Shown: positions 1-29,824 of the stretch, piece by piece
How the letters are laid out: every line of letters begins with the position of its first letter
How positions within the stretch are numbered: position 1 is the first letter of the stretch
Program-made: the position numbers and the translations under genes
The notes under the pieces: model-generated
Databases searched by the model: none
What the model saw: the letters and a program-made list of their open reading frames with translations, nothing else
What the model was told of the DNA's origin: nothing
From: a virus
Lineage: Duplodnaviria; Heunggongvirae; Uroviricota; Caudoviricetes
Length of the DNA stretch: 29,824 nt
Reading direction: 5' to 3' (one strand)
IMG/VR virus record: IMGVR_UViG_2609459820_000011
Location: 1 to 29,824 of that record

Positions 1-1314
1 TTAACTTACTGATTTTAATAAGCCTCTGGTGTCACTTTGGTGACTATGGGGCATCATTGGGACATAATCTGTCAGCTTCTGATTCAGCATTGCGATCTGT
101 TCTGCATTGCTGTCAGTCATCCATGCTCCGTATACATTGAATACCATCTGGGCACTTGCATGGCCCATCTGGCTGGCAATGAAGCTTGGGTTTGCTCCGG
201 CAGATAATGACCAGCACGCATAAGTGTGTCGTGACTGGTATGCCTTTCGATGCCTGATCCCTGCACGCTTAATGGCTGTTTCCCATGAGTCACCTACAGA
301 ATCGACTTTGTAGACAAAACCTACCTGTTCGCTTTTTCTAACCACTTGAGGGTTAAACACGAAAGTACATTCATGGTTCACTGAACGTCCATATTCACGT
401 AGTTGCACCTTGATGTTGTACTGCTTACCCAGTCTTGTCATTTCAGCCTGATTTTTCAGGACACTGATAGCGGGCTGGATAAGGTGCACAACCCTGTTTG
501 TGCTTGCTTCAGTTTTCGGTAGAGTGAACTCACCAAGTTTCGTATAATTGCGCCTGATGGTAATTGTTCCTGCCTTCAGATCGATATCTTCCCAGGCCAG
601 GGAGACCAGTTCACCGTGACGCATTCCTGTGTACACAGCCAATGACCACAGGTTTTTCGTCTGCTGATGTCGGCAAGCATCTATCAGGCGAATAAATTCG
701 TCACGAGTTAGCGGATCTGGCTCTGCCCTGGCTCTTTTAAGAGGCTTAATTCCCTGGAAGGGATTTGCTTCTAAGTAACCGTGATCTGCAGCAAACTGAA
801 ACATTCCAGCGATTGTCGTCATGTAATAATTTACAGTAACGACGCTCCGTCCTTTTGCTGCTGCTTTGTTTTTCGTTGAATTCTGATACCCGGTAAGCAA
901 ATCTTTCCTGATATACAGCAATTCCTCTTTGGTTACCGATGACACCAGTCTACTGCCTCCAATTTTCGGAACCATCGTTCTTGCAACGGATTCATAGCGA
1001 TTGAATGCATTTGCAGAGATTTCCATTCGTTTCAGATCCAGCCACTTTTCTTCAAGTTCCTTCACCGTAATTTCTTTTTTACTTACCCCAAAAGCCTGAA
1101 GGTTGGGGGAGTCAGGGAACTGTGCAGCATAATCAAAGCTTCCTGTGCGGATGGCAAAACATACTGATGTCCGCAGTTCCCCGGCGATCTTCCTGTTCTT
1201 GGCAGTGTCAGGGACACCAAGATTTTCCCTGACACGTTTACCTTTAAAATTAAACCAGATGCGTAATGTGCCGCCGTGGTTTTCGACGCCTGTTGGATAT
1301 TTGACTTTATCCAT
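1..1314 (-). CDS. int: Phage integrase, tyrosine recombinase family; its 3' end lies at the window edge, so attL is probably just outside
   Basis: 437-aa ORF with GGAGG RBS 7 nt upstream of the ATG; C-terminal region shows tyrosine-recombinase-like motifs (TGMRHGEL, RHTYA, GH...VYGAW); sits at the prophage end next to a xis-like gene. Confidence 0.9.
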   Translation of the reverse strand: MDKVKYPTGVENHGGTLRIWFNFKGKRVRENLGVPDTAKNRKIAGELRTSVCFAIRTGSFDYAAQFPDSPNLQAFGVSKKEITVKELEEKWLDLKRMEISANAFNRYESVARTMVPKIGGSRLVSSVTKEELLYIRKDLLTGYQNSTKNKAAAKGRSVVTVNYYMTTIAGMFQFAADHGYLEANPFQGIKPLKRARAEPDPLTRDEFIRLIDACRHQQTKNLWSLAVYTGMRHGELVSLAWEDIDLKAGTITIRRNYTKLGEFTLPKTEASTNRVVHLIQPAISVLKNQAEMTRLGKQYNIKVQLREYGRSVNHECTFVFNPQVVRKSEQVGFVYKVDSVGDSWETAIKRAGIRHRKAYQSRHTYACWSLSAGANPSFIASQMGHASAQMVFNVYGAWMTDSNAEQIAMLNQKLTDYVPMMPHSHQSDTRGLLKSVS

Positions 1315-1369
1315 CGATACCTCCAGACGCCCAAGAGCGATACGAGCTTACATATTTCATGATATTAAA

Positions 1370-1606
1370 TCACCTGGGTTGTTTGTTTTTCATTGAGGCG
1401 ACCCAGGCATCTATTGCTTTTCTGTTATACATACATTCACTGGAAGGCTTTGGATTACCGTCTGGTGATACGTGAATATACTCTCTTCCAACCATCCAGC
1501 ATTCTTTCCGGGCCCGAAGAATTGTGCCTGGTTTGAGCCCGGTAATTGCGATAAGAACGCTTTCACAAACCCATTCATTGGGAGCCAGTTGAATCACATT
1601 GCCCAT
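1370..1606 (-). CDS. xis: Excisionase-like small DNA-binding protein
   Basis: 78-aa ORF immediately upstream of int on the same strand; NEW...GREY pattern resembles lambda Xis (EW...GREY). Confidence 0.6.
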   Translation of the reverse strand: MGNVIQLAPNEWVCESVLIAITGLKPGTILRARKECWMVGREYIHVSPDGNPKPSSECMYNRKAIDAWVASMKNKQPR

Positions 1607-1614
1607 GTATTACC

Positions 1615-1761
1615 TCACACAACACTCAGCCCACGGCAGTGGCAACACACTTCAAACATTCGCTTCACAACTTCACGACAGTAGAAGCCGTCAACATCTC
1701 GCGTCAGGTCATAGCGATTGCCGTAACGCTGGTGGACCCATCGTTCAAATGCTTTATTCAT
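1615..1761 (-). CDS. Hypothetical small Cys-rich protein (48 aa)
   Basis: My own translation (MNKAFERWVHQRYGNRYDLTRDVDGFYCREVVKRMFEVCCHCRGLSVV); below the ORF-track cutoff; tightly packed between xis and the next gene. Confidence 0.25.
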   Translation of the reverse strand: MNKAFERWVHQRYGNRYDLTRDVDGFYCREVVKRMFEVCCHCRGLSVV

Positions 1762-1764
1762 TCT

Positions 1765-2007
1765 TTACTTCCTTTTTATGGCTCGTAATTTTTTTAGGTG
1801 CTTTTCCTGCTCAGTGTCCGCGAGAATTTTGCGGTACTCCTGGTGGTCAATATGTTCGAACAGGCAGTTTAACTCACCAATGCGTACCCGCCCTGATCGT
1901 CCGTCCATCCGTCGAAAGAACACTGAGTGCTCAGTGATGCGAGTAATCACCACGGGGTATCCGGCTCTGTCCGTGTATATCTGACCGCGTTGAATCAAAG
2001 CGAACAT
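1765..2007 (-). CDS. Hypothetical protein; the ORF extends to 2043 only with a TTG start, and the first ATG is at 2007
   Basis: ORF track 1765..2043; the ATG start at 2007 was chosen by inspection; operon packing with flanking genes. Confidence 0.4.
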   Translation of the reverse strand: MFALIQRGQIYTDRAGYPVVITRITEHSVFFRRMDGRSGRVRIGELNCLFEHIDHQEYRKILADTEQEKHLKKLRAIKRK

Positions 2008-2091
2008 GTGGTTATCCCCATCGACAAATCGAGAACACAACAAACGCTGCTGCGAAGACCACCCCCAGAGTTACGATTGCATCAGGCCAGC

Positions 2092-2604
2092 TCATTGATT
2101 CACCTCCTGCCTGTCGTCCGGCATTCGCTCACTACAGCTTATCCAACCATCCGGAGTTACCGGAGAGCTGGTTGACGCTTCCGGGATTTTCCGAAAATTA
2201 TTGGTTGACGAATCTTTATTTTCCCGAAAGTTTCCGGACTGAAGCATGGCTTCGCGGCAATCGTTCCAGCCTGTAGCGTATGCAGCCGCTTTGCTGCTGC
2301 CTTCAACTGGCGCATCCTGCCAATACATTTCTTCCGGCACTATCGGCGCTGGAGGGGCGGCAAATAGATATCCGCCAAAGTCAGGAAGCTCTCTAATGGC
2401 CTGTACGAATTTTTGTTTGCCTACGTCAACTCCTAATGGGTAATGAGCTATAATCTTTGCCACCGGCTCTGCTGCCAGTGATGCCAGCGCAATCCGTGCC
2501 AGCTCTTCCGCTTCTTCTGCTGGAAGCACAACGTTGCTACCCGGTCCGTATGTTTCGCGCCACTGCTTGATTGTCAGCAGTCGCTCTTTGGTTATAGTGG
2601 TCAT
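2092..2604 (-). CDS. Hypothetical phage protein (170 aa)
   Basis: ORF with AAGGAG RBS upstream of the ATG; co-oriented with the early-left operon. Confidence 0.6.
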   Translation of the reverse strand: MTTITKERLLTIKQWRETYGPGSNVVLPAEEAEELARIALASLAAEPVAKIIAHYPLGVDVGKQKFVQAIRELPDFGGYLFAAPPAPIVPEEMYWQDAPVEGSSKAAAYATGWNDCREAMLQSGNFRENKDSSTNNFRKIPEASTSSPVTPDGWISCSERMPDDRQEVNQ

Positions 2605-2614
2605 GTGTTACTCC

Positions 2615-2878
2615 TTAACCCGCAGTGCTTTCAACTGATGAGGGGAACAAAATCTTTTCATCAAACCCTGCATTCATATCATGGACAGCAACACACCAAT
2701 CCATCGACGAACGATTATCAAGAGCCTCCATGATTTCATCCATGCGGCGTAGGTCATACAGGTAAATGGTTTTATCGCCAATGGTGTAAAAACCAATTTT
2801 TTTTGGTGATGGACAGCGATCAAGAACGTCCTGTAATTCATTCAACCATGCCCGTTCTTTTTTTGTTAAAGTGGCCAT
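2615..2878 (-). CDS. Hypothetical phage protein (87 aa)
   Basis: ORF with AAGGAGAG RBS; stop lies 2 nt from the upstream gene's stop. Confidence 0.6.
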   Translation of the reverse strand: MATLTKKERAWLNELQDVLDRCPSPKKIGFYTIGDKTIYLYDLRRMDEIMEALDNRSSMDWCVAVHDMNAGFDEKILFPSSVESTAG

Positions 2879-2879
2879 A

Positions 2880-3416
2880 TCACTCTCCTTTGATACGAAT
2901 GTCAGCGACGCGTAATGCGTGTTCTAGGTCAATCAGGTAAAGCCAACTGCCATTTTCTTTAGGTATCATGACTTGTCGCTCATCTGCATTTATCGGGTGT
3001 CCATATCGAAGGTCGTAGCGAGTCGGTAATTGAACTTCCCGCGCTTCCAGTTCAGCAATACGCTTGCACCCATCAGAGATAACTCCCTCGTAATACTCGC
3101 GCTGCTCGTTGAGTTTTGATTTTGCTGCTTCAAGCTCAACGCGCAGCTTCCCAACCGTAAGCGCAATATCCTCGTTCTCCTGGTCGCGGCGTTTGATGTA
3201 TTGCTGGTTTCTTTCCCGTTCATCCAGTAGTGCCAGCACGGTTTCTGGTCCGGTCAGAAATTTGAAGGCATTGAGCGCATCAATATCCACACCGTAATCT
3301 TTAAGTTCCTGTTCACTTAACAAATCATCATCAGCTGGCAACATTAACAGGCGTTCCATTGCTGGAATTGCACGTTCCGCCACCTCACGCAGTGACTGGT
3401 AATTAATTTCGCTCAC
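2880..3416 (-). CDS. Ea22-like (Ead/Ea22 family) coiled-coil protein, paralog 1
   Basis: GTG start preceded by AAGGAGG; start overlaps the upstream stop (GTGA); N-terminus MSEINYQSLREVAE parallels the neighbouring paralog; central coiled-coil-like region. Confidence 0.6.
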   Translation of the reverse strand: MSEINYQSLREVAERAIPAMERLLMLPADDDLLSEQELKDYGVDIDALNAFKFLTGPETVLALLDERERNQQYIKRRDQENEDIALTVGKLRVELEAAKSKLNEQREYYEGVISDGCKRIAELEAREVQLPTRYDLRYGHPINADERQVMIPKENGSWLYLIDLEHALRVADIRIKGE

Positions 3417-4099
3417 TGGTTGCCTCCTTTGCGAAGCTGGGCAGCAAAGTCAACTAACCACTCAGTCATTTCAACCTTCCCTACCAGGTCTGAACCAGGG
3501 TGCATACAGCAATCACTCTGCGCCGCTTTGAAATCCTTATACTCATATTCTTGGGCCACCAGATTTTTTGCAGCTTCTATAGCAGCATCCACCCCCTGCG
3601 CCCGGACTTCAGCCAGGAAAGCATCAGTGGTTGGCGTTTCAGGTATCTGTCTCCTCATCCGTTCTATTGCATGATTGAACCCGAAGTCTTCCGCGAGAGA
3701 TACGTCATCCATATTGTCATTGTCATCCTCAATATCCCGTGATTCTGGAATTGCAGACTTTATTCCCGCATTCTCCGCTGTCAGCGCCGCGCACTTGGCC
3801 TCAAGAGCGGCAACCACTTCCTGATGGTCTTTGTACTTAACGTATGAGCCGGAGATGTCATCACCTTCGGTGTTTAGCCATGCGTCATTGCAATTCACTG
3901 CGTAGGTTCTGATGCTCATGTTGATGCTCTCCCGCCCCTGACAGACGCCAGGCCAGTCAATAAAGTATCCGCAATGCCTACCCTCAGACGTGCGCGCAGG
4001 ATAAATGCCGTTATGACCCGGCAAAATATATGCTACCCATTCATCTTGCGTTGCCTGTTCCGCCGCCTCGCGCAGTGCCTGATAGTCAATCTTGCTCAC
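3413..4099 (-). CDS. Ea22-like (Ead/Ea22 family) protein, paralog 2
   Basis: GTG start preceded by AAGGAGG; N-terminus MSKIDYQALREAAE; first ~40 nt of the two paralogs are roughly 80 percent identical. Confidence 0.6.
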   Translation of the reverse strand: MSKIDYQALREAAEQATQDEWVAYILPGHNGIYPARTSEGRHCGYFIDWPGVCQGRESINMSIRTYAVNCNDAWLNTEGDDISGSYVKYKDHQEVVAALEAKCAALTAENAGIKSAIPESRDIEDDNDNMDDVSLAEDFGFNHAIERMRRQIPETPTTDAFLAEVRAQGVDAAIEAAKNLVAQEYEYKDFKAAQSDCCMHPGSDLVGKVEMTEWLVDFAAQLRKGGNQ

Positions 4100-4400
4100 T
4101 GGCAGCCTCCTTTGCCGGGATTTCTAACTTTTGAGTGGTTGTATCAAATTCAAACAACTTAACCACGTCATCAAACAGGACATAATCACCATCAGGATCT
4201 TCAGTCATATCTGCGCCACAATCCTGACCGCACGAGTCGCAACCATCCATATCAAGCTCGTATCGCTTCAGGTTTGCGATATTTGATAAATTCAGCGCCA
4301 GTACAGCCAGGTCATAAACCTCTTCGGCAGTGACATCGCTGTTCAGTCCCATTTCATGGCGATATATGATTTTTTCTACTCGTTGTTTTGTGATCGTCAT
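4086..4400 (-). CDS. Hypothetical protein (start taken at MTITKQR; the ORF extends to 4424 with TTG)
   Basis: ORF track 4086..4424; ATG at 4400 chosen by inspection. Confidence 0.45.
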   Translation of the reverse strand: MTITKQRVEKIIYRHEMGLNSDVTAEEVYDLAVLALNLSNIANLKRYELDMDGCDSCGQDCGADMTEDPDGDYVLFDDVVKLFEFDTTTQKLEIPAKEAASEQD

Positions 4401-4671
4401 TTTTCTCTTCACTCCGATATACAAGGATTACTACACCCCCTCTGCTGATTGCGCGAGCTGGATCCCCTGGTTCCATGCCGTCAATTCCGAAGGCTTCGGA
4501 AAACGCATTCATTGCCTTCTGGCGTTCATCCTGCTTACGGCGTTTATTCCATTTTTTCAGGAACAACAGCGACAGCCACCGTCCGCTGCAGAACACGATG
4601 TAAAAATAACCAAGGAGCGCCAGGCCGACATTCAGGGCCGTTTCTATGGTTAGTTGTGAGTCAGTTGCCAT
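4354..4671 (-). CDS. Hypothetical small membrane protein (N-terminal TM helix followed by a basic stretch)
   Basis: ATG start overlaps the upstream stop; hydrophobic segment LNVGLALLGYFYIVFCSG then KKWNKRRKQDERQK; 3' end overlaps the next gene by about 47 nt, which lowers confidence. Confidence 0.4.
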   Translation of the reverse strand: MATDSQLTIETALNVGLALLGYFYIVFCSGRWLSLLFLKKWNKRRKQDERQKAMNAFSEAFGIDGMEPGDPARAISRGGVVILVYRSEEKNDDHKTTSRKNHISP

Positions 4672-4909
4672 TTCTTACCTGTTTAAGTAACTGGTTGAAC
4701 ATAACACTTAGGGGATTGCTGTATCCAAACGGCAGATTGTTTACGCAGTACAGAATCGTTTTGTTTTTTTCTCCAGTTCGTACTATTAACCCATTCCACA
4801 ATAACCGTGATAATTCATTACTGATAGAAGTTGCGCTTCTTCCAAGTGCGAGGGATATATCTTCTCTACTGCAATCTGGATTTTCCTGGATATACTCGAT
4901 AACGGTCAT
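4661..4909 (-). CDS. Putative winged-helix DNA-binding protein (82 aa from MTVIEY)
   Basis: AAAGGGA RBS 6 nt upstream of the ATG at 4909; EDISLALGRSATSISNELSRLLWNGLI resembles a wHTH recognition region (by eye only). Confidence 0.45.
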   Translation of the reverse strand: MTVIEYIQENPDCSREDISLALGRSATSISNELSRLLWNGLIVRTGEKNKTILYCVNNLPFGYSNPLSVMFNQLLKQVRNGN

Positions 4910-4919
4910 GTGGTCCCTT

Positions 4920-5501
4920 TTACTTAATATCTGTTTCGGATTGCATGCCATGAGTATTCATTTCGTTAATAATTTCATCCAGAAGGATTTCAAGCCCTTC
5001 TCGACCCATATCTGAAAGAATGAAACCTTTATCAGGGGAAGTAGTGAGCATTTTCTGATAAAGAAACAGCGCTCTTCCCATTCCTTCAGCTTCGCCGTAT
5101 TTTTGAATTAAATTCCATTCAATATACTGTTGTAAGGCAAATCGAATGGGGCCGGGATATATCGTCATAAACCCATACATCCCGTTATATACCACGGCGT
5201 GTTCAATTGTTCCGTGTTCATTCAGGATATCAATTGTGCCGTTCTTGTCTTCTTCTTCGTTGATGAATGTCGTCACATACAACCATCGCCACTGAGCAAC
5301 CTTCATCTCAACCGGAAGTTTACCCAGTAATCCTGCTTCGTCGGCTTGCGCCAGACACTGAAGGATACGTAAACCTCGCACATTAGGAGTATCGAATTCT
5401 CCGGCATCCAGACGACGTATGGCGTCGTGATAATCAATCGTCATACTGCCAGTTCGTATACCATTGGCTGTTGCTTCAGCCTGGAATTCATCGTATTGCA
5501 T
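4920..5501 (-). CDS. Hypothetical protein (193 aa)
   Basis: ATG with GAGGA RBS; starts 5 nt after the stop of the upstream 60-aa ORF. Confidence 0.6.
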   Translation of the reverse strand: MQYDEFQAEATANGIRTGSMTIDYHDAIRRLDAGEFDTPNVRGLRILQCLAQADEAGLLGKLPVEMKVAQWRWLYVTTFINEEEDKNGTIDILNEHGTIEHAVVYNGMYGFMTIYPGPIRFALQQYIEWNLIQKYGEAEGMGRALFLYQKMLTTSPDKGFILSDMGREGLEILLDEIINEMNTHGMQSETDIK

Positions 5502-5506
5502 GATAT

Positions 5507-5689
5507 TTATTCCTCATCTTCATCTGCTGGTGCAATAACGTCATATCCTGCCCTTTCTGCAATAAACAGGAATGTTGAAAGAGTTCCTACAAGTTCATCG
5601 TCATGAACATGGCGAATGAATATTACTTTCCCGTTTTTGATGGTCAGCAATATTCTGGTTTGTTCGTGTTCTGCTGTTTTCTGATGCAT
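5507..5689 (-). CDS. Hypothetical small acidic protein (60 aa), first gene of a sub-operon
   Basis: GGGAGA RBS 5 nt upstream of the ATG; preceded by a 194-bp non-coding region (5690..5883). Confidence 0.5.
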   Translation of the reverse strand: MHQKTAEHEQTRILLTIKNGKVIFIRHVHDDELVGTLSTFLFIAERAGYDVIAPADEDEE

Positions 5690-5883
5690 TATTATCTCCC
5701 GTATGCTTTACGCAGAAATAAGCAGGCAATATGCATGTAATTTTCACCGTATTGTGCAATAAGGCAGGCGGTCTTGTGTGATGCCATATTCTTTATAAAA
5801 GTCACAATAAAGCCTCCTGTGGTTTAAGGTTGTAACAATCCCCGGCGATAAAACCGCAATAAACGTTCAGGGCATATTTGTTG

Positions 5884-6249
5884 TTATTGCGCTAATTCTT
5901 TTTCGGCAGCAGCTTTTGTATACTCACATGCAAAACTCAGAATTTCGCTGCCGAGTGTTTTCGTTTCGTGATTACTGGACATATGTAATACCTGTGTTGC
6001 ATGCAATAAATGATAAACATTTACCGCAAATGAATCAGGCTCCAGGCAAATGCCTTCGTAATTATCTTGCTGTGAGGTTGTTTCTGTCATTGCTCCTGAA
6101 GTGCATACGAGCCTGTTTTTGACAATTCTCTTTTCTCTAATCACTATATCGGCAACATCTATTGCCTTTACAACCTCCGGGAGAAGTTCCGGGTTTGTAT
6201 AATCAAAGTCATCAACATGGAGAACAGTTATGTTTTCGAACTTTTTCAT
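5884..6249 (-). CDS. Hypothetical protein (121 aa)
   Basis: ATG with GAGGA RBS. Confidence 0.55.
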   Translation of the reverse strand: MKKFENITVLHVDDFDYTNPELLPEVVKAIDVADIVIREKRIVKNRLVCTSGAMTETTSQQDNYEGICLEPDSFAVNVYHLLHATQVLHMSSNHETKTLGSEILSFACEYTKAAAEKELAQ

Positions 6250-6377
6250 GGTTTCCTCAGCTGACTTATATGTTCTGCTATATAGCGAGTCTCAGAAGTG
6301 TTTTCATATTGAGACTGTTTCCGCAATGATTGATAAAAATGTTCGCATGTACCTTGAGGGGCGAAGCGGCGATTATG

Positions 6378-6881
6378 TCACCATTGGTATTGGTTCTTCC
6401 GTAGAAGAGCTTCGCGAGATAAGGGGCAAACTTGTTGAGATGCGTCATGGTGTTGCTGCTCCTCACTTTTTGGTTGCTCCGGAGGAGTAACCTCACCAGT
6501 TAACAGCCACATCGGATCGCAGCCAAGAATATTTGCCAGTGGGATAAGCATACTGATAGTTGGTTCATACTCTCCGCTCTCCCACTGGATGATAATTTCT
6601 TCATCGAGATCGAGCAGCCTGGCGAGTTCGGCGGTTGTTAAGCCGCAGGCTTCGCGTTGGGTGCAAAGACGGTTGTTGATTGCAGAATTTTTGTTCTGTA
6701 AAAGCATTGCTGACGATAGCTTTCTGGATATGCTATTTGTCATATCCCATGCCAGTCCTGCGCATGACTCTATATCGCTAGAGAGCGTAGCATCAGGTGT
6801 TGCTTTTGCTATTAGTGTAATGAGGCTGCCGAGGTTTTTCAGTTCTTCGAGACAGTCAAGAGTTGTAGCTTTATTGATCAT
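6378..6881 (-). CDS. XRE-family HTH protein with the HTH in the C-terminal half; first gene leftward of the left operator cluster (the position N occupies in lambda)
   Basis: C-terminal segment CGLTTAELARLLDLDEEIIIQWESGEYEPTISMLIPLANILGCDPMWLLTG looks like an HTH_XRE motif; N-terminal ~70 aa unassigned. Confidence 0.6.
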   Translation of the reverse strand: MINKATTLDCLEELKNLGSLITLIAKATPDATLSSDIESCAGLAWDMTNSISRKLSSAMLLQNKNSAINNRLCTQREACGLTTAELARLLDLDEEIIIQWESGEYEPTISMLIPLANILGCDPMWLLTGEVTPPEQPKSEEQQHHDASQQVCPLSREALLRKNQYQW

Positions 6882-6886
6882 GAGAT

Positions 6887-6964
6887 GATACCTCAGTTAC
6901 GAACTTTGTTTTATGGTAACTAAGGTATCAAGGTGTGGCAAGTGATTTTTGATACTTTGGTTTC
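6887..6964. promoter_or_regulatory. Left operator/promoter cluster: three 14-bp sites of the same family as OR
   Basis: GATACCTCAGTTAC (6887-6900), GTAACTAAGGTATC (6916-6929), GATACTTTGGTTTC (6951-6964); the last is nearly identical to an OR site. Confidence 0.4.
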
Positions 6965-6984
6965 TTTTTGTGTTTTGTGTCTGG

Positions 6985-7641
6985 TCAGAAAATATCCCAC
7001 CTGGCATCAACCACAACACCTACTATTTCGCAATCATTGTCCATTTCTATGATTGGATATTGTGGATTAAGGGGCTTTAGAAACGCCTTTCCCATGTCAG
7101 AAATATATTTTTTGAATGTTGCTTCATTGGTAGATTTTTTTCTGGCGATGACGTAACACCCTGAAAAAACTTCTTTATCTGGGTTGACAAGGATCGACAT
7201 TCCTTCAGGAAATGTTATTCCTACGGGCGAAGTCATTGAGTCTCCGTGCACTTCCAGCCAGAACCCCCTCTCACCAGCGTATTTTACAGAATGCCTCCAA
7301 TTATCCTGATCATACATGTTGTAGTCATCACCAGAAGTTGCGAATAATCCTGCCTGAACCCAGTTAATTACAGGGTAAGAGTGTGCTGTGTCTCTCTGTG
7401 GGCAGCTCTTAACATTATTTTCCCAATGCTTATCTTTTTCATCTCCGTTCTGAAGCCACTGCGGTGAACACCGCAGTGCAGCTGCAACTTTAAAAAGGGT
7501 GTCACCGTTGAAACTTTTTGTAAGGCCTTGCTCGGCTTTACTTATTGCAACTCTGGTGACCCCAGCTTTTTTAGCCAACGCATCTTGTGTTAACCCAGCT
7601 TTTTGCCGTGCGTTGATGAGACGTTCACCTAAAGACTTCAT
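6985..7641 (-). CDS. cI: Prophage repressor, cI-like (N-terminal HTH plus C-terminal S24 LexA-like peptidase domain)
   Basis: HTH LTQDALAKKAGVTRVAISKAEQG; VHGDSM serine motif and a downstream lysine (ATFKKY); GAGGAG RBS before MKSLGERL; flanked by operator repeats. Confidence 0.85.
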   Translation of the reverse strand: MKSLGERLINARQKAGLTQDALAKKAGVTRVAISKAEQGLTKSFNGDTLFKVAAALRCSPQWLQNGDEKDKHWENNVKSCPQRDTAHSYPVINWVQAGLFATSGDDYNMYDQDNWRHSVKYAGERGFWLEVHGDSMTSPVGITFPEGMSILVNPDKEVFSGCYVIARKKSTNEATFKKYISDMGKAFLKPLNPQYPIIEMDNDCEIVGVVVDARWDIF

Positions 7642-7663
7642 TTTTCTTCTCCTCTCATGGCTG

Positions 7664-7736
7664 TTGATACTAAAGTAACAGAATTTCTTGATACTTTGGG
7701 TTCCTGTGGTTAACATCGTTGGATAACAAAGTATCT
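7664..7736. promoter_or_regulatory. Right operator/promoter cluster (pRM/pR region) with three operator sites
   Basis: GATACTAAAGTAAC (7666-7679), GATACTTTGGGTTC (7690-7703), GATAACAAAGTATC (7722-7735); candidate pR -35 TTGATA (7688-7693) and -10 TAACAT (7711-7716) with a 17-nt spacer. Confidence 0.45.
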
Positions 7737-7752
7737 GGCGTGAGACTAAAGA

Positions 7753-7980
7753 ATGACCCTTTATGAAATATTAAAAATTCAATTTAAAACCAATGCCGCT
7801 ATTGGTCGCAGGTTCCCAAAGAAAGGAAGGCCTCGTGGCAGTCAAGGTGTTGGAAAGTGGAAAACGCGAGGTGTTCCGGAGGATGTTGCCATTCTTTGTC
7901 ATCTGGATCCGAGCATTCCATATACACACCCAAGTCTAGCGAATACAGAAGATGACAAGCCCACAGGAGACCAACAATGA
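7753..7980 (+). CDS. ORF in the cro position, 75 aa, basic, no recognisable HTH; product uncertain
   Basis: First rightward ORF after OR; weak RBS; no Cro-like motif seen by eye. Confidence 0.3.
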   Translation: MTLYEILKIQFKTNAAIGRRFPKKGRPRGSQGVGKWKTRGVPEDVAILCHLDPSIPYTHPSLANTEDDKPTGDQQ

Positions 7981-8684
7981 ACACCGCAATTTTTAACGGC
8001 AAAGCATCCATGACCAGCGTTGAGATCGCAGAGTTGGTGGGAAGCCGACCAGATAGTGTTAAGAGAACTATTGAAACACTGGCTAAAAAGGGAATCATCC
8101 AATTTCCACAGACTGTGGAAATTGAGAATAAACAATCACTTGGGCCTCGCCGATTTTCTAGCGCGTATGTATTCGAAGGTGAACGAGGTAAGCGCGACAG
8201 CATCATTGTCGTCGCACAGCTCTGTCCTGAATTCACAGCTTGCCTGGTAGATCGCTGGCGCGAACTGGAAGAACAGATCCGTAAGCCAATGAGCGAAATC
8301 GAAATGGTTGCCGCGATGGCTCTTGAAGCCGTTCGCCAACAGAAACGGATCACTCAGGTGGAAGAAAAAGTCAGCCACGTTGCTGAAACAGTCGAGCAAA
8401 TTAAAAAGGGCACTATTCGTGAGGGCTATGCCGGATATCGCCAACTGAAAGCAAAAACCGGTTTGTCAGATGATAAATGCCGCAATCTGGTGAACGCCTA
8501 TCAAATTCCTACAGACACACATGAGTTCATGACGCCGGACGGATTGTTGTCACGTCGCGCAATTGTTGCTGTGGAACCGTTTATGGCTGCTTTTTATCGG
8601 GTTATGGAGGAAGCAGAACCGCGAGGGACTCGCTGGTATCACCCGAAAATGGGGTTATTTCAGGTTATTGGTTGGCAGCGATGA
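7977..8684 (+). CDS. Rha-family phage regulatory protein (antirepressor-like), paralog 1
   Basis: N-terminal SMTSVEIAELVGSRPDSVKRTIETL resembles the Phage_pRha domain start; GGAGA RBS. Confidence 0.6.
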   Translation: MNTAIFNGKASMTSVEIAELVGSRPDSVKRTIETLAKKGIIQFPQTVEIENKQSLGPRRFSSAYVFEGERGKRDSIIVVAQLCPEFTACLVDRWRELEEQIRKPMSEIEMVAAMALEAVRQQKRITQVEEKVSHVAETVEQIKKGTIREGYAGYRQLKAKTGLSDDKCRNLVNAYQIPTDTHEFMTPDGLLSRRAIVAVEPFMAAFYRVMEEAEPRGTRWYHPKMGLFQVIGWQR

Positions 8685-8712
8685 AAAAAAGCCGGGAGTA
8701 ACCCGGCTCACT
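8685..8712 (-). terminator. Hairpin with an A7 run on the plus strand, which reads as an intrinsic terminator for a leftward transcript
   Basis: AAAAAAA then AGCCGGG agtaa CCCGGCT directly after the Rha stop; on the minus strand the stem is followed by T7. Confidence 0.4.
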
Positions 8713-8908
8713 CAACATCAATAACGGGGAGCTGTTTCGCATAAAACGGCTCCGAAACATCCAAGAACAGTTCTAAAGATATCAGCAGCTATATGATCAT
8801 TTCAAGACCAAATATTGATTCTGCAATTCCGGGACGTTACACTGCTCAGGCACCTTATAAAGCGGGTGCCGGGCGTGGAAACCCGAAATTCAATATAGAG
8901 CACAACCG

Positions 8909-8932
8909 CGCTCATGCGGTTTTTTCGTGTCA
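8909..8932 (+). terminator. Candidate intrinsic terminator inside the long ORF upstream of the second Rha gene
   Basis: ACCGCG ctca TGCGGT stem followed by TTTTTCG. Confidence 0.35.
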
Positions 8933-9095
8933 TGAGCATCGTTACGCCCAAATTATGGTGGGGCGTGCAGGGCCAACTTCGGTTGGGCCGGGTTCTATGT
9001 TGACCGGTATTTCCACCCCTGTACGTCTCACCACCTATATGGTCGTGGAAAGCCTTGGTGGTGAGTTCATTGAATTCAACATAGGGGCTGTCACC

Positions 9096-9647
9096 ATGAC
9101 TACTCTCCCAACCCAATCTCACCCTGAAATCACGATTATCAATGGTCGCGTTGTCACCACATCTCTTGCAGTAGCTAATTACTTTACTAAACGGCATGAG
9201 CGGGTTTTAGATAGAATTAGAAACCTCGAATGTTCCGCTGAATTTACTGAACACAATTTTGTGTTAAGTGAATACACCGACGCATCAGGCCGCAAACTAC
9301 CTTGCTATCAAATCACCCGCGATGGCTTCGCGTTCCTTGCCATGGGCTTCACTGGTAAACGTGCTGCCCGGTTCAAAGAGGCATACATCAACGCCTTTAA
9401 CCTGATGGAGAAGAGTTTATCAGGTGCCGATGCGTCTGATATGTCAGCTGTCGCACGAAACGCCAGAGGCGTATACCTGCATTTGCGTGAAATCCATCAA
9501 ATCTGGACAAGCCAGCTTTATCCAATGCTTAAGGCCGTTGAATCTCCGCTGGCTAGCAAACTGTACGACCGTGTTGGTGATGCTGTTTTTGGCGCTGCAC
9601 TTGTTGATTCCAGGCTGAATGGTTCTGACAAGGAGGTTCGCCCATGA
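9096..9647 (+). CDS. Rha-family phage regulatory protein, paralog 2 (start taken at MTTLPT; the ORF is open back to 8793)
   Basis: Rha-like domain ITIINGRVVTTSLAVANYFTKRHERVLDRIRNL...CYQITRDGFAFLAMGFTGKRAARFKEAYINAF begins right after the chosen start; the upstream 100 codons are Gly/Pro/Ala-rich and contain hairpins and a terminator. Confidence 0.65.
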   Translation: MTTLPTQSHPEITIINGRVVTTSLAVANYFTKRHERVLDRIRNLECSAEFTEHNFVLSEYTDASGRKLPCYQITRDGFAFLAMGFTGKRAARFKEAYINAFNLMEKSLSGADASDMSAVARNARGVYLHLREIHQIWTSQLYPMLKAVESPLASKLYDRVGDAVFGAALVDSRLNGSDKEVRP

Positions 9648-9838
9648 TTAGTTACGAAATCATCATCTCCACTACGGAATACAGAAACGATGTATCAGTT
9701 CGCACGGATGTATCTGTCTGGCACCGTCGCTATAAATCCAGAAAAACAGCGGAACTGAAAGCGGCAGAGATGTGTGAAACCATCTCAATGAAAGGTAGCC
9801 CGGTTAAATACGTAACTACGGTGGAGGTGCGTCCATGA
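9644..9838 (+). CDS. Hypothetical protein (64 aa)
   Basis: AGGAGG RBS; ATGA start/stop overlap with the upstream gene. Confidence 0.5.
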   Translation: MISYEIIISTTEYRNDVSVRTDVSVWHRRYKSRKTAELKAAEMCETISMKGSPVKYVTTVEVRP

Positions 9839-10059
9839 TCCGCCACATCGTTAATTCCCTGTATCACCGATACAACCGTTGCCCCCGTGTGGGGCAGTGG
9901 TTCGCCACCAGCAACGGTCACGTTCTGCGGGTTTGCCTAGTCAACGCTGAAAGCCAGAAAGTCGTGTGCGAACTACAGGGGCGTAGCTACACCATCAGTT
10001 ACCCTCTGGCGGTATTTCTGTCTGGAAAAATGTTTAAGCGTCTGGGAGGTGTGGCGTGA
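9835..10059 (+). CDS. Hypothetical protein (74 aa)
   Basis: GGAGG RBS; translationally coupled to both neighbours. Confidence 0.5.
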   Translation: MIRHIVNSLYHRYNRCPRVGQWFATSNGHVLRVCLVNAESQKVVCELQGRSYTISYPLAVFLSGKMFKRLGGVA

Positions 10060-10355
10060 ACTGTTTTCAGTTTGTGTGCGGATGTGCTTTCGATAACCCG
10101 ATTCAGCGCCTGATTATGTTGCGTGTTTTGATGTCGGGTTCTTCAGACGGTGAAGGCGAGAGAGTTATTGATCATCAGGTGCTTGCTGATTTCTGCTGTT
10201 GTTCTAAGCAAGCGATATTCAGGGAAACCCTGGCACTGGAAAGAGCTGGTTATCTTCATATCCGAAAAATTGCAACGCTTACTATTGATGCAAAAGCCAG
10301 ACTACAACCTGCGCGTGGCTACACAATTCTCATGCCGCGGAAGGAGGTTGTATGA
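10056..10355 (+). CDS. Hypothetical protein (99 aa), possible DNA-binding protein
   Basis: GTG start with GGGAGG RBS; overlaps the upstream stop. Confidence 0.5.
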   Translation: MNCFQFVCGCAFDNPIQRLIMLRVLMSGSSDGEGERVIDHQVLADFCCCSKQAIFRETLALERAGYLHIRKIATLTIDAKARLQPARGYTILMPRKEVV

Positions 10356-11344
10356 GCCGTTACGCCCCCACACCGGAAGTTATGGCTATTGGTCAAATTA
10401 ATATTTCCGGCAATGTTACACCTGCGAACTGGTGGAAATATATTCGACTACCCAGTGGGCGTCCGGATGCGACGGCTATCGCTCTGCTTTCAGAGATCGT
10501 TTACTGGTACCGCCCGACAGAGGTCAGGGATGAGCACACCGGAGCGTTGCTGGGATATCGCAAGCGTTTTCAGGGCGACAAACTGCAAAGAAGCTACCAG
10601 GCGTTTGCTGAGCAGTTTGGTTTCGGGAAAAGGGAAACCGCAGATGCGCTGAAGCGTCTGCGCGATGCAGGGTTTATTACTCTGGATTTACGCACGGTGG
10701 AAATGCTCGATGGGGTGAAATGCAGCAATATTTTGTTTGTCGGGATCAACCCACAGGCAATTGCGGCCATCACCACACCTTCTTCTGTTTCGCCAGAAAG
10801 TAACAGCAATAATGCAATCAGCGATACAGCTATTACGTTAAAACGGAACACCCCCCGACGTCATAACGGAACAGGGGATACGCCGAATGTTGATACAAAT
10901 ACAGAGATTACTACAGAGATTACAACGGAGACTAAAAACACTATTGATGCATCCGCTGACGCGTCTGCGCCAGCGCGTTCTGCCCGACAGGAATATTCAC
11001 CGGAATTTGAACAGGCCTGGCAGGAATATCCCAAACGTGCTGGTGGCAATTCCAAGTCAGCAGCCTTCAAAGCCTGGAAAGCCCGTATCAGGGAGGGAAT
11101 AAAACCGGAGACCATGCTTGATGGCGTGAAGCGGTATGCCGCCTGGGTACGTGCTACAGGAAATACCGGCACACAGTTCGTGAAGCAGGCTGCGACGTTC
11201 TTTGGACCCGATCGTCACTTCGAAGATTACTGGCAACAGCCAGCCGCTCACGGAGGTGGGCGACAGCGACAGGTCGATGTCCTGGCTGGCCTGGGAGCCA
11301 TGTCTGACAAATTCGGTAAATCCAGTAACAAATTGACATTCTGA
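10352..11344 (+). CDS. Replication initiation protein (O-like), two domains joined by a low-complexity linker
   Basis: AGGAGG RBS; sits directly upstream of the helicase loader and helicase; linker is encoded by tandem DNA repeats. Confidence 0.7.
   Translation: MSRYAPTPEVMAIGQINISGNVTPANWWKYIRLPSGRPDATAIALLSEIVYWYRPTEVRDEHTGALLGYRKRFQGDKLQRSYQAFAEQFGFGKRETADALKRLRDAGFITLDLRTVEMLDGVKCSNILFVGINPQAIAAITTPSSVSPESNSNNAISDTAITLKRNTPRRHNGTGDTPNVDTNTEITTEITTETKNTIDASADASAPARSARQEYSPEFEQAWQEYPKRAGGNSKSAAFKAWKARIREGIKPETMLDGVKRYAAWVRATGNTGTQFVKQAATFFGPDRHFEDYWQQPAAHGGGRQRQVDVLAGLGAMSDKFGKSSNKLTF
10901..10936. repeat. Three tandem 12-bp direct repeats inside the initiator gene; candidate ori iterons
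   Basis: ACAGAGATTACT / ACAGAGATTACA / ACGGAGACTAAA, encoding TEITTEITTETK in the linker. Confidence 0.35.
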
Positions 11345-11345
11345 G

Positions 11346-12254
11346 GTGACAGCGATGATGACGATTGACCAACGTGAGAAACAAACAAGACTACAGGCGC
11401 GAATGGATGAGTTACGGGCAGAAATGGATGAGTTACGGGCAGAGATTGCATTTGCTCAGAAGGGCGAAAAGCCATGGCCTTATCGTTCCTGCCTGATGCG
11501 TGAAGGTCGCGGATATTGCGAAAAACACGGTAAATATCGTACGCATATACTGGTGTGGATCGATCGTAATGGCGAGGACAGAGAAAAAATTTCATGCTGC
11601 CCTGACTGCTTGATCGCTGAGGCCAGTGATTTGACCATGGAACTGTCGTCCCTCAAGGCGGAAGAACTGACTGATAACGCCGGAATTGCTCTGCGTTTTC
11701 GGGACTGCGAGTTTGATAATTATCTGGAGGTTAATCCTGACGCAGCCAGAAATCTTGCGGCCTGTCGCCGCTATGCGGAGAACTGGCCAGATATGCTGGA
11801 GAACGGTACCAGTCTTGTTATGACCGGCAGTTGCGGTACCGGGAAAAATCATCTGGCGGTATCAATGGCAAAACACATCATCCGTAACTATCTGGCCAGT
11901 GTGGAGATCACCGACGTGATGCGCCTTACCCGGGCTGTGAAAAACTGCTGGCGGAATGACAGTGAAAAAACAGCGGATGACGTCATTGAGCATTATGCGT
12001 CACTGGATTTGCTGATTGTCGACGAAGTCGGCGTTCAGTTTGGCAGTGCGGCTGAAATGGCCATTTTGCAGGAAATTATCAATGCCCGGTATGAGGGTAT
12101 TTTGCCAACTATCCTGATCAGCAACCTTTCACCGGAAGAATTGTGGGCGTTCATCAGTCCCCGGATTGCCGACAGGATCACCGATGGCGGGCGCAACTGG
12201 TTGTCGTTTAACTGGCCCAGCTACCGTTCTCGTATCGGAGGTGTTGCCGCATGA
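11346..12254 (+). CDS. DnaC-like helicase loader (IstB/DnaC-type AAA+ ATPase)
   Basis: Walker A GSCGTGKNHLA and Walker B LLIVDEVG; Cys-rich N-terminal region; sits between the initiator and the helicase. Confidence 0.85.
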   Translation: MTAMMTIDQREKQTRLQARMDELRAEMDELRAEIAFAQKGEKPWPYRSCLMREGRGYCEKHGKYRTHILVWIDRNGEDREKISCCPDCLIAEASDLTMELSSLKAEELTDNAGIALRFRDCEFDNYLEVNPDAARNLAACRRYAENWPDMLENGTSLVMTGSCGTGKNHLAVSMAKHIIRNYLASVEITDVMRLTRAVKNCWRNDSEKTADDVIEHYASLDLLIVDEVGVQFGSAAEMAILQEIINARYEGILPTILISNLSPEELWAFISPRIADRITDGGRNWLSFNWPSYRSRIGGVAA

Positions 12255-13651
12255 CCAGCCAGAACACCCCGGCATGGCGTAACGATGACCTGGAAGGCGC
12301 TGTCATCGGTGCGTTTTTTCTGCGTGGGGCCGATCCGGAAGTGATGGATATTCTGGCCACACTTCCGGCGGATGTATTTTTTGTGCGTCAGTACCGGGAT
12401 ATTTACGCGGGGATTTGCAGACAGGCTCGCATATCCGGCGTCATTGACCCCGTACTGCTGTGCAATGAGATGCCGGAACTTGCCCCGGTGATTACCGACA
12501 CCGGACGCAAAACCTGGGTGAAGTCTTCACTGGAGCACTATGTCGCAGCGTTGCGGCGCAATGCCGCACTGCGCGATGCAGAAAAAACACTGACTGAAGC
12601 ATTACAGAATTTACGTGATGCGTATACCTGTGAAGCAGCCGAGGATGCCCTGAAGGATGTGCAGAACATGATGGCCTCACTGTCGACCGGAAAGGGCGTC
12701 ATTCAGCCGGTTCACATTGATGATGTCCTTCCGGAAGTGGTCGACCGTGTTGAATGCCGCAATCAGGGACTGGAGAAATCCAGGGCGCTGATGACCGGTA
12801 TTGATGAACTGGACGCAAAAACGGGCGGTATGGAGCCCGGTGACCTGGTATTCATTGCCGCCCGTCCTTCGATGGGGAAAACCGAACTTGCGCTGGACAT
12901 CATCGACAAGGTGACTGAGCAGGGGCATGGCGTGCTTCTGTTCACCATGGAGATGGCGAACATCCAGATTGGTGAACGTATGGTGTCTGCTGCCGGTGGA
13001 ATGCCGGTATCCCGTCTTAAGTCTGTTGCCCGTTTTGAAGATGAAGACTGGGCGCGTTTCTCGCAGGGCGTGGGACGAATGACGGGGCGTAATATCTGGA
13101 TGGTGGATCAGGCAAACCTGACCATTGATGAGATATGTGCAACCACGAAGCACCACCGGATGAAACACCCGGAAACGGCGCTGGTGGTGGTCGATTACCT
13201 CGGTCTGATTAAAACCCGCAGCACGGGGCGTCACGACCTTGCTGTGGGGGAAATCTCAAAGGGACTTAAAAGCCTGGCAAAATCCGGCGGTTTCCCGCTG
13301 ATTGCTCTGAGCCAGCTCTCCCGAGGCGTGGAATCCAGACCCAATAAACGTCCCATGAACTCAGACCTGAAAAACTCCGGGGAAATAGAGGCTGATGCCG
13401 ACATCATTCTGATGCTTTACAGGGATGAGGTGTATAACCCGGATACACAGGCCAGAGGCATAGCAGAAATCAACATCACGAAACAGCGTAATGGCACACT
13501 CGGGACCATTTACCGGCGTTTTCATAACGGACATTTTCTGCCTGTGGACCAGGAGAGTGCCCGGGTTCTTTCCACACCCATGACGCCGGGCAATCCGCGC
13601 AGATACAGCAATAACCGCATGTCGGGCAGTAAAACGGAGCGTTTATTTTGA
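12251..13651 (+). CDS. Replicative DNA helicase, DnaB family
   Basis: 466 aa; Walker A ARPSMGKTELALD; DnaB-like C-terminal RecA-fold motifs (SQLSR, DADIILMLYRDE); ATGA overlap with the loader gene. Confidence 0.9.
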   Translation: MTSQNTPAWRNDDLEGAVIGAFFLRGADPEVMDILATLPADVFFVRQYRDIYAGICRQARISGVIDPVLLCNEMPELAPVITDTGRKTWVKSSLEHYVAALRRNAALRDAEKTLTEALQNLRDAYTCEAAEDALKDVQNMMASLSTGKGVIQPVHIDDVLPEVVDRVECRNQGLEKSRALMTGIDELDAKTGGMEPGDLVFIAARPSMGKTELALDIIDKVTEQGHGVLLFTMEMANIQIGERMVSAAGGMPVSRLKSVARFEDEDWARFSQGVGRMTGRNIWMVDQANLTIDEICATTKHHRMKHPETALVVVDYLGLIKTRSTGRHDLAVGEISKGLKSLAKSGGFPLIALSQLSRGVESRPNKRPMNSDLKNSGEIEADADIILMLYRDEVYNPDTQARGIAEINITKQRNGTLGTIYRRFHNGHFLPVDQESARVLSTPMTPGNPRRYSNNRMSGSKTERLF

Positions 13652-13905
13652 ACAACAGAACAATCACTGTTTCACCGGAACAACTTCGTCGGCAGGCGCA
13701 GGAGATGCTTCGTTGTGCTGAACAGATGGAAAAAACGAGCGTGAAAAAAGATACGCTCCGCAAGCAGCTTACTCCGGCGCTTCGTGATCTGCTGCAGGCA
13801 AAACACCGCACACAAAAGGCGGTGGATGAGCTGGTGGATTGCGTGGCGGAACTGGAAGGACAGGTAAGCCAGTTTGAAACGCTGGTGAAGGAGTTTACTG
13901 CGTGA
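13648..13905 (+). CDS. Hypothetical protein (85 aa, TTG start)
   Basis: ACGGAG RBS 9 nt upstream of the TTG; overlaps the helicase stop. Confidence 0.45.
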   Translation: MNNRTITVSPEQLRRQAQEMLRCAEQMEKTSVKKDTLRKQLTPALRDLLQAKHRTQKAVDELVDCVAELEGQVSQFETLVKEFTA

Positions 13906-13951
13906 TGGCTGAATTTTTTTCTCCTGCGTTCATGCAATACCGTTCGCTGAG

Positions 13952-14779
13952 GTGACCGTGAGAGCACTGCTGACCCCTGAAATTGCCCCGCGTATGGGGA
14001 TCGTCTTGTTCAGACCCGGTTCAGAGCTGATGCCCCTGTTTATGCAGGGGCGTGTCCTGCTGGAGCCTGAGCCGGAACGTTATTCATCTTTTGCCAGTGG
14101 TGCCGTTCCGGCAGCATCACAACCGCTGGCGGATGATCCTGCCGTTCGGGCCGTGTTCCGCCATGAGGCGGTGATCCGTCGTGCTGGTGGCGTGGAATGC
14201 CTTGAGAGCTGGTTACTTCGTGAAAAAGGCTGCCAGTGGCCTCATTCCGGATGGCACAGCGAGAACATGACCACAATGCGACACGCGCCGGGCGCAATCC
14301 GTCTGTGCTGGCACTGCGATAACCTGCTTCGCGATCAGTTCACGGAACGTCTGGAATCAATGGCAACGGATAACTGTGCCCGCTGGGTGTTGTCCGTAGT
14401 CCGTCGTGATCTCGGTTTTGATGACAGCCACGTTGTGACAATGCCGGAACTGTGCTGGTGGCTGGTTCGTAATGACCTGGCGGATGCCTTACCGGAAAGT
14501 GCAGCCCGTAAGGCACTGAGATTACCGAAGCCTGTTGTGCCGTCTGTCACCCGGGAAAGTGACCTTGTGCCTTCGGTTCCTGCCACCAGCATCATCCGGG
14601 ATAAGGCGAAAAAGGTGCTGGCGCTGAAAGTGGATCCGGAGTCGCCGGAGTCTTTTATGTTACGCCCCAAACGTCGTCGCTGGGTTAATGAAAAGTACAC
14701 GCGCTGGGTTAAGACGCAGCCGTGTGCATGTTGTGGTAAGCCAGCCGACGATCCTCATCACCTGATTGGTCATGGTTAG
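13952..14779 (+). CDS. DUF968-like protein, N-terminal portion ending at an in-frame amber codon (TAG 14777-14779); the frame continues to 14946
   Basis: C-terminus CACCGKPADDPHHLIGHG then TAG then GGMGTKAHDLFVLPLCRKHHDGLHAD in the same frame; the DUF968 name is from memory. Confidence 0.6.
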   Translation: MTVRALLTPEIAPRMGIVLFRPGSELMPLFMQGRVLLEPEPERYSSFASGAVPAASQPLADDPAVRAVFRHEAVIRRAGGVECLESWLLREKGCQWPHSGWHSENMTTMRHAPGAIRLCWHCDNLLRDQFTERLESMATDNCARWVLSVVRRDLGFDDSHVVTMPELCWWLVRNDLADALPESAARKALRLPKPVVPSVTRESDLVPSVPATSIIRDKAKKVLALKVDPESPESFMLRPKRRRWVNEKYTRWVKTQPCACCGKPADDPHHLIGHG

Positions 14780-14964
14780 GGTGGAATGGGTACAAAAGCG
14801 CATGACCTTTTTGTGTTGCCTTTGTGCAGAAAACACCATGACGGACTGCATGCGGATACCGTGGCATTTGAAGAGAAGTATGGTTCCCAACTGGAGCTGA
14901 TATTTCGTTTTATCGATCGCGCGCTGGCGATTGGTGTGCTGTCCTGATTTTGTGGAGAAAGTTG

Positions 14965-15348
14965 ATGCGTGATATTCAGATGGTTCTCGAACGCTGGGGA
15001 GCATGGGCGGCAAATAATCATGAGGATGTGACCTGGTCGTCCATTGCTGCCGGTTTTAAGGGATTAATTCCTTCAAAAGTAAAATCTCGCCCGCAATGTT
15101 GTGACGATGACGCGATGATCATTTGCGGGTGCATGGCCCGTCTGAAAAAGAACAACAGCGATTTACACGATTTATTAGTAGATTATTATGTATGTGGTAT
15201 GACATTCATGTCACTGGCAAGTAAGCATTGCTGCTCGGATGGTTATATCGGGAAAAGGTTACAGAAGGCTGAGGGCATAATTGAAGGGATGTTAATGGCA
15301 TTAGATATCCGGTTAGATATGGATATCGTTGCTAATAATTCTAATTGA
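14965..15348 (+). CDS. quuD: Late antiterminator Q (QuuD-like)
   Basis: 127 aa from [22 protein letters not shown] with GGAGA RBS; recognised from memory as the DLP12-type Q. Confidence 0.8.
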
Positions 15349-15484
15349 TATGCAATTGTTTACTAAAAGTTATTAAAAATGGGGCGTGGAAACGCCCCCA
15401 AATAAAGGGTAATATATAACAGAAGGTTTATATAGTAAGAAGCAAGGTAGTGCTTCTAAAGGAAGTGGCTTGAGGGCTCCACTT

Positions 15485-15526
15485 ATATGTTGCGGAGGCA
15501 AAGCCTCCCGCAACATATCTTTTTCG
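15485..15526 (+). terminator. Strong hairpin plus T-run downstream of Q (tR'-like), also lying 10-18 nt beyond the nmpC stop
   Basis: ATATGTTGCGGAGG caaag CCTCCCGCAACATAT followed by CTTTTTCG. Confidence 0.5.
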
Positions 15527-15535
15527 TAAGTCAGA

Positions 15536-16618
15536 TTAGAACTGATAAACCAGACCTACAGCGACGATGTCGTCGGTATCAATACCAGCTGTTTTGGTAA
15601 ACTTACTATCGTCAATTAAGTTGATTTTGTAATCAACAAAAGTGGACATGTTTTTATTAAAGTAGTAAGTAGCACCGACATCGACATACTTGACTAAGTC
15701 TCGGTCACCATGAACACCAAGGTCTTTACCTTTTGACTGAAGGTAAGCAACAGATGGGCGCAGACCGAAGTCAAACTGATATTGTGCTACTGCTTCAAAG
15801 TTTTGTGCTTTGTTTGCAATATGGTTATTACCAAAAACGGTCATATTCTGAGTTTCAGAATATGTGGTAGCCAGATAGATATTGTTCGCATCATATTTCA
15901 GGCCTGCAGCCCATACTTCCGCATTTTTGCCGGAGGCATTGAATTTGCTCTTACCATAGGCGACCTGACCGTCAGTGCGATCTGATTTAGCATAGGTTGC
16001 ACCCACGCCGAATCCTTCATACTCATAAGTAGTGGAGAAACCGAAACCATCACCATTGGCTTCAGCTACGTCAGTGCGGTCATTTTTACCCTGATACTGA
16101 GCAGCAAAGTTCAGGCCATCGACCAGACCAAAGAAGTCGTTGTTACGATAAGTTGCAACACCAGTTGCACGTTGAGTCATGAACACGTCGGTTTGAGTCC
16201 AAGTGTCACCACCGAATTCTGGCAGGACGTCAGTCCACGCACCGATGTCGTATGCTACACCGAAGTTACGGCCGTAATCGATTGAGCCGTAATCACCAAA
16301 TTTCAGGCCTGCAAATGCAAGACGGGTTTTGTCTTTGGAAGAACCTTGAGATTCAGCACGGTTGCCTTTGAAGTCATATTCCCACTGACCGAACCCAGTC
16401 AGTTGATCGTTGATTTGGGTTTCACCTTTGAAGCCAAGACGGGCATAAGTAGTATCACCATCATCTGCATCATTAGAGGAGAAGTAGTGCTTGGCATTAA
16501 CTTTCCCGTATAGATCCAGCTTGTTACTGTCTTTATTATAAATTTCAGCTGCCTGAGCAGACATCGCCATCAGTACTGATGCAGCTACAGCAGAAATTGC
16601 CACTGTTAATTTTTTCAT
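15536..16618 (-). CDS. nmpC: Outer membrane porin, OmpC/OmpF family, NmpC/OmpD type (intact; 360-aa precursor)
   Basis: Signal peptide [23 protein letters not shown]; [16 protein letters not shown] porin N-terminus; C-terminal ...AVGLVYQF; AAGGG RBS; AT-rich upstream region. Confidence 0.9.
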
Positions 16619-17044
16619 TGTACGCCCTTTTTTTGAACTATTATAAAAAAATGATGTCACTGCGCGATAAATATTCATCTAATCAATGTGATTATTTCAA
16701 GATGTAAGTTTTAGTTTCTCATTTAATTTGTGAAGTAGATCTCTATTTTTATCTGAACCTTTTCTATCTAATCCTATTCATGGCTCTTGTTTGAACAAAA
16801 ATAAATCTATTAGCTAATTTATATTAATGGCACTTATTTATAAGTAGTCTATAATTCTTTAGCTTAATTTAAACAAACTAAAAATAACATCCGAAATTAT
16901 TTATTGGTTATTTGTTGAAGTTTTCTTATGTATTTGTGGTGGTGTTTTGAACACTCGGTGGCATTCTCACAAATATCATTTAGTAGTTTACGTACGTAAA
17001 AAATTGGTTATGCTGTTAAGAGTAGTTACTTCGTCACACAGCTT

Positions 17045-17070
17045 AAACCCGCCGATGAGCGGTTTTTTTT
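17045..17070 (+). terminator. Candidate intrinsic terminator (short GC stem plus T8)
   Basis: AAACCCGC cgatga GCGGTTTTTTTT. Confidence 0.35.
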
Positions 17071-17407
17071 GTGCCTGAACGTTAAATGCGCTGGTGGTTG
17101 TGAATGCCGACTGCGGCGGTATTTTGGCGTGACGGCGCAGGTGCCGTATACCGATGTCTGGACGCATAAACCGGTGCAGTTCTATCCCGGGAAACATCCG
17201 TGCGAAAAACCGGCAGAAATGCTGCAGCAGATAATCAGCGCTAGCAGTCGTCCGGGTGACCTGATTGCAGATTTTTTCATGGGGTCGGGTTCGACAGTGA
17301 AAGCGGCACTGGCGCTCGGGCGTCGTGCAATTGGCGTTGAGCTGGAGACTGAACGTTTTGAGCAGACGGTTCGGGAAGTACAGGATTTAGTCAGCCAGAA
17401 CGGATGA
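17069..17407 (+). pseudogene. C-terminal remnant of a beta-class N6-adenine/N4-cytosine DNA methyltransferase; no credible start and the N-terminal DPPY region is missing
   Basis: HPCEKPAEMLQQIISASSRPGDLIADFFMGSGSTVKAALALGRRAIGVE matches the C-terminal HP..KP and FxGSG(S/T)T motifs; ORF opens with TTG right after a T-run; first ATG leaves only 63 codons. Confidence 0.55.
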
Positions 17408-17447
17408 TATTGAAGAATTAATTACGCGTCGTTATTATGCGGCTCCC

Positions 17448-17523
17448 GGCCCTTTAGCTCAGTGGTGAGAGCGAGCGACTCATAATCGCCAGGTCGCTGG
17501 TTCAAATCCAGCAAGGGCCACCA
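17448..17523 (+). tRNA. ileZ: tRNA-Ile2 (anticodon CAU, ileX/ileZ-like) with encoded CCA
   Basis: Folded by hand: acceptor GGCCCTT/AAGGGCC, D-arm GCTC-AGTGGTGA-GAGC, anticodon loop CTCATAA, T-loop TTCAAAT, 3' CCA; very similar to E. coli ileX from memory. Confidence 0.85.
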
Positions 17524-17623
17524 TCACAAACCGCCATTAGCTTATCAGGAAGAGCAGACGACGCGATAACAGGGTTGTTGGTGCGGGGGCGGGTCCCCGA
17601 TGGCGGTCCATTATCGGTATTCA

Positions 17624-17697
17624 GCGTTGTTAGCTCAGCCGGACAGAGCAATTGCCTTCTAAGCAATCGGTCACTGGTTCGAATCCAGTACAGCGCG
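17624..17697 (+). tRNA. tRNA-Arg (anticodon UCU)
   Basis: Folded by hand: acceptor GCGTTGT/ACAGCGC (one G-U), anticodon stem ATTGC/GCAAT with loop CTTCTAA, T-arm ACTGG-TTCGAAT-CCAGT. Confidence 0.8.
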
Positions 17698-17837
17698 CTA
17701 TATTCATTCTTCCAGATTCCTTCCGGCAGAGCCTTATACTGAAATATACCTGGCTCAGGATATTGTTGAAAATATTATATGTTTGTCAAAAATAAAAGTT
17801 CTGTTAAGTATTGATTGAGTGTTTGTTATACGGTCTA

Positions 17838-18164
17838 ATGGTTTTTTCAGCATTAAATATTTATCATTCATATGGTGTGGGTAGAGTGAATATTGATGAG
17901 GCGTCGGGGTGTTTCATCCTTAGGCAGCGTATTGATATAGTCAATGCAGCACGAGCAAAGGCCTTCAGCCGTTTGACAGTTTTGTTCTGTACTCCTGATC
18001 GTCTTTCGGGAAGAGACGTTATTATTCTGAATAGTGATGCTATTCAGAGGGTTTGCGATGAGTTCATGGTTGCTAATTCAGAATTATTTGCTCTTGTTCA
18101 GGAGTACAACAGAATAGCCAGGACCTGTGGTATGGATGAACTTCGGATTACTCATCTGGGGTAG
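17838..18164 (+). CDS. Hypothetical protein (108 aa from the first ATG; ORF opens at 17811 with TTG); poor translation signals
   Basis: ORF track; sits at the stx-equivalent position downstream of the tRNAs; no RBS seen. Confidence 0.3.
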   Translation: MVFSALNIYHSYGVGRVNIDEASGCFILRQRIDIVNAARAKAFSRLTVLFCTPDRLSGRDVIILNSDAIQRVCDEFMVANSELFALVQEYNRIARTCGMDELRITHLG

Positions 18165-18556
18165 ATACATATCTGGATTATCACTTGTTACGGTAAAAAG
18201 TGATTGCTTACTGTTTTTGTGAGTGGCATTGCAGCAGCCGGATAATGTCAGTGCTGGCTGACGGTGTGCTGGTGGCGGGTGTGGTGGTTGTTGCTTTCCC
18301 GTTGCTGAAAAAGAAAACGCCAGACTGTTAGCCGGGTATCAGTTAGCGGGAGAAATTTTTAAATACTTCACAATTCAGGCGGTTGACTGTTGTCTGGTTT
18401 GCGGGGAGTTTGTTAAAAGAAACTGGCATGGTGAATCCCCCTGTGCGGAGGGGCAATCAGCGAGTAGGTATATGGGATAATCGCGGATTCAGGTGCTGGT
18501 ACTGAATTCACCGGGAGGCACCCGGCACCATGCAATGGCACATAGCGCCACTCTCC

Positions 18557-18590
18557 AGCCCCTCTCCGGAGGGGCTGTTTATATTGATTT
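18557..18590 (+). terminator. Intrinsic terminator
   Basis: AGCCCCTC tccg GAGGGGCT followed by GTTTATATTGATTTT. Confidence 0.55.
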
Positions 18591-18611
18591 TGTCAGATGT
18601 GAGTAAACTCC

Positions 18612-18947
18612 TTATGGACTTTGTTGTTTTAGTCCATAAGGACATATTTGCAGAGTGCAACGGTTATTAAAGCATTCATTCAATACGTTATCTGTATTTG
18701 TAGGACATTCCTGGCTGTTTTTGATTAAATTCCAGAATGTTTTATTGAATGGTGCTACGTTGTAAATGGTTACAGGTAGCACTTTGTTATTGAGCATGAT
18801 ACCTGTGTGAGTCAGTGTAAATATACTTTCAGGAGGTAAGAAAGCATCCGATTGATACCAGATTATTAATTTTATTTTACTCCATATGACTGAAAAAGAT
18901 ATTCCGCATGATGGCTGGATAACTGTATCAATCACAATCCACTTCAT
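18612..18947 (-). CDS. Hypothetical Cys-containing protein (111 aa) in an AT-rich cargo segment, opposite to late transcription
   Basis: AAGGAAA RBS 5 nt upstream of the ATG; AT-rich upstream region 18950-19190. Confidence 0.5.
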
Positions 18948-19207
18948 TTAGTTTCCTTGTTTATGTCTTGCTGGTGATGTTCTGAAAAGTATAAATGATA
19001 TTTTTGAATGTAAACCATAGAGCAGAATTATTTTTCTGATGTTGTTTATTGTTTATTTAAATGCAGGGTGGTTTATATCTCGTCTTGTAGTTTATCCATG
19101 CATATCTGCTTGATGATGAGGTTTTTATTTAAGGTATGGTTTTGTGTTTTTTCTGTATTACATGTCAGGTATTTTAAAGAATTATTTTTCAGATGGTGGA
19201 AAGAACC

Positions 19208-21169
19208 ATGGCATTTAAACACTATGATGTTGTCAGGGCGGCATCGCCGTCAGACCTTGCGAAACGACTGACACAAAAACTGAAGGAGGGGTGGCAGCCA
19301 TTTGGCAGTCCGGTGGCCATCACGCCTTATACCCTGATGCAGGCCATTGCGGCGGAAGGTGATGTCACCACACCTGTGGTGGTGAAGCCGTCGGATGGAG
19401 AAGGCGCAGTTATCAGCACCACCAGCAACCCGGAGTATTACTTTGTTGTTGCCCTGGCCGGGCAGTCAAACGGTATGGCGTATGGTGAAGGGCTTCCGCT
19501 GCCGGAGACATATGACCGTCCGGACCCGCGTATTAAACAGCTGGCGCGTCGCAGCACTGTCACGCCGGGTGGTGCGTCCTGTAACTACAATGACATTATT
19601 CCTGCGGACCACTGCCTGCATGATGTTCAGGATTTGAGTAAGTTTTCACACCCGAAAGCCAGCGCAGCTCAGTATGGATGCGTGGGGCAGGGATTACATA
19701 TCGCGAAGAAATTGTTGCCGTTTATTCCGGCGAATGCCGGTATTCTTCTGGTTCCGTGCTGCCGTGGTGGTTCTGCATTTTTGGCGGGCGATGAAGGTAC
19801 CTTCAGCGAATCCACCGGCGCAAGCGAGACCTCGGCACGCTGGGGTGTTGATAAGCCACTGTACAAGGACCTGCTTACCCGTACTCAGGCCGCACTGAAG
19901 GCCAACCCTAAAAATATTCTGCTTGCAGTGGTCTGGATGCAGGGCGAGTTTGATTTGAAACAGGGTGCATACGCCACTCAGCCGGGGCTGTTTGATTCCA
20001 TGGTGGAAAAATATCGTTCTGACCTGTCGGAATTCGGAGGTCAGTGTCTCGGGGGCTCTCCGTCATCGGTTCCCTGGATTTGTGGCGACACGACCTACTA
20101 CTGGAAGCAGACTTATTCTTCGCAATACGATGCGGTGTATGGTGCATACAAGACGAAATCCGCAAAAAAAATCTTCTTTGTGCCGTTTATGACGGATGAA
20201 AACGGGCGAAATGTGGGTACCAACGAGCCGTCAGAAGATCCGGATGTTGCGGATATTGGGTATTACGGAGCCGGTGGTCGAACGGACGCCAAAACCTGGA
20301 CGACGGCCGACCGTAAAACGCATTTTGGATCATGGGCACGTCGTGGGATTATTTCCGACCGTCTGGCAACGGCGATTCTTGTGCATGCCGGGAGAAACGC
20401 TGAATTCATTACCGGAAAACAGCCTGATACGGTGAAGCCCACCGGACCTTCCGGTGAAGGTACGGAGAGAGAGCCGGAAGCCCCGGTCAGTAACCGAACC
20501 CTGATGAGTCTGCTGGCGTCCGGCGAAGACCTGGCATCACAGGGCTGGCGCTATTATCACAAACCGGCGAGCGGAGACAATGTTAACAAAAACATTGCTG
20601 AAGCGGTGGTCAGTGATGCGGGGGCTACGGGAGGTAAGGCCCTGCAACTGAATAAACCGGAAAACCACATCTGGTTTCTGGAGCATGATGCAGCCGGACA
20701 GGGAGTGGAGTTACTGAAGAAGGGGGGACGTGTGAGCGTACGGTTTAAGTTGCCGGGTTCACTGGTGCCGAATCAGTTTGCCCTGGGCATTTACTGGCAG
20801 TTGTCGTCCCTGCCGGAGGGAGTGACGCTGGCAGAGGAAGGCAACGACATGCTGATGTCCTTCTTTCTGCAGACGGATGCGACGAACCTGAACGCGATGC
20901 ACCACAAGAAGCCGAATGCGAAGCTGGAAACGTTCGGGGTCTTTGATAACGGATGGCACACACTGGCTTTTGAGTTTGCCGGAAACAACAGCATTCAGGT
21001 GACGCCGGTACTGGATGAGAAACGGGGGACGCCGTTCACACTGGTGAAATCTCCGGCATCAGGGGCGGCGGACAAACTGCAACTGACAGGCATATCAAAG
21101 GCGGCGACATATACGCTGCTGATTGACAGTGTGAAGGTGGAAGTGAACAACGCGGACATCGCGGCATGA
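19208..21169 (+). CDS. nanS-p: Prophage NanS-p-type sialate O-acetylesterase (DUF1737 N-terminal domain plus SGNH/SASA esterase domain plus C-terminal domain)
   Basis: N-terminus MAFKHYDVVRAASPSDLAKRLTQKLKEGWQPFG; GQSN esterase motif (VALAGQSNGMAYGE); position upstream of the holin, as in Stx-type phages. Confidence 0.8.
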   Translation: MAFKHYDVVRAASPSDLAKRLTQKLKEGWQPFGSPVAITPYTLMQAIAAEGDVTTPVVVKPSDGEGAVISTTSNPEYYFVVALAGQSNGMAYGEGLPLPETYDRPDPRIKQLARRSTVTPGGASCNYNDIIPADHCLHDVQDLSKFSHPKASAAQYGCVGQGLHIAKKLLPFIPANAGILLVPCCRGGSAFLAGDEGTFSESTGASETSARWGVDKPLYKDLLTRTQAALKANPKNILLAVVWMQGEFDLKQGAYATQPGLFDSMVEKYRSDLSEFGGQCLGGSPSSVPWICGDTTYYWKQTYSSQYDAVYGAYKTKSAKKIFFVPFMTDENGRNVGTNEPSEDPDVADIGYYGAGGRTDAKTWTTADRKTHFGSWARRGIISDRLATAILVHAGRNAEFITGKQPDTVKPTGPSGEGTEREPEAPVSNRTLMSLLASGEDLASQGWRYYHKPASGDNVNKNIAEAVVSDAGATGGKALQLNKPENHIWFLEHDAAGQGVELLKKGGRVSVRFKLPGSLVPNQFALGIYWQLSSLPEGVTLAEEGNDMLMSFFLQTDATNLNAMHHKKPNAKLETFGVFDNGWHTLAFEFAGNNSIQVTPVLDEKRGTPFTLVKSPASGAADKLQLTGISKAATYTLLIDSVKVEVNNADIAA

Positions 21170-21525
21170 TAAAAAAAGCCGCCAGCGGCAGGAATGGAAG
21201 CTGGCGGAGGTAATCCCAATGGAGAATGTAAAGAAAAGATGCTTTCGACATCAATCATTTCTAAATGAAAACAGTTCTCATTGTCAACCATAACGGTAAG
21301 AAATTATGACATTTATTCATCAGGTAATGCTGTACTTCTGTATGGCAGTCTGTGTTATGTATCTTCTTTCGGGTGGGTACAGGGCAGTGCGCGATTTCTG
21401 GCGCAGGCAGATTGATAAAAGGGCCGCTGAGAGAATCAGCGCCAGTCAGTCAGCCGGAAGCAAACCCGAAGATCCGCTCATTCCGTAGTCACTTTCTTGA
21501 CAACACCTTTCAACGAGAAAATCCC

Positions 21526-21771
21526 ATGTCAGAAATCACATCCCTGGTCACTGCTGAGGCAGTGAAGGAAGTCCTGCGCTCTGAAGAAGTCCTGAGCGCA
21601 CTGAAACAGAAACTCCGCCAGAACCTTGAGTCGCGTCTTGATGCAGAAGTGGATGCCATTCTGGATGAGCTGCTGGGCGTACCAGCGGTTCCGGAGCCGG
21701 AAGGTATCGCGGGTGACGGGAGTGCTTCAGATGGCGGTGAACCCACACCTGACAGCGACATGATGATGTAA
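21526..21771 (+). CDS. Hypothetical acidic protein (81 aa)
   Basis: ORF between nanS-p and the holin; weak RBS. Confidence 0.4.
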
Positions 21772-21847
21772 GCCTGCGCAAGGGACCATCGGTGTGTGCC
21801 GGTGGTCTTTATATTGTTGTGAGCTTCCGGATAACGGGAGACGGGGT

Positions 21848-22063
21848 ATGTACCAGATGGAAAAAATCACAACAGGTGTGTCATACACCACGTCAGCGGT
21901 GGGAACGGGCTACTGGTTCCTGCAGTTGCTGGACAGGGTTTCCCCGTCTCAGTGGGCGGCAATAGGCGTGCTGGGGAGTCTGCTGTTTGGGCTGCTGACG
22001 TACCTGACTAACCTGTATTTCAAAATCAAAGAGGACCGGCGTAAGGCGGCGCGGGGAGAGTAA
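21848..22063 (+). CDS. Class II holin, phage 21 S-like (pinholin type) with dual start motif (Met1/Met4)
   Basis: 71 aa [10 protein letters not shown]...[50 protein letters not shown]; two TM segments; GGAGACGGGG RBS; resembles S21 from memory. Confidence 0.85.
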
Positions 22064-22067
22064 AGTG

Positions 22068-22874
22068 ATGAATAAAAAATATGAACTGGTTGTTAAGGGG
22101 ATAAATAATTACGGGGATAAGGTTACTGTTACTGTGAAGCCGGAAGGTGACGGGCAAGCGTCGCTGTTGTTGCCAGATGTGGCGATTAGTCTTGACCGTA
22201 CTGAAGGTGCCACGCTGGAGTTTTACGAAGCTGAGGCGAAAAAGCAGGCGAAGCAGTTTTTCATGGATGTTGCTGCCGGGTTATGTGAATGGAACGAACC
22301 GTTGCCGGAAAAGCGCCCCGTAATTTTAGAGGCGCAGGATGTGTTGATAACCTACAAAGGAAAGCTACCGGGAAGAATTACTTGTTCTCTGAAGATGCCG
22401 CCGTCAACACTGCGGTCAGAAAAAGAGGCGTCTTGTCTGCAGTCTGAGTACTCCATTACGGTTAAAAGTGCCGGAGAGGAAGGAAATAAACGTTATTTTA
22501 TTGCGTCTGCACCTGATAAAGATCAGGAATGGGAGTGTAACCGGCCATCCTTTGTTGTATACGGAGATGGCGGGAAAATAACCATCTCAGAAAATGGGAA
22601 ATTAACACCGCCATCGCACCAGCATAGTGAGGCGCTCATTGAATTTGCCATTGATTACCTGAAGAACAATAAAAAGCAGGGGCTGATGAAGCGCATTGGT
22701 CGTTGCATGGGATATCTGCAGGTAGCAGCTGAGATTGAAATGATGGCCAGTGGTGCTGACAATGATGCAGTTGTGCTGGAGGCTCTTCTGCGTGATTTTG
22801 ATAATACGCCCTTTAAGAAAGCACCTGTTGACTGGATGCAGCCGGGGATGACTTATCTGAAAGGGCGTATATAA
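22068..22874 (+). CDS. Hypothetical soluble protein (268 aa) inserted between holin and endolysin
   Basis: ATG 5 nt after the holin stop with GGAGAG RBS; no TM segment; no recognisable motif. Confidence 0.6.
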   Translation: MNKKYELVVKGINNYGDKVTVTVKPEGDGQASLLLPDVAISLDRTEGATLEFYEAEAKKQAKQFFMDVAAGLCEWNEPLPEKRPVILEAQDVLITYKGKLPGRITCSLKMPPSTLRSEKEASCLQSEYSITVKSAGEEGNKRYFIASAPDKDQEWECNRPSFVVYGDGGKITISENGKLTPPSHQHSEALIEFAIDYLKNNKKQGLMKRIGRCMGYLQVAAEIEMMASGADNDAVVLEALLRDFDNTPFKKAPVDWMQPGMTYLKGRI

Positions 22875-22883
22875 GGTGGCTCG

Positions 22884-23198
22884 TTATCTGTTGCTGGATA
22901 ATCGACTGAAGATGCGTTCTTTTTGTGTTTTTGCGTAATGATTGTCCCACTCACAATCAAGGTAGCTTAATTCTTCATTCAACCAGTTATTTATATTGGT
23001 CTTAATACGCATAAGCATGGGCTGTGTTAATGCTCTGGCGATAATGCCGAGAGTCACAGGTGTGAGATGTCCATACGGCTCAGCCTGAATGGATTTTACT
23101 GCATCGTGTTCTTGTGGGAGGAGTAAGAGGCACTCTGATTTTACCCGCTCATTTATGGCTTGCAGGCATAAATCATAATTATGTTGATCGTTATGCAT
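22884..23198 (-). CDS. Hypothetical protein (104 aa), convergent with the preceding gene and antisense to late transcription
   Basis: AGAGGA RBS 7 nt upstream of the ATG; stop is 9 nt from the stop of the 268-aa gene. Confidence 0.5.
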   Translation of the reverse strand: MHNDQHNYDLCLQAINERVKSECLLLLPQEHDAVKSIQAEPYGHLTPVTLGIIARALTQPMLMRIKTNINNWLNEELSYLDCEWDNHYAKTQKERIFSRLSSNR

Positions 23199-23326
23199 GG
23201 TTAATCCTCTACTGAAATTGTCAGATATATTTCAGCCATCAGGAAAAACGCCAGTGTCCTACCGCTGGCGGGCTGAAGATTTAACATATCCAGGGATTCG
23301 GAACCGATAAATCCTGATAAATATCC

Positions 23327-23860
23327 ATGAACACCAAAATCAAATATGGCCTGTCGGCTGCCGTTCTGGCGTTGATTGCCATCGGTGCGCCTGCGCCTGA
23401 TATTCTCGACCAGTTTCTGGATGAAAAAGAAGGTAACCACACAACGGCATACCGTGATGGTGCGGGTATCTGGACCATCTGCCGCGGTGCCACAATGGTG
23501 GATGGTAAACCTGTTATTCCGGGCATGAAACTGTCGAAGGAAAAATGCGACCAGGTTAATGCCATTGAACGGGATAAGGCGCTGGCATGGGTGGAGCGCA
23601 ATATTAAAGTTCCACTGACCGAACCACAGAAAGCGGGTATAGCGTCATTCTGTCCCTATAACATTGGCCCCGGTAAGTGTTTCCCGTCGACGTTTTATAA
23701 GCGGCTGAATGCTGGTGACCGCAGGGGAGCGTGTGAGGCGATTCGCTGGTGGATTAAGGACGGTGGCAGGGACTGCCGTATTCGCTCAAATAACTGTTAC
23801 GGTCAGGTATCCCGTCGTGACCAGGAGAGCGCGCTGGCGTGCTGGGGAATCGACAGATAA
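23327..23860 (+). CDS. R: SAR endolysin (GH24 lysozyme with N-terminal signal-anchor-release domain)
   Basis: N-terminal hydrophobic YGLSAAVLALIAIGAPA; catalytic-region motif EGNHTTAYRDGAGIWTICRG. Confidence 0.85.
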   Translation: MNTKIKYGLSAAVLALIAIGAPAPDILDQFLDEKEGNHTTAYRDGAGIWTICRGATMVDGKPVIPGMKLSKEKCDQVNAIERDKALAWVERNIKVPLTEPQKAGIASFCPYNIGPGKCFPSTFYKRLNAGDRRGACEAIRWWIKDGGRDCRIRSNNCYGQVSRRDQESALACWGIDR

Positions 23861-23952
23861 GCAGAATATTTTGCTAATAAATGACGTTGGCCAAGGCGGA
23901 CGGATAACACGAAATCCTGCGAACTGGCAAAATGTAAGTGAATAAAAGTAAA

Positions 23953-23990
23953 AACCCCGTTTGTTGGCAGCAAGCGGGGTTTTGTTTTTA
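23953..23990 (+). terminator. Strong intrinsic terminator downstream of the endolysin
   Basis: AACCCCGTTTG ttggcag CAAGCGGGGTT followed by TTGTTTTTA. Confidence 0.6.
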
Positions 23991-24054
23991 TGGCAGTAAG
24001 CTATGGGAGGCTGCCTTGATTGATTTTAGCAAACTGATTAGGGAGTTGCGACTC

Positions 24055-24150
24055 ATGATTAGTCAATTACCAAACTGGAAATTTTTGCTGGTCTGGAGCA
24101 TCCCTTTTTTATGGGTAGTATCCCAGTTAATTGTGGCAATTAAGGGGTAG
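24055..24150 (+). CDS. Small hydrophobic peptide A (31 aa)
   Basis: MISQLPNWKFLLVWSIPFLWVVSQLIVAIKG; AGGGAG 10 nt upstream. Confidence 0.3.
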   Translation: MISQLPNWKFLLVWSIPFLWVVSQLIVAIKG

Positions 24151-24152
24151 CT

Positions 24153-24284
24153 ATGTCAGACAAACTCATAACGCCGGCAAAGGTCCTGTGTGTGATTGTC
24201 GGTATTTCATTTTCACTAATGCTGGTTGCTCTTTTTCTGTCCCTCGCCTGGGTGATGTTGTCTTCGTCGGGGCTGCTGGGGTGA
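24153..24284 (+). CDS. Small membrane peptide B (43 aa)
   Basis: MSDKLITPAKVLCVIVGISFSLMLVALFLSLAWVMLSSSGLLG; AAGGGG RBS 5-6 nt upstream. Confidence 0.35.
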   Translation: MSDKLITPAKVLCVIVGISFSLMLVALFLSLAWVMLSSSGLLG

Positions 24285-24403
24285 CAGTGACTGATGACAT
24301 CAGCAGAGCGCTGGCTTTTGCTATTAAGTGGGTGGCTGTTGGTATTGCTGTGTCTCCGATGCTGTATGGGCTGGCAAAACTGGTCATTGCGCTGAAATCG
24401 TGA
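24281..24403 (+). CDS. Small membrane peptide C (~40 aa, GTG start), paralog of peptide D
   Basis: VTVTDDISRALAFAIKWVAVGIAVSPMLYGLAKLVIALKS; shares the RA(L/M)AFAI(K/R)xVA motif with peptide D. Confidence 0.3.
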   Translation: MTVTDDISRALAFAIKWVAVGIAVSPMLYGLAKLVIALKS

Positions 24404-24414
24404 ACTTTAAAAAG

Positions 24415-24501
24415 ATGAGTGCTGAACTTATTCGGGCAATGGCATTTGCCATTCGTATTGTGGCCATTGCTGTTCTGGTCTGGGCAATCCGTTGGTGGTG
24501 A
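24415..24501 (+). CDS. Small membrane peptide D (28 aa), paralog of peptide C; stop is 1 nt before the Rz start
   Basis: [28 protein letters not shown]. Confidence 0.3.
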
Positions 24502-24502
24502 T

Positions 24503-24970
24503 ATGAACCGTGTTCTGTGTGTGGTGATTATTGTCCTGCTGGTAGCCTGTGGTGTGCTTAGTCTGGGGCTGAATCATTACCGCGATAACGCCATCACCTA
24601 CAAAGCGCAGCGCGATAAAAAAGTCAGTGAGCTGAAACTGGCGAACGCGACAATTACTGATATGCAGATACGCCAGCGTGATGTCGCTGAACTTGATGCC
24701 AGATACTCGAGGGAATTAGCCGATGCGAGAGCTGAAAATGAAACTCTGCGTGCTGATGTTGCCGCTGGTCGTAAGCGCCTGCGGATCAACGCCACCTGCT
24801 CCGGTACCGTGCGTGAAGCCACCGGCACCTCCGGCGTGGATAATGCAACCGGCCCCCGACTGGCAGACACCGCTGAACGGGATTATTTCATCCTCAGAGA
24901 ACGGTTGATGACAATGCAGAAGCAGCTGGAAGGGGCACAGGACTATATCCGCACTCAGTGCCTGAACTAA
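24503..24970 (+). CDS. rz: Rz i-spanin
   Basis: N-terminal TM anchor [23 protein letters not shown] then coiled-coil region; Rz1 embedded in the +1 frame. Confidence 0.8.
24738..24908 (+). CDS. rz1: Rz1 o-spanin (proline-rich lipoprotein embedded within Rz)
   Basis: [15 protein letters not shown] lipobox then proline-rich [16 protein letters not shown]. Confidence 0.7.
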
Positions 24971-25179
24971 GTTTTGCTGATGCACCGTATCGTCGCTGTA
25001 TTCCCTCATTAACAGAGACCGCAGCCCGACAGGGAGACTCCTCTGCGCGAGTGTGCGGGGATAATCAAAAACGATACACACCGGGGTTTACCGCGTTAAC
25101 GGAGCGCGGCGTTGTCCCCTCATAGTCGCCAGTCCGGTGCGATGGTGGAAGAAACCGGACTACATTGAAAATGATAACC

Positions 25180-25400
25180 ATTATCATTTTTGCGGGTCCT
25201 TTCCGGCGATCCGGGCCGTTACGGGGCGGCGACCTCGCGGGTTTTCGCTATTTATGAAAATTTTCCGGGAACCATGTCCGGTTTCTCTTCAAGTTAACTA
25301 TATGAAAAATAAAAAAAGAGGTCTTCTGTGAACCGGACATGCACAAAAAATAGACATGTAAGCCGGACATGACCGGTTTTGTTGTGATTGTGAAGTGAGA
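25180..25400. other. cos site (cosN with flanking cosB-like repeats)
   Basis: ACGGGGCGGCGACCTCGCGGGTTTTCGCTATTTATGAAAATTTTCCGG matches the lambda cohesive-end region from memory (cosN GGGCGGCGACCT at 25224-25235); three CCGGACATG-type repeats between cosN and the Nu1 start. Confidence 0.7.
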
Positions 25401-25418
25401 GTTTTTGCGAGGTGAGGA

Positions 25419-25928
25419 GTGGCTACGCAGACTGAAGTTGCCAGGCATTTAAGTCTGACCGATCGCCAGCTTCGCAGATTGCAGAAATTGCCGGGTGCCC
25501 CGATATCGAATAAGCGAGGGCAACTGGATCTGGATGCCTGGCGCGATTTTTACATATCGTATCTGAGAAGAAGTAAAAACGATGTGCCTGATGGCGATAG
25601 CGAAGACGACTATGAGGAGAAATTGCTTATTGCCAGATGGGAACTGACAGCAGAACAGGCTGTTACACAGCAGTTAAAAAATGAGGTGTCAAAAGGAAAA
25701 CTTATTGATACCGGGTTCTGTATTTTTGCCCTCAGCAAGCTGGCAATGGCGTTATCCAGTACGCTTGATTCCATCCCTTTATCCATGCAGCGACAGTTTC
25801 CTGATTTAACACCGCGCCATCTTGACCATCTGAAAACCCTTATTGCGAAGGGGGCAAATCAGTGTGCGCGGGCGGGGGATAAATTACCGGATTTACTCGA
25901 TGAATATATCAGAGCAACAACTGAATAA
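25419..25928 (+). CDS. nu1: Terminase small subunit, lambda Nu1-like
   Basis: GTG start; C-terminal region GFCIFALSKLAMALSSTLDSIPLSMQRQFPDLTPRHLDHLK...LLDEYI parallels lambda Nu1. Confidence 0.85.
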   Translation: MATQTEVARHLSLTDRQLRRLQKLPGAPISNKRGQLDLDAWRDFYISYLRRSKNDVPDGDSEDDYEEKLLIARWELTAEQAVTQQLKNEVSKGKLIDTGFCIFALSKLAMALSSTLDSIPLSMQRQFPDLTPRHLDHLKTLIAKGANQCARAGDKLPDLLDEYIRATTE

Positions 25929-27828
25929 TATGATGAGTGCTGTCACAACAGCATTACAGCCCCTGATAAGGGCATTGCCGGTGACGCCAGTTGAATGGGC
26001 TGATCAAAATTATTATCTGCCTAAAGAATCTTCATATGGTGAGGGAGAATGGAAAACGCTGCCGTTCCAGATCGCCATCATGAACAGCATGGGGAATGAT
26101 CAGATCCGGACTGTTAATCTGATTAAATCTGCCCGTGTTGGCTATACAAAGATGTTGCTGGGGGTGGTCGGGTATTTTATTGAGCATAAATCCCGAAACA
26201 GTCTGCTTTTTCAGCCCACGGATTCTGCCGCTGAAGATTTTATGAAGTCTCACGTGGAGGCGACGATTCGGGATGTGCCATGTCTGAAAGACCTTTTTCC
26301 ATGGCTGGGGCGTAAACATCGTGACAATACCCTCACGCTGAAACGCTTTTCATCGGGTGTGGGTTTCTGGTGCCTGGGCGGCGCTGCCGCCAAAAACTAC
26401 CGTGAAAAATCCGTGGACGTGGTCTGCTATGACGAACTTTCCTCGTTCGAACCGGATGTCGAAAAAGAGGGTTCGCCAACCCTGCTTGGGGATAAACGTA
26501 TTGAGGGCTCTGTATGGCCCAAATCCATTCGCGGCTCGACGCCTAAAATCAAAGGCACCTGCCAGATCGAAAAAGCGGCCAACGAGTCGGCGCATTTCAT
26601 GCGTTTTTATGTGCCCTGCCCACACTGTGGGGAGGAGCAGTATCTGAAATTTGGCGATGAATCCACGCCTTTTGGCCTTAAATGGGAGAAGGACAGCCCC
26701 GAAAGCGTTTTCTACCTCTGTGAACATCATGGCTGCGTGATCCATCAGTCTGAGCTTGACCAGAGCAACGGGCGGTGGATCTGTGAAAACACGGGGATGT
26801 GGACCCGTGACGGTCTGACGTTTTTCAGCGCCGCGGATAATGAAATTCCGCCGCCGCGCTCCATCACGTTCCATATCTGGACAGCGTACAGTCCGTTCAC
26901 CACCTGGGTACAGATTGTCTATGACTGGCTGGATGCACTGAAAGATCCCAACGGCCTGAAAACCTTTGTGAACACCACGCTGGGCGAGACCTGGGAAGAG
27001 GCCGTGGGCGAAAAACTCGATCACCAGGTACTGATGGATAAGGTCGTGCATTACACGGCGGCGGTGCCTGCCCGGGTGGTTTATCTGACGGCGGGCATTG
27101 ACTCGCAGCGAAACCGTTTTGAGATGTATGTCTGGGGATGGGCACCGGGAGAGGAAGCTTTTCTGGTGGATAAAATCATCATTATGGGGCGTCCTGATGA
27201 GAAAGAGACGCTGTTACGTGTGGATGCGGCGATCAACAAAAAATACTGCCATGCAGATGGCACCGAAATGACCATTTCCCGTGTCTGCTGGGACACCGGG
27301 GGGATCGATGGCGAAATTGTCTATCAGAGGTCAAAAAAACACGGTGTTTTCCGGGTGCTGCCGGTAAAAGGTGCATCTGTTTATGGCAAGCCGGTGATCA
27401 CCATGCCAAAAACCCGCAATCAGCGGGGCGTTTATCTGTGTGAAGTGGGGACGGACACCGCAAAAGAAATTCTCTATGCCCGTATGAAAGCCGAGCCCAC
27501 GCCTGCGGATGAAGCCACGTCGTATGCCATCCGTTTTCCTGATGATCCGGAGATTTTTTCGCAGACAGAGGCGCAGCAACTGGTCGCGGAAGAGCTTGTG
27601 GAGAAGTGGGAAAAAGGAAAGATGCGTCTGCTGTGGGATAACAAAAAGCGGCGTAACGAAGCGCTGGACTGCCTGGTGTATGCCTACGCGGCATTACGTG
27701 TGTCCGTGCAACGCTGGCAGCTTGATCTGGCTGTACTGGCAAAATCCCGGGAAGAAGAGACGACCCGGCCAACCCTTAAAGAACTGGCAGCGAAGCTGTC
27801 CGGAGGAGTGAATGGTTACAGTCGCTGA
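25900..27828 (+). CDS. A: Terminase large subunit, lambda gpA-like
   Basis: Extensive similarity to lambda A from memory (WADQNYYLPKES, KSARVGY.KMLLGV, FWCLGGAAAKNYREKSVDV, CPHCGEEQYLKFGD, WDTGGID, RRNEALDC). Confidence 0.95.
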   Translation: MNISEQQLNNMMSAVTTALQPLIRALPVTPVEWADQNYYLPKESSYGEGEWKTLPFQIAIMNSMGNDQIRTVNLIKSARVGYTKMLLGVVGYFIEHKSRNSLLFQPTDSAAEDFMKSHVEATIRDVPCLKDLFPWLGRKHRDNTLTLKRFSSGVGFWCLGGAAAKNYREKSVDVVCYDELSSFEPDVEKEGSPTLLGDKRIEGSVWPKSIRGSTPKIKGTCQIEKAANESAHFMRFYVPCPHCGEEQYLKFGDESTPFGLKWEKDSPESVFYLCEHHGCVIHQSELDQSNGRWICENTGMWTRDGLTFFSAADNEIPPPRSITFHIWTAYSPFTTWVQIVYDWLDALKDPNGLKTFVNTTLGETWEEAVGEKLDHQVLMDKVVHYTAAVPARVVYLTAGIDSQRNRFEMYVWGWAPGEEAFLVDKIIIMGRPDEKETLLRVDAAINKKYCHADGTEMTISRVCWDTGGIDGEIVYQRSKKHGVFRVLPVKGASVYGKPVITMPKTRNQRGVYLCEVGTDTAKEILYARMKAEPTPADEATSYAIRFPDDPEIFSQTEAQQLVAEELVEKWEKGKMRLLWDNKKRRNEALDCLVYAYAALRVSVQRWQLDLAVLAKSREEETTRPTLKELAAKLSGGVNGYSR

Positions 27829-28018
27829 ACTACAGGCGCTACGTCAGGCGCGCCTTGATTTATTAACCGGTAAACGGGTGGTGTCTGTCCAGAAAGATGG
27901 TCGCAGAATTGAATATACGGCGGCTTCTCTGGATGAGCTTAACCGGGCGATCAATGATGCGGAGTCGGTACTGGGGACAACCCGACGTCGCCGTCGTCCG
28001 CTGGGAGTGAGGTTATGA
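27812..28018 (+). CDS. W: Head-tail joining protein, lambda gpW-like
   Basis: LTGKRVVSVQKDGRRIEYTAASLDEL parallels lambda W; GGAGGAG RBS. Confidence 0.85.
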   Translation: MVTVAELQALRQARLDLLTGKRVVSVQKDGRRIEYTAASLDELNRAINDAESVLGTTRRRRRPLGVRL

Positions 28019-29607
28019 AACGAACGCCTGTCCTGATTGATGTGAACGGCGTTCCGCTTCGTGAGAGTCTCAGCTACAACGGGGGCGGCGCAGGATTTGG
28101 CGGGCAAATGGCGGAGTGGTTGCCACCGGCGCAGAGTGCCGATGCAGCCCTGCTGCCTGCGTTGCGTCTGGGGAATGCCCGGGCAGATGATCTGGTGCGC
28201 AATAACGGGATAGCGGCTAATGCGGTGGCCCTGCATAAGGATCATATTGTCGGGCATATGTTTCTGATCAGCTACCGTCCGAACTGGCGCTGGCTGGGGA
28301 TGCGGGAGACTGCGGCAAAAAGTTTTGTCGATGAGGTGGAGGCGGCCTGGTCGGAATACGCCGAAGGGATGTTTGGCGAGATCGACATGGAAGGGAAACG
28401 CACGCTCACGGAATTTATCCGTGAAGGTGTGGGCGTTCATGCGTTTAACGGCGAAATCTTTGTGCAGCCGGTCTGGGATACGGAGAGCACGCAACTGTTT
28501 CGTACGCGTTTTAAAGCCGTGAGTCCGAAACGGGTGGACACGCCAGGACACGGTATGGGGAACCGTTTTCTGCGGGCCGGTGTGGAGGTCGATCGATATG
28601 GTCGTGCCGTTGCGTACCATATCTGTGAGGATGATTTTCCTCGCTCCGGGAGTGGACGATGGGAACGGATCCCGCGTGAACTTCCCACCGGGCGTCCGGC
28701 CATGCTGCATATTTTCGAGCCGGTGGAGGACGGGCAGACCCGTGGGGCCAATCAGTTTTACAGCGTAATGGAACGGCTGAAGATGCTCGATTCCCTGCAG
28801 GCAACACAGCTTCAGTCGGCCATAGTGAAGGCGATGTATGCAGCGACGATTGAAAGTGAACTTGATACCGAAAAGGCCTTTGAATATATCGCCGGTGCGC
28901 CGCAGGGGCAGAAGGATAATCCGCTTATTAATATTCTGGAGAAGTTCTCCACCTGGTATGACACGAATAGCGTGACGCTGGGCGGTGTCAAAATTCCGCA
29001 CCTTTTCCCCGGTGATGATCTGAAACTTCAGACCGCGCAGGATTCAGACAATGGATTTTCGGCGCTTGAACAGGCGCTGCTGCGGTATATCGCCGCCGGT
29101 CTTGGCGTTTCCTACGAACAGTTGTCCCGTGATTACTCGAAGGTCAGTTATTCAAGTGCCCGCGCATCCGCCAATGAGTCGTGGCGCTATTTTATGGGGC
29201 GGCGAAAATTTATTGCGTCCCGGCTGGCCACGCAGATGTTTTCCTGCTGGCTGGAAGAGGCACTTCTTCGGGGGATTATTCGTCCGCCACGGGCACGTTT
29301 TGATTTTTATCAGGCGCGATCAGCCTGGTCACGGGCTGAGTGGATTGGAGCCGGAAGAATGGCCATTGACGGGCTCAAGGAGGTTCAGGAATCAGTGATG
29401 CGCATTGAGGCCGGACTGAGCACGTATGAGAAAGAGCTGGCGCTGATGGGCGAGGATTATCAGGACATTTTCCGCCAGCAGGTCAGGGAATCTGCAGAGC
29501 GGGAAAAAGCCGGACTCTCACGTCCGGTGTGGATAGCGCAGGCGTATCAGCAGCAGATAGCGGAGAGTCGCAGGCCGGAAGAGGAGACAACACCACGTGA
29601 GACGTAA
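28015..29607 (+). CDS. B: Portal protein, lambda gpB-like
   Basis: 530 aa; position and size match lambda B; GGGAGTGAGG RBS. Confidence 0.95.
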   Translation: MKRTPVLIDVNGVPLRESLSYNGGGAGFGGQMAEWLPPAQSADAALLPALRLGNARADDLVRNNGIAANAVALHKDHIVGHMFLISYRPNWRWLGMRETAAKSFVDEVEAAWSEYAEGMFGEIDMEGKRTLTEFIREGVGVHAFNGEIFVQPVWDTESTQLFRTRFKAVSPKRVDTPGHGMGNRFLRAGVEVDRYGRAVAYHICEDDFPRSGSGRWERIPRELPTGRPAMLHIFEPVEDGQTRGANQFYSVMERLKMLDSLQATQLQSAIVKAMYAATIESELDTEKAFEYIAGAPQGQKDNPLINILEKFSTWYDTNSVTLGGVKIPHLFPGDDLKLQTAQDSDNGFSALEQALLRYIAAGLGVSYEQLSRDYSKVSYSSARASANESWRYFMGRRKFIASRLATQMFSCWLEEALLRGIIRPPRARFDFYQARSAWSRAEWIGAGRMAIDGLKEVQESVMRIEAGLSTYEKELALMGEDYQDIFRQQVRESAEREKAGLSRPVWIAQAYQQQIAESRRPEEETTPRET

Positions 29608-29824
29608 TCTTTCACACATTATTGCCGCAGCATTCAATGAACCGCTGCTTCTGGAGCCCGCCTATGCGCGGGTTTTCTTTTGCGCGCTCGGGCGCGAGAT
29701 GGGGGCAGCAAGTCTTTCGGTACCGCAACAGCAGGTACAGCTTGATGCTCCCGGGATGCTGGCTGAAACGGACGAGTACATGGCCGGAGGTAAACGACCG
29801 GCCCGTGTTTACCGGGTGGTGAAC
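29597..29824 (+). CDS. C: Head maturation protease/scaffold, lambda gpC-like (5' part only; continues past the window)
   Basis: My own translation from GTG 29597 (NLSHIIAAAFNEPLLLEPAYARVFFCAL...) parallels the lambda C N-terminus; overlaps the portal stop. Confidence 0.7.
   Translation, partial: MRRNLSHIIAAAFNEPLLLEPAYARVFFCALGREMGAASLSVPQQQVQLDAPGMLAETDEYMAGGKRPARVYRVVN

What the first reader, a model, noticed from the sequence alone, without database searches (positions are those of the whole stretch)
4354..5883. Self-contained accessory sub-operon in the early-left region
A 194-bp non-coding region (5690-5883) precedes a tightly packed leftward set: a 60-aa acidic protein with a strong RBS, a 193-aa protein 5 nt downstream, an 82-aa putative winged-helix protein, and a small membrane protein whose start overlaps the previous stop. 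The region between the repressor and integrase of lambdoid phages often carries exclusion or defense genes, and this cluster contains none of the usual recombination genes (exo, bet, gam). A small-protein plus larger-partner layout with its own promoter region is compatible with a toxin-antitoxin or abortive-infection module, but nothing here is recognisable.
Basis: inference. Interest (0 to 1): 0.5.

Follow-up and report, generated by a model that had tools for sequence, protein, structure and literature searches.

The report
Ordinary phage early-left operon segment
The four genes are real but are not a self-contained unit: they are an ordinary stretch of the repressor-controlled early-left operon of a common E. 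coli phiP27-like prophage, made of catalogued accessory genes of unknown function that shuffle independently.

Summary
The four ORFs exist as described, but the "194-bp non-coding region" is mostly coding. It holds a conserved 37-codon microprotein gene (orf37, 5692-5805) that abuts the 60-aa gene, leaving 78 bp of true spacer. That spacer shows no sigma-70 promoter match, terminator, stable RNA fold, Rfam hit or repressor operator. The repressor operators (3+3 sites) flank cI, which places pL at 6882-6984, more than 1 kb upstream. At the 3' end the membrane-protein gene overlaps the next gene by 47 nt, so the operon continues. The window is a phiP27-like prophage at yecE, 100% identical to sequenced E. 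coli chromosomes. All five proteins belong to catalogued families of unknown function (phrog_340, phrog_1515, phrog_1687, DUF4752), with no toxin, antitoxin or defence-system hits. Confident AF2 models of the 193-aa and 60-aa proteins have no solved structural relative. The four genes do not travel together. The constant block is orf37-L07-L06, a reduced form of a six-gene early-left array (orf37, phrog_1737, L07, ParE-like, phrog_1886, L06) conserved in Klebsiella, Citrobacter, Salmonella and Aeromonas prophages. The ParE-like member is absent here. Verdict: ordinary, low interest.

The parts
6886..6964 (-). O_L/pL control region. Three repressor-operator sites (TGATAC-N4-GTTAC type) lie at 6886-6900, 6916-6930 and 6950-6964, around a -35 TTGCCA (6941-6936) / 17 nt / -10 TACCAT (6918-6913).
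   Evidence: All 0-1-mismatch matches in the 29.8-kb window fall here or in the cI-cro gap (7665-7735). There were 15 matches against 5.6 expected, and 0 of 100 shuffles reached 15.
6378..6881 (-). L10, a 167-aa HTH_3 protein and the first gene of the leftward operon.
   Evidence: Pfam HTH_3 at 2.6e-10 and phrog_4739 at 2.6e-98.
5884..6249 (-). L08, a 121-aa protein of unknown function (PGAP calls a 68-aa version starting at 6090).
   Evidence: phrog_5451 at 5e-83; annotations.
5806..5883 (-). True intergenic spacer (78 bp) with the invariant block TTATCGCCGGGGATT at 5837-5851. It is a mosaic joint between modules.
   Evidence: Alignment. dS jumps from 0.10 (L08) to more than 1.3 (orf37/L07/L06) against phiP27. 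No promoter or terminator, RNA fold z = -0.3, no Rfam hit.
5692..5805 (-). orf37, a conserved basic 37-aa microprotein gene (GTG start, SD AGGAGG at 5813-5818). It heads the conserved array.
   Evidence: intact in 91 loci as 20 alleles, dN/dS 0.07-0.23, and at the head of the array in more than 130 distant loci.
5507..5689 (-). L07, a 60-aa acidic protein (pI 5.0) with a beta-hairpin, a helix and an acidic tail; phrog_340.
4920..5501 (-). L06, a 193-aa acidic protein (pI 4.6); phrog_1515. It has an alpha/beta fold with no solved relative, and its C-terminal domain (residues ~109-185) is homologous to phrog_1737.
4661..4909 (-). 82-aa winged-helix (MarR-like) protein; phrog_1687. It is optional in related phages and is not called by PGAP.
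   Evidence: several concordant wHTH hits, all below Pfam cut-offs; 1.5e-24.
4354..4671 (-). DUF4752 protein (105 aa): an N-terminal transmembrane helix at ~12-30, then a basic stretch and a soluble C-terminal domain. It is optional in related phages.
   Evidence: Pfam PF15944 at 125.8 bits against a cut-off of 27; found in 135 phage records and in the nin region of BTP1.
4086..4400 (-). Next operon gene (104 aa, phrog_3126). It overlaps DUF4752 by 47 nt and the Ea22-like gene by 14 nt.

Best explanation
The region is an internal segment of the cI-repressed early-left (pL) operon of a phiP27-like lambdoid prophage integrated next to yecE in E. coli. Inferred mechanism: in the lysogen, the S24/LexA-type cI repressor occupies three operators that bracket pL (6886-6964) and keeps the operon off. 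After SOS-induced cI cleavage, one leftward transcript runs through L10, L08, orf37, L07, L06, wHTH, DUF4752, orf104, the Ea22-like genes and on to xis/int. Abutting or overlapping stops and starts give translational coupling. The genes are individually exchangeable accessory genes of unknown function. L07 and L06 are acidic soluble proteins that most likely act by binding other proteins. The 82-aa protein is a small winged-helix DNA binder. DUF4752 is a single-pass inner-membrane protein. The invariant core orf37-L07-L06 is a reduced derivative of a six-gene early-left array (orf37, phrog_1737, L07, ParE-like, phrog_1886, L06) that keeps the same gene order across several enterobacterial and Aeromonas phage lineages. 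What is shown: gene structure, family membership, operator layout, lack of promoter/terminator signals, and module shuffling. What is inferred: the single transcript, early-lytic timing, and the biochemical roles.
For: Origin: 100% identical to E. coli chromosomes next to yecE/yecN, 99.4% to phage PhiR49_2, with related modules in phiP27 and Stx1a/Stx2a phages. Control region: the 3+3 operator sites occur only beside cI, and the pL hexamers lie between them. Between pL and the cluster there is no terminator-like site on the - strand and no conserved promoter. The 78-bp gap lacks structure, operators and Rfam hits. Gene junctions are +2, +5, +10, -11, -47 and -14 nt. All proteins fall in catalogued phage families. 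Shuffling: orf37+L07+L06 are together in 86 of 86 Escherichia loci, the wHTH is absent in 29, and DUF4752 is further absent in at least 6. A DUF4752 homologue sits in the rightward nin region of BTP1. The six-gene colinear array was found in more than 130 loci. All genes are under purifying selection.
Against: No transcript data were available, so read-through from pL and silence in lysogens are inferred from sequence only. A weak or non-sigma-70 promoter in the spacer cannot be excluded. An invariant G-rich block (TTATCGCCGGGGATT) recurs upstream of orf37 in several lineages and is unexplained. No antitermination system was identified for this phage type. The protein functions remain undetermined.
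Confidence: 0.7

Rival explanations
1. One reading: an independently transcribed accessory module, expressed in lysogens from a promoter in the L08-L07 gap, that acts as a toxin-antitoxin or abortive-infection/exclusion system (small acidic L07 as antitoxin, L06 as toxin or effector).
For: L07 and L06 are tightly linked (5-nt gap) and co-inherited in 86 of 86 Escherichia loci. L07 is small and acidic and lies upstream of a larger partner. The spacer carries an invariant, unexplained sequence block and is a module boundary. L06 has frameshifted alleles in several genomes, as toxin genes sometimes do.
Against: Most of the gap is the orf37 coding sequence. It has no promoter-like hexamers, operator or terminator. 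L07, L06 and DUF4752 have no PADLOC, Pfam, NCBIfam or PDB toxin/antitoxin/defence match. L07 occurs without L06 in 75 or more loci, and L06 occurs without L07 in others. Where both occur outside this clade, they are separated by 2-3 genes. L06 is acidic and its fold is unlike any known toxin.
Confidence: 0.08
2. L07 is the antitoxin-like partner of the ParE-like (PF24732) protein that follows it in the ancestral array. The phiP27 lineage lost the toxin and kept L07 as an orphan, for example as an anti-addiction factor or repurposed to bind L06.
For: In more than 130 loci L07 lies directly upstream of a bona fide ParE-like domain gene (66-71 bits against a cut-off of 24.4), and in the checked case (L095) the two genes overlap by 29 nt. 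This is the canonical antitoxin-toxin order. L07 is small and acidic with a disordered acidic tail.
Against: The ParE-like gene exists without L07 in L087 and in the isolated Aeromonas phage AsXd-1, where phrog_1737 precedes it. The whole operon is tightly packed, so adjacency carries little information. L07 has no recognised antitoxin or DNA-binding fold. No toxicity data exist for PF24732 proteins in the searched literature. The window has no ParE-like gene.
Confidence: 0.1
3. L07 and L06 are early anti-defence or host-takeover factors, analogous in role to lambda Gam/Ral or T7 Ocr, that neutralise a host system during lytic growth.
For: They occupy the early-left position where lambda encodes gam, ral, kil and cIII. 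Both are strongly acidic (pI 5.0 and 4.6; net charge -6 and -14), as many DNA-mimic or inhibitor proteins are. They are under purifying selection. They are compatible with pL-driven early expression.
Confidence: 0.2

Closest known systems
Lambda early-left (pL) operon and its accessory 'ea'/exo-xis-region genes
   Same: The position is the same: between the repressor and xis/int, on the int strand. It is repressor-controlled through three operators next to cI. It is a string of small, tightly packed, individually exchangeable genes, including Ea22-like genes just downstream.
   Different: No N, cIII, kil, gam, bet, exo or ral homologues are present. The first genes are an HTH protein (L10) and L08. 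The antitermination mechanism is unknown.
phiP27 ORFs L06/L07/L08 and the equivalent genes of Stx1a/Stx2a yecE-type phages and PhiR49_2
   Same: These are direct orthologues in the same order: 99% identity in PhiR49_2, about 91-95% in Stx1a/Stx2a phages, and 51-65% in phiP27 and ASU11.
   Different: phiP27, ASU11 and the Stx2a phages lack the wHTH and DUF4752 genes, and Stx phages carry a short (66-aa) L08 homologue. Every copy is annotated as a hypothetical protein.
Six-gene early-left array of Klebsiella/Citrobacter/Salmonella/Aeromonas temperate phages (orf37, phrog_1737, phrog_340, PF24732 ParE-like, phrog_1886, phrog_1515)
   Same: The window keeps orf37, L07 (phrog_340) and L06 (phrog_1515) in the same relative order and the same operon position.
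   Different: The window lacks phrog_1737, the ParE-like gene and phrog_1886, so L07 and L06 have become adjacent.
Type II toxin-antitoxin modules (e.g. ParDE)
   Same: A small acidic protein is encoded just upstream of a larger one with near-abutting reading frames. Relatives carry a ParE-like domain gene right after L07.
   Different: The window has no toxin or antitoxin family match, no autoregulatory promoter/operator, and no ParE-like gene, and the pair is not conserved outside one clade.

Membership tests
Lambdoid pL early-left operon | Genes lie between the repressor gene and xis/int, on the int strand | tested here: met
   int at 1-1314(-), cI at 6985-7716(-), and all intervening genes on the - strand.
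Lambdoid pL early-left operon | The leftward promoter is flanked by multiple repressor operators that also occur at O_R | tested here: met
   Three sites at 6886-6964 and three at 7665-7735. The motif is enriched (15 against 5.6 expected) and the best matches occur only there. pL-like hexamers lie at 6941-6913.
Lambdoid pL early-left operon | Uninterrupted polycistronic arrangement (no internal terminator or conserved promoter) | tested here: met
   No - strand terminator between 6881 and 4600 and no promoter-like site in 5690-5883. The promoter-like site in L08 is not conserved. Junctions are 2-10 nt or overlapping. This is sequence-level evidence only.
Lambdoid pL early-left operon | Transcribed only after repressor inactivation | not testable with these tools
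   No transcriptome for this phage type was found.
Type II toxin-antitoxin system | Toxin belongs to a recognised toxin family or fold | tested here: not met
Type II toxin-antitoxin system | Antitoxin has a recognised antitoxin or DNA-binding fold | tested here: not met
Type II toxin-antitoxin system | The two genes form a conserved bicistronic pair across lineages | tested here: not met
   They are adjacent only in the Escherichia phiP27 clade. Elsewhere each occurs alone, or they are separated by 2-3 genes.
Type II toxin-antitoxin system | Own autoregulated promoter with operator | tested here: not met
   No promoter-like site in the 78-bp spacer. The imperfect dyad in the invariant block is unexplained.
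Type II toxin-antitoxin system | Toxicity of one partner, neutralised by the other | not testable with these tools
   This needs expression experiments.
Known anti-phage defence systems (PADLOC-DB v2) | At least one protein matches a defence-system model | tested here: not met
   L07, L06, DUF4752, orf104 and L08 have no hits. The wHTH matches only the generic wHTH portion of CARF/CasR/Csa3 models.
Known lambda early-left functions (Kil, CIII, Ral, Gam, Ssb/Ea10, SieB) | Sequence-family match | tested here: not met
   PHROGs and Pfam scans of all proteins, including orf37, return none of these.
DUF4752 (PF15944) | Score above the Pfam gathering threshold | tested here: met
   125.8 bits against 27, covering profile positions 2-84 of 84.
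MarR family / winged-helix regulators | Score above the Pfam gathering threshold | tested here: inconclusive
   MarR_2 scores 23.0 bits against a cut-off of 27. Nine concordant sub-threshold wHTH families hit the same residues, and phrog_1687 ('MarR family') scores 1.5e-24. A wHTH fold is likely, but MarR-family membership is not established.
Six-gene early-left array (orf37, 1737, L07, ParE-like, 1886, L06) | Colinear presence of the member families | tested here: inconclusive
   The window has 3 of 6 (orf37, L07, L06) in the correct order. phrog_1737, the ParE-like gene and phrog_1886 are absent. It is a reduced derivative.

The most novel reading that the evidence does not exclude
The orf37, phrog_1737, L07, ParE-like, phrog_1886, L06 array is one functional system: a phage-borne, multi-component toxin-antitoxin-like or host-manipulation complex conserved across genera. 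Under this reading, L07 and/or the phrog_1737/L06 C-terminal domain neutralise or regulate the ParE-like protein. The window would then carry a toxin-less remnant whose retained L07/L06 act as orphan 'anti-toxin' or immunity factors against related phages.
Probability: 0.08. Interest if true: 0.5.

Novelty: already known. Interest (0 to 1): 0.2.

Why it matters
As it stands this matters little. It is a typical mosaic stretch of a lambdoid early-left operon, identical to sequence already present in hundreds of E. coli genomes, and every protein is in a catalogued family of unknown function. The useful by-products are practical. First, a conserved 37-aa microprotein gene and an 82-aa wHTH gene are missed by RefSeq annotation. 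Second, L07 and L06 belong to a six-gene, order-conserved early-left array that includes a ParE-like gene in other genera. This gives a defined set of co-inherited unknown genes that could be tackled together in the inducible phage PhiR49_2 or in Klebsiella phages. Third, L06 is a confidently modelled fold with no solved relative.

Tried and rejected
(1) Function by sequence. Pfam, PHROGs, NCBIfam and PADLOC scans and PDB sequence/profile searches gave only families of unknown function.

(3) L07 as a detached C-terminal domain of ORF6N/Ant-like proteins. This was suggested by weak PHROG hits and by Ant-like neighbours of distant L06 genes. BLASTP and HMM searches of those neighbours found no L07-like domain, and the extended L07 search found only stand-alone 60-80-aa proteins. 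Rejected.

(4) L08 as a homologue of the ~120-aa gene upstream of L07 elsewhere, or of L06. No similarity was found.

(5) A promoter in the gap or inside L08. The gap has none, and the 10/12 match at 6090-6061 is not conserved in Stx phages with the same module.

(6) An RNA element in the gap. The fold has z = -0.3 and Rfam has no hit.

(7) Domain fusions in long L06-family hits. These were uninformative, and P0151 is a tail-like protein with only a marginal local match.

(8) Literature. Searches for DUF4752, PF24732 and phiP27 L06/L07 returned nothing, and the phiP27 genome paper is not held.

Full report
**What the window is.** The 2.1 kb around the finding is 100% identical to two E. coli chromosomes and 99.4% identical to the induced phage PhiR49_2. 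Parts of it are shared at about 93% with Stx1a/Stx2a-converting phages and at about 80% with phiP27. In the RefSeq chromosome the prophage sits next to cmoA-yecN-yecE, with integrase, excisionase, DUF4222, DUF551 and Ea22-like genes to the left, and a LexA/S24-type repressor, Rha-family regulators and replication genes to the right. Some match to the region occurs in 856 of 5,426 complete E. coli genomes. In phiP27's own ORF names, the 193-aa protein is L06, the 60-aa protein is L07, the upstream 121-aa gene is L08, the HTH gene is L10 and the repressor is L11.

**Checking the observation.** The four ORFs are present as described:
- L07: 5507-5689(-), preceded by GGGAGA.
- L06: 4920-5501(-), 5 nt further on.
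- wHTH: 82 aa from the ATG at 4909 to the stop at 4661.
- DUF4752: a 105-aa protein at 4354-4671(-), whose ATG overlaps the wHTH stop by 11 nt.

The "194-bp non-coding region" is wrong. It contains a 37-codon ORF (5692-5805) with a GTG start and AGGAGG 7 nt upstream. This ORF starts with ATG in phiP27, ASU11 and the Stx phages, differs from them largely at third codon positions, and is intact in 91 loci as 20 alleles. Its dN/dS is 0.07-0.23, and it is annotated as a CDS in Stx1_14040 and PhiR49_2. Its stop lies 2 nt from the L07 start. The true spacer is therefore 78 bp (5806-5883), shorter than the 128-bp L10-L08 gap. At the other end, the next gene (4086-4400) begins 47 nt inside DUF4752 and overlaps the following Ea22-like gene, so 4354 is not an operon boundary.

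**Is there a separate promoter?** A consensus scan finds no sigma-70-like site and no terminator on the - strand in 5690-5883. The spacer RNA folds no better than shuffled sequence (z = -0.3), and Rfam finds nothing in 3500-8000. The best promoter-like match in the area (ATGACA-18-GATAAT, 6090-6061, inside L08) is not preserved in the Stx phages that carry the same downstream module.

By contrast, an operator motif (TGATAC-N4-GTTAC type) occurs three times between the cI stop and L10 (6886-6964) and three times in the cI-cro gap (7665-7735). All 0-1-mismatch matches in the window are in these two clusters. A -35 TTGCCA / 17 nt / -10 TACCAT lies between the left-hand sites. This is the classical O_L/pL arrangement. 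The finding's genes lie more than 1 kb downstream of it, behind L10 and L08. I therefore infer one repressor-controlled leftward transcript. This is sequence inference; no transcript data were available.

**What the proteins are.** All belong to catalogued phage families of unknown function:
- L07: phrog_340 (4e-22).
- L06: phrog_1515 (5e-90).
- wHTH: phrog_1687, "MarR family" (1.5e-24), plus nine concordant sub-threshold Pfam wHTH hits.
- Membrane protein: Pfam DUF4752 (125.8 bits) and phrog_667.

L07, L06 and DUF4752 have no hit in PADLOC or NCBIfam and no sequence relative in the PDB, even with profiles. None matches Kil, CIII, Ral, Gam, Ssb or SieB families.

L07 and L06 are acidic (pI 5.0 and 4.6). 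orf37, the wHTH and DUF4752 are basic. DUF4752 has one hydrophobic helix at about residues 12-30, followed by a Lys/Arg-rich stretch. All genes show purifying selection. Several database L06 alleles are frameshifted.

**Is it one module?** No. In 86 Escherichia loci that carry L06, orf37+L07+L06 are always present and colinear. The wHTH is missing in 29 of them, and DUF4752 is missing in at least 6 further loci that keep the wHTH. DUF4752 occurs in 135 phage records, most of them without L06/L07, and in BTP1 it sits in the rightward nin region.

L07 and L06 are themselves separable:
- Distant L06 relatives (34-43% identity; 101 clusters found by exhaustive profile search) have other upstream neighbours.
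- Citrobacter/Salmonella L07 relatives have no L06.
- In Klebsiella phage P18-100 the two genes are 1.7 kb apart.

**The wider pattern.** Local HMM searches over 150 loci from other genera show a colinear early-left array: orf37, phrog_1737, L07, a PF24732 ParE-like domain protein, phrog_1886, L06. It is complete in 52 loci and truncated from the 3' end in about 70 more, always in the same order. L06's C-terminal domain (residues ~109-185) is homologous to phrog_1737. The hhalign probability is 91% (E = 9e-7) with a diverse profile, but only 40% with a shallow one.

The window, and all 86 phiP27-type loci, lack phrog_1737, the ParE-like gene and phrog_1886.

The 78-bp spacer is a mosaic joint. 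Against phiP27, dS is 0.10 for L08 but more than 1.3 for orf37/L07/L06. It carries an invariant G-rich block (TTATCGCCGGGGATT, 5837-5851), and loose counterparts of this block recur upstream of orf37 in several lineages. That element remains unexplained.

**Verdict.** The ORFs are real, but the "self-contained sub-operon with its own promoter" is not supported, and neither is a TA/Abi function. The region is an ordinary, already sequenced and catalogued part of a lambdoid early-left operon whose gene products remain uncharacterised.

The most novel reading not excluded is that the six-gene array is one functional, ParE-like-containing system of which this prophage keeps a toxin-less remnant. 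It rests only on gene order. It is weakened by ParE-like genes that occur without L07 (L087 and Aeromonas phage AsXd-1).

Noticed in passing
window 5692-5805 (-): A conserved 37-aa basic microprotein gene (orf37, MTFI...LRKAYGR). PGAP does not annotate it in the RefSeq E. coli chromosome, and it matches no PHROG or Pfam family. Homologues at 47-54% identity head the same array in Citrobacter, Salmonella, Klebsiella and Aeromonas prophages, often in unannotated gaps.
   Followed up: yes
window 4661-4909 (-): The 82-aa wHTH gene is not called by PGAP in any of the listed RefSeq E. coli genomes (a gap sits between the DUF4752 and L06 CDSs). It is conserved, is annotated as 'MarR family' in Stx1 phages, and has dN/dS 0.28.
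   Followed up: partly
window 6886-6964 and 7665-7735: There are two clusters of three repressor-operator sites (TGATAC-N4-GTTAC type), giving an O_L/O_R layout around cI. The candidate pL is -35 TTGCCA / -10 TACCAT at 6941-6913.
   Followed up: yes
window 5837-5851 (-): An invariant block, TTATCGCCGGGGATT, lies in the 78-bp L08-orf37 spacer. Similar G-rich elements sit about 35-45 nt upstream of orf37 in several divergent lineages. It coincides with a mosaic recombination joint, and its function is unknown.
   Followed up: partly
L095:4185-4406, L087:708-932, L101:2346-2567 (relatives, not in the window): A 73-74-aa PF24732 'ParE-like toxin domain' gene (phrog_1525) sits directly after L07 (or after phrog_1737) in more than 130 related early-left arrays. 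It is absent from the window and from all phiP27-type loci.
   Followed up: partly
window 4920-5240 (-) (L06 residues ~109-185): The C-terminal domain of L06 is remotely homologous to the ~120-aa phrog_1737 family, which precedes L07 in other genera (hhalign probability 91%).
   Followed up: yes
protein clusters P0016, P0025, P0027, P0031, P0033-P0035: Multiple frameshifted or truncated L06 alleles occur in E. coli genomes, suggesting that the gene decays in some resident prophages.
   Followed up: no
window 5884-6249 (-): The start of L08 is ambiguous. A 121-aa ORF matches phrog_5451 end to end, but PGAP calls a 68-aa version from the ATG at 6090. Stx phages carry only a 66-aa homologue of the C-terminal half.
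   Followed up: partly
window 6230-6490 (+): An 86-aa ORF on the opposite strand spans the L10-L08 gap and overlaps the 3' end of L10, in the position of phiP27 L09. It is not annotated by PGAP, and whether it is real is unknown.
   Followed up: no
Klebsiella phage records MF695815, MN166823, MK422455, MK416019: L06 homologues there are annotated as '2-polyprenylphenol hydrolase/hydroxylase related flavodoxin oxidoreductase'. Pfam and PDB searches give no support for this, so it is probably a propagated mis-annotation.
   Followed up: no
L100 (Salmonella phage BTP1) 2980-3252: The DUF4752 homologue lies in the rightward nin region, between the P helicase and ninB. This shows that the gene moves between the two early operons.
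   Followed up: partly
window 2880-3416 and 3413-4099 (-): Two tandem Ea22-like genes follow the cluster. RefSeq marks the distal one as an incomplete pseudogene.
   Followed up: no

Follow-up and report, generated by a model that had tools for sequence, protein, structure and literature searches.

In the immI region of phage P22, an accessory to immunity, the small RNA sar represses the anti-repressor gene ant; it is a true cis-antisense RNA, encoded on the opposite strand across the ant ribosome-binding site. In phage P1, the record marks the sites a1, b1, a2 and b2 and states that the a2/b2 sites repress the translation of icd and ant, and synthesis of Ant is repressed by the c4 RNA (PMC8546580). 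In P4, the CI RNA acts on the replication operon by causing its transcription to terminate prematurely (summary in PMC4825925). In the Salmonella prophage Gifsy-1, the isrK promoter drives the operon isrK–orf45(STnc1160)–anrP, which is transcribed and left untranslated (Hershko-Shalev et al. 2016, PMC4825925). [quoted passage not shown] According to the published model, IsrK remodels the long mRNA and thereby enables orf45 translation, rather than titrating free c4 (PMC4825925).

Here, we present a related region in a 29,824-nt stretch of phage DNA, called the window throughout, for which an earlier note had proposed a small-RNA locus, possibly antisense or regulatory, between two Rha genes. 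Positions 8815-9095 very probably (about 0.88) constitute a complete IsrK–c4 cassette of the immI type ahead of an anti-repressor-type gene of the Rha family in an E. coli lambdoid prophage. The cassette is a routine instance of an already known system, which is also found in P1 and P7 (c4), P4 (CI RNA), Gifsy-1 (IsrK/STnc1160), N15 and many lambdoid and Stx phages.

The IsrK–c4 cassette and its regulated gene

The proposal of a small-RNA locus is borne out by two Rfam families scoring above their gathering thresholds, by covariation in 18 loci and by a loop-target match that holds allele by allele (Table 1). The isrK family (RF01394) reached 61.6 bits (gathering score 50) over model positions 1-77 of 77, and the C4 family (RF01695) 82.4 bits (gathering score 45) over positions 1-87 of 87 (E = 5.5e-15). 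A match to the c4-a1b1 family (RF03163) at 8837-8889 stayed below threshold (23.6 versus 46.7 bits), and this segment is covered by the isrK model instead. The pair isrK and C4, with a gap of 21-35 nt, was present in 18/18 related loci including P1, P7, Gifsy-1 and N15, and the pair is found in P4 too. A BLAST search recovered the c4 genes annotated in P1 and P7. Of 5426 complete E. coli genomes, 1239 contained a match to positions 8600-9200, and the E. coli lysogen NMBU_W05E18 was 100% identical. The mosaic block common to many phages begins at 8814. None of the five RefSeq E. coli records that we read carries an RNA gene annotation at the locus; instead, the cassette is overlaid by CDSs labeled "ash family protein" or by a "Rha family phage regulatory protein" that is too long.

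Table 1 Features of the region between the first Rha gene and the end of the regulated gene (+, plus strand; -, minus strand;., strand not assigned).
Feature	Positions	Strand	Details
Leftward intrinsic terminator	8684..8709	-	Stem GAGCCGGG/CCCGGCUU, loop UUACU, U7
Hairpin, would-be internal stem-loop of the candidate leftward RNA	8728..8753	.	Plus strand GGAGCUGUUUCG-CAUA-AAACGGCUCC
Conserved block AACATCCAAGAACA, would-be 5′ single-stranded end of the candidate RNA	8756..8769	-	Minus-strand RNA UGUUCUUGGAUGUU
Leftward promoter-like site	8776..8805	-	TTGAAA, 18-nt spacer, TGnTATCTT; consensus match
Open frame ahead of ATG 9096	8793..9095	+	RefSeq N-terminus of 284-aa Rha protein; Pfam Ash match
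Predicted IsrK/c4 operon promoter	8815..8843	+	TTGATT, 17-nt spacer, TACACT; ends 7 nt before G8850; read from sequence
IsrK-type sRNA (equivalent to the c4-a1b1 leader)	8850..8926	+	Rfam RF01394
IsrK hairpin 1	8850-8869	+	
IsrK hairpin 2	8870-8885	+	a1 GUGGAAA (8875-8881) in loop
b1	8890-8901	+	UCAAUAUAGAGC
IsrK intrinsic terminator	8904-8921, U run to 8925	+	Called by scan
c4 antisense RNA	8951..9038	+	Rfam RF01695
b′ loop of c4	8992-9003	+	GUUCUAUGUUGA
a′ internal loop of c4	9010-9016	+	UUUCCAC
a2 target site	9045..9051	+	GUGGAAA; pairs with c4 a′ loop
Leader element GGUGGUGAG	9057..9065	+	Complementary to CUCACCACC (9027-9035), 3′ strand of the c4 closing stem
b2 target site	9076-9086 (element 9076..9087)	+	UCAACAUAGGG; overlaps Shine-Dalgarno AGGGG 9083-9087
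Regulated gene, 183-aa Rha-family protein	9096..9647	+	Pfam Phage_pRha, E = 1.8e-30

The predicted operon promoter agrees with the consensus at 8/12 positions and falls under the threshold of the scan. A TTGAYN-17/18-TAnAnT pair stands at an equal distance from the IsrK 5′ end at every homologous locus, and in Gifsy-1 the scan calls TTGACA-18-TATATT, ending 7 nt ahead of isrK. The hairpins and both terminators described in the earlier note exist, and most of them find a place in the cassette: GGCACC...GGTGCC is IsrK hairpin 1, the rightward terminator, previously put at 8909-8932, is the IsrK terminator, and the UUCG-looped GGGCCAAC/GTTGGGCC is hairpin 1 of c4 (~8970-8989), which does not lie between the two terminators as had been stated but to the right of the rightward one. 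In total, the scan found 7 terminator-like sites in 7500-10000, where 2.9 were expected.

Alignment with P1 c4, whose mature ends were taken from the annotation of the P1 record, predicts a mature c4 of 79 nt at 8957-9035. The c4 segment folds with -44.5 kcal/mol (z = -5.2; 0/200 shuffles equally stable), and the minimum free energy fold is the family consensus of three helices, in which a long closing stem surrounds two hairpins. A covariance analysis over homologous loci, the kind of check that had been suggested for this region, showed strong covariation of the c4 fold: across 18 loci, 98.8% of the cells in 27 pairs were paired, 11 pairs had double changes, and the score of 0.472 compared with 0.208 in shuffles (reached in 0/500) and ~0.08 in partner-slid controls. 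Compensatory changes were also found in 4/13 pairs of IsrK.

Both c4 loops have two sets of complementary sites, one in IsrK and one in the leader of the regulated gene. Upstream, a′ forms a duplex of 7 bp with a1 (-8.1 kcal/mol) and b′ one of 12 bp with b1 (-15.1 kcal/mol); downstream, a′ pairs with a2 over 7 bp (-8.3 kcal/mol) and b′ with b2 over 11 bp that include Shine-Dalgarno bases (-12.1 kcal/mol). The longest run of complementarity with G-U pairs tolerated was dropped as a measure, because it was too permissive (non-cognate runs of ~6.8 nt), and duplex energies with permutation were used instead. Over the 18 loci, the energy of the cognate c4-leader combination was -23.3 kcal/mol versus -14.4 kcal/mol with permuted partners (0/5000), and the mean for the cognate IsrK-c4 loops was -22.4 versus -14.5 kcal/mol (0/5000), with a value of -23.2 kcal/mol for the window. 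The loops and both target sets (a1/b1 and a2/b2) change jointly from allele to allele; a2, for instance, covaries with a′ through GTGGAAA, TTGGCGT, TTCGCAG, TTGCTAC, GTGAGAA and others. The leader also holds the GGUGGUGAG element, which nearly every locus carries; in N15 and NAR688 it covaries, with GGTGGTAGC paired to GCTACCACC. This element offers another pairing option in the unprocessed transcript and is probably the counterpart of the alternative helices reported for Gifsy-1. In the predicted fold, the leader hairpin alone pairs both the Shine-Dalgarno sequence and the AUG.

The Phage_pRha domain of the regulated gene product begins at residue 21 of its 183 aa, and the protein matches PHROG families labeled "transcriptional regulator" and "anti-repressor", from which, together with its position, we regard it as a putative anti-repressor or regulator. 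Its Shine-Dalgarno sequence and ATG 9096 are kept in every allele irrespective of the upstream sequence, and the order b2, Shine-Dalgarno, ATG is preserved before very different genes throughout the Enterobacterales. The prophage also encodes a repressor of the S24 family, at 6985-7716.

We infer the transcripts, the processing of c4 and the repression at this locus through homology, with P1/P7, P4 and Gifsy-1 as the models. Transcription would start from the operon promoter at about G8850, and the first 77 nt would form IsrK with the decoys a1 and b1, followed by its terminator. Transcripts reading through this terminator would be processed to a stable c4 of ~79 nt, whose 5′ end is expected to arise by RNase P cleavage between U8956 and G8957. 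By binding a2 and b2, c4 would shut out ribosomes and keep the Rha-type protein off in lysogeny. The short IsrK may compete for a′ and b′ in free c4, or for c4 while it is still part of the long transcript, and relieve the block, so that more IsrK would turn the downstream protein on and favor induction. The module would set whether the anti-repressor-type protein gets made and, with it, whether the prophage stays silent, and versions of it are present in Stx-converting phages, Gifsy-1, P1 and P4. The a/b sequences would serve as specificity (heteroimmunity) alleles that can be read from the DNA and predict cross-regulation between prophages.

Alternatively, the c4-like RNA might act mainly on transcription, its pairing with flanking targets leading to premature termination as for the P4 CI RNA with seqA/seqC. 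The P4 immunity region indeed yields the same Rfam pair (C4 at 8507..8420, isrK at 8692..8615), and in P1, Rho-dependent polarity is said to follow translational repression by c4, as Biere, Citron and Schuster reportedly described in 1992. The window and nearly all relatives, however, have b2 placed over the Shine-Dalgarno sequence, the signature of a block of translation initiation, and the scan found no terminator-like site between c4 and ATG 9096. In Gifsy-1, a transcriptional mode was raised by the authors for STnc1160 and the transcriptional fusion went up 8-fold with IsrK in trans, far below the 139-fold translational effect (PMC4825925). We therefore consider a mainly transcriptional action unlikely and prefer the block of translation.

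The open frame upstream of ATG 9096

A stop-free frame runs across the cassette from 8793 into the regulated gene, and this is left unexplained by the simple IsrK–c4 model. The automatic annotation (PGAP) calls a CDS equivalent to 8793-9647 (WP_001551256.1), the translation of the 8793 frame matches PF10554 (Phage_ASH) with 33.7 bits against a cutoff of 26, and PHROGs 821 and 995 span the frame. Such a frame could encode a Rha protein of 284 aa with an "Ash" domain at its N-terminus, to which the hairpins would be incidental. The conservation of the frame speaks for coding: no lambdoid cassette had a stop when the frame was set by the downstream ORF (59/59), and 50/64 had none when the ATG was set by motif; in 12 loci, 13 and 16 distinct stop sites were counted in frames 1 and 2, respectively, versus 0 in frame 0; and the cassettes measure 246, 243, 240 or 237 nt, each divisible by 3.

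The substitutions, in contrast, show no signature of a protein. Variable columns were distributed over the three codon positions as 52/57/52 in the cassette, compared with 73/64/128 in the Rha CDS, where the excess at the third position indicates coding. PF10554 thus fails as a translated and selected protein domain despite the HMM match. The match is confined to the translation of IsrK, c4 and leader, as the downstream proteins alone give no Ash match; and in P4, PF10554 matches an obsolete "cI protein" ORF lying over the Rfam C4 match, while P4 epsilon itself belongs to PF25738 and the immunity factor CI is, as we take it, an RNA. Among the left-block alleles, amino-acid changes are mostly non-synonymous, as read from the alignment, and in mEp460-type phages the coding periodicity upstream of the cassette tracks the frame of the DUF4222 gene, not a frame of the 8793 type. 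The 8793 ORF contains a predicted promoter and an intrinsic terminator, and the frame is closed 27-33 nt from the ATG in P1, P7, P88, Gifsy-1 and NAR688, and closed in most other lineages. Hence, a protein-coding stretch with an Ash domain starting at ATG 8793 is very improbable in our view, and a start of the second Rha protein at 8793, which would have spoken against an RNA locus, is disfavored by the conserved Shine-Dalgarno sequence and ATG at 9096, by the predicted promoter downstream of 8793, by the missing third-position excess and by the closure of the frame ~30 nt from the ATG in non-lambdoid relatives. ATG 8793 lacks a ribosome-binding site, as had been remarked of the long ORF. Once the RNAs are recognized, the regulated gene is seen to start at 9096, and the so-called Ash domain is accounted for.

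The expectation that the long ORF is probably untranslated agrees with the absence of a codon-position signature, but does not account for a frame kept open in the lambdoid lineage, part of which ribosomes may pass, as has been demonstrated with orf45 in Gifsy-1. In the lambdoid sub-lineage of E. coli and Salmonella, the frame is stop-free through leader, c4, IsrK and promoter in at least 24 a/b allele combinations. An AUG inside c4 (8955-8957), the counterpart of the Gifsy-1 orf45 start, is in frame with 9096 and would be split by the predicted RNase P site. A stop-free frame and lengths in multiples of three, without selection on the peptide, suggest that ribosome passage itself is selected. 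If this is true, such passage may serve as a bypass: with transcription coming from a promoter further upstream, ribosomes would melt both the IsrK terminator and the fold of c4. Alternatively, it may yield an N-extended isoform of the protein.

A candidate divergent RNA in the left block

To the left of the cassette, positions 8684-8805 would most likely be a separate, divergent unit transcribed leftward into an sRNA of ~85-89 nt, which we put forward as a hypothesis only. The GC hairpin behind the Rha1 gene was rightly read as a leftward intrinsic terminator: its stem (8689-8709, core GCCGGG/CCCGGC, 8 pairs) is followed by a minus-strand U run, the plus-strand A run at 8684-8690, which overlaps the final base of the Rha1 stop codon (TGA, 8682-8684). 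The scan calls this terminator in the window and in allele B, and the stem is kept, with a variable loop, in alleles A, B and C; in ETEC1738, one loop-closing pair is changed from U-A to C-G. Because the A run is always at the plus-strand 5′ side, the terminator reads on the minus strand. Contrary to the earlier proposal, the two terminators are not convergent; each closes the outer end of one of two units that lie back to back and diverge from adjacent promoter-like sites, whose -35 boxes lie at 8805..8800 (minus) and 8815-8820 (plus).

The leftward promoter-like site is the only minus-strand match of the scan in 7500-10000. In allele B, which is ~70% identical, TTGAAA-18-TATTTT is likewise the only match, and the spacing is kept in allele C. 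A start at ~8768-8772 is predicted, giving an RNA of ~85-89 nt that ends at 8684. Its 5′ end would carry the core ATCCAAGAAC (8759-8768), kept in 3/3 alleles. The GGAGCTG...CGGCTCC hairpin pointed out earlier (8728-8753) folds well on both strands, and the wobble variants conflict on which strand is functional. Alleles B and C have a hairpin of other sequence at this position, and CUUC/GAAG versus CUGC/GCAG represents one compensatory change.

These comparisons draw on a 14-mer scan of IMG/VR, which returned mostly chance matches and recovered alleles A and B, and on a protein search anchored in Rha1, which added allele C. The hairpins were compared by eye, because the MAFFT alignment given to RNAalifold matched up hairpins that are not homologous and the result was uninformative. 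Two other candidates for the left block were discarded. A plus-strand nutR/boxB at 8691-8707 is contradicted by the loop, which varies (AGUAA, UAGUGA, GUGUGA, CAGUGG) while the stem alone is kept, and an antisense RNA to the Rha1 3′ end resembling lambda OOP by the overlap of the predicted RNA with Rha1, which amounts to the stop codon only.

A view to which we grant nearly even odds is that 8684-8814 makes no leftward sRNA at all, and that the hairpin is an orphan or bidirectional terminator, or a 3′ stabilizer of the Rha1 message at a mosaic junction, with the conserved bases being regulatory DNA of the IsrK promoter. The block has a narrow distribution, with only three alleles found, which always directly follow Rha1-type genes, and other phages join a Rha1 or DUF4222 gene to the cassette without it; moreover, single-base variants of allele A keep pairing on the plus strand only. 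The searches for relatives and targets point in the same direction. No Rfam family matched the left block, and the weak minus-strand matches to sroD (24.5 bits), PrrF, SorX and others were sub-threshold and terminator-driven; the 11-mer core of the leftward RNA had 11 matches with ≤2 mismatches in the prophage versus 9.7 expected, and no target was found; the best duplex of its 5′ region with early-operon transcripts (-18.9 kcal/mol) was weaker than the shuffled median of -20.8 kcal/mol; and a text search of the literature found the left-block sequence in no paper. This view is opposed, however, by the run beside the hairpin, which is on the side of a minus-strand terminator in all alleles, whereas the plus-strand 3′ side has no T run. 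Further arguments for the leftward sRNA are the promoter-like site, the sole match in alleles A and B, where the 18-nt spacing is identical and the -10 extended, the internal hairpin kept despite other sequence, and the arrangement of a conserved single-stranded 5′ end, hairpin, A/U-rich linker and terminator, which is the customary layout of an Hfq-type sRNA. That the locus exceeds the known model in both respects, by selected ribosome passage through the RNA genes and by an undescribed divergent sRNA of ~85-89 nt, is a tentative suggestion that we regard as somewhat improbable when the two are taken jointly.

Comparison with P22, P4, P1/P7 and Gifsy-1

The arrangement differs from P22 sar in that the regulator would be on the same strand as its target and pair through short loop sequences; the Rfam scan of the window gave no sar match. 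P4 resembles the window in having C4 and isrK in the same order at its immunity region, with an RNA that matures out of an untranslated leader and finds its pairing sites to either side of itself, and the old protein annotation of that locus is the source of the "Ash" family match. It deviates in the spacing from seqA/isrK to CI (~108 nt versus 24 nt in the window) and, in the part covered here, by a next gene without an SD-overlapping b2 at ~55 nt.

P1 and P7 share the c4 fold and detectable DNA similarity with the window, and an RNA that comes from the leader of the operon that it represses. In these phages as well, the a′ and b′ loops pair with downstream a2/b2, b2 lies over the Shine-Dalgarno sequence, and a second set, a1/b1, is placed upstream; differing a/b alleles give differing specificities, and it is exactly there that P1 and P7 diverge. 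P1 has icd between c4 and ant, with Ant translation depending on icd, whereas c4 of the window directly precedes the regulated gene. Furthermore, a C1 operator lies over the P1 promoter and none was identified here, the upstream segment of P1 fits the c4-a1b1 model and not that of isrK, and P1 has a longer spacer (67 nt versus 24 nt). The regulated proteins also differ, since P1 Ant (Ant1/Ant2), Gifsy-1 AnrP, which has an ORF6N domain, and P4 epsilon are all distinct from the Rha-domain protein found here.

Gifsy-1 has the same succession as the window, consisting of a promoter, a 77-nt IsrK with its terminator, a c4-type RNA 25 nt further on, and the Shine-Dalgarno sequence and ATG of the regulator. 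The AUG within c4 at which orf45 begins is conserved (AAUUAUGGUGG), and the Gifsy-1 a allele TTGGCGT is also found in E. coli cassettes. The Gifsy-1 orf45 terminates at an AUGA where it overlaps anrP (frame 2), whereas the corresponding AUG of the window is in frame with 9096 and the frame is stop-free, so that upstream initiation would extend the N-terminus of the protein instead of coupling the two genes. The Gifsy-1 cassette follows antQ in the late region, and that of the window is located between the cI/cro/Rha1 genes and the replication genes.

An IsrK-c4 cassette between the two Rha genes

The window comes from a lambdoid prophage of E. coli; strain NMBU_W05E18 matches it at 100% identity. 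A gap of 411 nt, the region under study, separates Rha1, the first Rha-like gene, from the second Rha gene, in which the Pfam domain starts 21 residues past the ATG. The Pfam and HTH matches of Rha1 start at about residue 9-12, beside an internal ATG (M12, 8010-8012), and its true start may lie downstream of 7977.

All elements listed for this gap in the earlier note are present in the sequence. The UUCG hairpin, which it placed between the two terminators, lies to the right of the rightward one, and the terminators are not convergent, because they form the outer ends of two units diverging from adjacent promoter-like sites. Its suggestion of a small-RNA locus is supported by two Rfam families above gathering score on the plus strand, isrK and C4, and a sub-threshold c4-a1b1 match overlaps the 5′ half of IsrK. 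The C4 segment folds at -44.5 kcal/mol (z = -5.2).

Features of the region and its surroundings (sites a and b named after the P1 record)
Feature	Position	Strand	Basis or remark
S24/HTH repressor gene	6985-7716	minus	
Small cro-position ORF	7753-7980		
Rha1	7977-8684		weak Phage_pRha match; PHROG anti-repressor family
Leftward terminator	stem 8689-8709 + U7	minus	terminator scan
Three hairpins of the earlier note	8728-8753; 8850-8869; ~8970-8989		
IsrK/c4 promoter	ends 7 nt before G8850	plus	TTGATT-17-TACACT
isrK (RF01394)	8850-8926	plus	Rfam, 61.6 bits (gathering score 50)
a1	8875-8881		loop of IsrK hairpin 2
b1	8890-8901		in IsrK
Rightward terminator	stem 8904-8921 + T run	plus	terminator scan
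C4 antisense RNA (RF01695)	8951-9038	plus	Rfam, 82.4 bits (gathering score 45)
b′	8992-9003		GUUCUAUGUUGA; c4 hairpin loop
a′	9010-9016		UUUCCAC; c4 internal loop
a2	9045-9051		in leader
Leader element	9057-9065		GGUGGUGAG
b2	9076-9086		UCAACAUAGGG; in leader
SD	9083-9087		AGGGG; 8 nt before ATG
ATG, second Rha gene	9096		
Small ORF	9835-10059		3736-3959 in comparison locus L001; RefSeq: frameshifted pseudogene in the identical strain; intact 74-aa ORF in the window
tRNA-Met (CAT)	17448-17523		further along the prophage
tRNA-Arg (TCT)	17624-17698		further along the prophage
STnc100 sRNA match	18397-18586		132 bits; further along the prophage

In BLAST searches, block 8814-9130 behaved as a mosaic module, with 77-96% identity in the Salmonella phages ST64B and F1055, in mEp460, cdtI and many Stx phages, and with matches that extend to c4 as annotated in P1 and P7. 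The isrK and C4 pair recurs, 21-35 nt apart, in 18/18 related loci (among them P1, P7, Gifsy-1, N15, P88, one Klebsiella and one Hafnia phage) and also in P4, over the CI RNA/seqA region. In the family fold, built of 27 pairs, 98.8% of cells are paired across the 18 c4 sequences and 11 pairs are changed on both sides; the covariation score is 0.472 against 0.208 ± 0.016 for shuffles (0/500 as high) and drops to 0.07-0.09 when pairing partners are shifted 1-3 columns. Of the 13 consensus pairs in IsrK, four are compensatory. Every related locus has a -35/-10 pair with a 17-18 nt spacer, at a constant distance from the 5′ end of IsrK, and in Gifsy-1 the promoter scan likewise placed its end 7 nt before isrK. 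The right part of the gap shows all the defining features of the C4 and IsrK families that can be computed.

The c4 loops match two sets of targets: b′ is complementary to b2, which extends into the SD, and to b1, while a′ is complementary to a2 and a1. The a/b sequences are wholly different between loci and always match within a locus, as in mEp460 (CUUUGGUGA with UCACCAAAG), Lys8385Vzw (CAUGUGCGA with UCGCACAUG) and P1 versus P7. Cognate duplexes averaged -23.3 kcal/mol with the leader and -22.4 with IsrK, compared with about -14.4 for permuted partners, and none of 5000 permutations equalled the cognate energy for either. The order b2-SD-ATG is repeated before unrelated genes in 46 further cassettes from a one-genome-per-species set of Enterobacterales. 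Folded alone, the leader pairs both the SD and the ATG. Its element GGUGGUGAG and the 3′ side of the stem that closes c4 (9027-9035) are complementary and covary in N15 and NAR688, giving an alternative pairing in the unprocessed transcript.

Some prophages (L002, L036, L030, L225, L267, L276 and L283 among the comparison loci) carry two or three tandem cassettes. The copies of L002 lie at 1751-1939 and 2407-2595, each followed by its own small Rha-like gene, and L036 has three, 656 nt apart; in these two loci, where alleles were read, they differ between copies.

The long reading frame and the Ash family

RefSeq annotates 8793-9647 as a single 284-aa protein, and the translation of 8793-9095 matches Pfam PF10554 "Ash" (Phage_ASH). 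Several observations argue against Ash as a real domain; the family seems to have been built from the translation of an RNA gene. Variable columns are spread evenly over the codon positions in the cassette (52/57/52, against 73/64/128 in the Rha coding sequence); matches to PF10554 are confined to the IsrK-c4-leader translation, with none in the downstream proteins; the promoter and one terminator lie inside the ORF; and the frame is shut within ~30 nt of the ATG in P1, P7, P88, Gifsy-1, NAR688 and most other lineages. In P4, PF10554 matches an obsolete 137-aa "cI protein" ORF lying over the Rfam C4 match; the immunity factor CI of P4 is an RNA, and P4 epsilon falls in PF25738. A start of the second Rha protein at 8793, doubted in the earlier note, is disfavoured. 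In the window (8793-9095), L002 (1694-2356) and P4 (L319, 8168-8584), the cassette translation occupies the same stretch as PF10554, the PGAP label "ash family protein" and the N-terminal portions of PHROGs 821 and 995.

Within the E. coli/Salmonella lambdoid sub-lineage, however, stop codons are clearly kept out of the frame. Across 12 loci, none falls in frame 0, against 13 and 16 distinct stop sites in the other two frames. When the downstream ORF sets the frame, 59/59 distinct lambdoid cassettes with 24 a/b combinations are open; when a motif sets the ATG, 50/64 are, versus 10/71 in other lineages. All cassette lengths are multiples of three, and the c4-internal AUG is in frame with the gene in 59/59 ORF-classified cassettes (55/64 by motif). 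On the simplest reading, what counts is the passage of ribosomes, not the peptide. The stop-free frame of the window (8850-9095) and of 59-64 related cassettes (L001-L314) lacks a codon-position signature.

In mEp460/SfV/cdtI-type phages, a long annotated CDS (~383 aa; Rha or "peptidase") and a DUF4222 gene overlap in different frames (L007, mEp460, 676-1035; L003, 1326-1505). Upstream of the mEp460-type cassette, coding periodicity tracks the DUF4222 frame, and the long calls are therefore probably wrong.

A candidate leftward RNA in the left block

The left block (8684-8814) occurs only after Rha1-type genes, in three alleles, of which A, that of the window, is ~70% identical to B. All three have a hairpin with an adjacent A run, which reads as a U7-8 terminator on the minus strand; the loop of this hairpin varies, and one closing pair is U-A or C-G depending on the sequence. 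A second hairpin keeps its place with different sequence (CUUC/GAAG in B, CUGC/GCAG in C), and the core ATCCAAGAAC is conserved throughout. A minus-strand site, TTGAAA-18-TGnTAT(C/T)TT, is likewise kept in all three and was the sole promoter-like match in the scan of A and B. From this putative promoter, back to back with that of IsrK, the block would yield a leftward RNA of ~85-89 nt with a conserved single-stranded 5′ end, a hairpin, an A/U-rich linker and the terminator. Single-base wobble variants conflict on the functional strand, no Rfam family matches the block, target searches returned no target, and a literature search found the sequence in no paper. The odds that the candidate RNA is real are roughly even.

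Proposed regulation and comparison with known systems

The right part is a self-contained cassette of promoter, decoy/activator RNA (a1, b1, terminator), antisense RNA, a2/b2 over the SD, and gene. In P1, Ant synthesis is repressed by c4 (PMC8546580; the P1 record notes agree). In Gifsy-1, the operon is transcribed from the isrK promoter into a long RNA that is left untranslated (280 vs 4 Miller units); supplying IsrK in trans increases anrP translation 139-fold, the read-through transcript is processed to the ~80-nt STnc1160, and anrP expression requires that orf45, whose start codon is the AUG inside c4, be translated (PMC4825925). Lysogens express both IsrK and STnc1160 at high levels. A mature c4 of 8957-9035 is predicted here by alignment to the mature form annotated in P1; its 5′ cut, by RNase P, would lie within the AUG codon 8955-8957, which is in frame with ATG 9096. 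The layout and the homologue experiments lead us to propose that c4 holds the Rha-type protein off, that IsrK would lift this block by competing for a′ and b′, and that the a/b sequences may determine specificity. The Rha protein is a putative anti-repressor by position and PHROG labels.

The right part is an ordinary member of a known, experimentally studied system. P1 differs in having icd, absent here, and another type of regulated protein. Gifsy-1 occupies another genomic position and has an overlapping upstream AUG (AUGA), whereas here, as across the lambdoid set, the upstream AUG is in frame; in P4 the level of control likely differs. Secondary to this are the apparent RNA origin of the "Ash" family, the conservation of the open frame and the possible leftward sRNA.

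Follow-up and report, generated by a model that had tools for sequence, protein, structure and literature searches.

Proteins of the DUF968 family, among them YdfU of the Qin prophage, are encoded beside the antiterminator gene Q in lambdoid prophages and carry the motif CxxC...HH...C..HH..H near the C-terminus; in phage records the homolog is named either ydfU or putative HNH endonuclease. The function of the family is a predicted one. Together with DUF1364 (YbcO, PDB 3g27), DUF968 was assigned to group 7 of the His-Me finger superfamily; its genomic neighbours include RusA and Q, and a role of a recombination or repair nuclease, like that of NinG and of RecA-dependent nucleases, was proposed, with an explicit comparison to NinG (PMC5714182). 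DUF968 was also described as a domain with a C-terminal zinc-finger HNH motif (PMC4118853).

The phage proteins closest to this family differ from it in several respects. Ref of phage P1 (PDB 3plw), a RecA-dependent HNH nuclease, is small and has one domain only; the DUF968 protein is longer by about 240 residues at the N-terminus, and the match in sequence between the two lies below the Pfam threshold. YbcO from the DLP12/phage 82 prophage represents the finger domain alone (81 residues in the solved chain) and was not detected when the DUF968 protein was used in sequence and profile searches. NinG (Rap) of lambda, a structure-specific endonuclease, is found in a comparable slot, with the replication genes on one side and Q on the other, but belongs to a different Pfam family; its likeness to the DUF968 protein is one of position and literature, and no sequence or fold match was obtained here.

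Another group of known objects relevant to this work is the classical amber mutants of lambda, which were selected in the laboratory, concern essential genes and are kept on supE or supF suppressor strains. The locus considered below combines features of both groups. The window, i.e., the whole analysed stretch of 29,824 nucleotides, contains a DUF968 gene which occupies the same place beside Q as ydfU and, when read through its stop codon, encodes a protein that has the same motif and fits the DUF968 model end to end. Unlike its relatives, the frame is broken by a TAG codon inside the finger. As in the lambda mutants, this TAG is located in a phage gene and could be corrected by a Gln-inserting suppressor; in contrast to them, it is a natural allele of a probably dispensable gene, and no suppressor was detected in the host that was checked (glnV and glnX of one carrier). 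In our opinion, the feature is very probably an ordinary inherited loss-of-function allele of an accessory gene of a lambdoid prophage.

The interrupted gene and its prophage

The window is a lambdoid, Stx-phage-like prophage without stx, integrated beside yecN and a DUF72 gene. It contains, in this order, the integrase, the immunity region, a DnaC-like ATPase, a DnaB-type helicase, an 85-aa ORF, the DUF968 gene and antiterminator Q, followed by an ompC-like porin on the minus strand, a methyltransferase remnant, tRNAs, lysis genes and the terminase. The upstream replication module (12251-13905, plus strand) includes the DnaB-type replicative helicase at 12251-13651 and the 85-aa ORF at 13648-13905, according to the ORF list and the PGAP annotation of identical DNA. 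The Q gene of the quuD type (14965-15348, plus strand), recognised by PGAP on identical DNA and by a Phage_antitermQ Pfam match, lies directly downstream of the DUF968 gene, which is therefore placed in the nin-region slot just upstream of Q.

Several peculiarities downstream of Q deserve a description. The ompC-like porin gene (15536-16678, minus strand) sits between Q and the methyltransferase remnant (17069-17407), which is devoid of its N-terminus; in related Stx2 prophages the porin is absent and an intact 1059-bp methyltransferase gene is found at this site. Apparently, the 5' part of the methylase gene was replaced when the cassette with the porin came in. The tRNA cluster (17448-17698, plus strand), delineated with ARAGORN, Rfam, an alignment with Stx-phage tRNAs and folding, comprises a tRNA with the CAT anticodon (annotated as tRNA-Ile), a degenerate tRNA-like relic and tRNA-Arg (TCT). 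The relic (17524-17623, plus strand), which lies between the other two, is called neither by ARAGORN nor by Rfam. It corresponds to argN of Stx phages in the acceptor and D arms, but has another anticodon arm in place of the original one and a T-loop, GCGGGTC, devoid of TTC. At least 976 complete E. coli genomes contain these 100 bases with an identity of 99% or higher, and the 12 records listed have no feature annotated there. In prophages that are identical elsewhere, the relic is the only place where SNPs cluster. The slot past the tRNAs, which in Stx2 phages contains stxAB, is occupied by a full-length match to the sRNA family STnc100 (18397-18586, plus strand, 132 bits) and, beside it, by a 111-aa PmrD-like ORF (18612-18947, minus strand).

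The 5' part of the DUF968 gene extends over 13958-14779 on the plus strand and comprises 273 codons and the premature amber codon TAG at 14777-14779, as follows from the ORF list, the translation and the starts of homologs and of the PGAP annotation. The preliminary description had placed the feature at 13952-14946. Its end has to be moved to 14947, the closing TGA being at 14945-14947. Its beginning, GTG 13952, is in frame two codons upstream of GTG 13958 and gives an ORF of 275 codons before the TAG; GTG 13958 is, however, most likely the true start, because the homologs all begin with MRALL, PGAP starts the gene there on identical DNA, and an SD-like GAGG is located at 13947-13950, 7 nt upstream of this codon. 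Initiation at GTG 13958 gives a truncated product of 273 aa and an intact product of 329 aa.

Beyond the TAG, the same frame remains open for 55 sense codons (GGMGTKAHDLFVLPLCRKHHDGLHAD...IGVLS) up to the TGA, and this 3' remnant (14780-14947, plus strand) supplies the His-Me finger with its strand 2 and its helix, including C292, H295, H296 and H300, and also encodes the C-terminal helices. The termination of the ORF at 14777-14779, its continuation for 55 codons and the position of the stop between HLIGHG and GGMG were all correctly described earlier, in agreement with the sequence, the ORF list and the translation. Taken alone, the open frame past the TAG is not significant, since about 10% of the stops in the window are followed by at least 55 open codons. 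The continuation of DUF968 is nevertheless beyond chance because of homology, namely the Pfam match of the read-through translation, the downstream piece's own match and the identity of this piece to the 3' end of the intact gene. The ORF list also contains a 53-aa ORF (MGTKAHDL..., 14786-14947, plus strand) that begins 7 nt past the TAG, with the codon of a Met which is conserved among family members. In eight loci this ORF is called as a separate gene with a precomputed DUF968 match. An SD-like pairing of -7.4 kcal/mol, comparable to those of real genes in the window, precedes ATG 14786 and ends directly at it, and the 53-aa ORF is possibly a reinitiation product.

Fold and predicted function of the DUF968 protein

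The DUF968-like identity proposed in the preliminary description was well founded: the read-through protein matches Pfam DUF968 (PF06147) over residues 162-328 with an E-value of 2.8e-80 and 268.8 bits, the gathering cut-off being 27.8. Both fragments carry precomputed DUF968 matches as well. The read-through protein also corresponds end to end to PHROG 96 'HNH endonuclease' (E 2.2e-174). Separate PHROGs families match residues 3-135 only (phrog_11007) and residues 261-331 only (phrog_23141), which suggests that fragmented copies of the DUF968 gene recur among deposited phage genomes.

An AlphaFold model was obtained for an intact homolog with 98% identity, using an alignment of 41 sequences, and had a mean pLDDT of 88.2. 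The C-terminal domain of this homolog is modelled as a strand at 265-268, containing the HH pair, a strand at 286-289 and a helix at 291-299, i.e., as the beta-hairpin and helix of the His-Me finger fold. The presumed catalytic His at the end of strand 1 and the putative metal and zinc ligands of this finger (C258/C261, H269-H270, C292, H295/H296 and H300) are all encoded by the read-through frame, and homologs conserve them. In the window, the finger core is encoded at 14723-14851 (plus strand), with CxxC at 14723-14734, HH at 14756-14761, then the TAG, C at 14825-14827, HH at 14834-14839 and H at 14849-14851. The finger is thus not one uninterrupted polypeptide here, the TAG being located between strand 1 and strand 2. 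The Gln at the TAG site is residue 274 of the modelled homolog (276 when counted from GTG 13952) and lies in the Gly-rich inter-strand loop with lower pLDDT. The His/Cys-rich stretch downstream of the stop, previously regarded as a continuation of the same metal-binding domain, is indeed the second half of the zinc-bearing His-Me finger.

A PDB sequence search with the protein and a profile search with the 41 sequences gave nothing useful and missed even YbcO, and a search by fold had to be used in their place. From the fold and the motif, we infer that the C-terminal 70-80 residues are a zinc-stabilised His-Me finger (HNH) nuclease domain, which most resembles phage P1 Ref and prophage YbcO.

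Intact alleles and distribution of the amber allele

The closest intact allele was found in a near-identical prophage of E. coli CE10. Over 996 bp, it differs from the gene of the window only at position 14777, with C instead of T (99.9% identity), and has CAG (Gln) in place of TAG, encoding the intact 329-aa protein WP_001202272.1; the 3' piece in the window is base-for-base identical to the 3' end of the CE10 gene. The Stx2 prophages of O157:H7 also have CAG at this site, with 12-18 differences from the gene of the window. Fifteen homologs with 68-97% identity (E. coli, Salmonella, Kosakonia, Phytobacter, Citrobacter and others) were aligned, which is the check that the preliminary description had proposed; the TAG column contained Gln in 13 of them, Met in one and Asn in one. 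In the same alignment, the 55 downstream residues belong to the best-conserved ones of the protein. As a rule, proteins from E. coli, Salmonella, Kosakonia, Phytobacter and Citrobacter have a full length of 329-330 aa and show strong conservation of the C-terminus, and the C-terminal motif is kept in homologs down to 25% identity, in which the TAG column of distant members is occupied by Q, M, N, F, L or E.

The two alleles were counted in complete E. coli genomes with a 55-mer centred on the variable base, so that each 28-base megablast seed spans that base. In this seed-restricted search, the TAG allele was found in 2 of 5426 genomes and the CAG allele in 1585 genomes (2092 places). Both these counts and the alignment indicate that the in-frame TAG is not conserved among homologs. 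The gene of the window thus differs by a single substitution from an otherwise identical intact allele, and its downstream frame is homologous to the 3' part of intact genes, as is characteristic of a nonsense pseudogene. Based on the CE10 allele, the allele counts, the homolog column and the conserved C-terminus, the TAG is a CAG-to-TAG nonsense mutation in a normally full-length gene, in accordance with the first of the two alternatives given in the preliminary description. A 272-aa protein ending in HLIGH (P0027) was considered as a copy of the truncated allele and rejected, since it is cut off by the end of its contig and comes from a different background.

The 996-bp gene is identical in the complete genomes of NMBU_W05E18 (Norway, pond water) and U1 (Japan). 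PGAP labels both TAG copies as 'DUF968 domain-containing protein, pseudo, internal stop', and the CAG versions as intact 329-aa proteins; the allele is therefore already known as a pseudogene in public annotation. The TAG is also present in at least eight further NCBI or Logan assemblies and in one IMG/VR contig. The window itself shares 20.8 kb at 100% identity with contig JNPU01000007.1, a part of the draft assembly GCA_000703885.1 and therefore its source. All 10 fetched carrier loci that span the whole gene have identical 996 bp, and the TAG-bearing IMG/VR contig, covering 778 bp of the gene, has one base different (14598). The exact 273-aa truncated product was found on 329 public contigs (NCBI, ENA, Logan), the 53-aa downstream ORF on 313 and the exact intact parent protein on 375.

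The backbone of the prophage is close to clonal. The window differs from the NMBU-type prophage by 1 SNP in 13.5 kb, when the tRNA-like hotspot is excluded, and from CE10 by 4 SNPs in 5.4 kb, the TAG being one of them. The late region of the window differs from that of NMBU_W05E18 and U1, and in some TAG carriers the late region, the immunity region or the neighbouring prophage is not the same. These differing surroundings mean that the module takes part in the usual mosaic exchange or that its neighbours were replaced. Decay of the 3' remnant was seen in none of the carriers examined, but the divergence between carriers is too low for this to be informative. The word 'recent', used earlier for the mutation, is in keeping with the lack of secondary decay and with a backbone near-identical to that of the intact allele, yet the allele has already reached 329 public contigs. 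Strain NMBU_W05E18 belongs to O86:H18, ST38 and phylogroup D (PMC7311804), and, judging from this one ST38 carrier, a spread along with that successful clone would be a plausible reason for the frequency of the allele.

Two observations were made on individual carriers. In GCA_006231895.1, which carries the TAG allele, the DNA that follows the methylase remnant (17006-19260 of the locus) comes from a different lambdoid module, including RusA, another Q and an intact DUF968 gene of 351 aa, so that an intact DUF968 paralog can sit only a few kb from the broken copy. A small hypothetical gene of the same prophage is frameshifted in NMBU_W05E18 (locus 10885-11108) and intact in U1 (10086-10310); this is a second, strain-specific lesion of the early region.

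Origin of the amber codon and its significance

In the most probable course of events, a single C-to-T transition at 14777 turned the Gln codon CAG into TAG in a gene of the nin-region slot between the replication genes and Q, where lambdoid phages carry recombination and repair nucleases. Translation must then end with HLIGHG, within the Gly-rich loop that connects the two beta strands of the finger. The 273-aa protein retains the N-terminal part of about 240 residues, the CxxC pair and the catalytic HH, and is devoid of strand 2, the helix, C292, H295, H296 and H300; the missing Cys and three His presumably form the second half of the zinc and metal sites. Because these structural elements and conserved residues are absent, the 273-aa product should be unable to fold the finger or to bind metals and should be nuclease-dead, judging from the fold and the motif. 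By analogy with the nin genes of lambda, as we know them, and in view of the prophage being largely intact and widely inherited, the DUF968 gene is probably dispensable for the prophage, and for this reason the allele would simply be inherited. The near-equal frequency of the allele and its intact parent (329 and 375 contigs) and the varied neighbours fit neutral hitchhiking, but they also fit a retained or altered function. As a counterpoint, a start codon with an SD-like pairing follows 7 nt past the TAG, so the C-terminal piece might still be made.

A sequencing or assembly error over a true CAG has a negligible probability. A single-base change is the commonest kind of error, and the source assembly of the window is a draft, but the same T occurs in two independently finished genomes from Norway and Japan, as well as in the eight or more additional NCBI/Logan assemblies and the IMG/VR contig, and the exact truncated product on 329 public contigs shows that the TAG is not such an error. 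The preliminary description had also supposed that the gene becomes full length in amber-suppressor hosts, the TAG being read as Gln by a supE-type tRNA of the host or by a suppressor tRNA of the phage. A supE tRNA would trivially restore Gln and give the exact wild-type protein, and other suppressors would probably also yield an active protein, as the column varies among distant homologs (Q, M, N, F, L, E). This part of the supposition stands, but it found no support as biology, and we consider a conditional gene very hard to credit. The stop is not conserved (two genomes against 1585). The only anticodons of tRNAs in the window are CAT and TCT, and the third, tRNA-like element was rejected as a candidate suppressor, having no CTA anticodon and a defective T-loop; no tRNA with the CTA anticodon was detected in the window by ARAGORN, Rfam and the alignment and folding of the relic, and since none of the cluster has this anticodon, there is no phage-borne amber suppressor. 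As for the host, whose suppressor alleles had been suggested for checking, the metT-leuW-glnUW-metU-glnVX operon was located in the carrier NMBU_W05E18, and both CUG-type tRNA-Gln genes, glnV and glnX, have wild-type CTG anticodons. The supE allele had a perfect match in 156 of 5424 complete-genome records, a count based on perfect-identity matches only, and all 30 listed of these 156 are laboratory strains or their derivatives, mostly of K-12 (C600, DH5alpha, DH1). The base following the TAG is G, and in E. coli a G after UAG is not known to make the codon leaky, which also speaks against suppression.

Inactivation favoured by selection, in which the lysogen or prophage would profit from losing the nuclease (for example, because leaky expression would no longer damage DNA as much) and the allele would have become common for this reason, is a highly improbable explanation. 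It agrees with the frequency of the allele, which is as high as that of the intact parent in the contig counts, and with at least one carrier strain being from the successful clone ST38; nevertheless, only one mutational origin on one near-identical backbone is visible, as clonal hitchhiking predicts, and the gene is intact in the great majority of prophages. Somewhat less improbable, but still unlikely, is a split functional gene. Reinitiation at ATG 14786 would provide 273-aa and 53-aa pieces that reassemble at the zinc site into an active or attenuated enzyme, or else the truncated protein alone would keep a nuclease-independent role such as DNA binding. This explanation draws on the closeness of the ATG to the stop (7 nt) with a pairing of -7.4 kcal/mol like that of real genes here, on the position of the break in a flexible, Gly-rich loop of lower pLDDT with a loss of only three residues (QGG), on the persistence of the allele on 329 contigs in mosaic contexts with an undecayed 3' part, and on the existence of separate PHROGs families, one for 134 aa at the N-terminus and one for 71 aa at the C-terminus. 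On the other hand, the ATG encodes a Met nearly invariant in intact homologs and is therefore ancestral rather than an adaptation, the SD-like pairing reaches up to the ATG and leaves virtually no spacer, the absence of decay is expected at such a low divergence, and the association of the fragments would be a supposition from sequence. The particular version in which the amber allele is a naturally split His-Me finger, acting by reinitiation and reassembly or by rare Gln read-through that gives a trace of full-length enzyme, seems to us quite improbable. If it were true, an attenuated nuclease would be tolerated or preferred by a successful host lineage, possibly ST38.

Summarizing the data on the inherited loss-of-function allele, its significance is little. 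It shows that a Stx-like lambdoid prophage can lose an accessory nuclease of the nin region and still be passed on vertically, and that gene callers then give two spurious 'DUF968' genes, one with 273 aa and one with 53 aa. The allele could mark a lineage of the prophage and of its host clone, and the TAG and CAG versions, being one base apart, represent a ready natural control for tests of DUF968 nuclease function.

Follow-up and report, generated by a model that had tools for sequence, protein, structure and literature searches.

The 29,824-nucleotide stretch of viral DNA that was analyzed (referred to below as the window) carries at positions 14965-15348, on the plus strand, a gene for a Q antiterminator of the QuuD / phage 82 / 933W family (127 amino acids; PF06530, E = 6.7e-54). 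An identical gene is named quuD in RefSeq. Over 120 residues the product exhibits 81% amino acid identity to the Q protein of Sakai Sp5, but the similarity breaks off at the sequence ...RL(D/E)MD, seven codons short of the stop codon of the window gene. Beyond this point the Sp5 gene runs on into its own late promoter, PR', whereas the window gene stops after seven unrelated codons, its C-terminal tail being both different from and shorter than that of Sp5 Q.

Located 187 bases past Q, and on the minus strand, is a porin gene (15536-16618) that encodes a protein of 360 amino acids. The minus-strand open reading frame extends from 15536 to 16678, and the ATG at 16618 is its biologically sensible start. 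Translation from this codon yields a signal peptide of 23 residues (encoded at 16550-16618, with cleavage between AQA and AEIYNKD) that is identical to the signal peptide annotated for Lc, the porin of phage PA-2, in J02580. The Pfam family Porin_1 (PF00267) covers the protein end to end, residues 29-360 matching positions 1-337 of the 337-position profile (E = 6.7e-151; 502.9 bits against a curated cut-off of 23.7), and the match to the NCBIfam OmpC subfamily NF007841 scored 522.4 bits (cut-off 484). Residues 24-360 can be aligned to the complete mature chains of the solved OmpC, OmpF, and PhoE structures, and both the PEFGG motif of loop 3 and a C-terminal YQF are present. From the signal peptide, the full Porin_1 match, the structure alignment, and the two motifs, we conclude that the porin gene is intact. 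A prior, sequence-only reading of this DNA had called an intact, signal peptide-bearing porin gene on the minus strand directly after Q, and the Pfam, structural, and motif evidence upholds that call. The range given in that reading, 15349-16700, takes in the 3' spacer and a portion of the 5' leader along with the gene.

The protein shares 98% identity with its counterpart in phage 4A7 and 91% with both the porin of mEp332 and Lc. Its differences from Lc, which has 365 residues as compared to 360 for the window protein, are concentrated in a few short substituted blocks (alignment columns about 149-154, 182-199, 220-232, 268-271, and 340-351) and two short indels. Judged by these comparisons, the window gene is an intact allele of the NmpC/Lc porin of lambdoid prophages, belonging to the 4A7/Perceval allele group. 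The gene lies between Q and the lysis genes and on the strand opposite to both, an order that is also found in DLP12, 4A7, mEp332, and PA-2.

Features flanking the porin gene

The spacer between Q and the porin gene (15349-15535) holds two main hairpins rather than a single terminator. The one closer to Q, at 15372-15398, was recognized by a terminator scan as an intrinsic terminator on the minus strand. Its stem (15381-15398) consists of seven base pairs, six of which are G-C, with a folding energy of -13.8 kcal/mol, and the T-run AUUUUUAAUA comes next on the minus strand. On the plus strand the stem is followed instead by CAAAUAAA, and hence the hairpin is not a plus-strand terminator. The minus-strand terminator would serve the porin gene and the RNA that corresponds to ipeX (see below).

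The second hairpin (15485-15518) is the stronger of the two (-21.9 kcal/mol, z = -4.6, on the plus strand; -22.5 kcal/mol on the minus strand) and has the opposite polarity. Its T-run is found on the plus strand only, extending the element to 15524. Read in the other direction, the hairpin forms a stem-loop 17 nt past the porin stop codon and has no U-run. The hairpin is kept in DLP12, PA-2, 4A7, and 434B. It is a candidate terminator of rightward transcripts leaving Q, and as such it could stop them before they enter the porin gene.

Between the porin stop codon and the end of the minus-strand U-run there are about 164 nt (15372-15535), which would constitute the 3' UTR of the porin mRNA. This region is about 93% identical to the corresponding spacers of K-12 DLP12 and PA-2. 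In DLP12 the RNA ipeX has the corresponding position. Castillo-Keller and colleagues are said to have reported in 2006 that ipeX is located between the nmpC stop codon and the nmpC terminator, and the same sequence reportedly follows lc in PA-2. According to a review, ipeX of DLP12 is 167 nt long and is processed out of the porin mRNA, whose synthesis starts at the phage porin promoter, and according to published papers IpeX lowers OmpC and OmpF. No Rfam family matched in the Q-porin spacer, and we have therefore assigned the 3' UTR of the window porin as the likely counterpart of ipeX by position and homology. The hairpins after Q, in short, would seem to belong to the porin gene and its control elements.

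On its other side the porin gene is preceded by a region of 368 bases (16619-16986) with a GC fraction of 0.266, as compared to 0.487 for the whole window, in agreement with the long AT-rich stretch that had been noted upstream of the porin from the sequence alone. Within it is a CRP-type site (16726-16746) that faces the porin gene and is identical at 21 of 21 positions to the site at 1363-1383 of the PA-2 sequence J02580. Two CRP sites are annotated at lc in J02580, and the distal one coincides with 17021-17041 of the window, that is, with the first 21 bases of the putative late transcript considered below. A scan of the minus strand for a match to the σ70 consensus that could represent the porin's own promoter found none.

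The AT-rich region also contains a σE-type promoter sequence, conserved in K-12, that is directed away from the porin gene (GAACT at 16636-16640, a spacer of 16 nt, GTCAC at 16657-16661, and a start at about 16667). The activity of this promoter is known from the literature, and its position in the window comes from primer mapping. The end of the primer Pdlp12Fw corresponds to position -121 of the RpoE-regulated lysis-cassette region of DLP12 (PMC7918800). The primer maps to 16546-16565 of the window, which puts the RpoE start at 16667, a value derived from the forward primer only, as the reverse primer of that study was not found in K-12. With a start at this position, the DNA past the porin coding sequence would hold one or more rightward promoters in addition to the late promoter.

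Placement of the late promoter

A single segment of the window, 16983-17075, is homologous to a mapped late promoter, and it lies on the far side of the porin gene from Q. Its homolog is the segment that directly follows Q in the Shiga-toxin phages H-19B and Sakai Sp5. Aligned to the unit of Sp5 that comprises PR' and the first terminator, 16983-17075 gave a local score of 82, as compared to 15.4 ± 2.4 for shuffled sequences, and none of 300 shuffles reached the observed score. The homology takes in the -35 sequence, the spacer, the -10 sequence, the initial transcribed region, and the first hairpin. By homology, and by conversion of the coordinates given in PMC7547250, we place PR' at 16987-17021 on the plus strand, with TTTACG (16987-16992) as the -35 sequence, a 16-nt spacer, TATGCT (17009-17014) as the -10 sequence, and a probable start at about 17021. 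In Sp5 the equivalent elements are TTTACG, 16 nt, and TATCAT. The predicted start is 7 nt past this -10 sequence, and from there it is 258 nt to the T-run that belongs to the second terminator, in agreement with the 258 nt that Sy et al. (2020) found between PR' and the mapped 3' end of tR' (PMC7547250). The initial transcribed region of the window unit and its first terminator-like hairpin occupy 17022-17069, the hairpin with its run of eight T residues being at 17046-17069. The 17022-17069 segment is common to the Stx phages and PhiR49_2 and is a mosaic joint to the Stx-phage-like late region downstream.

The same unit is present in exact form in K-12 DLP12, 4A7, PA-2, 434B, and mEp332, where it lies about 170 nt before the holin genes. 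It is invariant across these elements, and the AT-rich DNA that flanks it is variable. Two features distinguish the window from Sp5 and H-19B. In those phages the unit and the 3' end of Q share sequence, whereas in the window 1.65 kb, taken up by the porin gene and its flanks, separate the two, and the second terminator, which ends StxS in Sp5, is absent from the window. The hairpin that follows PR' is weaker in the window (GCGG) than in DLP12 or Sp5 (GCGGG), and the next strong plus-strand terminator beyond it is at 18556-18577.

Not every detail fits this placement. The first hairpin of Sp5 lies at +24 to +50 and the mapped 3' end at +258, a mismatch that counts against the putative unit. 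The hairpin after Q in Sp5 and H-19B was considered as the tR' that ends a 74-nt StxS. This assignment is ruled out by PMC7547250, according to which the 74-nt RNA arises by processing, as a 3' fragment, and tR' is 258 nt from PR'. Finally, the pause element of phage 82, as published, has a -10-like sequence at +9 to +14, GCC at +15 to +17, and AT-rich DNA up to +25, and it matches the 16987-17021 unit only approximately.

A comparison with PhiR49_2 bears on how the arrangement in the window arose. To the left, PhiR49_2 has the same genes as the window (a helicase gene, a DUF968 gene, and a gene of the Q family) but no porin gene. Instead, a promoter region comes within 40-50 bases of Q and is followed by a transcribed segment like that of the window, a hairpin, a methylase remnant, and tRNAs; the two are 98.2% identical over window positions 17014-17450. 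The Q allele of PhiR49_2 and the DNA of the spacer between its -35 and -10 sequences differ from those of the window, whereas the transcribed part is shared. A spacer that changes along with the Q allele is how a late promoter specific for its own Q would be expected to behave. On the basis of the PR' homology beyond the porin gene and of the porin-less arrangement in PhiR49_2, the porin gene and its flanks look like a cassette that was inserted between Q and PR'. We consider it likely that a cassette extending from 15349 to about 16986 was acquired in this way, that it is divergent from the late operon, and that Q-modified RNA polymerase need not cross it.

The sequence-only reading had placed a tR'-like terminator right after Q, so that Q-antiterminated late transcription would have to run antisense through the porin gene on its way to the lysis genes. 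On the present map, PR' would then lie directly after Q, the hairpin and T-run at 15485-15524 would be tR', and the transcript would cross the AT-rich region as well. This arrangement has precedents. Lambda, 21, Sp5, and PhiR49_2 all have their late promoter immediately next to Q, and a good plus-strand terminator does lie 137 nt past the Q stop codon of the window. In phage 2E9 a related Q gene is followed by an apparent promoter and terminator and then by a minus-strand lipocalin gene, which suggests that antisense morons inside late operons exist. Moreover, in DLP12 and PA-2 the Q stop codon lies within a motif composed of TAATATGCC and AATTGTTT, which is similar to the phage 82 pause element as published. 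In the window, however, the motif reads TGATATG-CA, with a substitution at position two of the -10-like hexamer and the loss of one base, and 19 phage records carry that variant. A search for a PR' beside Q according to the phage 82 pause description returned partial fits (TAATATGCC in DLP12, TGCTAATAAT, and TAATAT at 15410), and this line was dropped because no fit was consistent across the two natural variants. Nor was an acceptable σ70 promoter found in the Q-porin spacer.

The Q-proximal spacer scored 18-19 against the PR'-tR' region of Sp5 and against the region after Q in 2E9, values that are at the level of chance (shuffle means of 17-18); we have accordingly rejected the post-Q region of 2E9 as a relative of this spacer. 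The tR'-like terminator that had been read after Q thus gives way to the 3' UTR of the porin on the minus strand, whose likeness to PR' units is at chance level, and the conserved unit that is homologous to a mapped PR' sits elsewhere in the same module. The comparative evidence, then, has late transcription starting downstream of nmpC, and we regard a PR' adjacent to Q in the window as quite unlikely. The antisense conflict that had been proposed probably stems from PR' having been read in the wrong place.

A second alternative accepts PR' at 16987-17021 but supposes that, in lytic growth, the antiterminated early transcripts from which Q is expressed pass the hairpin at 15485-15524 and cross ipeX and the porin gene in the antisense direction, so that any antisense interference would come from the early operon and not from Q. 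Q is the last plus-strand gene ahead of the cassette, and one hairpin and T-run alone separates it from the 3' end of the porin gene. The early rightward transcript of lambda-type phages is, furthermore, made resistant to termination (N-type antitermination; PMC7547250). Against this, the terminator at 15485-15524 is strong, and we judge read-through of this kind to be improbable, somewhat more so than a late promoter beside Q.

An elaboration of this alternative may be put forward as a conjecture, although we think it unlikely to be correct. Termination-resistant early transcripts of Q might cross ipeX and the porin gene during lytic growth, switching off conversion and relieving the repression of OmpC and OmpF at the moment of phage exit from the cell, and the AT-rich DNA might act as a 400-bp hub at which inputs from CRP, σE, and Q converge.

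Finally, the porin gene might be a silent remnant, intact but unexpressed like the quiescent nmpC of some laboratory strains, given that its AT-rich upstream DNA is of the kind that is usually silenced by H-NS. nmpC is indeed called quiescent in E. coli B and K-12 in the titles of references on the subject, but conservation extends over the open reading frame with its signal peptide, the ribosome-binding region, the CRP site, and the 3' UTR, and near-identical or related copies are expressed in strains LF82 and CFT073, all of which makes a silent remnant highly improbable.

The porin cassette and its relatives

The preferred reading, in which the cassette was inserted between Q and PR', can be set out as follows. 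On the minus strand the cassette would consist of the AT-rich region with its CRP-type site, the coding sequence (16618-15536), a 3' UTR of roughly 165 nt, and the terminator (15398-15372). In a lysogen, host RNA polymerase would transcribe it independently of the lytic program of the phage, and the porin would be exported and then inserted in the outer membrane. The 3' UTR would meanwhile lower host OmpC and OmpF, as is known from published work on DLP12 and PA-2. Ordinary transcripts leaving Q would be stopped by the plus-strand hairpin and T-run at 15485-15524. PR', at 16987-17021, would point away from the porin gene and make the porin gene and the late operon divergent neighbors.

The cassette has its own minus-strand terminator (15372-15398), its AT-rich upstream region holds a CRP-type site, and related flanks occur without it in PhiR49_2. 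These are features of a lysogenic-conversion gene (a "moron") with control elements of its own, and the porin gene would appear to be one, the regulatory activity of these elements being predicted.

Work on other strains indicates that genes of this kind are expressed in lysogens. In the lysogen LF82, grown overnight in LB, NmpC of the prophage Perceval, whose module is 98% identical to that of the window, exceeded the local background 10-fold. For two nmpC genes of CFT073, RNA and protein levels are both higher at 37 °C than at 23 °C, and the CFT073 paper cites a contribution of NmpC to heat resistance in strain AW1.7. In line with reports on other strains, the intact allele of the window may affect the permeability, phage sensitivity, and heat tolerance of its host.

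The module is common. With a coverage of at least 80%, the block that comprises Q, the spacer, the porin gene, and the upstream region (14950-17068) was found in at least 36 phage records, 34 of which are 95-99% identical to the window, and it is 98% identical to that of infectious lambdoid phages such as 4A7, ev017, Perceval, and the PhiR series. At the same coverage, 2406 of the 5426 complete E. coli genomes contain the block. With the module in nearly half of these genomes, its presence in the window carries little weight as a discovery. The porin gene, its place in the prophage, the IS5-disrupted copy of K-12, the regulator in the 3' UTR, and expression in lysogens are all in the literature already. 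What changes is the map: with the porin cassette lying between Q and the late promoter, late transcription would probably not oppose the porin gene, which would be insulated from it.

Downstream of PR' the window departs from these relatives. Homology to modules of the DLP12/4A7 type stops at about 17068 and is followed by a methylase gene that lacks its N-terminus (17069-17407), two tRNA genes, a match to the Rfam family STnc100, and an IraM-like gene on the minus strand. A sialate-esterase-like gene occupies 19193-21169, and the holin, endolysin, and spanin open reading frames are found on the plus strand at about 21794-24970. The prophage, as these comparisons indicate, is a mosaic, and the whole of 15300-25500 was found in one piece in no genome of the collection searched. 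The PR' unit of 4A7, ev017, Perceval, and the PhiR series has the genes for holin, endolysin, and spanin after it within about 170 nt, whereas in the window about 4.8 kb of other late-region DNA separates the unit from the lysis genes.

The NmpC/Lc porin has been studied since at least 1985, as the publications of Highton et al. (1985) and Prilipov et al. (1998) attest, and one classical copy is that of the cryptic K-12 prophage DLP12 (qsr'). DLP12 has the same module as the window: quuD, the ipeX spacer, nmpC on the minus strand, an AT-rich region with the RpoE-type promoter, and the PR' unit. The gene order there is quuD, nmpC, and then essD, rrrD, and rzpD. The disruption of K-12 nmpC by an insertion sequence, which the sequence-only reading had mentioned, is borne out: the gene is a pseudogene split near its 3' end by IS5B, whereas the copy in the window is intact. 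Phage 434B has a region of the same DLP12 type, and its annotation puts the IS5 insertion after codon 346.

The lc gene of PA-2 (J02580) has the same place and orientation as the window gene, antiparallel to the lysis genes, with a Q-porin spacer that is 93% identical, an identical proximal CRP site, and the PR' unit before the lysis genes. The two diverge beyond that unit, where PA-2 has a holin gene and the window has the methylase remnant, the tRNAs, and the Stx-phage-like late region.

Other phages carry different cargo in the slot after Q, ahead of the lysis genes. Genes for outer-membrane or envelope proteins are found there on the minus strand in 2E9, which encodes the lipocalin Blc, and in 434B, which encodes LpxR, both being proteins that are unrelated to the window porin. 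In 2E9 a putative promoter and terminator precede the cargo gene, which would probably place it inside the late transcript.

Minus-strand genes and a small RNA match in the late region

The sequence-only reading held that Q-antiterminated late transcription crosses the porin gene antisense. Antisense late transcription through cargo probably applies not to the porin but to two other genes, both of which lie on the minus strand within the inferred late operon. One (18612-18947) encodes an IraM-like anti-adapter (NF007393, 162 bits), and the other is an open reading frame of 104 amino acids (22884-23198) located between the holin and endolysin genes. Between the IraM-like gene on one side and tRNA genes on the other, we found a strong plus-strand match (18397-18586) to the STnc100 small RNA family (132 bits against an Rfam gathering score of 47). 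It ends in a terminator (18556-18577) that is stronger than any other on the plus strand of this region.

The PR' hairpin, the methylase joint and the porin upstream region

Directly downstream of the hairpin that follows the inferred late promoter PR' is a plus-strand DNA methylase gene (17069-17407) that lacks its N-terminus, matching only positions 135-220 of the Pfam N6_N4_Mtase profile. The phage PhiR49_2, which carries the same DNA downstream of Q without the porin, has the same remnant, and the remnant that follows tR' in the Shiga-toxin phage Sakai Sp5 is shorter still. Given the remnants in the window, Sp5 and PhiR49_2, we conclude that recombination at the joint between hairpin and methylase has been repeated. 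The hairpin in the window (17046-17069, plus strand) folds weakly and has lost one G from its stem as compared to Sp5 (GCGG rather than GCGGG). The first hairpin of Sp5 (1069-1095 of its locus, L010), with its run of seven T residues, spans +24 to +50 in the transcript from PR'; it does not terminate transcription, and the 3' end published for Sp5 is at +258.

On the other side of PR', and directed away from the porin, is a plus-strand σE-like promoter (16636-16667, GAACT-N16-GTCAC, with a start at about 16667), 49 nt upstream of the porin's start codon. This start corresponds to the RpoE-regulated start of the lysis cassette of DLP12, a cryptic prophage of K-12. The promoter would overlap the porin 5' leader on the opposite strand. 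Meanwhile, the distal "CRP site" of the 1986 record for the porin-carrying phage PA-2 coincides with the initial 21 bases transcribed from the inferred PR' (17021-17041). This segment is also retained in Shiga-toxin phages that have no porin, and it may have nothing to do with control of the porin.

Flanking genes and likenesses to other phages

The first gene of the window encodes a tyrosine integrase (1-1314, minus strand). In the genome with the identical Q-porin block, the neighbour of the integrase is a DUF72 gene, probably a sign of where the prophage is integrated. Upstream of Q, an in-frame stop near 14780 divides a plus-strand DUF968 (YdfU-type) gene (13952-14947) into open reading frames of 275 and 53 amino acids; the identical gene of strain NMBU_W05E18, whose genome is nearest to the window over the left module, has an internal stop in RefSeq and is classed there as a pseudogene.

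Like that of Shiga-toxin phages, the late region has ileZ-like and argO-like tRNA genes (17448-17698; two by ARAGORN and Rfam, as against three in NMBU_W05E18) and a sialate O-acetylesterase-like gene (19193-21169), but no stx was seen among the annotations of the matching genome records. Finally, the slot after Q holds a minus-strand gene for the lipocalin Blc in phage 2E9 (L008, 3035-3559) and one for the lipid A deacylase LpxR in phage 434B (L005, 2643-3602). The presence of these different minus-strand envelope genes suggests that cargo in reverse orientation has landed repeatedly in the interval between Q and the lysis genes.

Follow-up and report, generated by a model that had tools for sequence, protein, structure and literature searches.

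The locus analysed here lies in a 29,824-nucleotide stretch of viral DNA (Caudoviricetes; IMG/VR record IMGVR_UViG_2609459820_000011, positions 1 to 29,824), which is referred to as the window. A sequence-only reading had described 17700–19190 as an AT-rich cargo segment at the stx-equivalent locus, lying between the tRNA genes and nanS-p and holding four features, none with a recognisable function. Scans for open reading frames, tRNAs and terminators recover every feature that it listed, exactly where stated or only a few bases away, including a 28-aa ORF at 18245–18331 with exactly the sequence quoted and a 111-aa ORF on the minus strand. The statement about function fails for two of these features, as the 111-aa protein is IraL and the hairpin-rich stretch is an STnc100 RNA. 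The other two also belong to known families, Pfam DUF3927 for the peptide and PHROG 2873 for the first ORF. These assignments lie beyond chance, with an Rfam E-value of 3e-29 and Pfam, NCBIfam and PHROG matches at E 1e-13 to 4e-73. The features of the locus and its surroundings are as follows.

14950–15348: Q
15536–16678, minus strand: porin gene
17069–17407: truncated DNA methyltransferase
17448–17523, plus strand: tRNA with CAU anticodon (ileZ-type tRNA-Ile2; ARAGORN, Rfam tRNA 72.5 bits, PGAP)
17624–17698, plus strand: tRNA-Arg (UCU), the final backbone element before the cargo slot (ARAGORN, Rfam 68 bits)
17714–18355: cargo cassette of 642 bp at the stx2AB position (blastn block boundaries and junction alignment)
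17886–18164, plus strand: gene for a 92-aa protein with a GTG start, PHROG 2873 (profile match, dN/dS, AF2)
18200–18331, plus strand: gene for a 43-aa DUF3927/TciB-like membrane peptide with a GTG start (Pfam, PHROG, PGAP WP_000562553.1)
18397–18586, plus strand: STnc100-family sRNA, an EcOnc27/sRNA103 homologue related to PasD (Rfam RF02076)
18612–18947, minus strand: iraL, encoding a 111-aa RssB anti-adaptor of the IraM/IraL family (sequence identity, NCBIfam, PDB)
18948–19016, minus strand: iraL 5' UTR (33 nt) and sigma-70-type promoter (5'-RACE sequence of PMC4045071 and direct reading)
19043–19059, plus strand: TGTTTA-N5-TATTTA direct repeat, PhoP-box-like with one mismatch, at −63 to −79 of iraL
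19193–21169, plus strand: NanS-p-type sialate O-acetylesterase (Pfam DUF1737, SASA and DUF6645), backbone to the right of the cargo

The order Q, tRNAs, NanS-p is present as described, but Q is not next to the tRNAs: the porin gene and the methyltransferase fragment lie between them. The CAU tRNA is assigned to Met by ARAGORN and to Ile by PGAP on an identical gene; its homologue in Stx phages is ileZ, and it belongs to a block that is 86–91% identical in Stx2 phages and forms the backbone left of the cargo slot. PGAP names the nanS-p gene a SASA family carbohydrate esterase. Overall, the interval is AT-rich (39.2% GC, compared with 48.7% across the window), although its sub-blocks range from 29% to 51%. 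From left to right, GC is 31% at 17700–17885, 44% at 17886–18164, 48% at 18165–18355, 51% at 18356–18590, 35% at 18591–18947 and 29% at 18948–19192. Within the cargo, the range of 31–48% compares with 52–58% in the flanks.

An insertion at the stx2AB position

The interval belongs to the moron region of a lambdoid prophage, which extends from Q to the lysis genes. The part of it that corresponds to stx2AB is 17714–18355 alone, and the edges of this part can be placed to within a few bases. In the Stx2 phages Min27 and Stx2_EH1910, homology to the window spans the tRNAs up to window position 17708 and then breaks, with stx2A and stx2B inside the break; it picks up again at window position 18368, about 45 nt past stx2B. 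In NMBU_W05E18, 21 bp replace window positions 17714–18355 between backbone flanks that are 95–98% identical, and because only these 21 bp stand in place of the cassette, this strain represents the empty site. Across the Stx2 phages and the empty-site strain, backbone homology stops at 17708–17713, just past tRNA-Arg. Calling the segment stx-equivalent is thus right for its left part and does not extend to the whole 1.5 kb. STnc100, an iraL/iraM-type gene and nanS-p form a common backbone that some Stx2 phages carry too. Because Stx2 phages themselves have STnc100 and an iraL/iraM-type gene 3' of stx2B, these two elements adjoin the toxin slot and do not stand in for the toxin.

A moron, as defined by Juhala et al. 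2000 (cited in PMC4104026), is extra DNA separating genes that lie side by side in a related phage, and this is what 17714–18355 is when compared with NMBU_W05E18. A plus-strand scan of the cargo for promoters gives weak matches only (7, against 4.6 expected), while a terminator is present in the form of the STnc100 3' hairpin. No direct repeats of the kind left by transposition-type insertion were found flanking the cassette. The architecture of such moron sites was described by Tree et al. 2014 (PMC4104026), whose scheme for lambdoid phages runs from a cargo coding sequence through an STnc100/EcOnc27-type sRNA and a convergent element to nanS-p. The stx2AB moron of Min27 and Stx2_EH1910 has the same insertion point as the window cassette, with the last tRNA-Arg on its left and the STnc100 element on its right. 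The two differ in size, about 1.37 kb for stx2AB and about 0.64 kb here, and in content: the window cargo is unrelated to Stx and, unlike stx2AB, codes for two small proteins that lack signal peptides.

The 92-aa protein and the DUF3927 peptide

The first gene of the cassette had been read as a 108-aa ORF from ATG 17838 with poor translation signals. That frame is open in the window allele, and continues upstream to TTG 17811, but the extension is not conserved; the conserved frame is 92 codons from GTG 17886. The Shine-Dalgarno sequence ahead of this GTG is weak in the window allele. The protein matches phrog_2873 along residues 1–92 (E 5.6e-58), and the gene is a real coding sequence under purifying selection. 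Three alleles with 60–63% amino acid identity have start, stop and length in common and no indels at a dS of about 1, and their dN/dS is 0.26–0.29, against 0.8–1.25 in the other frames.

The AF2 model of the 92-aa protein (pLDDT 83) has helices at residues 3–35 and 50–81, which together form a predicted two-helix hairpin; the N-terminus is modelled as a hydrophilic helix, and no signal peptide is present. Pfam, NCBIfam and PADLOC scans return no match, and Foldseek searches of the model against the PDB and BFVD return generic helical hairpins only, none at E <= 0.001. A marginal profile match to the N-terminal helix of GapR/UPF0335 in the PDB (E 0.055) was rejected as covering a single helix; in addition, no family member matches Pfam below E 0.01, and the remaining fold differs.

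Of 5,426 complete E. coli genomes, 1,183 (about a fifth) contain DNA matching the 92-aa gene. Relatives of the protein fall into 22 clusters at 21–41% identity, with lengths of 91–106 aa, and a genome-wide search for the loci of the family gave three only, in E. coli, a MAG and Citrobacter braakii. In the Citrobacter prophage, the relative sits between tRNAs and lysis genes. PGAP annotates the homologue in EC571 as WP_001017777.1, while the window allele carries no annotation in RefSeq (SCU-172, CFT073 and the 27 RefSeq genomes listed).

The second gene encodes a 43-aa peptide, of which the 28-aa hydrophobic ORF noticed earlier is the C-terminal two thirds. Pfam PF13064 (DUF3927) scores 95.6 bits on the full peptide against a cutoff of 25, and phrog_1470, labelled TciB-like, matches it at E 7.8e-13. 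The peptide has a Cys-rich N-terminus, one hydrophobic helix at about residues 15–36 in a hydropathy scan, and a KKK tail. Relative to CFT073 the gene has three differences, all at third codon positions. PHROGs places the family in its moron category with the label [quoted passage not shown]; the literature on TciB and DUF3927 yielded nothing usable, and the TciB label could not be traced to an experiment. In phage JLK-2012, a DUF3927/TciB gene also lies past Q and the tRNAs, directly upstream of an esterase gene and of sequence matching the STnc100 stretch of the window, although its tRNAs differ from those of the window and it is preceded by a TerB-like tciA instead of the 92-aa PHROG 2873 gene.

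The position of the cassette raises the question of whether the two genes form a module that confers a new phenotype on the lysogen and so serves as a functional alternative to Stx. Candidate phenotypes would be defence against phages or superinfection exclusion, resistance to colicins, or the release on induction of a membrane-active toxin or cell-division inhibitor. The exact coincidence with the stx2AB position, the conservation of both ORFs, the PHROGs label and moron category of the peptide, and the presence of either TerB-like tciA or the 92-aa family ahead of such peptides in other prophages are all consistent with this. Against it, the linkage is not obligate: EC571 has the 92-aa gene without the DUF3927–STnc100 stretch of the window after it, and the DUF3927 stretch has matches in vB_EcoS-640R1 and JLK-2012, where the 92-aa gene is missing. 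PADLOC gives no defence-model hits for either protein (IraL has a chance-level hit only, E 0.05), toxin and defence domains are absent, the 92-aa protein has no signal peptide, and TciB is an annotation without a traceable experimental origin. We therefore regard it as unlikely that the pair is such a module, and equally doubtful that the 92-aa protein, alone or with the DUF3927 peptide, is a new lysogenic-conversion or phage-exclusion factor at the Stx insertion site.

The STnc100 small RNA

To the right of the cassette, the sequence-only reading had proposed a short structured RNA ending at a terminator, and this is what the Rfam search finds. The RF02076 covariance model scores 132.4 bits against a gathering score of 47 and is matched over positions 1–206 of 206. 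The fold consists of a closing stem, three internal hairpins and an intrinsic terminator at 18556–18586, in which the terminator scan identifies a 9-bp stem with 7 GC pairs (18556–18577) followed by TTTATATT. A consensus fold of eight STnc100 copies contains 34 pairs, 9 of them with compensatory double changes; the z-score of the single-sequence fold is only −1.9. The window copy is 100% identical to that in CFT073. Scanning and direct reading reveal no canonical sigma-70 promoter for STnc100 or for either small ORF, and a conserved TTGACT at 18383–18388 has no acceptable −10 element 16–19 nt away, so the RNA may come either from a promoter of its own or from a longer transcript by processing.

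An STnc100 element also adjoins stx2B on its downstream side in Min27 and Stx2_EH1910, and the element 3' of stx2B has been equated in the literature with the Hfq-bound sRNA EcOnc27/sRNA103. Published accounts place such sRNAs between the moron coding sequence and the esterase ORF, with PasD and STnc100 upstream of the esterase. The window RNA matches EcOnc27/sRNA103 of Stx2 phages in position, between the cargo coding sequence and nanS-p, in its multi-hairpin fold and in its terminator, and by analogy it would be an Hfq-binding, trans-acting sRNA. Its DNA is about 70–77% identical to the Stx2-phage copies and differs from them in the 5' and central variable regions, so its targets may differ from theirs. 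The convergent partner differs as well: in Stx2 phages it is the anti-sRNA AsxR/AgvB, which Rfam searches did not find in the window, whereas here it is the protein gene iraL.

The anti-adaptor gene iraL

The 111-aa protein encoded on the minus strand is IraL, a member of the IraM/IraL/RssC anti-adaptor family. It matches IraL of the uropathogenic strain CFT073 at 110 of 111 residues and the gene matches at 333 of 336 nucleotides (99.1%), which lies within the class limit of at least 95% identity used in PMC4045071; the single difference is A65 in the window for V65 in the CFT073 protein that was tested. NCBIfam NF007393 (IraM) scores 162.4 bits over residues 1–110 against a cutoff of 121, and the solved IraM structure 8twd is matched at E 2.2e-32. 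The strong ribosome-binding site attributed to this ORF is confirmed as AAGGA, 7 nt ahead of the ATG.

The 5'-RACE sequence published for iraL (PMC4045071) has a single match in the window, at 18949–18980 on the minus strand with 2 mismatches, against 0 by chance. This places the transcription start at 18980, with a −10 element TATACT at 18988–18993 and a −35-like TTTACA at 19009–19014. The 5' UTR differs from the published one at 2 of 33 positions, and positions −100 to −1 are identical to CFT073 at 99 of 100, where the class limit is at least 96%. [quoted passage not shown] We assume that the activity and the start site carry over to the window from this 99%-identical allele.

RefSeq and NCBIfam both name this gene IraM, and it could accordingly be an IraM orthologue, which in the manner of K-12 would be activated by PhoP and respond to Mg2+ starvation, instead of an exponential-phase anti-adaptor of the IraL type. 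The PhoP-box-like repeat at −63 to −79 is compatible with such regulation and is kept upstream of the iraM-like gene of Stx2_EH1910, but it is putative, carries one mismatch, lies in AT-rich DNA and has no alignment with the upstream region of K-12 iraM. IraM (YcgW) of K-12, encoded beside the e14 element, does belong to the same family: the five cysteines and the N-terminal 78 residues are conserved between the two proteins, and this region matches the solved IraM chain 8twd. K-12 iraM nevertheless differs from the window gene in sequence class, genomic context and upstream region. The window protein is only 63% identical to IraM against 99% to IraL, and its promoter shares 99% identity with the iraL promoter but aligns poorly with the region upstream of K-12 iraM. 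The sequences of iraL and iraM fall into two classes that do not overlap, with identity of at least 95% inside each (PMC4045071). An IraM orthologue with regulation of the K-12 type is thus unlikely here.

The closest relative of the locus as a whole is the iraL locus of the CFT073 potB prophage (Hryckowian et al. 2014, PMC4045071), which has tRNAs, the 92-aa ORF, DUF3927, STnc100 and iraL in the same order as the window. Positions 17701–19190 are 98.9% identical to it, and iraL has an identical −10 element and mapped start in both. The CFT073 prophage runs from Q through the tRNAs, DUF3927 and a gene annotated as IraM to a nanS-p remnant and a holin. Its upstream part contains three tRNAs and an IS200, where that of the window contains two tRNAs, a porin gene and a methyltransferase fragment; nanS-p is truncated in CFT073 and intact in the window.

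A probable mosaic moron region

The identities of the elements, the boundaries of the slot and the purifying selection on the 92-aa gene are established here. Taken together, the interval is very probably a mosaic moron region that lies within the late operon of a lambdoid E. coli prophage and is composed of four independent, previously catalogued modules. The first (17714–18355) is an insertion at the stx2AB site encoding a 92-aa helical-hairpin protein and a single-pass DUF3927/TciB-like peptide, both presumably expressed. The second (18397–18586) encodes an STnc100-family sRNA whose 3' hairpin is an intrinsic terminator. As suggested by lambda biology, this terminator would stop every transcript made without Q modification, and the cargo may therefore behave as an autonomous unit in the lysogen; after induction, Q-modified polymerase would pass through it into nanS-p and the lysis genes. 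The third module (18612–19016), on the opposite strand, is iraL with its own sigma-70 promoter. [quoted passage not shown] The tRNAs and nanS-p make up the fourth module, the flanking backbone.

It is very unlikely that the first ORF (17811/17838–18164) is a chance open frame in an AT-rich spacer. Its missing annotation in SCU-172, CFT073 and the 27 RefSeq genomes listed, its weak translation signals in the window allele and its lack of a Pfam or NCBIfam family would fit a chance frame, which is already contradicted by the codon-level evidence: dN/dS is low in this frame and about 1 in the other two, and the three alleles keep the GTG start and the stop without indels despite a dS of about 1. 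The PHROG 2873 match, the PGAP annotation of the EC571 allele, relatives of 91–106 aa down to 21% identity and a confident AF2 model point the same way. An origin of the segment by decay of an earlier Stx cassette has position alone in its favour and can be dismissed. A tblastn search of the interval with Stx2A and Stx2B yields no match better than E 3.5, which refutes this origin at tblastn sensitivity; Stx Pfam domains are absent, and the resident ORFs are intact and under selection.

The segment is largely ordinary, since it holds the characterised iraL, the known sRNA STnc100 and two small conserved genes. The exact combination of Q, porin gene, methyltransferase fragment, tRNAs, cassette, STnc100 and iraL (14900–19200) is contiguous in none of 5,426 complete E. 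coli genomes. The prophage context combines known parts into a new mosaic. The main value of the analysis is a correction: what appeared to be uncharacterised cargo at a toxin site is a near-identical copy of the CFT073 iraL locus, which has been studied. Two useful results remain beyond this, namely the edges of the stx-equivalent slot, set at 17714–18355 through the empty-site comparison, and the 92-aa gene inside it, which is under purifying selection, is unannotated by RefSeq for the window allele and is the remaining novelty at the locus. For the host, carriers of iraL have higher RpoS in exponential growth, a published finding that bears on stress tolerance in extraintestinal E. coli.

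Layout of the locus

The features described in the sequence-only reading (tRNAs, ORFs, hairpin and esterase) are all present according to the sequence, ORF table and tRNA scan:

14950-15348, Q (PF06530)
15536-16678, minus strand, porin gene, between Q and the tRNAs
17069-17407, DNA methyltransferase remnant (C-terminal part), likewise between Q and the tRNAs
17448-17523, tRNA(CAU) (tRNA scan)
17624-17698, tRNA-Arg(UCU) (tRNA scan)
ORF ending at 18164, plus strand, 108 aa with its start at ATG 17838, 117 aa with TTG 17811 (ORF table)
18245-18331, 28-aa hydrophobic ORF (ORF table)
18556-18586, GC-rich hairpin with T-run
18612-18947, minus strand, 111-aa ORF, its start preceded by AAGGA
from 19193, SASA/NanS-p esterase

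The order of Q, tRNAs and NanS-p stands as originally read, but Q does not adjoin the tRNAs, as the porin gene and methyltransferase fragment intervene. Within this stretch (15536-17407), the porin is a full-length OmpC/NmpC-type gene on the minus strand, which a late transcript would have to traverse antisense; the region upstream of it (16700-17000) is 26% GC, and the methyltransferase remnant, of the N6/N4 type, retains only the last ~85 residues. The late-region tRNAs number two in the window and in the E. coli genome SCU-172, with ~100 nt of non-tRNA sequence between them (17524-17623), and three, tightly spaced, in CFT073, NMBU_W05E18 and the Stx2 phages Min27 and Stx2_EH1910. In the window-type arrangement, the tRNA-Arg in the middle seems to have been either replaced or degraded. 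GC content of the cargo interval (17700-19190) is 39.2%, compared with 48.7% for the window, and is patchy, with both ends at 29-35% and the centre at 44-51%.

Extent of the stx-equivalent slot

Homology to Stx2 phages extends past the tRNAs as far as 17708 and is picked up again at 18368 (blastn block boundaries), and the stx2AB genes sit in the phage-side gap of this break. In E. coli NMBU_W05E18, whose backbone is 95-98% identical, 21 bp replace window positions 17714-18355. Because of these block boundaries and this empty site, only the 642-bp cassette carrying the 92-aa and DUF3927 genes is assigned as the stx equivalent; the same comparisons place STnc100 and nanS-p in the backbone. The earlier proposal that the whole segment fills the stx slot holds for the left 0.64 kb and fails for the rest, where STnc100 is backbone and an iraM-like gene occurs downstream of stx2B. 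In Stx2_EH1910, this gene, 73% identical to the window IraL, lies between STnc100 and nanS-p. A tblastn search found no stx remnants in the interval, and no direct repeats flanking the cassette were found.

The empty slot of NMBU_W05E18 (L010:5810-5832) comprises 21 bp from the last tRNA-Arg to STnc100, and a second STnc100 copy follows it at the window's iraL position (L010:5873-6550). As judged from sequence comparison, the modules reassort freely. In EC571 the 92-aa gene is not followed by the window's DUF3927-STnc100 stretch, and the match to phage vB_EcoS-640R1 covers the stretch of DUF3927, STnc100 and iraL but leaves out the 92-aa gene.

The 92-aa gene

The first ORF has no Pfam or NCBIfam family match, and this allele is without RefSeq annotation. 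Protein searches recover intact copies in hundreds of assemblies, with alleles at 56-77% identity. The divergent chromosomal alleles of EC571 and 2014C-3338 (NZ_CP027452.1) have exactly one start (GTG, equivalent to 17886) and one stop in common, with 92 codons and zero indels between them; the extension up to ATG 17838 is not conserved. At dS ~1, dN/dS is 0.26-0.29 in the 92-aa frame versus 0.8-1.25 in the other two frames, and the protein matches PHROG 2873 (annotated function unknown; E 5.6e-58). Given the intact copies, shared start and stop, low dN/dS and PHROG match, the first ORF is identified as a real coding gene of 92 aa (GTG 17886 to 18164), not 108.

The family is small: an exhaustive profile search yields no more than 22 clusters, among them proteins of 91-106 aa with 21-41% identity. 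One of these relatives, in a Citrobacter braakii prophage, also lies between tRNAs and lysis genes, adjoining a TerB-like gene. AlphaFold predicts a confident two-helix hairpin (pLDDT 83); fold and profile comparisons gave no functional clue, and PADLOC returned zero matches. In 2014C-3338, a separate 23-codon ORF (L007:4990-5074) lies upstream, its TGA overlapping the GTG start (GTGA), and the equivalent window stretch (17811-17888) is fused in frame with the 92-aa gene. In some alleles, the peptide encoded upstream may represent a coupled leader ORF.

The DUF3927 peptide

PGAP annotates a 43-aa protein from GTG 18200, of which the 28-aa ORF is part. It matches Pfam DUF3927 (95.6 bits, cutoff 25) and phrog_1470 ('TciB-like'). 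Its sequence combines a Cys-rich N-terminus with a single hydrophobic helix and a KKK tail. All three differences from the CFT073 gene fall at third codon positions. In phage JLK-2012, tciA-tciB occupy this same cargo slot; a literature search traced the 'TciB' label to no experiment.

The STnc100 RNA

Rfam identifies 18397-18586 (plus strand) as STnc100 (RF02076; 132.4 bits, gathering score 47) over the whole model, marking the GC-hairpin stretch as an STnc100-family sRNA. An alignment of eight copies, drawn from the window, two Stx2 phages and 2014C-3338, gives a single consensus fold made up of a closing stem, three internal hairpins and a terminator; nine of its pairs are preserved via double changes. 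Taken alone, the window copy has only a modest folding advantage over shuffled sequence (z = -1.9).

In Min27 and Stx2_EH1910, the element begins ~75 nt after stx2B, before the esterase gene, and published literature describes it as the Hfq-bound sRNA EcOnc27 (sRNA103). In the general scheme of Tree et al. (2014), moron CDSs are inserted after PR', and convergent sRNAs and then a conserved phage ORF come next. A preprint from 2026 links STnc100 with PasD and locates both upstream of the sialate esterase. The convergent partner in the window is iraL rather than an AsxR/AgvB anti-sRNA, which Rfam did not detect in the window. By analogy with the Stx2-phage homologue, STnc100 would be an Hfq-dependent regulatory RNA. 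By analogy with the lambda late operon, its terminator would halt unmodified polymerase, and Q-modified polymerase would pass it into nanS-p and the lysis genes. A promoter scan found no convincing STnc100 promoter; processing of longer transcripts may give rise to the RNA.

A partial 'hypothetical protein' pseudogene annotated by PGAP antisense to STnc100 (18416-18541, minus strand; in SCU-172, CFT073 and NMBU_W05E18) is probably an annotation artefact over the RNA gene. One prophage late region of 2014C-3338 holds five STnc100 copies (L007:5639-6618, L007:3667-3879), four of them arranged head-to-tail between the local 92-aa allele, which they closely follow, and the esterase gene directly downstream. 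This suggests that the sRNA/terminator unit is duplicated, or imported with each cargo.

Identification of iraL

The 111-aa protein is identical to CFT073 IraL at 110/111 residues (63% to K-12 IraM), passes the NCBIfam IraM model (162 bits, cutoff 121) and matches the solved IraM chain 8twd (E 2e-32); these matches identify it as IraL. CFT073 iraL, then named ycgW, stabilises sigma-S in exponential growth, and iraL and iraM form two sequence classes without overlap (Hryckowian et al., PMC4045071). IraL would sequester RssB and raise sigma-S, as established for a 99%-identical allele. Of the features said to have no recognisable function, this gene (110/111) and the hairpin stretch (STnc100, 132.4 bits) were misjudged; the homology and structure searches proposed for the two proteins identified IraL and left the first ORF as a PHROG 2873 hairpin without functional clue.

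The published CFT073 iraL mRNA 5' end, ACATCACCAGCAAGGCATAAACAAGGAAACCA (PMC4045071), has a single occurrence in the window, at 18949-18980 (minus strand, 2 mismatches; 0 expected by chance), which places the putative start site at 18980. A -10 element (TATACT) lies at 18988-18993, and identity with CFT073 over positions -100 to -1 is 99%. A candidate PhoP-box-like repeat (1 mismatch, 19043-19059) is kept upstream of the iraM-like gene in an Stx2a phage and has no aligned counterpart at K-12 iraM. Spanning the last codons and stop of iraL is a 12-bp perfect inverted repeat, TCCTTATGGACT/AGTCCATAAGGA (18610-18643), which encodes a QQSP tail absent from K-12 IraM; it may form a 3' hairpin of the iraL transcript.

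Other features of the prophage

In the early region, isrK (61.6 bits) and C4 antisense RNA (82.4 bits) lie side by side at 8850-9038 (Rfam), a P1/P7-type antirepressor control module. Between the holin (21794-22063) and lysozyme (23327-23860), the region 22065-23198 encodes a 269-aa ORF, whose first ~100 residues match DUF1327/YdfR and whose other ~170 have no family, followed by a minus-strand 104-aa ORF without family. Neither has a PADLOC match.

Distribution and novelty

The 1,491-bp interval recurs at 100% identity in no fewer than 16 complete E. coli chromosomes, and 863 of 5,426 genomes match it over at least 80% of its length. RefSeq annotates it as a DUF3927 family protein, a partial hypothetical pseudogene and 'anti-adapter protein IraM'. 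The potB prophage of the UPEC strain CFT073 is 98.9% identical to window 17701-19190 and keeps the window's order (Q, tRNAs, DUF3927, IraM-annotated gene, esterase remnant, holin). The window's exact Q-to-iraL combination was not found in one piece in any complete genome searched. At this level of identity, the locus nearly duplicates a region that has been studied before and is already known; the remaining novelty is a small phage gene family, PHROG 2873, which carries a function-unknown label.

Follow-up and report, generated by a model that had tools for sequence, protein, structure and literature searches.

The window analysed here is a stretch of 29,824 nucleotides, positions 1 to 29,824 of the IMG/VR virus record IMGVR_UViG_2609459820_000011. 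Its lysis region opens on the plus strand with a class II holin of the phage 21 S type (71 aa, 21848 to 22063), recognised by Pfam Phage_holin_2_1 at 112.8 bits and as a holin in PHROGs, and closes, also on the plus strand, with a SAR-type endolysin of the phage lysozyme type (177 aa, 23327 to 23860), recognised by Pfam Phage_lysozyme and as an endolysin in PHROGs. The two are separated by 1263 nt. Within this space lie a 268-aa open reading frame on the plus strand (22068 to 22874), a YdfR-family fusion consisting of a DUF1327 N-domain, a variable middle and a C-terminal domain, and a gene on the minus strand (22884 to 23198) that is convergent with it and encodes a soluble five-helix protein of 104 aa. 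A 4-nt spacer (22064 to 22067) separates the holin from the long open reading frame, whose ATG at 22068, 5 nt past the holin stop, is preceded by GGAGAG. The ATG of the 104-aa gene has GAGGA 6–7 nt ahead of it, and the stop codons of the two open reading frames stand 9 nt apart (22875 to 22883). Both proteins are soluble, with maximum Kyte-Doolittle 19-residue windows of 0.87 for the 268-aa and 1.16 for the 104-aa protein; neither has a hydrophobic or membrane segment, unlike antiholins or endolysin regulators. A preliminary description of this DNA had reported the two convergent open reading frames, a gap of about 1.26 kb between holin and endolysin, a start of the long frame 5 nt after the holin stop with a ribosome-binding site of its own, a good ribosome-binding site for the minus-strand gene, 9 nt between the two stops and a soluble long product. 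All of this, with every coordinate, agrees with what was found on checking.

What is the long open reading frame? Residues 1–100 match Pfam DUF1327 (PF07041) at 139.1 bits against a gathering cut-off of 25, and residues 1–74 are 47% identical to YdfR of Escherichia coli K-12. In the K-12 Qin prophage, ydfR sits between essQ (holin) and rrrQ (endolysin), and the same S-ydfR-R order is present in BP-4795 and in many Stx1a and Stx2a phages. The DNA of the N-terminal DUF1327/YdfR module of the window (aa 1–114, 22068 to 22409, plus strand) is 91% identical to the short ydfR of BP-4795, and N-terminal ydfR DNA is carried by at least 2,709 of 5,426 complete E. coli genomes. By these comparisons, the first approximately 112 codons of the 268-aa frame are the resident late gene ydfR and no insert. 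The preliminary description had taken it as the norm that the holin is followed directly by the endolysin; because S-ydfR-R is a conserved synteny, present in about half of the complete E. coli genomes, this rule fails for the phage group concerned. It had also named an observation that would speak against a newly inserted system, namely that the 268-aa protein is a conserved late protein with the same synteny in related phages, and this applies to the first approximately 112 codons only, the rest of the open reading frame being extra. The statement that neither protein shows a recognisable motif stands for the 104-aa protein, which has no match in Pfam or NCBIfam, and falls for the 268-aa protein with its DUF1327 match of 139 bits.

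The window protein thus resembles K-12 YdfR in its family match and in its place between a class II holin, which it follows directly, and the endolysin. It differs in architecture: K-12 YdfR is a single domain of 103 aa, whereas the window protein has 268 aa, with a middle segment and a C-terminal domain of 112 aa. Score and position place it in the DUF1327 family; its size is not that of a single-domain member of about 100–115 aa. YdfR-family proteins are in fact strongly mosaic. Behind a DUF1327 head of about 112 aa the protein may stop, run on into a coiled-coil segment or carry one of several C-terminal ends, and the family is therefore modular, the head being joined to at least three alternative C-terminal ends. 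Long forms such as the 268-aa protein constitute a sub-architecture of this family. RefSeq annotates the 268-aa frame as a partial pseudogene, but the frame is intact and the label is wrong, an artefact of model length. The AlphaFold2 model of the long protein is poor (pLDDT 52), with two moderately confident parts, the DUF1327 head and a C-domain of three strands plus helices, and a disordered middle between them.

A functional lead comes from K-12. In K-12 YdfR, residues 1–72 are the part that binds the catalytic N-terminal domain of RNase E; RNase G is bound more weakly (2026 study, PMC13232886). The same study found that the protein co-purifies with RNA, is non-toxic and is silent in normal growth, and that its overexpression has little effect on the transcriptome (PMC13232886). 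A genetic screen, as cited there, scored K-12 ydfR as important for cell envelope integrity (PMC13232886). The RNase E binding is known for K-12 YdfR only and is extrapolated to the N-domain of the window protein at 47% identity.

Behind the DUF1327 module comes a variable middle (aa 115–156, 22410 to 22535, plus strand) that is predicted to be disordered and is common to stand-alone C-domain proteins of 213 aa. The C-terminal domain proper (aa 157–268, 112 aa, 22536 to 22871, plus strand), joined in frame to ydfR, is the conserved partner of the minus-strand gene and carries the conserved motifs GRCMGYLQVAAEIE and PPFK..P..W..PG..YLK.RI. It also occurs in proteins that lack DUF1327, of 185–213 aa and with a coiled coil at the start, some of which are encoded directly after a holin gene. 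A profile search with the C-domain returned only Escherichia and Shigella proteins, the fusions among them being to DUF1327 and to no informative domain.

Alignment with short-ydfR phages delimits the additional DNA. A block of 866 bp (approximately 22395 to 23260) is absent from BP-4795, as seen in a global alignment and in a multiple alignment of the junctions, and it holds codons ~110–268 of the long open reading frame, the 104-aa gene and the leader of that gene. Its flanks are 91–93% identical to BP-4795, which has a short YdfR of 114 aa. The insertion between holin and endolysin proposed in the preliminary description is thus borne out in part: comparison of the holin-endolysin junctions in related prophages does show an insertion-type difference, but the cassette excludes the ydfR head, as the first approximately 112 codons belong to the resident gene. 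The right junction of the block falls inside a hairpin upstream of the 104-aa gene. From the ATCC 25922 and Stx2_95 loci the small gene alone is missing; these have a long YdfR with C-domain, followed about 40 nt on by the endolysin, and no minus-strand gene. The two types of deletion, loss of the small gene and loss of the whole block as in BP-4795, share a junction at the hairpin. Did the short forms come before the long ones? More probably they arose by deletion, since remote stand-alone cassettes that lack ydfR do have the hairpin arm.

The window matches a lambdoid, non-Stx prophage of E. coli SCU-484 at 100% identity, and the block recurs unchanged in the enteroaggregative strain (EAEC) 55989 and among O104:H4 strains. 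The Stx2-converting phage 86 has the block at 96% identity, the two genes there being gp05 and gp06. In 24 IMG/VR contigs the block is 100% conserved, and in 54 complete genomes it is conserved at 99% or more.

Is the small minus-strand gene a gene at all? Homologues of its product remain 104–107 aa long and keep a set of invariant residues down to 28% identity. Pairwise dN/dS between its alleles is 0.24–0.49, one near-identical pair (dS 0.015) excepted, and between C-domain alleles it is 0.17–0.38; the flanking endolysin and holin genes give 0.04–0.15. The 104-aa gene and the C-domain are thus under purifying selection, and their proteins evolve several times faster than those of the lysis genes. 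AlphaFold2 predicts the 104-aa protein as a confident five-helix bundle (mean pLDDT 89.8 from a 12-sequence alignment), so that of the structure predictions proposed at the outset the small protein gave a good model and the long protein a poor one. GC content falls to 0.41–0.445 over 22800–23199, compared with 0.47–0.56 in the flanks. The 104-aa frame and the C-domain are real coding genes, and the earlier proposal of a genuine gene running against late transcription is well founded in the dN/dS values and the conserved length. An N-terminal extension of the small protein, annotated as 118 aa in some genomes, can be rejected as not conserved: in the window an in-frame stop lies upstream, and in other alleles the reading frame shifts there. 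A profile search of 1.84 billion representative proteins yielded only 21 relatives of the 104-aa protein, and a large part of these are truncated.

Upstream of the small gene, on the minus strand, are a leader (23199 to 23248) with the GAGGA ribosome-binding site at approximately 23205 to 23209 and a conserved hairpin with a 5' TCAGCC motif (23249 to 23276) that is near-invariant in remote loci. Read on the strand of the small gene, the hairpin is TCAGCC-CGCCAGCG-loop-CACTGGCG, followed by a U-run at 23244–23248; across lineages its core is TCAGCCCGCCAGTG-N-CACTGGCG. A 30-nt element, TCAGCCCGCCAGTG-loop-CACTGGCGTT, is almost invariant among the remote loci L010 and L015-17 and all E. coli alleles, where the surrounding non-coding DNA cannot be aligned. 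The loop varies in length from 4 to 8 nt, and the hairpin folds in every locus tested. Each of the three single-sided substitutions leaves a G-U pair when read on the small-gene strand; on the late strand it would produce an A-C mismatch. Because the element is conserved beyond its flanks, and because its substitutions fit pairing only on that strand, it is most likely an RNA element of the small-gene transcript; with no double compensatory change among the substitutions, this support is suggestive only. The hairpin may be a 5' stem-loop or, as U's follow it, an upstream terminator or insulator. A role as a protein operator is unlikely in view of the varying loop length.

The preliminary description had asked whether the small gene is expressed from a promoter of its own in 23199–23326. 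This segment has no consensus sigma-70 promoter on the minus strand, the best candidates being weak matches at 7–8 of 12 positions. No terminator follows the gene: there are 9 nt to the convergent stop and no minus-strand terminator within 22068–22874, the nearest one downstream lying inside the holin gene at 21889–21875. The sole hairpin with a U-run near the 104-aa gene is the one upstream of it. An Rfam search of 21500–25200 gave no match.

The association of the two genes extends well beyond the window. Among the first 101 loci fetched, all 34 with a homologue of the small gene have a convergent C-domain homologue, full-length or remnant, close by. These include remote lineages at 37–48% identity, namely L010, L011-14 (with a remnant only) and L015-17. 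In L018, where the small protein is 28% identical, the C-domain falls under the tblastn threshold, yet its motif is visible. Altogether, remote homologues of the small protein at 28–48% identity were traced to contigs, and in several lineages they are convergent with a C-domain gene. In L010, a prophage whose packaging genes are Gifsy-1-like, the small gene is convergent with a late-strand gene of 185 aa, and the final 108 residues of that gene's product share 42% identity with the window C-domain (residues 162–268). L015-17 and L018 show the same convergent layout, with 3' ends that overlap by up to 33 nt, beside a holin of the lambda S type or the HP1 type. In the relatives taken together, the spacing between the convergent genes ranges from −33 to +19 nt. 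The pair stands upstream of the holin in L010, L015-16 and L018, beside three different holin families. Other enterobacterial lambdoid prophages thus carry a stand-alone convergent pair, a coiled-coil plus C-domain protein of 185–213 aa and a protein of about 105 aa, situated in the holin-endolysin gap or immediately ahead of the holin gene. Since remote homologues are again convergent with a C-domain gene, some of them at other positions, the C-domain, the small gene and the hairpin can be regarded as an old, mobile two-gene block. In partial support of the preliminary description, the small gene and the C-domain gene travel together in remote relatives.

The two genes are not, on the other hand, an obligate pair. 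The C-domain is present in 787 of 5426 complete E. coli genomes, at 970 places, and the small gene in 95 of the 5426, at 132 places, which leaves about 86% of the C-domain copies without the small gene. The reverse is also found. One lineage has an intact small gene, P0135 (16 contigs), opposite a C-domain of which only a remnant of 65 aa is left. In L108-110 the holin-endolysin gap has a small gene, its C-terminus altered, but no C-domain, and in L111 the gene is frameshifted; several relatives of the small gene that lack the C-domain are truncated or frameshifted. Either gene can thus stand without its partner. Most E. coli copies have lost the small gene, and one lineage has lost the C-domain instead. 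The distances between alleles do not co-vary either: L006 and L007 are the closest small-gene pair (the near-identical L003-L076 pair aside), yet they are the most distant C-domain pair, which points to recombination between the small gene and the C-domain.

Database searches give little further guidance. Searches of the window proteins in Pfam, NCBIfam, PADLOC and PDB sequences found DUF1327 as the sole family, so that only the head of the long protein is recognised. The 104-aa protein and the C-domain have no match in these four collections or in fold libraries, the isolated C-domain included (families, PDB sequences and fold libraries), and the remote homologues gave nothing in Pfam, NCBIfam, PADLOC and PDB-sequence searches. 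In PADLOC-DB 2.0 no family was hit at E<=1 by the two window proteins or at E<=0.1 by two remote homologues, and the defence or exclusion role that had been suggested for the minus-strand gene finds no support there. Among the entries of Pfam, NCBIfam, PADLOC and PDB, no known toxin, antitoxin or immunity family resembles either window protein. A 'DUF1823' label on an alternative minus-strand gene of PhiR5_1 is a sub-threshold match. PHROGs assigns both proteins to families of unknown function only, phrog_1853 for the 104-aa and phrog_1085 for the 268-aa protein. Literature searches on DUF1327, on ydfR with holin, on the accessions and on the PHROG identifiers returned no description of the block. 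The designation 'undescribed' thus holds for the 104-aa gene and the C-domain, neither of which has an account in Pfam, NCBIfam, PADLOC, PDB or the literature. The locus is an undescribed accessory block of the lambdoid lysis region, of narrow distribution in Escherichia, Shigella and a few other enterobacterial prophages. At present only synteny argues for a new 'system'.

Morons of the lambda bor type, which are expressed in the lysogen, are one known parallel to the small gene, which likewise lies on the strand opposite to the late operon, in or next to the lysis genes. It is moron-like too in its lower GC, its absence from close relatives and its frequent gain or loss: an insertion relative to related phages and a deviating base composition are both found, and a terminator of its own is not. 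Bor is a lipoprotein with its own mapped promoter. The 104-aa protein, in contrast, is cytoplasmic, with weak promoter candidates only and no terminator found, and its gene differs from bor-type morons in being ancestrally paired with a late-strand gene. A second likeness is to the operons of pore-former colicins, in which toxin and lysis genes flank an immunity gene of opposite orientation. It is a likeness of layout only: a long gene with a variable C-terminus, a convergent small gene, few nucleotides between the stops and a lysis gene adjoining. The immunity proteins of pore-former colicins are integral membrane proteins, whereas the small protein here is soluble; there is no similarity to colicin domains, and the 'toxin' occurs mostly without its 'immunity' gene. 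Type I toxin-antitoxin loci (par/Fst, txpA-RatA) resemble the pair in having convergent units whose transcripts must overlap at their 3' ends, but the pair consists of two sizeable soluble proteins and not of a small hydrophobic toxin and a non-coding RNA. More generally, the strict co-occurrence and the family similarity expected of toxin-antitoxin or effector-immunity pairs are both absent.

What might the two genes do? The reading that we prefer, with a probability of roughly 0.45, is that the locus combines a late YdfR-type, RNase E-binding fusion protein with a small binding protein that is expressed from the prophage and encoded by an autonomous, moron-like unit. The long open reading frame would be translated from the late, Q-dependent transcript; as it is close-coupled to S inside the Q-antiterminated late operon, it should be made along with the lysis proteins. 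Its N-domain, like K-12 YdfR, would dock on the catalytic half of RNase E or bind RNA, and would in this way deliver the C-domain to one or the other in the late phase of infection. That the long protein may carry the C-domain there is suggested by the 47% identity over the part of YdfR that binds RNase E. The 104-aa gene, read against the late operon, would be expressed in the lysogen or at an early stage of infection, from an mRNA that would begin at the hairpin or shortly ahead of it and so bear it as a 5' stem-loop. In lytic growth the convergent, antiterminated late transcription would shut the gene off, and it is because of this silencing that expression is placed in the lysogen or early infection. 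The product would be a small cytoplasmic binding protein, neither an enzyme nor a membrane protein, the simplest reading of a protein that is small, soluble and helical and has no catalytic motif. It would benefit the prophage state by itself, and may bind the C-domain protein without needing it. Candidate targets may be the C-domain protein, a host factor or an incoming phage.

Do the two proteins instead cooperate? The C-domain protein could be a late effector on the host, acting on RNA decay or the envelope, and the 104-aa protein its dedicated antagonist, made in the lysogen against leaky late expression; or both together could form a defence or exclusion switch. The convergent pairing has been kept over long divergence and at different genomic positions, with spacings from −33 to +19 nt; the small gene is almost always beside a C-domain, and the truncated and frameshifted relatives that lack one could mean decay without the partner, which would favour a functional pair. 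The opposite-strand gene beside a lysis gene also recalls the colicin layout discussed above. A dedicated antagonist is hard to reconcile with the 86% of C-domain copies that are tolerated alone in complete E. coli genomes, with the intact P0135 gene beside a mere remnant, with allele distances that do not track (L006-L007) and with the lack of any PADLOC, Pfam or toxin-antitoxin family match, and we consider cooperation rather unlikely. A bolder version would make the C-domain and the 104-aa protein a phage two-component switch, in which a late effector, directed to RNase E or RNA by the YdfR module, reprograms host RNA decay at lysis and a prophage-expressed inhibitor, whose mRNA bears a dedicated, conserved 5' hairpin and is silenced by convergent late transcription, checks the effector or uses it to exclude related phages. 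This version is quite unlikely.

The remaining explanations fare less well still. The YdfR fusion, the 104-aa protein or both might tune the pinholin and SAR-endolysin pathway. Such a role in lysis timing would explain why the genes stay beside a holin, whichever holin family is concerned, and it fits both the close translational coupling of the long open reading frame to S across a 4-nt spacer and the envelope phenotype attributed to K-12 ydfR in the screen that PMC13232886 cites. Known antiholins and releasins, however, differ from these two soluble proteins, which have no transmembrane segment; phage 21 and lambda lyse without either gene, both genes are often lost, and no lysis PHROG is similar, all of which makes the role distinctly improbable. 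Alternatively, the minus-strand transcript itself might be the functional product, an antisense RNA reaching into the long open reading frame and the holin gene that damps leaky late expression, the 104-aa frame being incidental or secondary. The lack of a terminator between the small gene and the long open reading frame or the holin is in line with this, as are the conserved RNA hairpin on the 5' side and the convergent overlap kept in relatives. Yet a length of 104–107 aa maintained to 28% identity, dN/dS of 0.24–0.49 and a confident AlphaFold2 fold are signatures of a translated protein, and an antisense function of this kind appears very improbable. As to the idea that nothing here is functional and that the genes are decaying remnants in a defective prophage, the RefSeq partial-pseudogene label and the many truncated variants of both genes in databases might suggest it. 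It is hardly credible and already largely refuted: the open reading frame is intact, the same block sits in the functional Stx2-converting phage 86, and the conservation across the 24 contigs and 54 complete genomes, together with purifying selection, speaks against decay.

For the biology of lambdoid prophages the block matters in several respects. YdfR-family genes are present in the lysis cassettes of about half of the complete E. coli genomes, and RNase E binding is the only functional lead to them. The block itself is carried by clinically important strains, including the O104:H4 outbreak lineage, EAEC 55989, O157 and O145 STEC, and by Stx2 phage 86. Because RefSeq systematically mislabels the long open reading frame as a pseudogene, comparative screens and screens for defence islands miss the C-domain. 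The link to RNase E and the conserved RNA hairpin make the block experimentally approachable. If the pair acts on RNA decay or on superinfecting phages, it would represent a new kind of prophage accessory function; if it does not, it would be a typical moron of narrow distribution.

The site of the small gene can hold another convergent reading frame. In two related loci, L002 (3349-3609, minus strand) and L107 (814-1074, minus strand), an 86-aa open reading frame of family phrog_2572 differs from the small gene of the window, yet it occupies the same site, where it overlaps the 3' end of a 183/211-aa YdfR variant. The right-flank sequence that precedes it is as at the window site, including a variant of the hairpin. 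The frame is about 90-100% conserved in eight phage records; an assignment to DUF1823 was rejected, as the match was sub-threshold. A second overlap is found in locus L105, where a 305-aa YdfR variant (cluster P0116; 2501-3418, plus strand) lies opposite a 233-aa open reading frame (3167-3868, minus strand) that covers its last ~250 nt. One of these two frames is probably not real. The YdfR variant is widespread, appearing in 268 listed blocks of the contig collection; the 233-aa frame matched nothing in Pfam, PHROG or PADLOC. The 511 nt ahead of the endolysin in L105 carry no annotation.

RefSeq/PGAP labels intact 268-aa and 296-aa frames 'YdfR family protein, partial pseudogene, missing C-terminus' (window 22068-22874, and loci L005, L009, L103 and L104). 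The C-domain is without annotation in hundreds of genomes, and many of its matches show 'none' as the annotated feature.

The endolysin-Rz gap (window 23861-24502) contains three tiny hydrophobic open reading frames, e.g. 24153-24284 (43 aa), and a strong terminator-like hairpin (23951-23983, plus strand) that lies within the late operon. In related phages this gap is occupied by ant, and in strain A34 by a Panacea-domain gene together with ParD/ParE; the gap thus represents a second accessory-gene hot spot. Upstream of the lysis genes (window ~17400-21200; L009 15381-19102) lie tRNA genes for Ile and Arg, a minus-strand iraM-like anti-adapter gene and a gene for a nanS-p-like SASA/DUF1737/DUF6645 esterase. 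The window prophage has no stx genes. The prophage of loci L108-L110, which has a lone small-gene homologue, encodes an Enterotoxin_a/Scabin-like ADP-ribosyltransferase (3913-4704, minus strand) directly upstream of holin, the position of stx in Stx phages.

The TCAGCC hairpin (window 23249-23276, minus strand) is present at the same site in loci L003, L006, L007, L010, L015 and L076 and is more conserved than the neighbouring proteins. Two independent kinds of deletion, one removing the small gene and the other the whole 866-bp block, have junctions at this position, and therefore the hairpin may constitute a recombination or deletion hot spot in addition to an RNA element.

Follow-up and report, generated by a model that had tools for sequence, protein, structure and literature searches.

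Four conserved small membrane-protein genes between the endolysin and spanin genes of a lambdoid Escherichia coli prophage, with a possible accessory role in lysis

The window analyzed here, i.e., the whole stretch of 29,824 nucleotides, corresponds to the late-gene region of a lambdoid E. coli prophage. A class II holin gene is followed by a DUF1327 gene, the endolysin gene R, and the spanin genes Rz and Rz1. In the identical arrangement of E. coli EC931, the holin carries the label 'class II holin family protein'. Unlike their counterparts rrrQ and rzpQ in K-12 Qin, which overlap, R and Rz in the window are separated by 642 bp (the last base of R is 23860 and the first of Rz is 24503), in agreement with the gap of about 640 bp given in an earlier note on this DNA. 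This gap contains a terminator-like hairpin and four small genes, designated A to D. The features of the region are as follows.

21848 to 22063, plus strand: class II (S21-like) holin, 71 aa, with a Met1/Met4 dual start (open reading frame list)
23327 to 23860, plus strand: SAR-type endolysin R with a hydrophobic N-terminus (Phage_lysozyme PF00959, E=2.8e-25; phrog_7 endolysin)
23951 to 23991, plus strand: hairpin terminator with its stem at 23951-23983, then a T-rich tail (terminator scan, inverted repeat)
24005 to 24010, plus strand: putative Shine-Dalgarno (SD) sequence GGGAGG of A, 5 nt before the TTG (read from the sequence)
24016 to 24150, plus strand: gene A, most likely 44 aa from the TTG, MIDFSKLIRELRLMISQLPNWKFLLVWSIPFLWVVSQLIVAIKG (homologue starts, phrog_6632)
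24153 to 24284, plus strand: gene B, 43 aa, predicted single-pass membrane peptide (phrog_4906)
24281 to 24403, plus strand: gene C, 40 aa, GTG start (phrog_1115)
24415 to 24501, plus strand: gene D, 28 aa, short RWW-ending branch of the C/D family (phrog_4493)
24503 to 24970, plus strand: i-spanin Rz, starting 1 nt past the stop of D (PF03245, E=7.5e-50; phrog_13)
24723 to 24908, plus strand: o-spanin Rz1, embedded in Rz (PF06085, E=1.7e-21)
25224 to 25235: lambda-type cosN, downstream of Rz/Rz1

The earlier note had described this stretch as opening with a strong terminator and encoding four back-to-back open reading frames (ORFs) of 31, 43, about 40, and 28 aa, the last of which stops 1 nt ahead of Rz. 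The terminator was borne out (15 pairs, a predicted free energy of about -20 kcal/mol, and a T-rich tail), as was the spacing between the stop of D (24501) and the ATG of Rz (24503). The anatomy of four consecutive genes also stood, but the length of A requires revision. Homologues of A in Salmonella, Providencia, Citrobacter, Enterobacter, and Klebsiella have 44-45 aa and begin with the invariant motif (M/V)IDFSKLIRELR, 13 codons upstream of the ATG at 24055. The window equivalent of this start is the TTG at 24016, which lies behind GGGAGG and a 5-nt spacer; the equivalent motif ahead of the GTG start of the homologues is AGGGAG or ACGAGG. Given the homologue N-terminus and a TTG preceded by an SD sequence, A is most likely a 44-aa protein, and the 31-aa form (24055-24150) is its C-terminal part. 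A 31-aa version does exist elsewhere, at locus L010, where it is ATGA-coupled to an ANT/KilAC gene. The match of A to phrog_6632 (E=1.3e-12) is aligned over residues 28-69 of a 70-aa ORF. The 70-aa ORF called by PGAP (23938-24150) was rejected as the true product because it crosses the terminator and its N-terminal part is unconserved.

The beginning of A is conserved beyond its protein sequence. In codons 2-12 of the family, synonymous change has a mean of about 0.04, compared with about 0.38 at conserved residues further 3', and this block (the first 36 nt) is conserved at the nucleotide level with variable flanks on both sides. Its minus strand contains a putative extended -10 element, TGCTAAAAT (window 24031-24023). 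An mRNA fold that masks the start codon would account for this block equally well.

Genes C and D are two old branches of one family. C matches phrog_1115 (E=6.4e-25), D matches phrog_4493 (E=3.8e-6), and C also matches phrog_4493. The similarity between the two proteins has a z of 5.75 over composition-preserving shuffles, with none of 3000 shuffles reaching the score, and intermediates that a profile retrieved from 1.8 billion representative proteins (P0194, P0197, and P0203, with linking sequences MKNGLKLEAPENPEITQAAAFAIRLISIAIFIWAIRWW and MKNGLEIDAPVSVELMRAVIFAIKVMAVGAVFVPAMYGIARLILAVRWW) connect the branches. The paralogy proposed in the earlier note is thus upheld, whereas the local, recent tandem duplication that it had suggested is not. 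Since C and D share only about 60% DNA identity and each branch is conserved alone, an old paralogy is indicated; the branches also occur separately, in C-B-Rz and C-D-Rz arrangements and as a single C/D-like gene before a spanin gene. Canonical members have 48 aa (MKNGLE...) or 60 aa (MRKYKRILLRLT-MKNGLE...), and both window proteins lack this N-terminus, i.e., they are N-terminally shortened. The canonical genes may possess two starts (60 and 48 aa), the long form having extra positive charge at its N-terminus. PHROG divides the family among phrog_1115, phrog_3246, and phrog_4493 and includes over-extended ORF calls (a 90-aa profile).

Gene B belongs to a separate family (phrog_4906, E=4.5e-21), for which the homologues found are all from E. 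coli. An origin of B as a duplicated N-terminal anchor of Rz (KVLCVIV versus RVLCVVI) was considered and rejected, given an empty BLASTP search and a shuffle p of 0.12. A full paralogy of A with C/D is not claimed; the last 17 columns alone align (hhalign probability 77%; A-C shuffle p about 0.01).

All four products are predicted single-pass membrane peptides, as the earlier note had stated. They have 28-44 aa and GRAVY values of 0.9-1.6, and each contains one 19-residue stretch with a mean Kyte-Doolittle hydropathy of 1.9-2.9. In A, C, and D, only 2-5 residues (KG, ALKS, and AIRWW, respectively) separate the predicted transmembrane segment from the stop, which makes these three tail-anchored; B ends in the uncharged SLAWVMLSSSGLLG. 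The positive-inside rule predicts an N-in topology for A, C, and D, although most show little difference in charge between the flanks. An AF2 model of A (pLDDT 79) has helices at residues 4-16 and 21-43 with a break at QLPN.

The comparison with related loci indicates that A-D are genuine, conserved genes under purifying selection. Among the unique DNA variants of more than 300 related loci gathered from IMG/VR, phage records, and genomes, the in-frame pN/pS was 0.39 for B (0.84 and 1.59 in the other two frames), 0.21 for C (0.46 and 26), and 0.35 for D (0.68 and 2.5); the corresponding values were 0.40 for Rz (1.01 and 1.38) and 0.10 for R (2.84 and 1.71). Variable sites in C are distributed as 10/1/18 over the three codon positions. 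B, C, and D are therefore under purifying selection solely in the stated frames among these loci. The complete module (23950-24505) was found at 149 loci, which represent 42 distinct contexts and 15 sequence variants. The earlier note had named frame-breaking indels in related phages as contrary evidence; there are no indels in the complete module, and A-D are all intact in 42 of 42 distinct contexts. Among the individual copies of B, eight of 162 carry a frameshift. Length-conserved homologues reach down to 46-63% identity, and those of A extend to other genera.

The ORFs themselves are already known from RefSeq accessions, PHROG families, and a RIBOseq list. RefSeq has four hypothetical proteins annotated at this junction, the PHROG matches of A-D are solely to families of unknown function, and searches of A-D against Pfam, NCBIfam, and PADLOC gave no match. 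Lysis or prophage contexts go unmentioned in 'The Cryptic Bacterial Microproteome' (PMC11188072). Ribosome occupancy, which the earlier note had also put forward for examination, is on record for the B family: XECs191 of the O157:H7 strain Sakai (MMGWLMISDKLITLVKSLCVLVGISFLVMLVAIFFSTAWRVLTLSGLVG), listed as translated by Hücker et al. (2017; PMC5597208), is a homologue of B. In LB, it had an RNA RPKM of 30.0, a RIBOseq RPKM of 12.6, a ribosome coverage value (RCV) of 0.43, and a coverage of 0.55 (PMC5597208), a weak signal from uninduced cultures of a strain with many lambdoid prophages, among which reads may be shared. The same study classed XECs191 as 'real' and as an inner membrane protein (PMC5597208). 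As for distribution, of 5426 complete E. coli genomes, 2078 have a match to some part of the junction and 587 have one that covers at least 80% of it.

The hairpin that precedes A is a recurrent component of these loci. A homologous hairpin (AAAACCCCG-N13-17-CGGGGTTTT) lies 32-100 nt before the first small gene in 14 of 15 modules examined; in the fifteenth (L169), it is present as a second hairpin that is not the best match of the scan. Compensatory changes were found at six pairs. In the window, the spacing between the hairpin and the start of A is 32 nt, and the predicted free energy is -20.3 kcal/mol on the plus strand compared with -13.7 kcal/mol on the minus strand; the sense strand is the more stable in 38 of 48 unique versions. 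An A-tract and a T-tract lie on opposite sides of the window hairpin, which could in principle terminate transcription on both strands. Scans for a sigma-70-like promoter on the plus strand past the hairpin gave nothing above chance. A known small RNA at this site was also considered and rejected, as Rfam gave no match over 22800-25500 at E<=1 and the AgvB-type small RNAs of prophages occupy the interval from the late promoter to the lysis genes.

Downstream of the hairpin, A-D are linked in a translational chain that runs through to Rz. A putative SD sequence of B (AAGGGG) lies inside the last codons of A, the stop of B overlaps the GTG start of C (GTGA), and a putative SD sequence of Rz (GGTGGTGA) lies inside the last codons of D, CGT TGG TGG TGA (Arg-Trp-Trp-stop). 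In most contexts checked, an RWW-ending gene is followed by the next start within 1-8 nt (22 nt in L167), and this combination was found in several lysis contexts and in two baseplate contexts. The cassette thus opens with an entry hairpin and closes with an exit ribosome-binding site.

The composition of the endolysin-spanin junction varies among relatives. In addition to the window type (R, hairpin, A-B-C-D-Rz), the hairpin may be followed by C-B-Rz, C-B-C-D-Rz, or C-D-Rz; further arrangements are R-ANT-A'-B-C-D-Rz and R-ANT-B'-Rz, the latter in Stx phages such as P27. Relatives of A or C/D also occur with other endolysins, including GH108 (L084 and L177), GH19 (L167 and L184), GH19+PG_binding_1 (L174), and an unclassified 140-aa endolysin (L183), so that at least five endolysin types flank them when PF00959 is counted. 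The genes that follow them encode i-spanins of the PF03245 Rz type, of the DUF2514 type, or of 92 or 190 aa, or else a 59-60-aa lipoprotein. About three in four of the 176 distinct contexts sampled lie in lysis cassettes of several unrelated types. A-like genes are located in baseplate or tail operons in 32 of the 176, and some C/D-like genes are also in such operons (gene orders baseplate hub-A-wedge and tail tube-C/D-chaperone). Elsewhere, the R-Rz junction carries unrelated cargo, i.e., ANT or DNA methyltransferase genes, suggesting that it is a permissive insertion hot spot. The ABCD module itself is nearly invariant, with flanks that differ by 4-12%.

We interpret A-D as accessory inner-membrane microproteins of the late operon that are chained translationally to Rz and probably modulate lysis. 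Taken as a whole, this statement is tentative (a probability of about 0.45), and its functional part is deduced from context. A-D would form a compact accessory cassette inside a Q-dependent late (lysis) operon, with the terminator hairpin placed ahead of the four genes. Q-modified RNA polymerase would read through the hairpin, and A-D would be expressed only then, late and alongside the holin, endolysin, and spanin. We infer this Q-dependence from two features, the terminator-like hairpin and the absent promoter match; with no promoter match and a distance from hairpin to start as short as 32 nt, expression should need Q-modified read-through and thus be late. In the inner membrane, the products would act as non-essential modulators of the timing, completeness, or efficiency of lysis or of spanin function, and their targets may be the holin, the membrane anchor of the spanin, or a host membrane factor. 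The chain from A through B, C, and D would also hand ribosomes to Rz. Judging from position, timing, and membrane location combined, accessory lysis modulation is the best single guess, and the label 'lysis regulator' suggested in the earlier note fits this context. A-D are absent from lambda, from phage 21-type cassettes, and from K-12 Qin, all of which lyse or are assembled nonetheless, so these genes would be accessory at most. The variety of holin, endolysin, and spanin partners argues against a specific phage-encoded partner.

Small, non-essential membrane proteins encoded in or near the lysis cassette tune lysis timing in several phages, e.g., LysA of P2, LydB, LydC, and LydD of P1, and RI of T4. 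The lysA gene of P2 lies between the endolysin and spanin genes, a position like that of A-D. However, these proteins have no sequence similarity to A-D and differ in architecture: LysA crosses the membrane with several transmembrane domains and RI combines a SAR domain and a periplasmic one, whereas the A-D families consist of 28-60-aa, tail-anchored, single-pass proteins. LydC, LydD, and the mycobacteriophage regulators with one transmembrane domain (1-TMD) are described as accessory lysis membrane proteins, and the gene of one such mycobacteriophage regulator adjoins the tape-measure gene in the tail region (PMC9025707). The gp25 releasin of Mu (DUF2730), a membrane-tethered protein with a cytoplasmic part that is encoded near a SAR endolysin and spanins, is an accessory lysis factor, and its family is also found with cytoplasmic endolysins (PMC9239132). 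In the releasin, the transmembrane domain is N-terminal and the cytoplasmic domain is larger, whereas the window proteins have the reverse polarity with a C-terminal anchor, and A-D gave no match to DUF2730 or any other Pfam family. Holins and antiholins (lambda S105/S107 and S21 68/71) are small late inner-membrane proteins, as A-D would be, and the possible 60/48-aa starts of canonical C/D are reminiscent of the dual-start motif. However, holins have a charged hydrophilic C-terminal tail, which A, C, and D lack because their transmembrane domain ends so close to the stop. In addition, holin genes are upstream of the endolysin gene and A-D are downstream, the window has its own S21-like holin at 21848-22063, and no holin family in Pfam, NCBIfam, or PHROG matches A-D. 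As for spanin features, A-D have neither a periplasmic domain nor a lipobox, and Rz and Rz1 are present separately. The cassette fails the tested defining features of holins, spanins, and the releasin, as well as those of classical morons and known defense proteins.

The main rival to the lysis reading is that A-D are 'moron'-type cargo of the late operon that is unrelated to lysis, e.g., for excluding superinfecting phages or inhibiting an inner-membrane protein of the host, with the junction serving as a tolerated insertion site. We consider this explanation somewhat unlikely, although several observations agree with it. The A and C/D families are found in baseplate and tail operons too, the same junction can hold ANT or methyltransferase genes, and the RWW-stop with a start 1-8 nt away recurs in lysis as well as two baseplate contexts. 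The cassette's own entry hairpin and exit SD sequence would make its insertion non-polar on downstream genes, and a near-invariant ABCD between more divergent flanks is as expected of a horizontally exchanged module. The low RNA and ribosome signal of the B homologue in uninduced Sakai (PMC5597208) also agrees with such cargo. Like morons, A-D constitute an apparently exchanged insert between otherwise adjacent genes, and morons often encode membrane proteins. However, classical morons (bor, lom, HK97 gp15, and cor) are flanked by a promoter of their own on the upstream side and by a terminator on the downstream side, and the lysogen expresses them. The A-D cassette has its terminator upstream, no promoter for lysogen expression was found, and its last gene abuts Rz and carries the putative SD sequence of the latter. 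Moreover, the concentration of roughly three quarters of the 176 contexts in lysis cassettes of unrelated types speaks against unrelated cargo, as does the lack of a match to known defense families (PADLOC at E<=1 for A, B, C60, D, and tested relatives).

A more ambitious form of the lysis reading is unlikely. It holds that the cassette is a widespread, hitherto unrecognized component of lysis in enterobacterial phages, in which A and C/D are tail-anchored regulators of the inner membrane, canonical C/D having a holin-like dual start. The cassette would be gated by the leading terminator and possibly by a cis-antisense RNA from its own first codons, and would set lysis timing or license the expression or action of the spanin.

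The third possibility, raised in the earlier note, is that the peptides are type-I-toxin-like. A membrane-toxic peptide would be paired with a 65-75-nt cis-antisense RNA that runs from its first codons over the ribosome-binding site to the bidirectional upstream hairpin. We regard this as quite improbable. Prophage type I toxins such as HokW are hydrophobic peptides of fewer than 60 aa encoded in a lambdoid prophage, a size and character shared by A-D, and the geometry of SymE/SymR resembles the cis-antisense arrangement proposed here. The codons 2-12 of A that are nearly free of synonymous change between variable flanks, the minus-strand extended -10 in this block, and the A- and T-tracts of the hairpin are in accord with such an RNA. 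The canonical C/D genes, too, retain TAGTCA-18-TATA(A/C)T on the minus strand at an equivalent position in diverged lineages. Furthermore, hokW-sokW of the lambdoid prophage Sp5 sets a precedent, as HokW promotes phage release (PMC8621323). However, promoter-like matches occur at chance frequency in the scans, the conserved 5' block is equally explained by a start-hiding mRNA fold, and the hairpin favors the sense strand in most versions. Window B, C, and D have no hairpin of their own. Known type I loci have an antisense RNA and a toxin promoter, whereas A-D are tandem, translationally coupled genes in a late operon with a putative antisense promoter. No independent toxin promoter was matched on the plus strand between the hairpin and the ORFs, Rfam gave no match, and A-D have no family match to Hok, Ldr, Ibs, TisB, and related toxins.

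Finally, it is highly improbable that A-D are non-functional leftovers or chance ORFs, i.e., a recombination scar or a spacer that preserves coupling into Rz; the shortened N-termini of window C and D, the few frameshifted copies of B, and a low ABCD diversity that could reflect recent spread are in keeping with this explanation, but the frame-specific synonymous excess in B, C, and D, the length-conserved homologues down to 46-63% identity (with A in other genera), the intact A-D in every full-length module, and the ribosome footprints on XECs191 (PMC5597208) all argue against it.

Although the ORFs were known, the union of C and D in one family, the corrected start of A, and the predicted tail-anchored topology are new, as is the recognition that a hairpin, one or more small genes, and an exit SD sequence make up a recurrent cassette of the endolysin-spanin junction, where at least five cassette types have it, with occasional copies in tail operons. 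The corrected starts of A and C and the unification of C/D improve annotation across thousands of genomes. A near-full cassette is present in at least 587 of 5426 complete E. coli genomes, and parts of it in about 2000, yet the four families have neither a name nor a Pfam model; the carriers include Shiga-toxin phages, in which toxin release depends on lysis timing. If A-D have no role in lysis, the cassette still illustrates how tiny genes may be inserted into essential phage operons in a non-polar manner. Should A-D tune lysis or the action of the spanin, a common accessory layer would be missing from the holin-endolysin-spanin model of lambdoid lysis, and if the cassette were indeed a widespread lysis component, it would constitute a fourth functional class beside the holin, endolysin, and spanin in lambdoid prophages.

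Comparative data favour a TTG start at position 24016 for A (44 aa), one of the four small membrane-protein genes A to D between the SAR endolysin gene R and Rz, over the 70-aa protein of the PGAP/RefSeq annotation. For C, the same type of data favour a GTG start at 24281 (40 aa) over the annotated 51-aa version. The coordinates of these calls and of two flanking features are as follows.

Features of the window
22884-23198, minus strand: 104-aa ORF, phrog_1853, annotated as unknown function
23938-24150: PGAP/RefSeq call for the A region (seen in locus L001), 70 aa; the reading passes through the terminator hairpin
24248-24403: PGAP/RefSeq call for C (seen in L001), 51 aa, CTG start
25224-25235: lambda-type cosN core, exact match to GGGCGGCGACCT, 0 expected by chance

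Across genera, the A-family ORF shows almost no nucleotide change in codons 2-12 (window 24019-24051; L167 3004-3036; other A-family loci), and this block is flanked by a variable upstream spacer and variable downstream codons. The constancy could be caused by an extended -10 promoter in antisense orientation (minus strand, TGCTAAAAT). Alternatively, the mRNA could form a fold in which the start codon is sequestered. For B, a variant with a frameshift in the last third, ending in …LMLVALRLDDVVFVGDAGVRGI and a stop, is recurrent (8 of the 162 copies among IMG/VR loci with B), indicating that some B copies are decaying.

Canonical genes of the family that includes C and D have two in-frame starts (L084 2465-2647 and its relatives L170-L184). 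The upstream ATG or GTG yields a 60-aa product with the N-terminal extension MRKYKRILLRLT (charge +5), and the internal ATG yields 48 aa. The rare Arg codon AGG 5' of the internal ATG, which forms its GAGG Shine-Dalgarno sequence, is nearly invariant (AGA in one of 51 variants). This arrangement may be a holin-like dual-start motif.

In the GH108 and GH19+PG_binding_1 lysis cassettes, the small peptides are followed by a gene for a 59-60-aa protein with a lipobox (e.g., LVGC) rather than by one for an Rz-type i-spanin. The mature part of this lipobox protein is only about 30 aa, and the protein resembles either a colicin-lysis-protein or an o-spanin on its own.

Within the window, the late operon is rightward except for the 104-aa ORF, which separates the DUF1327 gene from the endolysin gene; this ORF is annotated as a hypothetical protein in E. 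coli EC931 and as DUF1823-containing in phage PhiR5_1. The exact cosN core lies about 250 bp 3' of Rz and 5' of a terminase-like ORF (25419-25928), and therefore the window covers the site where the right and left ends of the packaged, lambda-like genome meet.

Features of related loci (coordinates within each locus)
L084 2804-2986; L174 2620-2799: lipobox protein gene, phrog_7528, annotated as unknown function
L171 2634-3566; L131; L010 2083-2778; L003 2274-2843: other cargo at the endolysin-Rz junction
L273 1995-2132; L295 2001-2138; L169 3001-3138; L172 2501-2638: A-like and C/D-like genes in baseplate/tail operons

Genes similar to A and to C/D are also housed in baseplate or tail operons, each with the leading terminator-like hairpin, at sites in the baseplate hub/wedge interval, 3' of the tail tube gene, and 5' of gpJ. 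In other prophages, the endolysin-Rz junction carries DNA N6/N4 methyltransferase or ANT/KilAC antirepressor-like genes, indicating that this junction is an insertion hot spot.
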